Shown piece by piece: positions 1-20,000 of a stretch of 20,000 nucleotides of DNA. Source of the stretch: an uncultured virus (IMG/VR IMGVR_UViG_3300020050_005616) (lineage: Duplodnaviria > Heunggongvirae > Uroviricota > Caudoviricetes); the IMG/VR virus record IMGVR_UViG_3300020050_005616; one strand, given 5' to 3'. The position numbers were made by a program, and so were the translations under genes. A model generated the notes under the pieces. The model was given only the letters and a program-made list of their open reading frames with translations. It had not been told where the DNA came from and made no database searches. How positions within the stretch are numbered: position 1 is the first letter of the stretch; each line of letters opens with the position of its first letter.

Positions 1-214
1 CACATTCCCAATATACAGCATTAGCTCCAGGAACCTCACTGTGACAATTTAACATATAAACTGTAATTGGTATATTACTCACCTTATTAATACTCTCTAC
101 AGCTATACATACAGTATTATAATAAGATGCATTTGCATATAATACGTACATTTTTTCCTCTTTTATACGTACATCCGTATAATCTTTATTTTTGGATATA
201 GAACTATGTGACAT
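1..214 (-). CDS. N-terminal part of a probable GT-A-fold glycosyltransferase (runs off the window edge; not in ORF track)
   Basis: Manual translation from ATG at 214 is open to position 1: MSHSSISKNKDYTDVRIKEEKMYVLYANASYYNTVCIAVESINKVSNIPITVYMLNCHSEVPGANAVYWEC. The YVLYAN..YY......ESI...SNIPITVY strand-helix-strand resembles the start of GT8-like GT-A enzymes. TATCTTTG box upstream. Confidence 0.5.
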   Translation of the reverse strand, partial: MSHSSISKNKDYTDVRIKEEKMYVLYANASYYNTVCIAVESINKVSNIPITVYMLNCHSEVPGANAVYWEC

Positions 215-233
215 GCTTTTTATTTTTAGTAAA

Positions 234-241
234 CAAAGATA
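234..241 (-). promoter_or_regulatory. Bacteroidota-type -7 promoter box for the leftward gene
   Basis: CAAAGATA on + reads TATCTTTG on -, matching TAnnTTTG, about 20 nt upstream of ATG 214. No clear -33 box. Confidence 0.5.
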
Positions 242-293
242 TAAAAATATATTTATCTTATGCTATATTATGATGGAAATCTATTTTAACTAC

Positions 294-324
294 TTCGTTA
301 TTCCAAATATAAATTTTATATTTG
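294..324 (+). promoter_or_regulatory. Bacteroidota-type promoter for the lysis cassette
   Basis: TTCG (294-297)-N19-TATATTTG (317-324), upstream of ORF 413. Confidence 0.6.
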
Positions 325-412
325 CTATATATAAATTGGTATAATCATTGCATGATTACGAATAAACTCCTTAACTCGTATATATGTCATAATAACACCC
401 ACACTCTCCCTT

Positions 413-733
413 ATGGAAAACACATTTGAACAACAAGTAGAAAAAGAACTTAAAAGCATGGATCAACGCCTATATGATCTAGAGGAGAAAATGACTTCTA
501 TAGATACCAAACTAACACAAGTTGTAGACGCTATATTAGGAAATGCATTAACAAAAACAGGGGGATTTGTTGCTGATATATCTGAACTTAAAACAAAGAT
601 AAAAGAATTAGAAGATAAGATACAGAAACAAGAAGAATTCAAAAAGAAATTCACTTGGACTGTAGGGCTTATACTAGGTATTGGTGTGTTATTACAATAT
701 CTATCTACACTTTATAGAAATATAAAAGCATGA
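413..733 (+). CDS. Coiled-coil protein with C-terminal TM helix (holin/antiholin or XhlA-like lysis-associated membrane protein)
   Basis: Heptad-rich N-terminus, hydrophobic FTWTVGLILGIGVLLQYL; first gene of a coupled cassette containing the endolysin. Confidence 0.55.
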   Translation: MENTFEQQVEKELKSMDQRLYDLEEKMTSIDTKLTQVVDAILGNALTKTGGFVADISELKTKIKELEDKIQKQEEFKKKFTWTVGLILGIGVLLQYLSTLYRNIKA

Positions 734-933
734 GTACAAAAGAGAAGATAGATTTTTATTTAAACAAATGGGTGAGCAGAAAGCTTACAGTATTTGTTGT
801 AGCTTCTGTTGGTCTTTTTAGTGGGGTAATCACATCTACTGATTGGGTGATTGTTGCCACATCTTATATTACTATTGAAGGAGTTACAAATATTGTAGAA
901 CGTTTATTTAAAGCAAAAGCTGGATCATTATGA
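730..933 (+). CDS. Putative holin
   Basis: 67 aa, two hydrophobic segments after SRKL, basic C-terminus, ATGA overlaps on both sides, directly before the endolysin. Confidence 0.65.
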   Translation: MSTKEKIDFYLNKWVSRKLTVFVVASVGLFSGVITSTDWVIVATSYITIEGVTNIVERLFKAKAGSL

Positions 934-1325
934 TATTAGAACTTAAGAGAAAGATATTCACAGATGACTCTACAATAGGAGAAATATCTATTGATGGTGC
1001 ATTTGTATGTTATACACTAGAGGATAAAGTGAGAGATGCTAAAATATATGGTATAACTGCTATTCCTTATGGTAAATATGAAGTGATAGTTAGTTTTTCA
1101 AATAGATTTAAACAATACATGCCTCTTTTACTTAAGGTGCCTGGATTTGAAGGTGTGAGAATACACCCAGGTAACAAATCTGCTGATACAGAAGGATGTA
1201 TCCTTGTAGGAAGTTCCAAATCTTTGAACTTTATAGGTAGTTCTAGAGTGACATACAAGAGCTTGTTTGCTAAGATAAAACTAGCAGCAAAGAAAGAAAA
1301 AATCTTTATAAACATTACCAAGTAA
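930..1325 (+). CDS. DUF5675-family putative endolysin (L,D-transpeptidase-like)
   Basis: STIG...CYTLED...TAIPYGKY...VPGFEGVRIHPGN...DTEGCILVG, the His/Cys signature of DUF5675; lysis-cassette context. Confidence 0.85.
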   Translation: MILELKRKIFTDDSTIGEISIDGAFVCYTLEDKVRDAKIYGITAIPYGKYEVIVSFSNRFKQYMPLLLKVPGFEGVRIHPGNKSADTEGCILVGSSKSLNFIGSSRVTYKSLFAKIKLAAKKEKIFINITK

Positions 1326-1642
1326 TGATAGTAAATTATTTAAAAGATCAGTACTTAGCGGTGATCATCACCGTTATCTGGATATTCTTTACACTACATA
1401 ATCAGAATAAGAATGATATTCTTATAGAACAAACTAAGAAACTAGAACGTGAGATACTTGTTCTTGAACAGAAAGATCATGAGTCTAGTAGAATTATAGA
1501 TAGCTTATCTAGAGTGGACACACTCATAGTTAATAGAATTAAAATCATCAAACAAAAAGAATATGTACAAATTAGGATTATTGATAGCTTGCCTGTTAGT
1601 GGGCTTCAAAGGTACTTCACAGATCGTTACTCAGAAAAATGA
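1325..1642 (+). CDS. Putative inner-membrane spanin (Rz-like)
   Basis: N-terminal TM (YLAVIITVIWIFFTL) followed by coiled coil; follows the endolysin; 3' end overlapped by the next gene. Confidence 0.55.
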   Translation: MIVNYLKDQYLAVIITVIWIFFTLHNQNKNDILIEQTKKLEREILVLEQKDHESSRIIDSLSRVDTLIVNRIKIIKQKEYVQIRIIDSLPVSGLQRYFTDRYSEK

Positions 1643-2039
1643 TTCTGTCGTTACCCTTAGTGAAGCTATATCTAGGAAGGTTGTTTCTGATCTTGTACGT
1701 TATGATTTTGCTAAGAATGTTCTCAAAGAGCAAGAGATAAGAATCAAGAATTATCAAACTAAAGAGATTCAATTTAAGAATCAATTAGATATAAAGGATT
1801 CCATTATATTCCATCAGAAGAGTATCATTGATATTCACAAAGAGATAATCAAGAGTAAAAAATCTTTAGAGATACATGGATATATAGGTGTACAATCAAT
1901 TCAATTCAGATTAGTAGAACCTATGTTGTATACAAATATAATGTTTGAGTTTCCTAAGTTTAGTGTAGGAGCTCAATACTACGTACAACCTAACAATCCT
2001 AGTGGATATGGGATTATTCTAGAATATAACTTATTTTAA
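1563..2039 (+). CDS. Putative outer-membrane spanin-like secreted protein
   Basis: Signal peptide with possible lipobox LIAC, coiled coil, then amphipathic beta-strands ending YNLF; overlaps the Rz-like gene by 80 nt. Confidence 0.5.
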   Translation: MYKLGLLIACLLVGFKGTSQIVTQKNDSVVTLSEAISRKVVSDLVRYDFAKNVLKEQEIRIKNYQTKEIQFKNQLDIKDSIIFHQKSIIDIHKEIIKSKKSLEIHGYIGVQSIQFRLVEPMLYTNIMFEFPKFSVGAQYYVQPNNPSGYGIILEYNLF

Positions 2040-2040
2040 C

Positions 2041-2175
2041 ATGGCAAAACAAACCAACACATCAGAAAAAGCAGTAAAAATTAAAGTGAGCAGACCAGGT
2101 GTGCACGCTAAAGCTCAGACATCTAAACTTAAATCTTCTAAGAATTATAAGAAGATCTATAATGGACAGGGATAA
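2041..2175 (+). CDS. Small basic hypothetical protein (44 aa, not in ORF track)
   Basis: MAKQTNTSEKAVKIKVSRPGVHAKAQTSKLKSSKNYKKIYNGQG; starts 1 nt after the previous stop; TAATG coupling to the next ORF. Confidence 0.7.
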   Translation: MAKQTNTSEKAVKIKVSRPGVHAKAQTSKLKSSKNYKKIYNGQG

Positions 2176-2324
2176 TGGATTGGGAATTAACATTCGCTCT
2201 CTATTGGCCTCACGATAGATTTGCTATAGGATGGGATGTCCTACATGCTGATGAAAAATATAATTACAACACATATATATTGTATCTAGGGATACTTACA
2301 ATAACATTAGATATAAATAATTAA
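2175..2324 (+). CDS. Small hypothetical protein (49 aa, not in ORF track)
   Basis: MDWELTFALYWPHDRFAIGWDVLHADEKYNYNTYILYLGILTITLDINN; TAATG-coupled start. Confidence 0.65.
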   Translation: MDWELTFALYWPHDRFAIGWDVLHADEKYNYNTYILYLGILTITLDINN

Positions 2325-2398
2325 TCTAGTTAGACTCGTTCTAACTATTTTTGTTATTTTATTTTGGTGAAAAATAAAGACTTATAGTAAAAAATACT

Positions 2399-2406
2399 TA
2401 TTTTTG
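2399..2406 (+). promoter_or_regulatory. Bacteroidota-type -7 box for the fibre/glycosylation operon
   Basis: TATTTTTG ending 23 nt before ATG 2430; a second copy at 2346-2353. AT-rich context lowers specificity. Confidence 0.45.
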
Positions 2407-2429
2407 TATAATGAATAAAATTTAAAGAA

Positions 2430-3074
2430 ATGGCTATACCATCAAGACAGATAGGTTGGAGTGCAGAAGATAATCTGTTGTGGCAAATCTCTAAGCAATT
2501 AGAACAACTTACTAACGTTACAAGTAACAGTAATGGAACTTCTGGTACAAGTGGTACAAGTGGAACCAGTGGAACAACTGGTACAAGTGGAACATCTGGT
2601 ACAAGTGGTTCTTCAGCATATAAATATAATTTTGGAGGAAGTTTAACTTTAACTGGTACGTTAACAACTACTAACTTACTAACAATAACAATACCAGCAA
2701 ATTCATTAACTGATTATTTGGATATTAGAAGTATAATGGTGCAACAATCTGGTACAGTTTTAGGGGGTATGACAGTAAGGGTATGGCATAATAGTGTTAA
2801 TAATTTTAACACAGCAACTAGAATAGCAAACTATGCTTTCGGTGGTGGCGGGGCTGATCTATTTGCGCAAATGACAAGAAAGTTTTCATTGCAATCTGGA
2901 TTATTGTTTGGTTTTCCTGCACAGGGTTCAAATATTGCTGGGGAAGGTTCAACTGCTAATGCGGCTTTATCAATACCTTTTGATCCAACGGCAATTAATT
3001 ATTTATTTGTATCTATACAATTAAACAATGTAACAGATACTGCAACATTAAGAAATGTAAATATAATAAATTAA
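2430..3074 (+). CDS. Putative virion fibre/decoration protein: shared N-terminal module, (Gly-Thr-Ser)n tract, beta-rich C-terminal domain
   Basis: N-terminus MAIPSRQIGW..NLLWQISKQLE is shared with ORFs 3078 and 5129; 9 Gly-X-Y triplets; C-terminal domain resembles that of ORF 7431. Confidence 0.6.
   Translation: MAIPSRQIGWSAEDNLLWQISKQLEQLTNVTSNSNGTSGTSGTSGTSGTTGTSGTSGTSGSSAYKYNFGGSLTLTGTLTTTNLLTITIPANSLTDYLDIRSIMVQQSGTVLGGMTVRVWHNSVNNFNTATRIANYAFGGGGADLFAQMTRKFSLQSGLLFGFPAQGSNIAGEGSTANAALSIPFDPTAINYLFVSIQLNNVTDTATLRNVNIIN
2535..2615 (+). repeat. 9-bp period coding repeat, 9 Gly-(Thr/Ser)-(Ser/Thr) triplets
   Basis: GTS GTS GTS GTS GTT GTS GTS GTS GSS. Confidence 0.9.
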
Positions 3075-3077
3075 ACT

Positions 3078-5114
3078 ATGTCAATACCTAGTAAACAGAT
3101 AGGGTGGGGAACAGAATCCAATCTCTTATGGCAGATTGCTAAACAGATACAATATTTAACACAAGTAACAGCATCATCTGCTAGTGCACCAAGTCCATTT
3201 CAATATAATGCAAACGGAACTGGCATAGAGCCAATTTTAGGAACTAATGATGCAAGTGGTACAAACGCTACAATAGGTGGTGGATGTGGTAATACTGCTT
3301 CTGGTACTATTTCAACAGTTGGTGGTGGTCTTTGTAATTTTGTAACTGATAATCAATCAACAATAGGTGGTGGTTATTGTAATATAGCTTGTGGTAATTA
3401 TGCAACAGTTGGTGGTGGTAGGCAAAATACTGCATCTGGTTCATTTTCTATAATCGGTGGGGGTGGTCAAAATATTATCAATATTACTGGCGATGCACCA
3501 GCTTTAATTAGTGGTGGTAGAGGAAATAAAATTTGTGGTTATGGACAAAGTGCTTCAATAGTTGGTGGCGAAAATAACTGCATAGTTGGTAATGGAAATT
3601 ATCAATCATTTATAGGTGGTGGTAATTGCAATCAAATAAATGGAAGTTATAATGGTAATAGAAATGCTATTGTAGGTGGTGGTTATAATTCAATATTAAA
3701 TGGTAGTTATAGTATAATTGGCGGAGGTAGATGCAATAATGTTTCTAATACCTATATAACCATAGGTGGCGGTTCTTTTAACACTGCTTCTGGTGGATGT
3801 TCAACAATAGGCGGTGGTAAATGTAATACTGCTTCTGGTTGTTATTCAACAGTTAGTGGTGGTCAATGTAATACTGCTTCTTATCGTTATACAACAGTTA
3901 GTGGTGGTAAAGGTAACACTGCTTCTGGTGGTTATTCATTTGTTGGAGGTGGTAGATATAATATTGCTTATTCTGGTTTTGGTGGTGCAACAGTTAGTGG
4001 TGGTTTTGGTAATTGCAGTTGCTCTGATTACTCTACAATTGGTGGAGGTAGTTTTAACTTAATTAATGATGTTGGTGCTTGTAGTTCAACAATATCTGGT
4101 GGTAGAGATAATATTATTGGAGGAAGTGCTGGTTGTGCCGTTATTGGTGGTGGTTGTAGAAATAAAGTTTATAGTAATGGTTCAACAATTGGCGGTGGTT
4201 TATATAATACTGCTTTTAGTTATTATTCAACAATTGGAGGTGGTTATTGTAATAAAATTTATTCTGGAGGGAATAGTGCATCTATTGTTGGTGGGAAGTG
4301 GAATCGCATATCAAACTCAATGAGTTATCCTCTTGCAAATGGTTCATTCATCGGTGGTGGTTATTGTAATAAAGTAGAAGCCAAGTATTCATTAATTGTT
4401 GGTGGAGGTTATAATGCACCTAGTAATGGTAATGGAATATATACTGGTGCTGACTTTTCAACAATAGTTGGTGGTAATGGAAATAAAGTTTATAGTAATG
4501 GTAAATTTTCTTTCATCGGTGGTGGTGGTGGAAATAACTATTTATATGGTAATAAAGTAAGTGGTTGCTATTCATCAATTGTAGGTGGTAGAAATAACAA
4601 TGCTTCTGGTAATTTTGCAATAATTGGAGGTGGTTTTTATAATGCTGCTTCTTATAGTTATTCAACAGTAGGAGGTGGTAAAAGAAATACTGCTTCTTGT
4701 GTTTATTCAACAGTTAGTGGTGGTTTTGGTAATACTGCTTCTGGTATAGGTTCAACAGTTAGTGGTGGCGGAGCGTATTATTATAATGGTGGTTTTTATA
4801 ATGCTGGTAATATTGCTTCTGGAAATAACTCCACAATTGGCGGTGGTTTATATAATATTGCTGCTAATCCTTATTCAACAATAGGTGGTGGACGTCAAAA
4901 CACTGCTTCTGGGTCTGCTTCTGGAATTTTAGGGGGAAAATATAACAACACAAACACTTATGATTGTGCAATGATAATTGGTAGTAATATTACTGCAAAT
5001 AGAGTTTGTGCAACATTTGTAAACAACTTATCTATTGTAAATATTCCAACTGCAAGTGCTGGTTTACCGAGTGGTTCAGTTTGGAAAAATGGAAATGTAT
5101 TAAATATAGTTTAA
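3078..5114 (+). CDS. Putative fibre/adhesin with Gly-rich ~14-aa beta-solenoid repeats (YadA-head-like)
   Basis: Shared N-terminal module; dozens of NxAxGxxSTIGGGxC-type repeats; C-terminal PTASAGLPSGSVWKNGNVLNIV tip motif of the kind seen in phage fibres. Confidence 0.7.
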   Translation: MSIPSKQIGWGTESNLLWQIAKQIQYLTQVTASSASAPSPFQYNANGTGIEPILGTNDASGTNATIGGGCGNTASGTISTVGGGLCNFVTDNQSTIGGGYCNIACGNYATVGGGRQNTASGSFSIIGGGGQNIINITGDAPALISGGRGNKICGYGQSASIVGGENNCIVGNGNYQSFIGGGNCNQINGSYNGNRNAIVGGGYNSILNGSYSIIGGGRCNNVSNTYITIGGGSFNTASGGCSTIGGGKCNTASGCYSTVSGGQCNTASYRYTTVSGGKGNTASGGYSFVGGGRYNIAYSGFGGATVSGGFGNCSCSDYSTIGGGSFNLINDVGACSSTISGGRDNIIGGSAGCAVIGGGCRNKVYSNGSTIGGGLYNTAFSYYSTIGGGYCNKIYSGGNSASIVGGKWNRISNSMSYPLANGSFIGGGYCNKVEAKYSLIVGGGYNAPSNGNGIYTGADFSTIVGGNGNKVYSNGKFSFIGGGGGNNYLYGNKVSGCYSSIVGGRNNNASGNFAIIGGGFYNAASYSYSTVGGGKRNTASCVYSTVSGGFGNTASGIGSTVSGGGAYYYNGGFYNAGNIASGNNSTIGGGLYNIAANPYSTIGGGRQNTASGSASGILGGKYNNTNTYDCAMIIGSNITANRVCATFVNNLSIVNIPTASAGLPSGSVWKNGNVLNIV

Positions 5115-5128
5115 TAAAATAAAAAATC

Positions 5129-5275
5129 ATGGCAATACCTAGTAGACAAATTGGATGGAGTACACAAAGTAATCTCCTATGGCAAATATCTAAACAATTA
5201 GAATATCTGACATGTGTAACTGCTGGTGGATGTAATACAACTACGACTACCACCACAACAGTTCCTGTTCTTTAA
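5129..5275 (+). CDS. 48-aa mini-protein: shared N-terminal module plus poly-Thr tail (not in ORF track)
   Basis: MAIPSRQIGWSTQSNLLWQISKQLEYLTCVTAGGCNTTTTTTTTVPVL; clear paralog of the N-termini of ORFs 2430 and 3078; A-rich leader. Confidence 0.9.
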   Translation: MAIPSRQIGWSTQSNLLWQISKQLEYLTCVTAGGCNTTTTTTTTVPVL

Positions 5276-5303
5276 TAACACAAACAATAAAACCAACTAC
5301 ATT

Positions 5304-6320
5304 ATGAAAGATTTAAAATTTATCCAGGCTTGTCCTAGCGATATTTATTACACATGGCAAGTTAACCTTTGGTTAGAGAGCTTAAAAGAGATAGGACATA
5401 GCGATAAAGCTATATCAGTTATCTTCACTCCTAAAGGGAGAGAGAATAAAGACAAGTGGAAACAGATAGAAGAGTTATATCCAGAGGCTGAGTTTCATTA
5501 CTACGAAGATGAAGATAATTTAAATCGATTGTTAGGAGTTTATATTCCTGTACTAAGACCATATGTTCTTTGGAAACATTTCAAAGCACATCCAGAACTA
5601 AGTGAGAAAGCAATTTTCTATTGTGACTCTGACATTCTTTTTATGAAGGATTTCAATTTAGAACAATTCTTAGAAGATGATATTAACTATCTATCTGATA
5701 CAAACAGCTATATTAATGCTAAGTATTTTGATAGTAAAATAGGTCAAGTGTTACCAGAGAAGCTAGAAGAATACAAGAATAGAGATATTCTTGGAGAGAT
5801 TGCAAGTGTTGTAGGAATAAACAGAGAAATATGTGAAGCTAATAATGATCATTCAGGAGGAGCTCAATATCTATTAAAGAATGTAGATGGTGATTTCTGG
5901 AGTAAGGTGATGAATGATTGTATTCTTATAAGAAGCTATTTACAAACAGTGAATAGAGAATTCTTTAAAGATGAAAATGCTGGATACCAAAGCTGGTGTG
6001 CAGATATGTGGGCTGTCTTATGGAACATATGGTTGAGAGACCAAGAAACTAAAGTGGTTCCAGAATTAAATTTTGCTTGGGCAACTGATCCAATATCTAA
6101 ACTTGATACACATACAATCTTTCATAATGCAGGAATAGTTTCTGAAACAGGAAATGGTTACCCAGCCTTTTATAAAGGTAAATATCACATGGGAACTGAT
6201 CCAACAAAAGACACTAGTCTAGATGTTGTTATTAATGATGAGAATTCAAAAAAATATTGCACATGGTTCTATGCAACTAAATTAAATGAACTAAAACAAA
6301 AATATAACCTAAACTATTAA
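5304..6320 (+). CDS. GT-A glycosyltransferase resembling peptide O-glycosyltransferases (HPAT/GT95, SERGT/GT96-like)
   Basis: DXD motif in IFYCDSDILF; YYTWQV, YIPVLRPYVLW and SWCADMWA segments parallel recalled HPAT/SERGT motifs; C-terminal IFHN. Start moved from 5226 to ATG 5304. Confidence 0.7.
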   Translation: MKDLKFIQACPSDIYYTWQVNLWLESLKEIGHSDKAISVIFTPKGRENKDKWKQIEELYPEAEFHYYEDEDNLNRLLGVYIPVLRPYVLWKHFKAHPELSEKAIFYCDSDILFMKDFNLEQFLEDDINYLSDTNSYINAKYFDSKIGQVLPEKLEEYKNRDILGEIASVVGINREICEANNDHSGGAQYLLKNVDGDFWSKVMNDCILIRSYLQTVNREFFKDENAGYQSWCADMWAVLWNIWLRDQETKVVPELNFAWATDPISKLDTHTIFHNAGIVSETGNGYPAFYKGKYHMGTDPTKDTSLDVVINDENSKKYCTWFYATKLNELKQKYNLNY

Positions 6321-6336
6321 CCCTTAATTTAAACAA

Positions 6337-6522
6337 ATGGGAAGCATTAATTCAAGACCTTTAAAGGCTTTCGTTAGATTCGATGGATCTGGCAGAATAG
6401 TTGCAGGAAGCTTAATCCTTAGAAAAAATAAGCCAAAAGTGGGCAAGTGGAAAGAAATCTCAGCATACGAATGCTGTAATTACATTCCTACCACTACATC
6501 TACAACAACATCACCAACATAA
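6337..6522 (+). CDS. Small protein with CC motif and poly-Thr tail (paralog 1)
   Basis: LKAFVRFDGSGR...PKVGKWKEI..ECCNYIPTTTSTTTSPT. Confidence 0.85.
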   Translation: MGSINSRPLKAFVRFDGSGRIVAGSLILRKNKPKVGKWKEISAYECCNYIPTTTSTTTSPT

Positions 6523-6524
6523 TC

Positions 6525-6710
6525 ATGGCTAGAAATAATAATAATAAGCTTAAAGCTTTTGTACGTTTTGATGGTTCAGGACGTGTAGTATCAAGTAGTT
6601 TAATTGTACAAGCATTTAAACCGAAGGTTGGTAATTGGAAAGAGATAGATGCTAAGGAGTGTTGTAATTATGTTCCAACAACAACCACAACAACCACTGG
6701 TCCAACATAA
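6525..6710 (+). CDS. Small protein with CC motif and poly-Thr tail (paralog 2)
   Basis: LKAFVRFDGSGR...PKVGNWKEI..ECCNYVPTTTTTTTGPT; same length (61 aa) as paralog 1. Confidence 0.85.
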   Translation: MARNNNNKLKAFVRFDGSGRVVSSSLIVQAFKPKVGNWKEIDAKECCNYVPTTTTTTTGPT

Positions 6711-6727
6711 TTTAAAAACTAAATAAC

Positions 6728-7144
6728 ATGGCACTAAAATCACTATTTCCAGATGATATGATTAGTAAAGGATCTAGTAGCGAGCTTTCATTAGAGAGTA
6801 TCGCTGCTAAGCTTACTTACTTTCATGAGCAACTACATTTGTTGCACTGGCAGACAAGTTCATATGCAGAACATCAGGCTCTTGGGAGCTTATATGATTA
6901 TGTACATGATTTCAAAGATGGTCTGATTGAGAAGATTATGGGATATACAGGTAAAAGACCTACAGCTTATAAGATAGAACCTCTTGGAGCAGCTAATGCT
7001 ACATCTGTTGTTTCTGAGTTAATGAGCTTTGCTTCATCTCTAAAAGGATATGGTGAGAAGAATAGCTTCCACGATGTATGTAATCTTGCAGACTCTCTAT
7101 CAGGAGAAGCAGCTAAAACTAAATATCTTTTAACATTGTCATAA
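6728..7144 (+). CDS. Ferritin/Dps-like four-helix protein (DUF5856-like)
   Basis: HLLHWQTSSYAEHQALGSLYD...DGLIEKIMG and terminal KYLLTL resemble the Dps-type HW..H..L..LY....D..E pattern. Confidence 0.75.
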   Translation: MALKSLFPDDMISKGSSSELSLESIAAKLTYFHEQLHLLHWQTSSYAEHQALGSLYDYVHDFKDGLIEKIMGYTGKRPTAYKIEPLGAANATSVVSELMSFASSLKGYGEKNSFHDVCNLADSLSGEAAKTKYLLTLS

Positions 7145-7428
7145 TGGAGATAAACAGAAAACATTTTCCAAGAGTGATGCAAGATAATGATGAAACATTC
7201 CTTGCACATCTGGAAGGTGTTATTTCTTCTGTTGATGAACTATGTAGCTTAGAGATAACAAAGAGTTTAGAATCATATAGATTCAGAATAGCATGTAGTC
7301 TTCCTAAGTATAACAATATGGTGATAGAAGAAATATTAAAGTTCTGTAATCTATTCCATATAAGACTTGACATGAGCAAGAGTATTAAAACATCAAGTGT
7401 AATATCATTTGAAATAAATCTAAATTAA
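7144..7428 (+). CDS. Hypothetical protein
   Basis: 94 aa, TAATG-coupled to the previous gene. Confidence 0.7.
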   Translation: MEINRKHFPRVMQDNDETFLAHLEGVISSVDELCSLEITKSLESYRFRIACSLPKYNNMVIEEILKFCNLFHIRLDMSKSIKTSSVISFEINLN

Positions 7429-7430
7429 TT

Positions 7431-8582
7431 ATGCCAACATTTATAAAACCAGGATTCTGGAAAGAAACATGCAATCCTTGTAATGGTTACAAAGGATGGC
7501 TAAATCTTGATCAATTCTCTAGTCAATCGGGAACAAATGGAACAAGTGGAACTTCAGGACTTAATGGAGATAGATATCAAACTACATCTACAACAACTTT
7601 TGAATTAGGAGTGAGTACAACTCTTACAGTTGGTACAGGATTAGCTTATTCAGTGGCACAAGATGTCATTATATCATATAATTCTACTAATCATCAAGTA
7701 AGTGAAGTAGTGAGTTATAATCCTTTAACAGGTGTTTTAGTAATTGGGCCTCCTACTGTTGTAACTGGATCAGGTACATATAGTGTATGGGGAGTAAATC
7801 TAAATGGTGCAGCTGGAGGAAATGGTACAAATGGAACTTCTGGTACAACTGGTACATCAGGTAGCTCTGGAACTAGTGGAACAACTGGTACTTCTGGAAC
7901 AACTGGTACTTCTGGGACTAGTGGGACTAGTGGAACATCAGGAAGTACAGGAACTAGTGGAACAGCTGGGTCTAGTGGGTCTAGTGGTTCATCAGGTACT
8001 TCTGGAACAAGCGGAACATCTGGTACAAGTGGAACTAGTGGATCTTCAGGAGTGAGTAATGCTACAGCATCTTACGGTTTATTTGCTCAAACAGCTGATT
8101 CAACCCCTGTAACTAACACTGCAGTAGAAACAACAATAATAGGACCAGGAGTTGGTACATTAACTGTTCCTGCAAATGCATTTTCTATTGGAGATTCTTT
8201 TACATGTTCGTTAGATGGTATACTTTCTTGTACGAGTTCCTCTACAGTGCATATTAGAATAAAAACAGGAGCTGGTGTACTTCTTGCAGATACTGGAATA
8301 ATTGATTTAGCTGCAGCAACTAATAAAGCTTGGATAATAAATTTATACTTTACAATTAGAACATTAGGAGCAACTACTGTTGCATCTGTTTCATCTGGAG
8401 GATTATTTTCTTATATTAGAAATGGAGGAACACAATTTGAAGGTTATAATTTAAGTACAGTTAATAGCACTACATTTAATACCACTGTAAGCAACACGCT
8501 TGTAATCACCGCTCAATGGGATACAGCTACTATAGATAATTCAATAACATCAAGAAACTTTACATTAACAAAAGTTTATTAA
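7431..8582 (+). CDS. Collagen-like (Gly-Thr-Ser)n fibre protein with beta-rich domains
   Basis: Short and long Gly-X-Y tracts, Thr/Ser-rich throughout; C-terminal domain with TLTVPAN and FNTTVSNTLVITAQW. Confidence 0.7.
   Translation: MPTFIKPGFWKETCNPCNGYKGWLNLDQFSSQSGTNGTSGTSGLNGDRYQTTSTTTFELGVSTTLTVGTGLAYSVAQDVIISYNSTNHQVSEVVSYNPLTGVLVIGPPTVVTGSGTYSVWGVNLNGAAGGNGTNGTSGTTGTSGSSGTSGTTGTSGTTGTSGTSGTSGTSGSTGTSGTAGSSGSSGSSGTSGTSGTSGTSGTSGSSGVSNATASYGLFAQTADSTPVTNTAVETTIIGPGVGTLTVPANAFSIGDSFTCSLDGILSCTSSSTVHIRIKTGAGVLLADTGIIDLAAATNKAWIINLYFTIRTLGATTVASVSSGGLFSYIRNGGTQFEGYNLSTVNSTTFNTTVSNTLVITAQWDTATIDNSITSRNFTLTKVY
7806..8057 (+). repeat. 28 uninterrupted Gly-X-Y triplets, X/Y mostly Thr/Ser
   Basis: GAA GGN GTN GTS GTT ... 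GSS GVS; synonymous codons vary between units. Confidence 0.9.
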
Positions 8583-8583
8583 A

Positions 8584-8615
8584 TTTGGATTTGTAACAAA
8601 TATATACTAAATTTG
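8584..8615 (+). promoter_or_regulatory. Consensus Bacteroidota sigma-A promoter
   Basis: TTTG (8584-8587)-N20-TAAATTTG (8608-8615), intergenic, about 30 nt before ATG 8645. Confidence 0.8.
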
Positions 8616-8644
8616 TGACATAAATCAATTAAATAATTTACATT

Positions 8645-8881
8645 ATGGCACAGTATGATCCTAACAAGAGGTACACATGGACTCCTGAAGACACATTTAC
8701 ATTAACAGGACAACAATTTGGTCTAATTCTTAACACGGTTAGATCTTATCTATCATCAGAAGAAGCAGCACGCTTTCAATTGATGGTTCAGGCTAATGAA
8801 GTGATCGAAAAATTAATGATAGCAGGTGTTGAAGCTGATGTTGTTAAAGAAGTAGAAGAAGCTTCTCCAGTAGCAGAATAG
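8645..8881 (+). CDS. Hypothetical acidic protein
   Basis: 78 aa directly downstream of the promoter. Confidence 0.75.
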   Translation: MAQYDPNKRYTWTPEDTFTLTGQQFGLILNTVRSYLSSEEAARFQLMVQANEVIEKLMIAGVEADVVKEVEEASPVAE

Positions 8882-8941
8882 TTAACATACCTGTTGGGTG
8901 ACGAAAAACAGGTGTTTTATTAAGAACAAAAGCACTTCCTT

Positions 8942-9145
8942 ATGGGAATATACGAACCAAAGAATAGAATAGATGTTACAACACCCAAGGGAGATGGGAT
9001 AATTCTTTTTGTGACTGATTATGGTCATGAGACAGACACCATCTATACAATTATTATTAATACCACAGGTGAGATGTGGCAATACACTCACAAAGATATA
9101 ATCGTTAAACCTAATATAACATTTAAACGCTATGGCAAAGATTAA
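8942..9145 (+). CDS. Hypothetical protein
   Basis: 67 aa, beta-rich, overlaps the next start. Confidence 0.7.
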   Translation: MGIYEPKNRIDVTTPKGDGIILFVTDYGHETDTIYTIIINTTGEMWQYTHKDIIVKPNITFKRYGKD

Positions 9146-9554
9146 AAAAGCACAATCTGGTACTAACTTACCAGAAGCATTGAAAGCAAAAGGTACACCT
9201 AGTATTAAAAATTCTGGGTATAAGCCTTCTACTTCTGAAGAAATTTCAAAAGTTAAGAAGTATACACCACCAAGTGAAAATAGTATTAAAAATTCTGGAT
9301 ACAAACCTTCTACAAAAGAAGAGATATCAAAAATTAAAAAATGGTCACCTCCTAAAAAGAAAAATGGTGGGTCTTTATCTGGACTTAAAGCATCAACAAA
9401 AAGAGTTGGTCCTGTAGATCCTAAAGGAGCATTCACAAAGGTTCAAGAAAGAACATTAGCTGGTGCTAAAGGTAAAGCTAAGCTTGTGAAAGACAAACAA
9501 CTTGGTGCTACAAAGATGACAGCTAAAGCTGGAAAGAAAATCTCTAAGAAATAA
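9132..9554 (+). CDS. Lys-rich basic protein with KKAQxG/KxGG motifs
   Basis: KKAQSG, KKNGG; internal 27-aa duplication. Confidence 0.75.
   Translation: MAKIKKAQSGTNLPEALKAKGTPSIKNSGYKPSTSEEISKVKKYTPPSENSIKNSGYKPSTKEEISKIKKWSPPKKKNGGSLSGLKASTKRVGPVDPKGAFTKVQERTLAGAKGKAKLVKDKQLGATKMTAKAGKKISKK
9201..9353 (+). repeat. Imperfect tandem duplication, 81-bp period
   Basis: SIKNSGYKPSTSEEISKVKKYTPP (from 9201) vs SIKNSGYKPSTKEEISKIKKWSPP (from 9282). Confidence 0.9.
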
Positions 9555-10207
9555 TGGCTACTATTAAGAAAGCTCAACTTGGCTCTTTAATTAAAAAAGG
9601 AGTTAAGGCTGCAACTTCAGCTAACAAGGTTGTTATTCCTCCTAAATTAAAACTTTCTATAAAAAAATCTCAAAGTGCTCCTACAAAATTAAAAAATGTT
9701 GGTGCATCAGAAGCTGAAAAAATAGCTCATGGGAAGAAAACACATATGCAAGAGCAACCATATGACAATCCTGATTACGATAAACCTACATTTTTAGAGC
9801 GTGAAGTTAAAAAAACTAAACCTAAAAAAACAACTGATAAGTATGGTTTTGATCTTCGTCCTGATAGAAATGGTGGTATGCATAAAGCTCAAACTGGTAC
9901 TACCCTTGAGCAAAAACAATTTAATAGTCCTGCAGCAGTAAAAATGCGTAAAACTATTAGTAAACAAAAAGCTTCATTGAAAAAAAGAGCTTGGTCTGAT
10001 TCTAGTTTAGAACCAAATAAAAAGAAAATGAAAAATGGTGGGTCTATAGCTAAAGATGGCAAATGGATGCAGAAAGTTTCAGCTTCTATTAAGAAGCGTG
10101 GCACTGCTGGTAAATGTACACCAATAACTAAACCTGGTTGTACTGGTAAGGCTAAAGCTCTTGCTAAAACTTTCAAGAAGATTGCTAAATCTAATAAAAA
10201 GAAATAA
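9554..10207 (+). CDS. Lys-rich basic protein with KAQxG/KxGG motifs
   Basis: KKAQLG, RNGGMHKAQTG, MKNGGSIAKDG; TAATG coupling. Confidence 0.75.
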   Translation: MATIKKAQLGSLIKKGVKAATSANKVVIPPKLKLSIKKSQSAPTKLKNVGASEAEKIAHGKKTHMQEQPYDNPDYDKPTFLEREVKKTKPKKTTDKYGFDLRPDRNGGMHKAQTGTTLEQKQFNSPAAVKMRKTISKQKASLKKRAWSDSSLEPNKKKMKNGGSIAKDGKWMQKVSASIKKRGTAGKCTPITKPGCTGKAKALAKTFKKIAKSNKKK

Positions 10208-10695
10208 TGTCTAAGTTAAATCCACAGAACGCTACAGCTTATGTAGGCCCTGGTGTATTACGTAAAGGTGGTAAGATAACACCTGTTCCAAATGGTCCTC
10301 TTATTAAGAAGAAAGGCCCATTTAAAGGAAGCACATTGAAAGCTGGTGGTAAGGTTAAGAAGGCTCAGAATGGAGAATCTTTTACTAAAGATGATAAAGG
10401 TTATACTTATACTAAACAAGTAACTAAACCTGAAGGTAAAAGAACTTATCAAGGTAAATCTATTGATCAAGCAACAGCTATGAAAATAGCTAATTTTAAA
10501 TCAAGAGTTACACCAAGTGATTCTTTAAAAACAGTAAAACCTGTAGTAAAAAAGAATGGGGGATTGATTAAACGTGCTGATGGTTCTACATCACAACGTG
10601 GATTATGGGATAACATAAGAGCTAATAAAGGATCTGGAAAGAAACCTACAGCTGAGATGTTAAAACAAGAACGTAAAATTAAAGCTAAGAAATAA
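10207..10695 (+). CDS. Lys-rich basic protein with KAQxG/KxGG motifs
   Basis: RKGG, KAGGKVKKAQNG, KKNGG; C-terminal GLWDNIRA..GSGKKPT module. Confidence 0.75.
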   Translation: MSKLNPQNATAYVGPGVLRKGGKITPVPNGPLIKKKGPFKGSTLKAGGKVKKAQNGESFTKDDKGYTYTKQVTKPEGKRTYQGKSIDQATAMKIANFKSRVTPSDSLKTVKPVVKKNGGLIKRADGSTSQRGLWDNIRANKGSGKKPTAEMLKQERKIKAKK

Positions 10696-10964
10696 TGGCA
10701 ACAGCAGCATGGACTAGAAAAGAAGGAAAGAATCCTTCTGGTGGTCTTAATAAAAAAGGTGTAGCTTCTTACAGAGCTGCTAATCCTGGTAGTAAGTTAA
10801 AAATGGCTGTAACTACTAAACCTTCTAAACTTAAACCTGGAAGTAAATCAGCTAATAGAAGAAAATCATTTTGTGCTAGAATGGGTGGTGTAAAAGGACC
10901 TATGAAGAAACCAAGTGGTAAACCTACAAGAAAAGCATTAGCTTTAAAAAAATGGAATTGTTAA
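10695..10964 (+). CDS. DUF6321-like basic phage protein
   Basis: AWTRKEGKNPSGGLN.KG..SY...RRKSFCARMGG...WNC signature. Confidence 0.7.
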   Translation: MATAAWTRKEGKNPSGGLNKKGVASYRAANPGSKLKMAVTTKPSKLKPGSKSANRRKSFCARMGGVKGPMKKPSGKPTRKALALKKWNC

Positions 10965-10983
10965 TAATCTAAAAAATAAAATC

Positions 10984-11490
10984 ATGTTACAACCTAAAAA
11001 ACCTGTAGTTAAAACTACAACAAAACGTGTTGAATTTAAAAAAACTAAATTTGATAAAGATATAGAAAAAACTAATAAAGGTAATGCATCAGGTGTAAGA
11101 GCTAAAAATGGTAAATCGTTCCCTGATCTTAATAAAGATGGAAAGATTACTAAAGCAGACATCCTTAAAGGACGTGGTGTAATAGCTAAGAAAGGTGCTA
11201 CTATTAAGAAAGCACAAACTGGTTCTACTGTAAAACCTTATGAAAAAAGCGTTAAAACTTCAAAAGAAGTTGGTGTAAAGGGTAATGATTTACTTCGTGT
11301 TGATAGTGCAGGAAAAATTATAGAAAAAGCTATTACTCCACAACAAAAAATAGCTTTAAGATCAAAACAAACTAAAGACAGTACTAGTACAATGAATTCT
11401 AGAAATAGAATGGCTGAGAGTGCTAAAAGATTTGGAAGAGGTATGAAAACTGGTGGTGCTGTTAAAAAATGTAAGTATGGCTGCAAGTAA
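10984..11490 (+). CDS. Lys-rich basic protein with KAQxG/KxGG motifs and an EF-hand-like loop
   Basis: AKNG, DLNKDGKITKAD, KKGATIKKAQTG, MKTGG. Confidence 0.75.
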   Translation: MLQPKKPVVKTTTKRVEFKKTKFDKDIEKTNKGNASGVRAKNGKSFPDLNKDGKITKADILKGRGVIAKKGATIKKAQTGSTVKPYEKSVKTSKEVGVKGNDLLRVDSAGKIIEKAITPQQKIALRSKQTKDSTSTMNSRNRMAESAKRFGRGMKTGGAVKKCKYGCK

Positions 11491-11653
11491 ATCTATGACA
11501 GCTGGTAAAGCTAAGAAGAGTGGAGCACCAAGAATGGCTCCAAAGGTAGCTCCTCCTAAACCCATTAATGGAAATTATATGAAGGAAGCTGATGTTATTC
11601 GTAACAGAAAAAGTGCTCAGCAACCGATGAAAGCTAAAAGATTATCAAAATAA
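11477..11653 (+). CDS. Small basic protein (58 aa)
   Basis: ATG at 11477 (MAASKSMTAGK...) preferred over GTG 11453; ends at the terminator. Confidence 0.65.
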   Translation: MAASKSMTAGKAKKSGAPRMAPKVAPPKPINGNYMKEADVIRNRKSAQQPMKAKRLSK

Positions 11654-11654
11654 G

Positions 11655-11681
11655 AAAGCCCCTTGATGGGGCTTTTTTTTT
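11655..11681 (+). terminator. Intrinsic terminator between convergent blocks, probably bidirectional
   Basis: AAAGCCCC-TTGAT-GGGGCTTT followed by a T run; lies between the stops at 11653 (+) and 11680 (-). Confidence 0.9.
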
Positions 11682-12354
11682 ATTTTAAAGTTTTCATATT
11701 TTCTTTATTCATCTTAGACCACAATGCATCAGGAAATTTATTATCAATACTATCTAAGTAATACTTTTCTTCTTCAGGTAAGTTATTAAGATCTAAATAC
11801 CATGGTATGTGTCTACATGCAAAATCTCCACCTAATCTAACACTTTCATATCTATAACCTGCAGATTTTGCATCAAATGAGAATGTCATATCTGTAATTG
11901 CTCTATAAACATTTTCTTCTTCAGTTGGATACCAGCATACAGATTGATGATGTTCAATACTTTTTTTCATTTCACTCTCAGGAACATCATCTAATCTTAA
12001 AACAAGACTTGGTTTTCTATCATATTTTTTATAATATTCCATCATCATCTCTTGCCAGTTAGATGGCATATTAGGATTAAGTTCAAGATCAGCATCTGAA
12101 TAAACATAAAACTCTTCTTTACAGTTAGAAAAGTGTCCACTATAAAAAAATGTCCAAGGTCCTAAATTAGTTTTCTGTCTTATAATATTTACATCATTCT
12201 TTATCTCATCATACCACTCTAATAAAGGAGGATATGTAGAAGCATTATCTATTATGTTTATTTTAGCATCACCATTTAATCTAAACAGATCTTCTACCAT
12301 TTTTTTAGTAGTGGTAAGTCTATTCATATTAGTTAAATAAATTGGGTAGTTCAT
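11680..12354 (-). CDS. GT2-like glycosyltransferase
   Basis: IYLTNMNR...IIDNAST...NLG...YVYSDADL (DXD), typical GT-A/GT2 layout. Confidence 0.8.
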   Translation of the reverse strand: MNYPIYLTNMNRLTTTKKMVEDLFRLNGDAKINIIDNASTYPPLLEWYDEIKNDVNIIRQKTNLGPWTFFYSGHFSNCKEEFYVYSDADLELNPNMPSNWQEMMMEYYKKYDRKPSLVLRLDDVPESEMKKSIEHHQSVCWYPTEEENVYRAITDMTFSFDAKSAGYRYESVRLGGDFACRHIPWYLDLNNLPEEEKYYLDSIDNKFPDALWSKMNKENMKTLK

Positions 12355-13184
12355 TGTAAAAGTTTGTTTAATTTATAATCATTTAACCAAAGCCAACAAT
12401 CAACATGAGCTTTTGGATAATGTGAATGACTATCTAATTTAGGATTATATATATCAGAATTATTAATAAAATGTTTAAAAAAGTTTAATTTATCATTATA
12501 ATAATTTGGATCACCATTATCCCAACCAGTGCCTCTATAGTAGTGTATAAAACATGAGGATATAAATTGAATTCCCCATGTTGCATCATATAGTAATGCT
12601 CCAGGATTTGTTTGACTAAATATATAAGTTGATTCAAGTTCTCTCATTGGACATGTTACATCTACCCAATTTATAGAATATTTGTTACCTCTAATTAGAT
12701 TACCTGTTCCAGAACCACTATCTCCAAATTTTCCATCAATTTCAAAACCCTCTAAATTTACATTTTTATCATACATTGTAAAAATAGCAGATGAATAATC
12801 TATCATTGATTGTTGATAAAATCCAGCTACATCATGATTATTTAATATAGTGATAAAACTAAAGTTTTTATAAGGGATAACATCATTATCCATTACAACT
12901 CTTATATCTGAAATATCTTTTGCTATGTATTGTTTATATACATAATCAAGAGCAATGATATGATCATATGAACAATAACCATGTCTTTGCTCTTCTTGAT
13001 TTATTATAATCTCCTCAATATTATTTATTAAACAATACTCAGATATTTTATTTTTTGTATCAACATCTATTCCATTATTAATAACAATATATTTAAAATC
13101 ATCAATACAATGTTCTTTTAGTTTTTCATATTGTAATGATAAAAATTCTAATCTATTATAATGTGTTGTATAAACAGTAATCAT
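12351..13184 (-). CDS. GT-A (GT2-like) glycosyltransferase
   Basis: VYTTHYNR.EFL..Q...YIVINNG...H..ALD...VVMDNDV (DXD)...FIHY. Confidence 0.7.
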   Translation of the reverse strand: MITVYTTHYNRLEFLSLQYEKLKEHCIDDFKYIVINNGIDVDTKNKISEYCLINNIEEIIINQEEQRHGYCSYDHIIALDYVYKQYIAKDISDIRVVMDNDVIPYKNFSFITILNNHDVAGFYQQSMIDYSSAIFTMYDKNVNLEGFEIDGKFGDSGSGTGNLIRGNKYSINWVDVTCPMRELESTYIFSQTNPGALLYDATWGIQFISSCFIHYYRGTGWDNGDPNYYNDKLNFFKHFINNSDIYNPKLDSHSHYPKAHVDCWLWLNDYKLNKLLQ

Positions 13185-13189
13185 GTATT

Positions 13190-14500
13190 TTATTTTCTAA
13201 ATAAAAATATTACATCATCATATCTTCCTTTTACATTTCTTAGATCTATTATTTCAAATGGGTATCCAAGTTCTTCAAAATGTTTTTTATCTGAATCAAT
13301 GTTCTGAATATCTTCTACTATTATCATTCCACCTTTTAATATATGAGGGTAAAACTTTTTTACAAATTCTAATTGATCTGGTAATGTATGAGATCCATCA
13401 TCTAAAGCTATTGTAATTTTCATATTATCTACCTCATCTGAAGTAATTTCATTTATGTCTTTTACAACATAATGAGTTCTTTTATTAAAGATGTTAGGTA
13501 TTGCACTATCTATTATGTCATATCCATAGATAATAGCTTTAGTAAAATAATCTCCCCATAAACGTAAACTTCCTCCTTCTCTAACACCCACTTCTAAGAA
13601 AACTATATCTTGATCTTTGTAAGATTTAAATAATTTTTCATAAGTTTCTAAATATGAATGAGCAGTATTTTTATCTGTTTGATAATATGAATAACCTTTA
13701 GAGTTAAATAAATCAACAAGGGTTCTTATTTTATATGGTTTTATATTTATAATTTTTCCATTAGATATATCATAAACATCATCTTTATGAAATAGCATTT
13801 TAATTTTTAGATCATTAACATCTAGTTTAGTATTTCTAGTTTCGCCTATACCACCTTTATGACTAATATCAAATGCAAACTTTTCACAAGGAACTGTTAT
13901 AGGTGGATTAAAATGAAAATAAGCATTGATGTAACTTTCATCATTTACTGCTGGTTCATAAGGAATTTTTTTATCTTCTATCTGCCACTCTCTAAGAGTT
14001 TTACAAAAATCTATAACTTTACCTCTCTTGCCACCAAAGAATGCACCATAATGATATGTACAAGGTAATTTAGTATCTGCTGGCACATATGCTTTAGATG
14101 CAGGGTTTCTATCAAAACCAGCTCCATTAGCTAACCAATCTCTATTGCCATAATGTTCTCCACCTACTAAATCTCCAATAAACCATTCTTCAGTAAAATC
14201 TTTAGACACACTAGTATCTGCATCAAAGTAATATATATATTCACTATCACAATCTGCAAGATCTATCATATTTCTAAACTTATCATTTGTAGCATCTACC
14301 CAATTATCATGTTGAGCATAATAATATTCTACATTGATATCTTCTGGTAAATACTCTTTAGGATCTACATCAGAAAAGAAATAAAAAGTAATCTTCGCAT
14401 CACCTTTATAATGATGCGAAAACTTTTTTATAAAGTTTACACCTAACACAAAGTATGCGTTAGTTGCAAGAATTACAATACCTACTTTTTTTTGTTCCAT
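13190..14500 (-). CDS. GT6 (ABO/alpha-1,3-Gal(NAc)-transferase family) fused to a class I SAM methyltransferase
   Basis: GT6: VGIVILATNAY, YFDAD, FDRNPASKAYVP, YGAFFGG, NDESYINAY. MTase: TDK..HSY...Y, FLEVGVREGGSL..W, GYDI, DDGSH, GGMIIVED. Start at ATG 14500 (TAATG overlap). Confidence 0.85.
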   Translation of the reverse strand: MEQKKVGIVILATNAYFVLGVNFIKKFSHHYKGDAKITFYFFSDVDPKEYLPEDINVEYYYAQHDNWVDATNDKFRNMIDLADCDSEYIYYFDADTSVSKDFTEEWFIGDLVGGEHYGNRDWLANGAGFDRNPASKAYVPADTKLPCTYHYGAFFGGKRGKVIDFCKTLREWQIEDKKIPYEPAVNDESYINAYFHFNPPITVPCEKFAFDISHKGGIGETRNTKLDVNDLKIKMLFHKDDVYDISNGKIINIKPYKIRTLVDLFNSKGYSYYQTDKNTAHSYLETYEKLFKSYKDQDIVFLEVGVREGGSLRLWGDYFTKAIIYGYDIIDSAIPNIFNKRTHYVVKDINEITSDEVDNMKITIALDDGSHTLPDQLEFVKKFYPHILKGGMIIVEDIQNIDSDKKHFEELGYPFEIIDLRNVKGRYDDVIFLFRK

Positions 14501-14781
14501 TACCAAATTTGAATGATGTCAAATGGAGAAACTAACAATACAGTTTCATCATCTGATAAAGGAATTAATGGAGCTTTTGATAAAGCTGCTGGATCTACAA
14601 GAACATAATCACCCACCTTCACTTCCATATTGGCTGTACCAACAGTATGCACTTTAAGTTTGTTCATCTTCTTCAACATTTCTTTCTCTAAAGATTCTTT
14701 TGTATTCTCATCTACAATAAGTTTACTTTCTTCTTTCTTTGGTATCTCTAAGTAGATACGATTTCCTAATAATTTTGCCAT
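14500..14781 (-). CDS. groES: Divergent GroES/Cpn10-like co-chaperonin
   Basis: KLLGNRIYL...ESKLIV...VHTVG...EVKVGDYVLV...DII parallels GroES PL.DRV...V.AVG...VKVGD.V...DIL. Confidence 0.7.
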   Translation of the reverse strand: MAKLLGNRIYLEIPKKEESKLIVDENTKESLEKEMLKKMNKLKVHTVGTANMEVKVGDYVLVDPAALSKAPLIPLSDDETVLLVSPFDIIQIW

Positions 14782-14783
14782 GG

Positions 14784-15059
14784 CTATTTGTATTCTGTTA
14801 AGTTAAAAAATCTTGCTGCGTCTTCTACATTCAATACAATTTCTGATTGAACTGTTTCTCTAACACTCTTGTATCCTTTCATCTTGTTAGTCTTGATGTC
14901 GATATCTGGTTGTTGTGTTACTCTCTCATTGAAATCATCTAGAATGACAATAAGACTTCCATCTTCATTGGTTAAGGTTCTAATAACCTTGTTAAGGTTT
15001 AAGGAAGCTTTGAATTCCTTGTCAGCTATTGTAGCTGTGTAAATAAATTGATTGTTCAT
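14784..15059 (-). CDS. Hypothetical protein
   Basis: 91 aa, in operon, A-rich leader. Confidence 0.75.
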   Translation of the reverse strand: MNNQFIYTATIADKEFKASLNLNKVIRTLTNEDGSLIVILDDFNERVTQQPDIDIKTNKMKGYKSVRETVQSEIVLNVEDAARFFNLTEYK

Positions 15060-15077
15060 ATTGGTTGTTTTTAATTA

Positions 15078-15338
15078 TTAAATTTCTTTTGAGAATTTTA
15101 GATCAGCAAGAATATCTTCATACATTTTCAATGGCATACTACCAGATTGTCTATGTACTTCTTTTCCATCTTTTAGAAACACCATTGTAGGAACACTTCT
15201 GATTCCATACTTTCTAGCTGTTTCTTGATCTTTCTCTATGTCAATGTTTGTTATTCCTTCTACATCTTTTAATGTATTAGATAACACTCTACAAGGGCCA
15301 CACCATGTGGCACTGAATTTAAGCACTTCTATTTTCAT
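15078..15338 (-). CDS. trxA: Thioredoxin
   Basis: FSATWCGPCR active site; YGIRSVPT..F.KDG. Confidence 0.95.
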   Translation of the reverse strand: MKIEVLKFSATWCGPCRVLSNTLKDVEGITNIDIEKDQETARKYGIRSVPTMVFLKDGKEVHRQSGSMPLKMYEDILADLKFSKEI

Positions 15339-15447
15339 TTTTATTATATTTTGTTTTAGATGCAGAGTTTATCGCATTTTTTCTATTGTTTTTAATACTT
15401 TGTTCTATTACAGCATTGATTGCATCAAAGTATAGAATACTTCTCAT
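15319..15447 (-). CDS. Possible 42-aa ORF bridging HNH and thioredoxin
   Basis: MRSILYFDAINAVIEQSIKNNRKNAINSASKTKYNKNENRSA fills the gap and overlaps both neighbours by about 20 nt. Confidence 0.35.
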   Translation of the reverse strand: MRSILYFDAINAVIEQSIKNNRKNAINSASKTKYNKNENRSA

Positions 15448-15820
15448 TGAGACTATTACGTCTTTTATTAACTTCATCATAGCAATACATATCATTTTCT
15501 ACGTTAGAATGTTCTTCAAGTGTCAAAAGTATAATATTTTCTTCATCTAAACAAGCTTCAGGGTATTTTTCTTTAGCTAGTATGTGATGAAAATATGTAC
15601 TCATTGGCTCTTTGCCTAAATAATCACCACTCACTTCTGAATAGTGCCTTCTTTTCTTCCATATGTTAAGAAACATCTCTCTTTGTATGATATATCCATC
15701 ACTAACCACCTTTTTGGCAGTTAATGATGGTTTTATACCACTTTGTTGTAGTTGTTTTCTGGGTTTATGCTGAAAGCAATAGTCGCTATCAGAGTTTTTT
15801 CCGCATGTCTTGCAAACCAT
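15425..15820 (-). CDS. Degenerate HNH-type nuclease (NinG/Ref-like)
   Basis: N-terminal CxxC...C..H; FHHIL.K..YP....DEENIILLT.EEH is an HH-N-H arrangement. Confidence 0.65.
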   Translation of the reverse strand: MVCKTCGKNSDSDYCFQHKPRKQLQQSGIKPSLTAKKVVSDGYIIQREMFLNIWKKRRHYSEVSGDYLGKEPMSTYFHHILAKEKYPEACLDEENIILLTLEEHSNVENDMYCYDEVNKRRNSLNEKYSIL

Positions 15821-15971
15821 CTAAAATCTTTTTTTGTAGTTTAGTAAACTCAACATCTTCTTTTGTGCAATGACACAGTTTCACTGTAGCTGATAAATTA
15901 GAATTGTAGGGAGCAAACTTGTACCCCCCACATTTCTTACATATATCATTTATAGATAGACTAGTTTGCAT
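15789..15971 (-). CDS. Small Cys-containing (Zn-ribbon-like) hypothetical protein
   Basis: CKKCGG...CHC; fills the gap in the operon. Confidence 0.5.
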   Translation of the reverse strand: MQTSLSINDICKKCGGYKFAPYNSNLSATVKLCHCTKEDVEFTKLQKKILDGLQDMRKKL

Positions 15972-16269
15972 CTTTCACAAATTGACCATCAACCATCTTA
16001 CCTGTACGCTTAGAGATTACATTGTATGCACTTTCTAAACATTCTGTGAGGCTTACTCCTTGCATCTCTGCTTGGATAATGATTGTTACTAGAATATCTC
16101 CTAGAGCATCTACTATTTCTTCATCGTCATCCATTGCAATAGCAACCATAAGTTCTGTACATTCTTCCATTGTTTTACCAGCTTGAGCTATTGGTGTTCC
16201 CTTTAGAAAGATTCCTTTTTGTTCTGCCCATGCTATAACAAGAGCTTCTAATTCATTGTAACTTTTCAT
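15961..16269 (-). CDS. MazG-like nucleotide pyrophosphohydrolase
   Basis: WAEQKGI...Q..KTMEECTEL...DALGDILVT...CLESAYNVISKRTGKMVDGQFVKD. Confidence 0.85.
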   Translation of the reverse strand: MKSYNELEALVIAWAEQKGIFLKGTPIAQAGKTMEECTELMVAIAMDDDEEIVDALGDILVTIIIQAEMQGVSLTECLESAYNVISKRTGKMVDGQFVKDAN

Positions 16270-16270
16270 A

Positions 16271-16462
16271 TTATTTGTTTTCTAGTTCAATTATACTTCT
16301 CTTTAGATAGTTGGCCATATCTAAGCACTCTTCATATGAATGCTGTAGCCAATCTTTGAGCTCTAAATCAGTTCTCTCAAGTGTAGTATTATATTTCTTA
16401 ATACCCACTTGAGATCTCTGTAATAGATCAGCTCTTACTGCTTCAACTATTTTATCTATCAT
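16271..16462 (-). CDS. Conserved small phage protein (all-alpha NTP-PPase-like)
   Basis: RSQVGIKKYNTTL.R.DL...WLQH.YEE.LD.ANY. Confidence 0.6.
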   Translation of the reverse strand: MIDKIVEAVRADLLQRSQVGIKKYNTTLERTDLELKDWLQHSYEECLDMANYLKRSIIELENK

Positions 16463-17538
16463 TATACCTCAGAATCAAATAAGTTAGCTGGTTCTGGAAC
16501 TACAACATCTTCTTCCACTTCTATCTCTTCTATAGGAAGATCAGTTTCATTAATCTTAGCTACAATCTTATCTCTTAGCTCATCATAGAACTCTGGGTTA
16601 TCAAGTACAAGCTGTTTGAATTCTTCTAAGTCATACTTAGTTCCATCTACAGTCATAGTTTTACCATACTTACGTCCTAGTTCAAACTCATTAAGAAGAC
16701 TCATCATCTCATCAAGTTTATCTATACCTACACCATACACTATCTCAAATTCCGATTTACGATATGGAGGAGACATTTTATTCTTGATAGCTTTTAACTT
16801 AGTAATATTACCATAAGTTACATCACCATCTTTAGCTAAGCTTCTAGACACTTCTATTCTAGCATCACTGTAGAATTTTAATGCATGACCACCTTGAGTG
16901 GTAGTTGGATTACCAAACATAACACCAATCTTCTCTCTATACTGACTAATTACTATAACACATACATTATGTTGTGATAGAGCTCCTTTTAGCTTTGGGT
17001 AAGCATTACTATTCAATAAAGCCTTTCTACCTATTGTAGAGTCTCCTACATCACCATCAAGCATCTTCTTAGGAATCAATGATGAATCACTATCGATAAT
17101 CACAAGATCAATCTCTCCAGTGTTAATCATTTCCATTGCAATGTTGAATCCCTCTTCACCACATGATGGTTGAGCAATTAACATTTTAGTTGTGTCCACT
17201 CCCAATTTCTTGAAATAATTTTTATCAACAGCATGCTCACCATCGATATATAATACAGTACCTCCAGCTTTCTGACATTCTGCTGCAGCATGCCCACAGA
17301 TTGTAGATTTACCTGTACCTTCCCATCCCATAAGCTCATATAGCTTACCTTTTACAAATCCTCCTACACCTAGAGTGATGTGATCAAATCCAATACTTCC
17401 TGTACTGATAACATCATAATCTCCTCCTGTTTTAGAATCTAACGCTAATACTGAACCAACACCATAAGTCTTGTTCAATTTGTCTACTGCTTCTTGAAAC
17501 TTGTTATTAGTTTCTTTACTCACTGCTTTTTTTGCCAT
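16462..17538 (-). CDS. recA: RecA recombinase (phage-encoded)
   Basis: ISTGS, Walker A GWEGTGKST, YIDGEHA, VIIDS, SQYREKIGVMFGNPTTTQGGHALKFY, KNKMSPPY. Confidence 0.97.
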   Translation of the reverse strand: MAKKAVSKETNNKFQEAVDKLNKTYGVGSVLALDSKTGGDYDVISTGSIGFDHITLGVGGFVKGKLYELMGWEGTGKSTICGHAAAECQKAGGTVLYIDGEHAVDKNYFKKLGVDTTKMLIAQPSCGEEGFNIAMEMINTGEIDLVIIDSDSSLIPKKMLDGDVGDSTIGRKALLNSNAYPKLKGALSQHNVCVIVISQYREKIGVMFGNPTTTQGGHALKFYSDARIEVSRSLAKDGDVTYGNITKLKAIKNKMSPPYRKSEFEIVYGVGIDKLDEMMSLLNEFELGRKYGKTMTVDGTKYDLEEFKQLVLDNPEFYDELRDKIVAKINETDLPIEEIEVEEDVVVPEPANLFDSEV

Positions 17539-17559
17539 TTTTATTGATTTTTAATTGTT

Positions 17560-17591
17560 TAAAGATAATGAATTTTTGTGTTTTTTCCAAG
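17560..17591 (-). promoter_or_regulatory. Near-consensus Bacteroidota promoter for the recA operon
   Basis: On -: CTTG-N20-TATCTTTA, about 21 nt before the recA ATG; one mismatch in each box. Confidence 0.5.
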
Positions 17592-17595
17592 TGAA

Positions 17596-17797
17596 ATGTC
17601 AGGTTTCTTCCATCATTTACCTGACATATTTGTCCAGTTTTTGTGACATTTTACTGGACAAAATATTATCTAATTGTATCATATATAACACATTATAGAT
17701 AATATGTTAGTTTACCTTCTGTGGTAGGTTAGACCCCATAAATTAGGGTTTATCTATCTACAGTGGGTAAGGAATCCTTACATACCATAATAGGTAT
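17596..17797. repeat. Array of adjacent inverted repeats in non-coding DNA
   Basis: ATGTCAGGT-N14-ACCTGACAT; TTTGTCCAGT-N14-ACTGGACAAA; ATATTATCTA-N23-TAGATAATAT; GTAAGG-AAT-CCTTAC; ATACC-N6-GGTAT; two further wobble stems. Confidence 0.85.
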
Positions 17798-17852
17798 TCT
17801 TGGTGAAAAATAGGTATATCTGATCTGTTTTGGTGAAAAATGGGTTGAGGAT

Positions 17853-17881
17853 AAAAAAGCCCCAGATTTCTCTAGGGCCTT
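17853..17881 (-). terminator. Intrinsic terminator
   Basis: On -: AGGCCCTAGA-GAAA-TCTGGGGCTT then a T run; GNRA loop; 30 nt after the stop at 17912. Confidence 0.85.
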
Positions 17882-17911
17882 CTCAACAATTAAAAAACAG
17901 AACAGAACTTT

Positions 17912-18085
17912 TTATTCACTTGTTCTAAGTGATGTATTTCCTTTTTCACTCTTATCATAAGGACAATGTCTACATTCATTTCCACAGCATGGTCCTCTTT
18001 TCTCAAGATACTCTTTAGTGAAATGAATTCTTCCATCCTCTAAGTAGTAATCTCTTCCTAGTATAAACTCTTTTTTATTACTCAT
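17912..18085 (-). CDS. DUF5522-like Cys-rich small protein (57 aa, not in ORF track)
   Basis: MSNKKEFILGRDYYLEDGRIHFTKEYLEKRGPCCGNECRHCPYDKSEKGNTSLRTSE; RGxCCGxxCRHCPY signature; ATGA overlap with the upstream gene. Confidence 0.85.
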   Translation of the reverse strand: MSNKKEFILGRDYYLEDGRIHFTKEYLEKRGPCCGNECRHCPYDKSEKGNTSLRTSE

Positions 18086-18366
18086 ACCCTATTCATTTTA
18101 GATTCATATATGTGATAAGTAATTACAATTGGTGAATTATGACGTGTATGCATTAAATGTTCATATGTTAATTCATGTAATGTTTTATCACCACGTAATT
18201 GTTCAAGTTGTTCATTTGTATATAAAGCACTTCCTTTCTCACCAATAGTTTTAAATTTTTTTAAACCTAATATAGATATTTTATTTCTTGTAGATGCCTG
18301 ACTTATGCCTAACATAAATGATATCTCAGAAATAGTATAATACTTAACTTCTTTTATCACTTTCAT
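18082..18366 (-). CDS. Helix-turn-helix DNA-binding protein
   Basis: YYTISEISFMLGISQASTRNKI...LYTNEQLEQL, MerR/excisionase-like HTH pattern. Confidence 0.7.
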   Translation of the reverse strand: MKVIKEVKYYTISEISFMLGISQASTRNKISILGLKKFKTIGEKGSALYTNEQLEQLRGDKTLHELTYEHLMHTRHNSPIVITYHIYESKMNRV

Positions 18367-18589
18367 TTTTAGATTGTTTTATCAGTTCTCTTTCATCTTC
18401 AAATGAATATCTATATTTAGTATCCTTGTATTCTTCCATGATGAAAGGATTCTGTAGTTTTCTAAAGAAATTATCACTCTTAGTCTCTACAGCTAGAATA
18501 ACATGACTATCATTATACCCACAAACATGTCCTTGATACTTTGCATGTACAATTAACATGTTCTTATACTGGTTAAATACTTTTTCCAT
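18344..18589 (-). CDS. Hypothetical protein
   Basis: 81 aa, overlapping neighbours in operon. Confidence 0.7.
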   Translation of the reverse strand: MEKVFNQYKNMLIVHAKYQGHVCGYNDSHVILAVETKSDNFFRKLQNPFIMEEYKDTKYRYSFEDERELIKQSKNESDKRS

Positions 18590-18899
18590 CTTTGTCTAGG
18601 TTTAAACTTGCTAATCTATGTTGTATTTCAAATTCCACCTTTAGAATGAAGTTAATCTTCTCTTCAAGTTCTTGTTCTAGAATTCTTCCTGCAAATGGCA
18701 TAAGCTCTTGAAGGTTTGTTCTCACCTTTGCTAATCCATGTTGTGTAGTGATTTCACTGTATTTGAATCCAGGAATCCAAGTGAGATCAGTAAACACTTC
18801 ATCTACATAAGCTATTACAGATGGAATGTCTAGAAGTAAACCTGATCCATTCTCTAGATAGGCATTATATTTAATATTAAACTCTTTATTCTTTCTCAT
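18573..18899 (-). CDS. Hypothetical protein
   Basis: 108 aa with A-rich leader. Confidence 0.7.
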   Translation of the reverse strand: MRKNKEFNIKYNAYLENGSGLLLDIPSVIAYVDEVFTDLTWIPGFKYSEITTQHGLAKVRTNLQELMPFAGRILEQELEEKINFILKVEFEIQHRLASLNLDKDGKSI

Positions 18900-18920
18900 T
18901 TTTCTGTTGTTTTAAATTAG

Positions 18921-18947
18921 AGGGAGACAAATATACATCATCTCCCT
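18921..18947 (-). promoter_or_regulatory. -7 box (TATATTTG) enclosed by a 7-bp inverted repeat
   Basis: AGGGAGA (18921-18927) ... TCTCCCT (18941-18947); the spacer contains CAAATATA (18928-18935). Confidence 0.5.
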
Positions 18948-18959
18948 GGTTATTCCTAA

Positions 18960-19337
18960 TTATTCTTCTACTTTTGGAGATAGTTTGTTCTCTAAGATTT
19001 CAAATGCAGCTTCTACAGCAAATAGCTCTGCTTCTTTTCTAGTTTTCCAAGACTGAGTGGTAGCTTGATTCCCTATCTTGATTGTAAATGTTCCATCTGG
19101 ATATAAAGAATTCTCTATCACTATTTCATTCTCATCAAAGACATCAAATAACATTCTAGGATTTACATCTATTAATGTTCCCACCTTCTCTTCTTCTATC
19201 CCTTGATCAAGCATAAACTGCTTAAACTCTTCTGGCACTGATTCATCTTTGAATGATTCAATCATTGATTTTACAAACCATTCTTTTATTATATTAGCTG
19301 CTGCTGGATATTTCTCTAATAATTCTAGTCCTTTCAT
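18960..19337 (-). CDS. Hypothetical acidic protein
   Basis: 125 aa, in operon. Confidence 0.75.
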   Translation of the reverse strand: MKGLELLEKYPAAANIIKEWFVKSMIESFKDESVPEEFKQFMLDQGIEEEKVGTLIDVNPRMLFDVFDENEIVIENSLYPDGTFTIKIGNQATTQSWKTRKEAELFAVEAAFEILENKLSPKVEE

Positions 19338-19338
19338 A

Positions 19339-19542
19339 CTAATCTATTGTTAATTGTTTGTTTAATGCTATTCCTGCGTCTAACCACCATATTCTTTCAA
19401 AATCATATTCTGTTAGCGGTTCTTTCTTTTTACATGCCTGATATTTGATATCATACATTAAGCTAGCTAAGTGACAAAACTCTGCAGCTTTATCACTACC
19501 TACTTCTTCTATAATCGCTTCTAAGATGTCTCTATTGCACAT
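19339..19542 (-). CDS. Hypothetical protein
   Basis: 67 aa, in operon. Confidence 0.65.
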   Translation of the reverse strand: MCNRDILEAIIEEVGSDKAAEFCHLASLMYDIKYQACKKKEPLTEYDFERIWWLDAGIALNKQLTID

Positions 19543-20000
19543 ATTTCTTTTATTTTATCAAGTTCTAAAATTTCTTTTTGTTCATCCCAACCTTCCCACA
19601 CTTCAAAATCAATTCCAACAGTTAATTCAAGATCTATTCCTAACTTCTCTTGCCAGAATTCTATAAGGTCAGCTGCTTTGTTAAATATTCTATATTGTAA
19701 TGATAATTCATCTCTGTGTAATCCACTCTTAATAATTTTAATTATTTTTGGAAACAGCTTTTGAAAATCACTAGAAGTCTTAGAATATTTACCTTGTTTA
19801 ATTAGTTGAAAATCTTTTTTATATTTGTTATTAAGTTGATATACCACTACGACATACCCATCTTCATAATCATAGTCTTCTATGACAGTTTTAGTTCTTT
19901 CATATTCACTGTCTAGAAACTCTCTAAACTTATCTAAGTCTGTAGGTTTAAATAATAGATAGATTGATTCTTTATATTCATCTTCTCTTCTATCATCCTT
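19521..20000 (-). CDS. Hypothetical phage protein, 5' end outside the window
   Basis: The frame of ORF 19521..19847 stays open to 20000 (KDDRREDEYKESIYLLFKP...DYDYEDGYVVVVYQL...GKYSK), so GTG 19847 is internal. Confidence 0.8.
   Translation of the reverse strand, partial: KDDRREDEYKESIYLLFKPTDLDKFREFLDSEYERTKTVIEDYDYEDGYVVVVYQLNNKYKKDFQLIKQGKYSKTSSDFQKLFPKIIKIIKSGLHRDELSLQYRIFNKAADLIEFWQEKLGIDLELTVGIDFEVWEGWDEQKEILELDKIKEICAIETS

Follow-up and report, generated by a model that had tools for sequence, protein, structure and literature searches.

A phage-encoded GT-A glycosyltransferase as a candidate initiator of O-glycosylation on poly-threonine tags

Virion glycosylation has been described for the mycobacteriophages Che8, Corndog and Myrna (Freeman et al., 2023, Cell Host Microbe; as cited in passages of PMC12363180 and PMC11256854). 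Among enzymes that act on peptides, the plant hydroxyproline O-arabinosyltransferases (HPATs) are Golgi type II membrane proteins (a passage of PMC8012813), and CAZy family GT95 has been predicted to adopt a GT-A-like fold (an excerpt of bioRxiv 10.1101/2021.07.05.451183). In bacteria, the SunS- or ThgS-like glycosyltransferases of the glycocins O- or S-glycosylate ribosomal peptides (abstract of PMC12457901).

Here, we analyse a 20,000-nucleotide stretch of DNA from an uncultured virus (IMG/VR record IMGVR_UViG_3300020050_005616), referred to as the window, which is phage DNA carrying lysis, fibre, RecA and MazG genes as well as a thioredoxin gene. Based on genomic and structural support, we propose, with a probability of about 0.7, that the product of one of its genes, P0001, would be an initiating peptide O-glycosyltransferase for poly-Thr tags. 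The gene and its neighbours are listed below.

2430..3074, + strand, 214-aa fibre-like protein with the N-terminal head of the 48-aa ORF and a collagen-like GTS repeat
3078..5114, + strand, 678-aa glycine-rich repeat protein of IGGG..N.AS units with the same N-terminal head (no family match)
5129..5275, + strand, 48-aa ORF, candidate acceptor, with the head MAIPSRQIGWS...LLWQISKQLE, then T8 and VPVL
5304..6320, + strand, P0001, a 338-aa ORF closed by a stop codon in translation
6337..6522, + strand, 61-aa ORF, candidate acceptor, with the conserved head KAFVRFDGSGR...KPKVGKW.EI..ECC, then TTTSTTTSPT
6525..6710, + strand, 61-aa ORF, candidate acceptor, paralog of the preceding ORF, with the C-terminus TTTTTTTGPT
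7431..8582, + strand, 383-aa collagen-like tail-fibre protein with TTSTTT at aa 51-56
11680..12354, - strand, 224-aa GT2-like protein (sub-threshold Pfam match, 21.3 bits against a cut-off of 23.3)
13190..14506, - strand, fusion of a GT6-like glycosyltransferase with a methyltransferase domain, a candidate for extending and capping the glycan

Only three of the 112 six-frame ORFs of at least 35 aa in the window have a poly-Thr C-terminus, and all three flank the P0001 gene; beyond these, the window has a single T/S run, the TTSTTT of the 383-aa protein. The head of the 48-aa ORF is common to the two fibre-like genes upstream. The GT6-like and methyltransferase domains are each fused directly to a P0001-like domain in other phages, and additional domains (GT6, GT2, GT7C, GT29, GT32-like, methyltransferase or radical-SAM) are found in 15 of the 50 long relatives. 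A 277-aa ORF that separates the GT2-like gene from the GT6-like one is without a match in PDB, Pfam, PHROG and NCBIfam.

The ATG at 5304 agrees with the start and length of the homologs, the best 120 of which show 100% query coverage and are mostly 337-340 aa long. A GTG start at 5226 was rejected, since the longer frame overlaps the upstream small ORF and the homologs begin at the ATG. P0001 belongs to phrog_4417, a family of unknown function (E 3.4e-55, residues 4-321 against profile positions 1-287 of 293), and its family comprises 775 representatives at 50% identity. With tblastn, P0001 matches 77 of 50,697 phage records at E<=1e-5. The carriers are phages of both Bacteroidota and Firmicutes, and the family is present in phages of Enterococcus, Staphylococcus, dairy Lactococcus and Lactobacillus as well as in abundant aquatic Bacteroidota phages. 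It bears no Pfam or NCBIfam name: P0001 has zero Pfam matches at E<=10, and a single-sequence NCBIfam search gave nothing useful. A full-text literature search found no paper describing the family or poly-Thr tags, and PF23452, DUF7164 and phrog_4417 are mentioned in no paper of the literature searched.

The preliminary description had singled out four segments of P0001, and all of them are found in the order claimed, namely YYTWQV (aa 15-20, nt 5346-5363), YIPVLRPYVLWKHF (aa 80-93, nt 5541-5582), FYCDSDILF (aa 105-113, nt 5616-5642) and SWCADMWA (aa 230-237, nt 5991-6014). When 136 members of the family, drawn from four sub-groups, were aligned, these segments coincided with conserved family blocks and are not chance strings: W18 is conserved at 93%, Y80 at 100%, P86 at 90% and Y106 at 96%, D108 and D110 of the DxD are both at 100%, and in the last block W231 is at 92% and M235 at 93%, while position 234 is nearly always D or E. 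Three blocks absent from that description are equally conserved, that is, GGAQY (185-189; G186 and Q188 99%), HNAG (274-277; H274 100%) and FYKGKY (289-294; K291 100%). The invariant residues of the family are Y80, D108-x-D110, Y136, F257, H274 and K291, which include a conserved DxD/His/Lys set.

According to its AlphaFold model (pLDDT 96.8, pTM 0.93), P0001 is a soluble GT-A glycosyltransferase; the first strand of the model starts at residue 4, and the protein has no hydrophobic segment (maximum KD19 0.68). This model, the invariant DxD and the phage genes of the window bear out the earlier claim of a phage glycosyltransferase. The nearest solved folds are GT8, GT77, GT24 and GT6. Against solved chains, VIA-align gives LgtC as the best match (Z 14.2, rmsd 3.6, 241 aligned), followed by glycogenin (14.0), the Skp1 alpha-galactosyltransferase (13.9), UGGT (13.6) and GlyE (13.0), and the capsid-glycosylating A64R of PBCV-1 reaches Z 11.0; the top Foldseek match is glycogenin (E 2e-7). 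Pfam Glyco_transf_8 (CAZy GT8) is unmatched by P0001 at E<=10 and by 71 relatives. In BFVD, two true family members have TM-scores of 0.81 and 0.73 and GT8-like viral proteins at most 0.51, which leaves a clear gap. The DxD and the downstream His may resemble the GT8 metal site, and P0001 is probably retaining with respect to anomeric configuration; its fold neighbours would imply an alpha linkage. The acceptor of P0001 cannot be read from these neighbours: LgtC and glycogenin use glycans or the enzyme itself as acceptor. PDB sequence searches with P0001 and with a profile of the 71 relatives returned no relative with a solved structure; a thioredoxin-like match of the profile (E 0.007) was dismissed as spurious. 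The predicted complex of P0001 with a 61-aa neighbour scored 0.00 with an uncertain fold of the partner, and speaks neither for nor against binding.

The evidence on the acceptor comes from the gene neighbourhoods. Starting from a 14-row alignment, we collected 78 related viral loci, in which 149 of 7,020 ORFs end in poly-Thr, all of them on the strand of the enzyme gene. Among these, 138 lie within 1.5 kb of the enzyme gene, a zone that makes up 24% of the bases, and at least one such neighbour occurs within 1.5 kb in 71 of the 78 loci; the sole poly-Thr-tailed ORF of one further locus lies at 1,570 bp, and six loci are without any. It should be noted that the 78 loci represent a single lineage (64-93% identity), so that these counts are not independent. 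The tracts neighbouring the enzyme consist purely of Thr apart from an occasional Pro or Ala spacer, and many tags are terminal, with nothing beyond them to link. In some relatives (for example, locus L091), the tract joins the head to a C-terminal domain.

A similar coupling is seen in independent phage lineages. Homologs that are 28-34% identical to P0001 occur in phiFL1A, 1706, R9.1, nattely and 4995_1 directly after the major head or major tail genes (PHROGs names), whose products end in poly-Thr, and this order of poly-Thr-encoding capsid or tail-tube genes followed by the homolog is found in Enterococcus, Lactococcus and Lacticaseibacillus phages. The homologs lie inside the head and tail modules, not in lysogeny modules; in phiFL1A, a small temperate siphophage, the enzyme gene is located between tail genes. 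A phiFL1A-type tail-tube gene is present in 27 viral loci. In all 12 of these that have the enzyme, eight of them near-identical, the tail-tube and head proteins both carry tags, and none of the 15 enzyme-negative loci is tagged. The tail-tube tree implies four or more switches between these states, of which at least two are forced by starred branches. Based on sequences and models, the virus particle is most likely sugar-coated by this enzyme family, because in unrelated phages the enzyme comes and goes together with the threonine tails of their head and tail proteins. As the enzyme gene lies immediately next to the 3' end of the tail-tube gene that encodes the tag, a single recombination could carry both; the tag of the head gene, some 2 kb further upstream, speaks against such a joint transfer, although a larger block could still have moved. 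Runs of seven ACN codons are found in four of five enzyme-bearing phage records, compared with 0/5 for the reversed control pattern; the exception, Lactobacillus phage SAC12B, has the enzyme and such a run nowhere in its record. Four Enterococcus phages maintain, immediately ahead of the enzyme gene, an open poly-Thr frame that lacks a start codon. For nattely, we rejected the idea that its out-of-frame tract stems from a sequencing error, since the arrangement is kept in three other isolates.

In addition, P0001-like domains occur in RiPP-like clusters on Bacteroidota chromosomes. At 17 of 38 bacterial genome loci, the domain is encoded beside small ORFs with a double-glycine leader, after which the core opens with a Ser/Thr-rich stretch, and genes for a C39-ABC exporter, VKOR-thioredoxin and LanC-like proteins are nearby. 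The substrate of the bacterial domain is likely also a peptide. That a peptide would be the acceptor, as was proposed before, is thus a part of the earlier claim that the genomic context supports.

We propose the following mechanism. P0001 would be a cytoplasmic, metal-dependent GT-A enzyme that moves the first sugar from a nucleotide sugar to the Thr hydroxyls of bare poly-Thr tracts ('glyco-tags'). The tagged acceptors would be the phage's own proteins, here the small proteins encoded on either side of the P0001 gene, in which a short conserved head, probably docking on the particle, is followed by 7-8 threonines. The GT6-like protein with its methyltransferase domain and the GT2-like protein may then extend and cap the glycan, and the virion would end up with a sugar coat resembling mucin, of presumed benefit to the phage. 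A wider picture is conceivable, which we offer tentatively and hold to be rather doubtful as a whole: one transferase family may recognise bare poly-Thr tracts on any protein, as a portable glyco-tag that mucin-coats the capsids, tail tubes and decoration proteins of Bacteroidota and Firmicutes phages, with a -1 frameshift at the capsid stop setting the dose in some Enterococcus phages; the same domain may glycosylate ribosomal peptides of Bacteroidota, and the family may be the sister group, in viruses and bacteria, of the plant GT95/GT96 extensin glycosyltransferases, and perhaps even their source.

Is P0001, then, an enzyme of the plant HPAT/SERGT type, as the preliminary description had it? 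The correspondence of its segments to the motifs set beside them there is putative. Support for this claim is weak: two relatives touch the Pfam HPAT profile (PF23452) below the cut-off and the ESM Atlas neighbours carry it, whereas P0001 itself has no Pfam match. Of about 146 family proteins scanned, P0155 and P0190 are the only ones to touch PF23452 (E 0.012-0.013; 15.3-15.4 bits against a gathering cut-off of 23.9), over 45 residues from the Y-x-x-x-x-R-P block through the DxD, and no other Pfam family has hits in two or more of the 71 relatives (2/71 for PF23452). No match was obtained in 50 long relatives, 21 homologs from the loci and four further homologs. Around P0001 in the Atlas, 22 of the 30 nearest named clusters carry PF23452; the best of them lie at 0.97 and 0.96, where 10% and 58% of the members, respectively, do so. 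The annotation is on none of 240 homologs listed (120 each from phiFL1A gp51 and P0190), and PF23452 was not found in 401 Bacteroidota, 401 Acidobacteriota and 10 single genomes, which says little as 14 control genomes were also blank. The structural comparison neither supports nor refutes the link, as the best solved folds are GT8, GT77, GT24 and GT6 and no relative has a solved structure. A functional counterpart of HPAT or SGT1, that is, Hyp arabinosylation or Ser galactosylation in Pro-rich extensin-like motifs, would fit these traces of PF23452 and the peptide acceptor that P0001, HPAT and SGT1 apparently have in common, but we judge it very improbable, given that none of the proteins scanned attains the Pfam cut-off, a search of 37 window ORFs found no prolyl hydroxylase, the neighbouring tracts are nearly pure Thr and P0001 is without a membrane anchor.

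Many phage-encoded GT-A enzymes modify host envelope glycans, and the nearest fold, LgtC, is itself an LOS galactosyltransferase. Modification of LPS, capsule or teichoic acid, leading to a superinfection block or serotype change with the poly-Thr genes unrelated, is nevertheless quite unlikely, considering that the gene is placed in head and tail modules, that P0001 is soluble, that the enzyme is gained and lost along with tags on structural proteins, and that the carriers infect Bacteroidota and Firmicutes, whose envelopes are unlike. The poly-Thr tracts could also be unmodified flexible linkers or spacers, with a transferase that targets a small molecule or itself and is linked to them by position only. 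Thr-rich linkers do occur unglycosylated, the tract of L091 and its like connects a head to a C-terminal domain, and glycogenin, a top fold match, self-glycosylates; yet the many terminal tags have nothing to join, and neither the 12/12 versus 0/15 distribution with its repeated state changes nor the start-less frame kept open in the Enterococcus phages is what linkers would lead one to expect, which makes this reading unlikely too. Glycosylation of phage DNA bases against restriction is extremely improbable: phage-encoded DNA sugar transferases are well known (abstract of PMC12838424) and the MazG and thioredoxin genes lie within the window, but no hypermodified-base genes were found there, the coupling to poly-Thr and the placement in RiPP-like clusters are left unexplained, and small temperate siphophages such as phiFL1A hold the gene between tail genes.

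If poly-Thr glycosylation by P0001 and its relatives is true, virion glycosylation would not be peculiar to mycobacteriophages and would become a widespread, sequence-predictable trait. The coat would affect how antibodies recognise the particle, how stable it is, how it adheres to mucus or polysaccharide, and its range of hosts, and the carriers in Enterococcus and Staphylococcus are therapy-relevant phages. A small soluble enzyme with a genetically encodable 7-residue tag would be a tool for site-directed O-glycosylation in bacteria. Moreover, the family would provide a new tailoring enzyme for RiPP discovery and, for the question of how extensin glycosylation arose in plants, a prokaryotic or viral relative that can be tested.

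Compared with known systems, the best fold matches are the retaining GT8-type enzymes LgtC, glycogenin and GlyE, the GT77 Skp1 enzyme and GT24 UGGT (Z 13-14.2 over 216-247 residues), but the sequence identity is only 9-12% and the Foldseek TM-scores are only 0.39-0.47; GlyE, of the pneumococcal serine-rich-repeat protein pathway, and the Skp1 enzyme build O-glycans on proteins, as is proposed for P0001. The plant and algal HPAT1-3 (CAZy GT95, PF23452) and the peptidyl-serine alpha-galactosyltransferase SGT1 (GT96) are, like the proposed P0001, initiating peptide O-glycosyltransferases of repetitive mucin- or extensin-like tracts. The HPATs have weak local profile similarity to relatives of P0001 over the block before the DxD as well as close Atlas features; however, the similarity is below the Pfam threshold, the type II membrane anchor of HPAT is missing from the soluble P0001, and the acceptors are Hyp or Ser in the plant enzymes, while the context points to Thr as the likely one for P0001. 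The Bacteroidota domain resembles the glycocin systems in its association with double-glycine-leader peptides, a C39-ABC exporter and disulfide-forming genes, although the glycocin transferases belong to another family and the homologous P0001 domain, with a putative activity, has no Glycos_transf_2 match.

In the mycobacteriophage system, as passages of the sources cited above describe it, phage-encoded glycosyltransferases decorate their own capsid and tail-tube proteins to form a glycan shield, and our proposal for P0001 is alike. The enzyme family is different: there is no Mycobacterium phage among the 77 matching records of the 50,697 searched, and the search shows no homology to Che8 gp110 or Corndog gp38. 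In the P0001 system, the genes encode tagged head and tail proteins, whose glycosylation is predicted. Unlike the mycobacteriophages, it has recognisable, portable poly-Thr tags as putative acceptors, and its enzyme gene usually abuts the tagged gene.

The window was scanned as 112 six-frame ORFs, and a C-terminal poly-Thr run was found in only three of them, all directly flanking the gene of the glycosyltransferase P0001, one before and two after it. They terminate in ...NTTTTTTTTVPVL (5129–5275), ...PTTTSTTTSPT (6337–6522) and ...PTTTTTTTGPT (6525–6710), respectively. The genes of the window, phage DNA of 32% G+C, are as follows.

Gene content of the window
Window, +, XhlA-like and DUF5675 lysis region
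2430–3074, +, fibre-like protein, 214 aa, shared N-terminal head, collagen-like repeat
3078–5114, +, 678-aa protein, shared N-terminal head, glycine-rich units
5129–5275, +, 48-aa ORF, shared N-terminal head, poly-Thr end
5304–6320, +, P0001 transferase, translated ORF, 338 aa
6337–6522, +, 61-aa paralog 1, poly-Thr end
6525–6710, +, 61-aa paralog 2, poly-Thr end
7431–8582, +, collagen-like tail fibre
9132–11653, +, run of lysine-rich proteins
Window, −, GT2-like gene
Window, −, 277-aa gene of unknown function
13190–14506, −, GT6-like and methyltransferase fusion
Window, −, thioredoxin, MazG and RecA genes

Poly-Thr ends were also counted in 78 of 80 related viral loci, the other two being left out for want of a complete enzyme ORF. 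Poly-Thr ends occur in 149 of their 7,020 ORFs, all 149 on the strand of the enzyme, and 138 of the 149 lie within 1.5 kb of it, a zone that comprises 24% of the bases. A poly-Thr neighbour is present in 71 of the 78 loci, six have none anywhere, and one has its only tag at 1,570 bp; because the loci belong to one lineage, these counts speak for conservation rather than for independent events. Two classes of tagged ORFs can be told apart by their conserved N-terminal part, or head. In the 61-aa class, a strongly conserved head of 47 residues (21 invariant columns) is followed by one to at least four copies of a T7-(V/A)AP unit, the number varying among phages. The copy number differs even between closely related phages (small ORFs after the transferase, L004–L081), and this variation resembles, by analogy, the variable-number tandem repeats of mucins; one relative of this family (L048) has an extra long (ST)n run. 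The head of the other class recurs in the window's two large fibre-like proteins, which suggests that it is a docking module.

Beyond this lineage, homologs with 28–35% identity are found in 77 phage records of independent lineages, mostly from phages of Lactobacillus, Enterococcus, Staphylococcus and Lactococcus. In Enterococcus phage phiFL1A, the homolog gp51 begins where the major tail gene stops; the major tail protein terminates in ...NGTTTTTSTTTTTTSSTTTTTTTQASSK and the major head protein in ...TTTTTKPTTTTTKPTTTTTTTQG. Tags are also present in Lactococcus phage 1706 (T9-10HHD end on the tail protein and on a protease-capsid fusion), Lacticaseibacillus phage R9.1 (T7-9SHV end on head and tail proteins), Enterococcus phage 4995_1 (capsid) and phage nattely (tail protein), while Lactobacillus phage Iacchus has two tagged ORFs directly upstream of the homolog. 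In scans of whole records, seven-codon Thr runs occur in four of five enzyme-bearing phages, and the reversed control pattern in none of the five. Lactobacillus phage SAC12B encodes a homolog, yet no seven-codon Thr run was found in its whole 136.6-kb record, and it is an exception to the association of enzyme and tag. The gene upstream of the SAC12B homolog encodes an Ig-domain protein (L086, W01).

Gain and loss were examined in 27 viral loci, retrieved with the phiFL1A tail-tube protein minus its tag and covered for 6 kb on each side. All 12 loci with the transferase, eight of which are near-identical, have poly-Thr tails on the tail-tube protein and on the head protein alike, and none of the 15 loci without the transferase has a poly-Thr tail; it should be noted that the enzyme gene adjoins the tail-tube gene at its tagged end. 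The tail-tube sequences run parallel as far as ...PGETTGDY..I and diverge beyond it. On the tail-tube tree at least four state changes are needed, at least two of them forced by well-supported branches, and an equally low number of changes was reached in one of 500 label shuffles.

In four Enterococcus phages, the major capsid gene stops 200–310 nt before the homolog, and the gap is unannotated.

Gaps between capsid and transferase genes
L085, 8380–8675, nattely
L274, 1540–1800, Planchet
L275, 1570–1800, 9183
L276, 1460–1800, vB_EfaS_140

Here a −1 reading frame that has no start codon stays open from some nine codons before the capsid stop through a poly-Thr tract of 40–55 aa; C_CCA_AAA precedes the stop in Planchet and 9183, and nattely and 140 have GCA_AAG_TAA. 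The arrangement is suggestive of a programmed −1 frameshift, which would yield a minor tagged form of the capsid, and comparable capsid frameshifts are those of T7 (10A/10B) and Lactobacillus phage A2 (gp5A/5B). The capsid of phage 4995_1 is homologous to that of the nattely group and carries its tag in frame.

Besides the viral loci, 38 genome loci were examined, the first ten phage-like and the other 28 chromosomal. Poly-Thr proteins adjoin the enzyme in six of the ten phage-like loci. The chromosomal copies (Sphingobacterium, Pedobacter, Chitinophaga, Mucilaginibacter, Elizabethkingia and relatives) have the P0001-like domain as the N-terminal half of proteins of 450–710 aa, often fused to a GT7C/GT2-type domain. 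Small ORFs with a double-glycine leader of the Bacteroidota type number 28 and are spread over 17 of the 38 loci; their cores have a Ser/Thr-rich stretch first and then a Cys-rich part, and two checked against TIGR04149 scored 20–22.5 bits, below the cut-off of 25. C39-ABC exporters, a VKOR-thioredoxin protein, a LanC-like protein and further transferases are encoded nearby. The chromosomal loci look like a glycocin-type RiPP pathway, a context that independently points to peptide acceptors. The RiPP-like clusters at L099–L126 (Sphingobacterium, Pedobacter, Chitinophaga and relatives) contain one to four such leader peptides. In Chitinophaga sp. YR573 (L093: 7057–9321), two paralogous transferase genes (272 and 351 aa) stand in tandem. 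The ORF before them (327 aa) contains an STTTTSSTT tract, and the ORF after them (94 aa) has an end like the head of the window's 61-aa proteins (...KPKNGYWQEV..CC).

The start codon of P0001 is likely the ATG at 5304, given the lengths of the homologs (mostly 337–340 aa, with 100% query coverage among the best homologs listed) and the longer GTG frame, which runs into the preceding small ORF. No match to P0001 was found in Pfam, NCBIfam or PDB sequences; it matches phrog_4417, of unknown function (E 3e-55). The family is large, with 2,706 clusters at 90% identity among the candidates scored and 775 representatives at 50% identity (E ≤ 0.001), 279 of them with E ≤ 1e-30. Conservation was scored on a 136-sequence alignment of four sub-groups, where Y80, D108, D110, Y136, F257, H274 and K291 are invariant, and W18, Y106, S131, G186, Q188, Q229, W231, M235, G277 and F289 are at least 92% conserved.

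The AlphaFold2 model of P0001 (71-row alignment) is of very high confidence (pLDDT 96.8, pTM 0.93) and has a GT-A fold. It was compared with 48,161 chains by VIA-align.

VIA-align matches of the P0001 model
LgtC, Z 14.2
Glycogenin, Z 14.0
Skp1 alpha-galactosyltransferase, Z 13.9
UGGT, Z 13.6
WbbM, Z 13.2
GlyE, Z 13.0
LARGE1, Z 12.2
GT6 enzymes, Z 11–12
A64R, capsid-glycosylating enzyme of PBCV-1, Z 11.0

Foldseek is consistent with these matches (glycogenin, E 2e-7; TM 0.44–0.47). Since the fold neighbours (LgtC, glycogenin, the Skp1 enzyme, UGGT, etc.) are all known as retaining enzymes, the product is probably alpha-linked. In BFVD there are only two true relatives, both unannotated, namely a protein from an uncultured member of the Caudovirales (TM 0.81) and Orf49 of Lactobacillus phage LP65 (TM 0.73); the remaining matches are GT8-like proteins with TM ≤ 0.51. 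No hydrophobic segment was found in the P0001 sequence, therefore the enzyme should act in the cytoplasm.

The preliminary description had proposed kinship with the plant HPAT/SERGT enzymes from four segments. All four are found in P0001 in the order claimed and are conserved blocks of the family; GGAQ, HNAG and F-x-K-G, absent from that list, are conserved as well. As for the kinship, PF23452 (plant HPAT, GT95) is the only Pfam family with hits in at least two of the 71 relatives, namely P0155 and P0190, at 15 bits (E 0.012–0.013) against a cut-off of 23.9, and over just 45 residues from the Y-x-x-x-x-R-P block to DxD. It was not matched by 50 long relatives, 21 homologs from phage or bacterial loci and four further homologs. 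Evidence of a separate kind is the placement in the ESM Atlas, where neighbours of P0001 include clusters with PF23452 in 10% and 58% of members; among the 30 nearest named clusters, 22 have PF23452 and six DUF7164. HPATs are described as Golgi type II membrane proteins, unlike P0001, and GT95 as related to GT96 (PMC8012813); for GT95 a GT-A-like fold is predicted, and for GT96 possibly a novel one (bioRxiv 10.1101/2021.07.05.451183). Consequently, a distant relationship is plausible, at roughly even odds, and membership of the plant family goes beyond the evidence.

In 15 of the 50 long relatives, the P0001-like domain is fused to GT6, GT2, GT7C, GT29, GT32-like, methyltransferase or radical-SAM domains. 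In the window, a GT6-like domain and Methyltransf_24 are on one protein apart from the transferase (13190–14506), and by the Rosetta-stone argument the fusions suggest that the three share one pathway. Based on GT8 chemistry, D108-x-D110 and H274 would hold the metal and the nucleotide sugar, K291 would contact the diphosphate, and Q188 and D/E234 would line the sugar/acceptor site. The enzyme would bind a Thr tract in extended form and attach the first sugar to it, probably alpha-linked; other transferases would then lengthen the glycan, and the tagged proteins would afterwards join the particle by assembly.

Threonines of the collagen-like repeats are O-glycosylated in Bacillus BclA, so the repeats of the two fibre proteins (2430–3074 and 7431–8582), collagen-like Gly-Thr-Ser triplets, could be further acceptors. 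The 214-, 678- and 48-aa products of consecutive genes share a head of about 30 residues (MAIPSRQIGWS..NLLWQISKQLE.LT; 2430–2520, 3078–3170 and 5129–5220), which may dock swappable distal parts. Nearly the whole 678-aa protein is made up of short units rich in glycine (..IGGG..N.ASG..S.), roughly 40 in number; it has many cysteines and no match in Pfam or PHROG. The six consecutive basic ORFs at 9132–11653, rich in lysine, alanine and glycine (KKAQ.G... in several, DUF6321 in one), may encode internal or DNA-binding virion proteins.

No close cultured relative of the window was found by megablast, which aligned cultured phages to it at 730–918 only (189 bases, 77%, in seven records of Flavobacterium phages). 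Related contigs are about 110–118 kb. A Bacteroidota host is likely, because the transferase (34.8%) and RecA (42.9%) both have their best match among cultured phages in Chryseobacterium phage MA9V-3, and the closest copies are in genome bins labelled Saprospiraceae, Cytophagales and Sediminibacterium.

Neither the P0001 family nor phage poly-Thr tags were the subject of any publication found in our literature search. For mycobacteriophages, glycosylation of the virion by the phage's own transferases is described as established (PMC12363180; PMC11256854); these phages differ in having no homolog of P0001 (no Mycobacterium among the 77 matching phage records). We rate phage virion glycosylation as a known phenomenon, and the enzyme family together with its recognisable tag as new.
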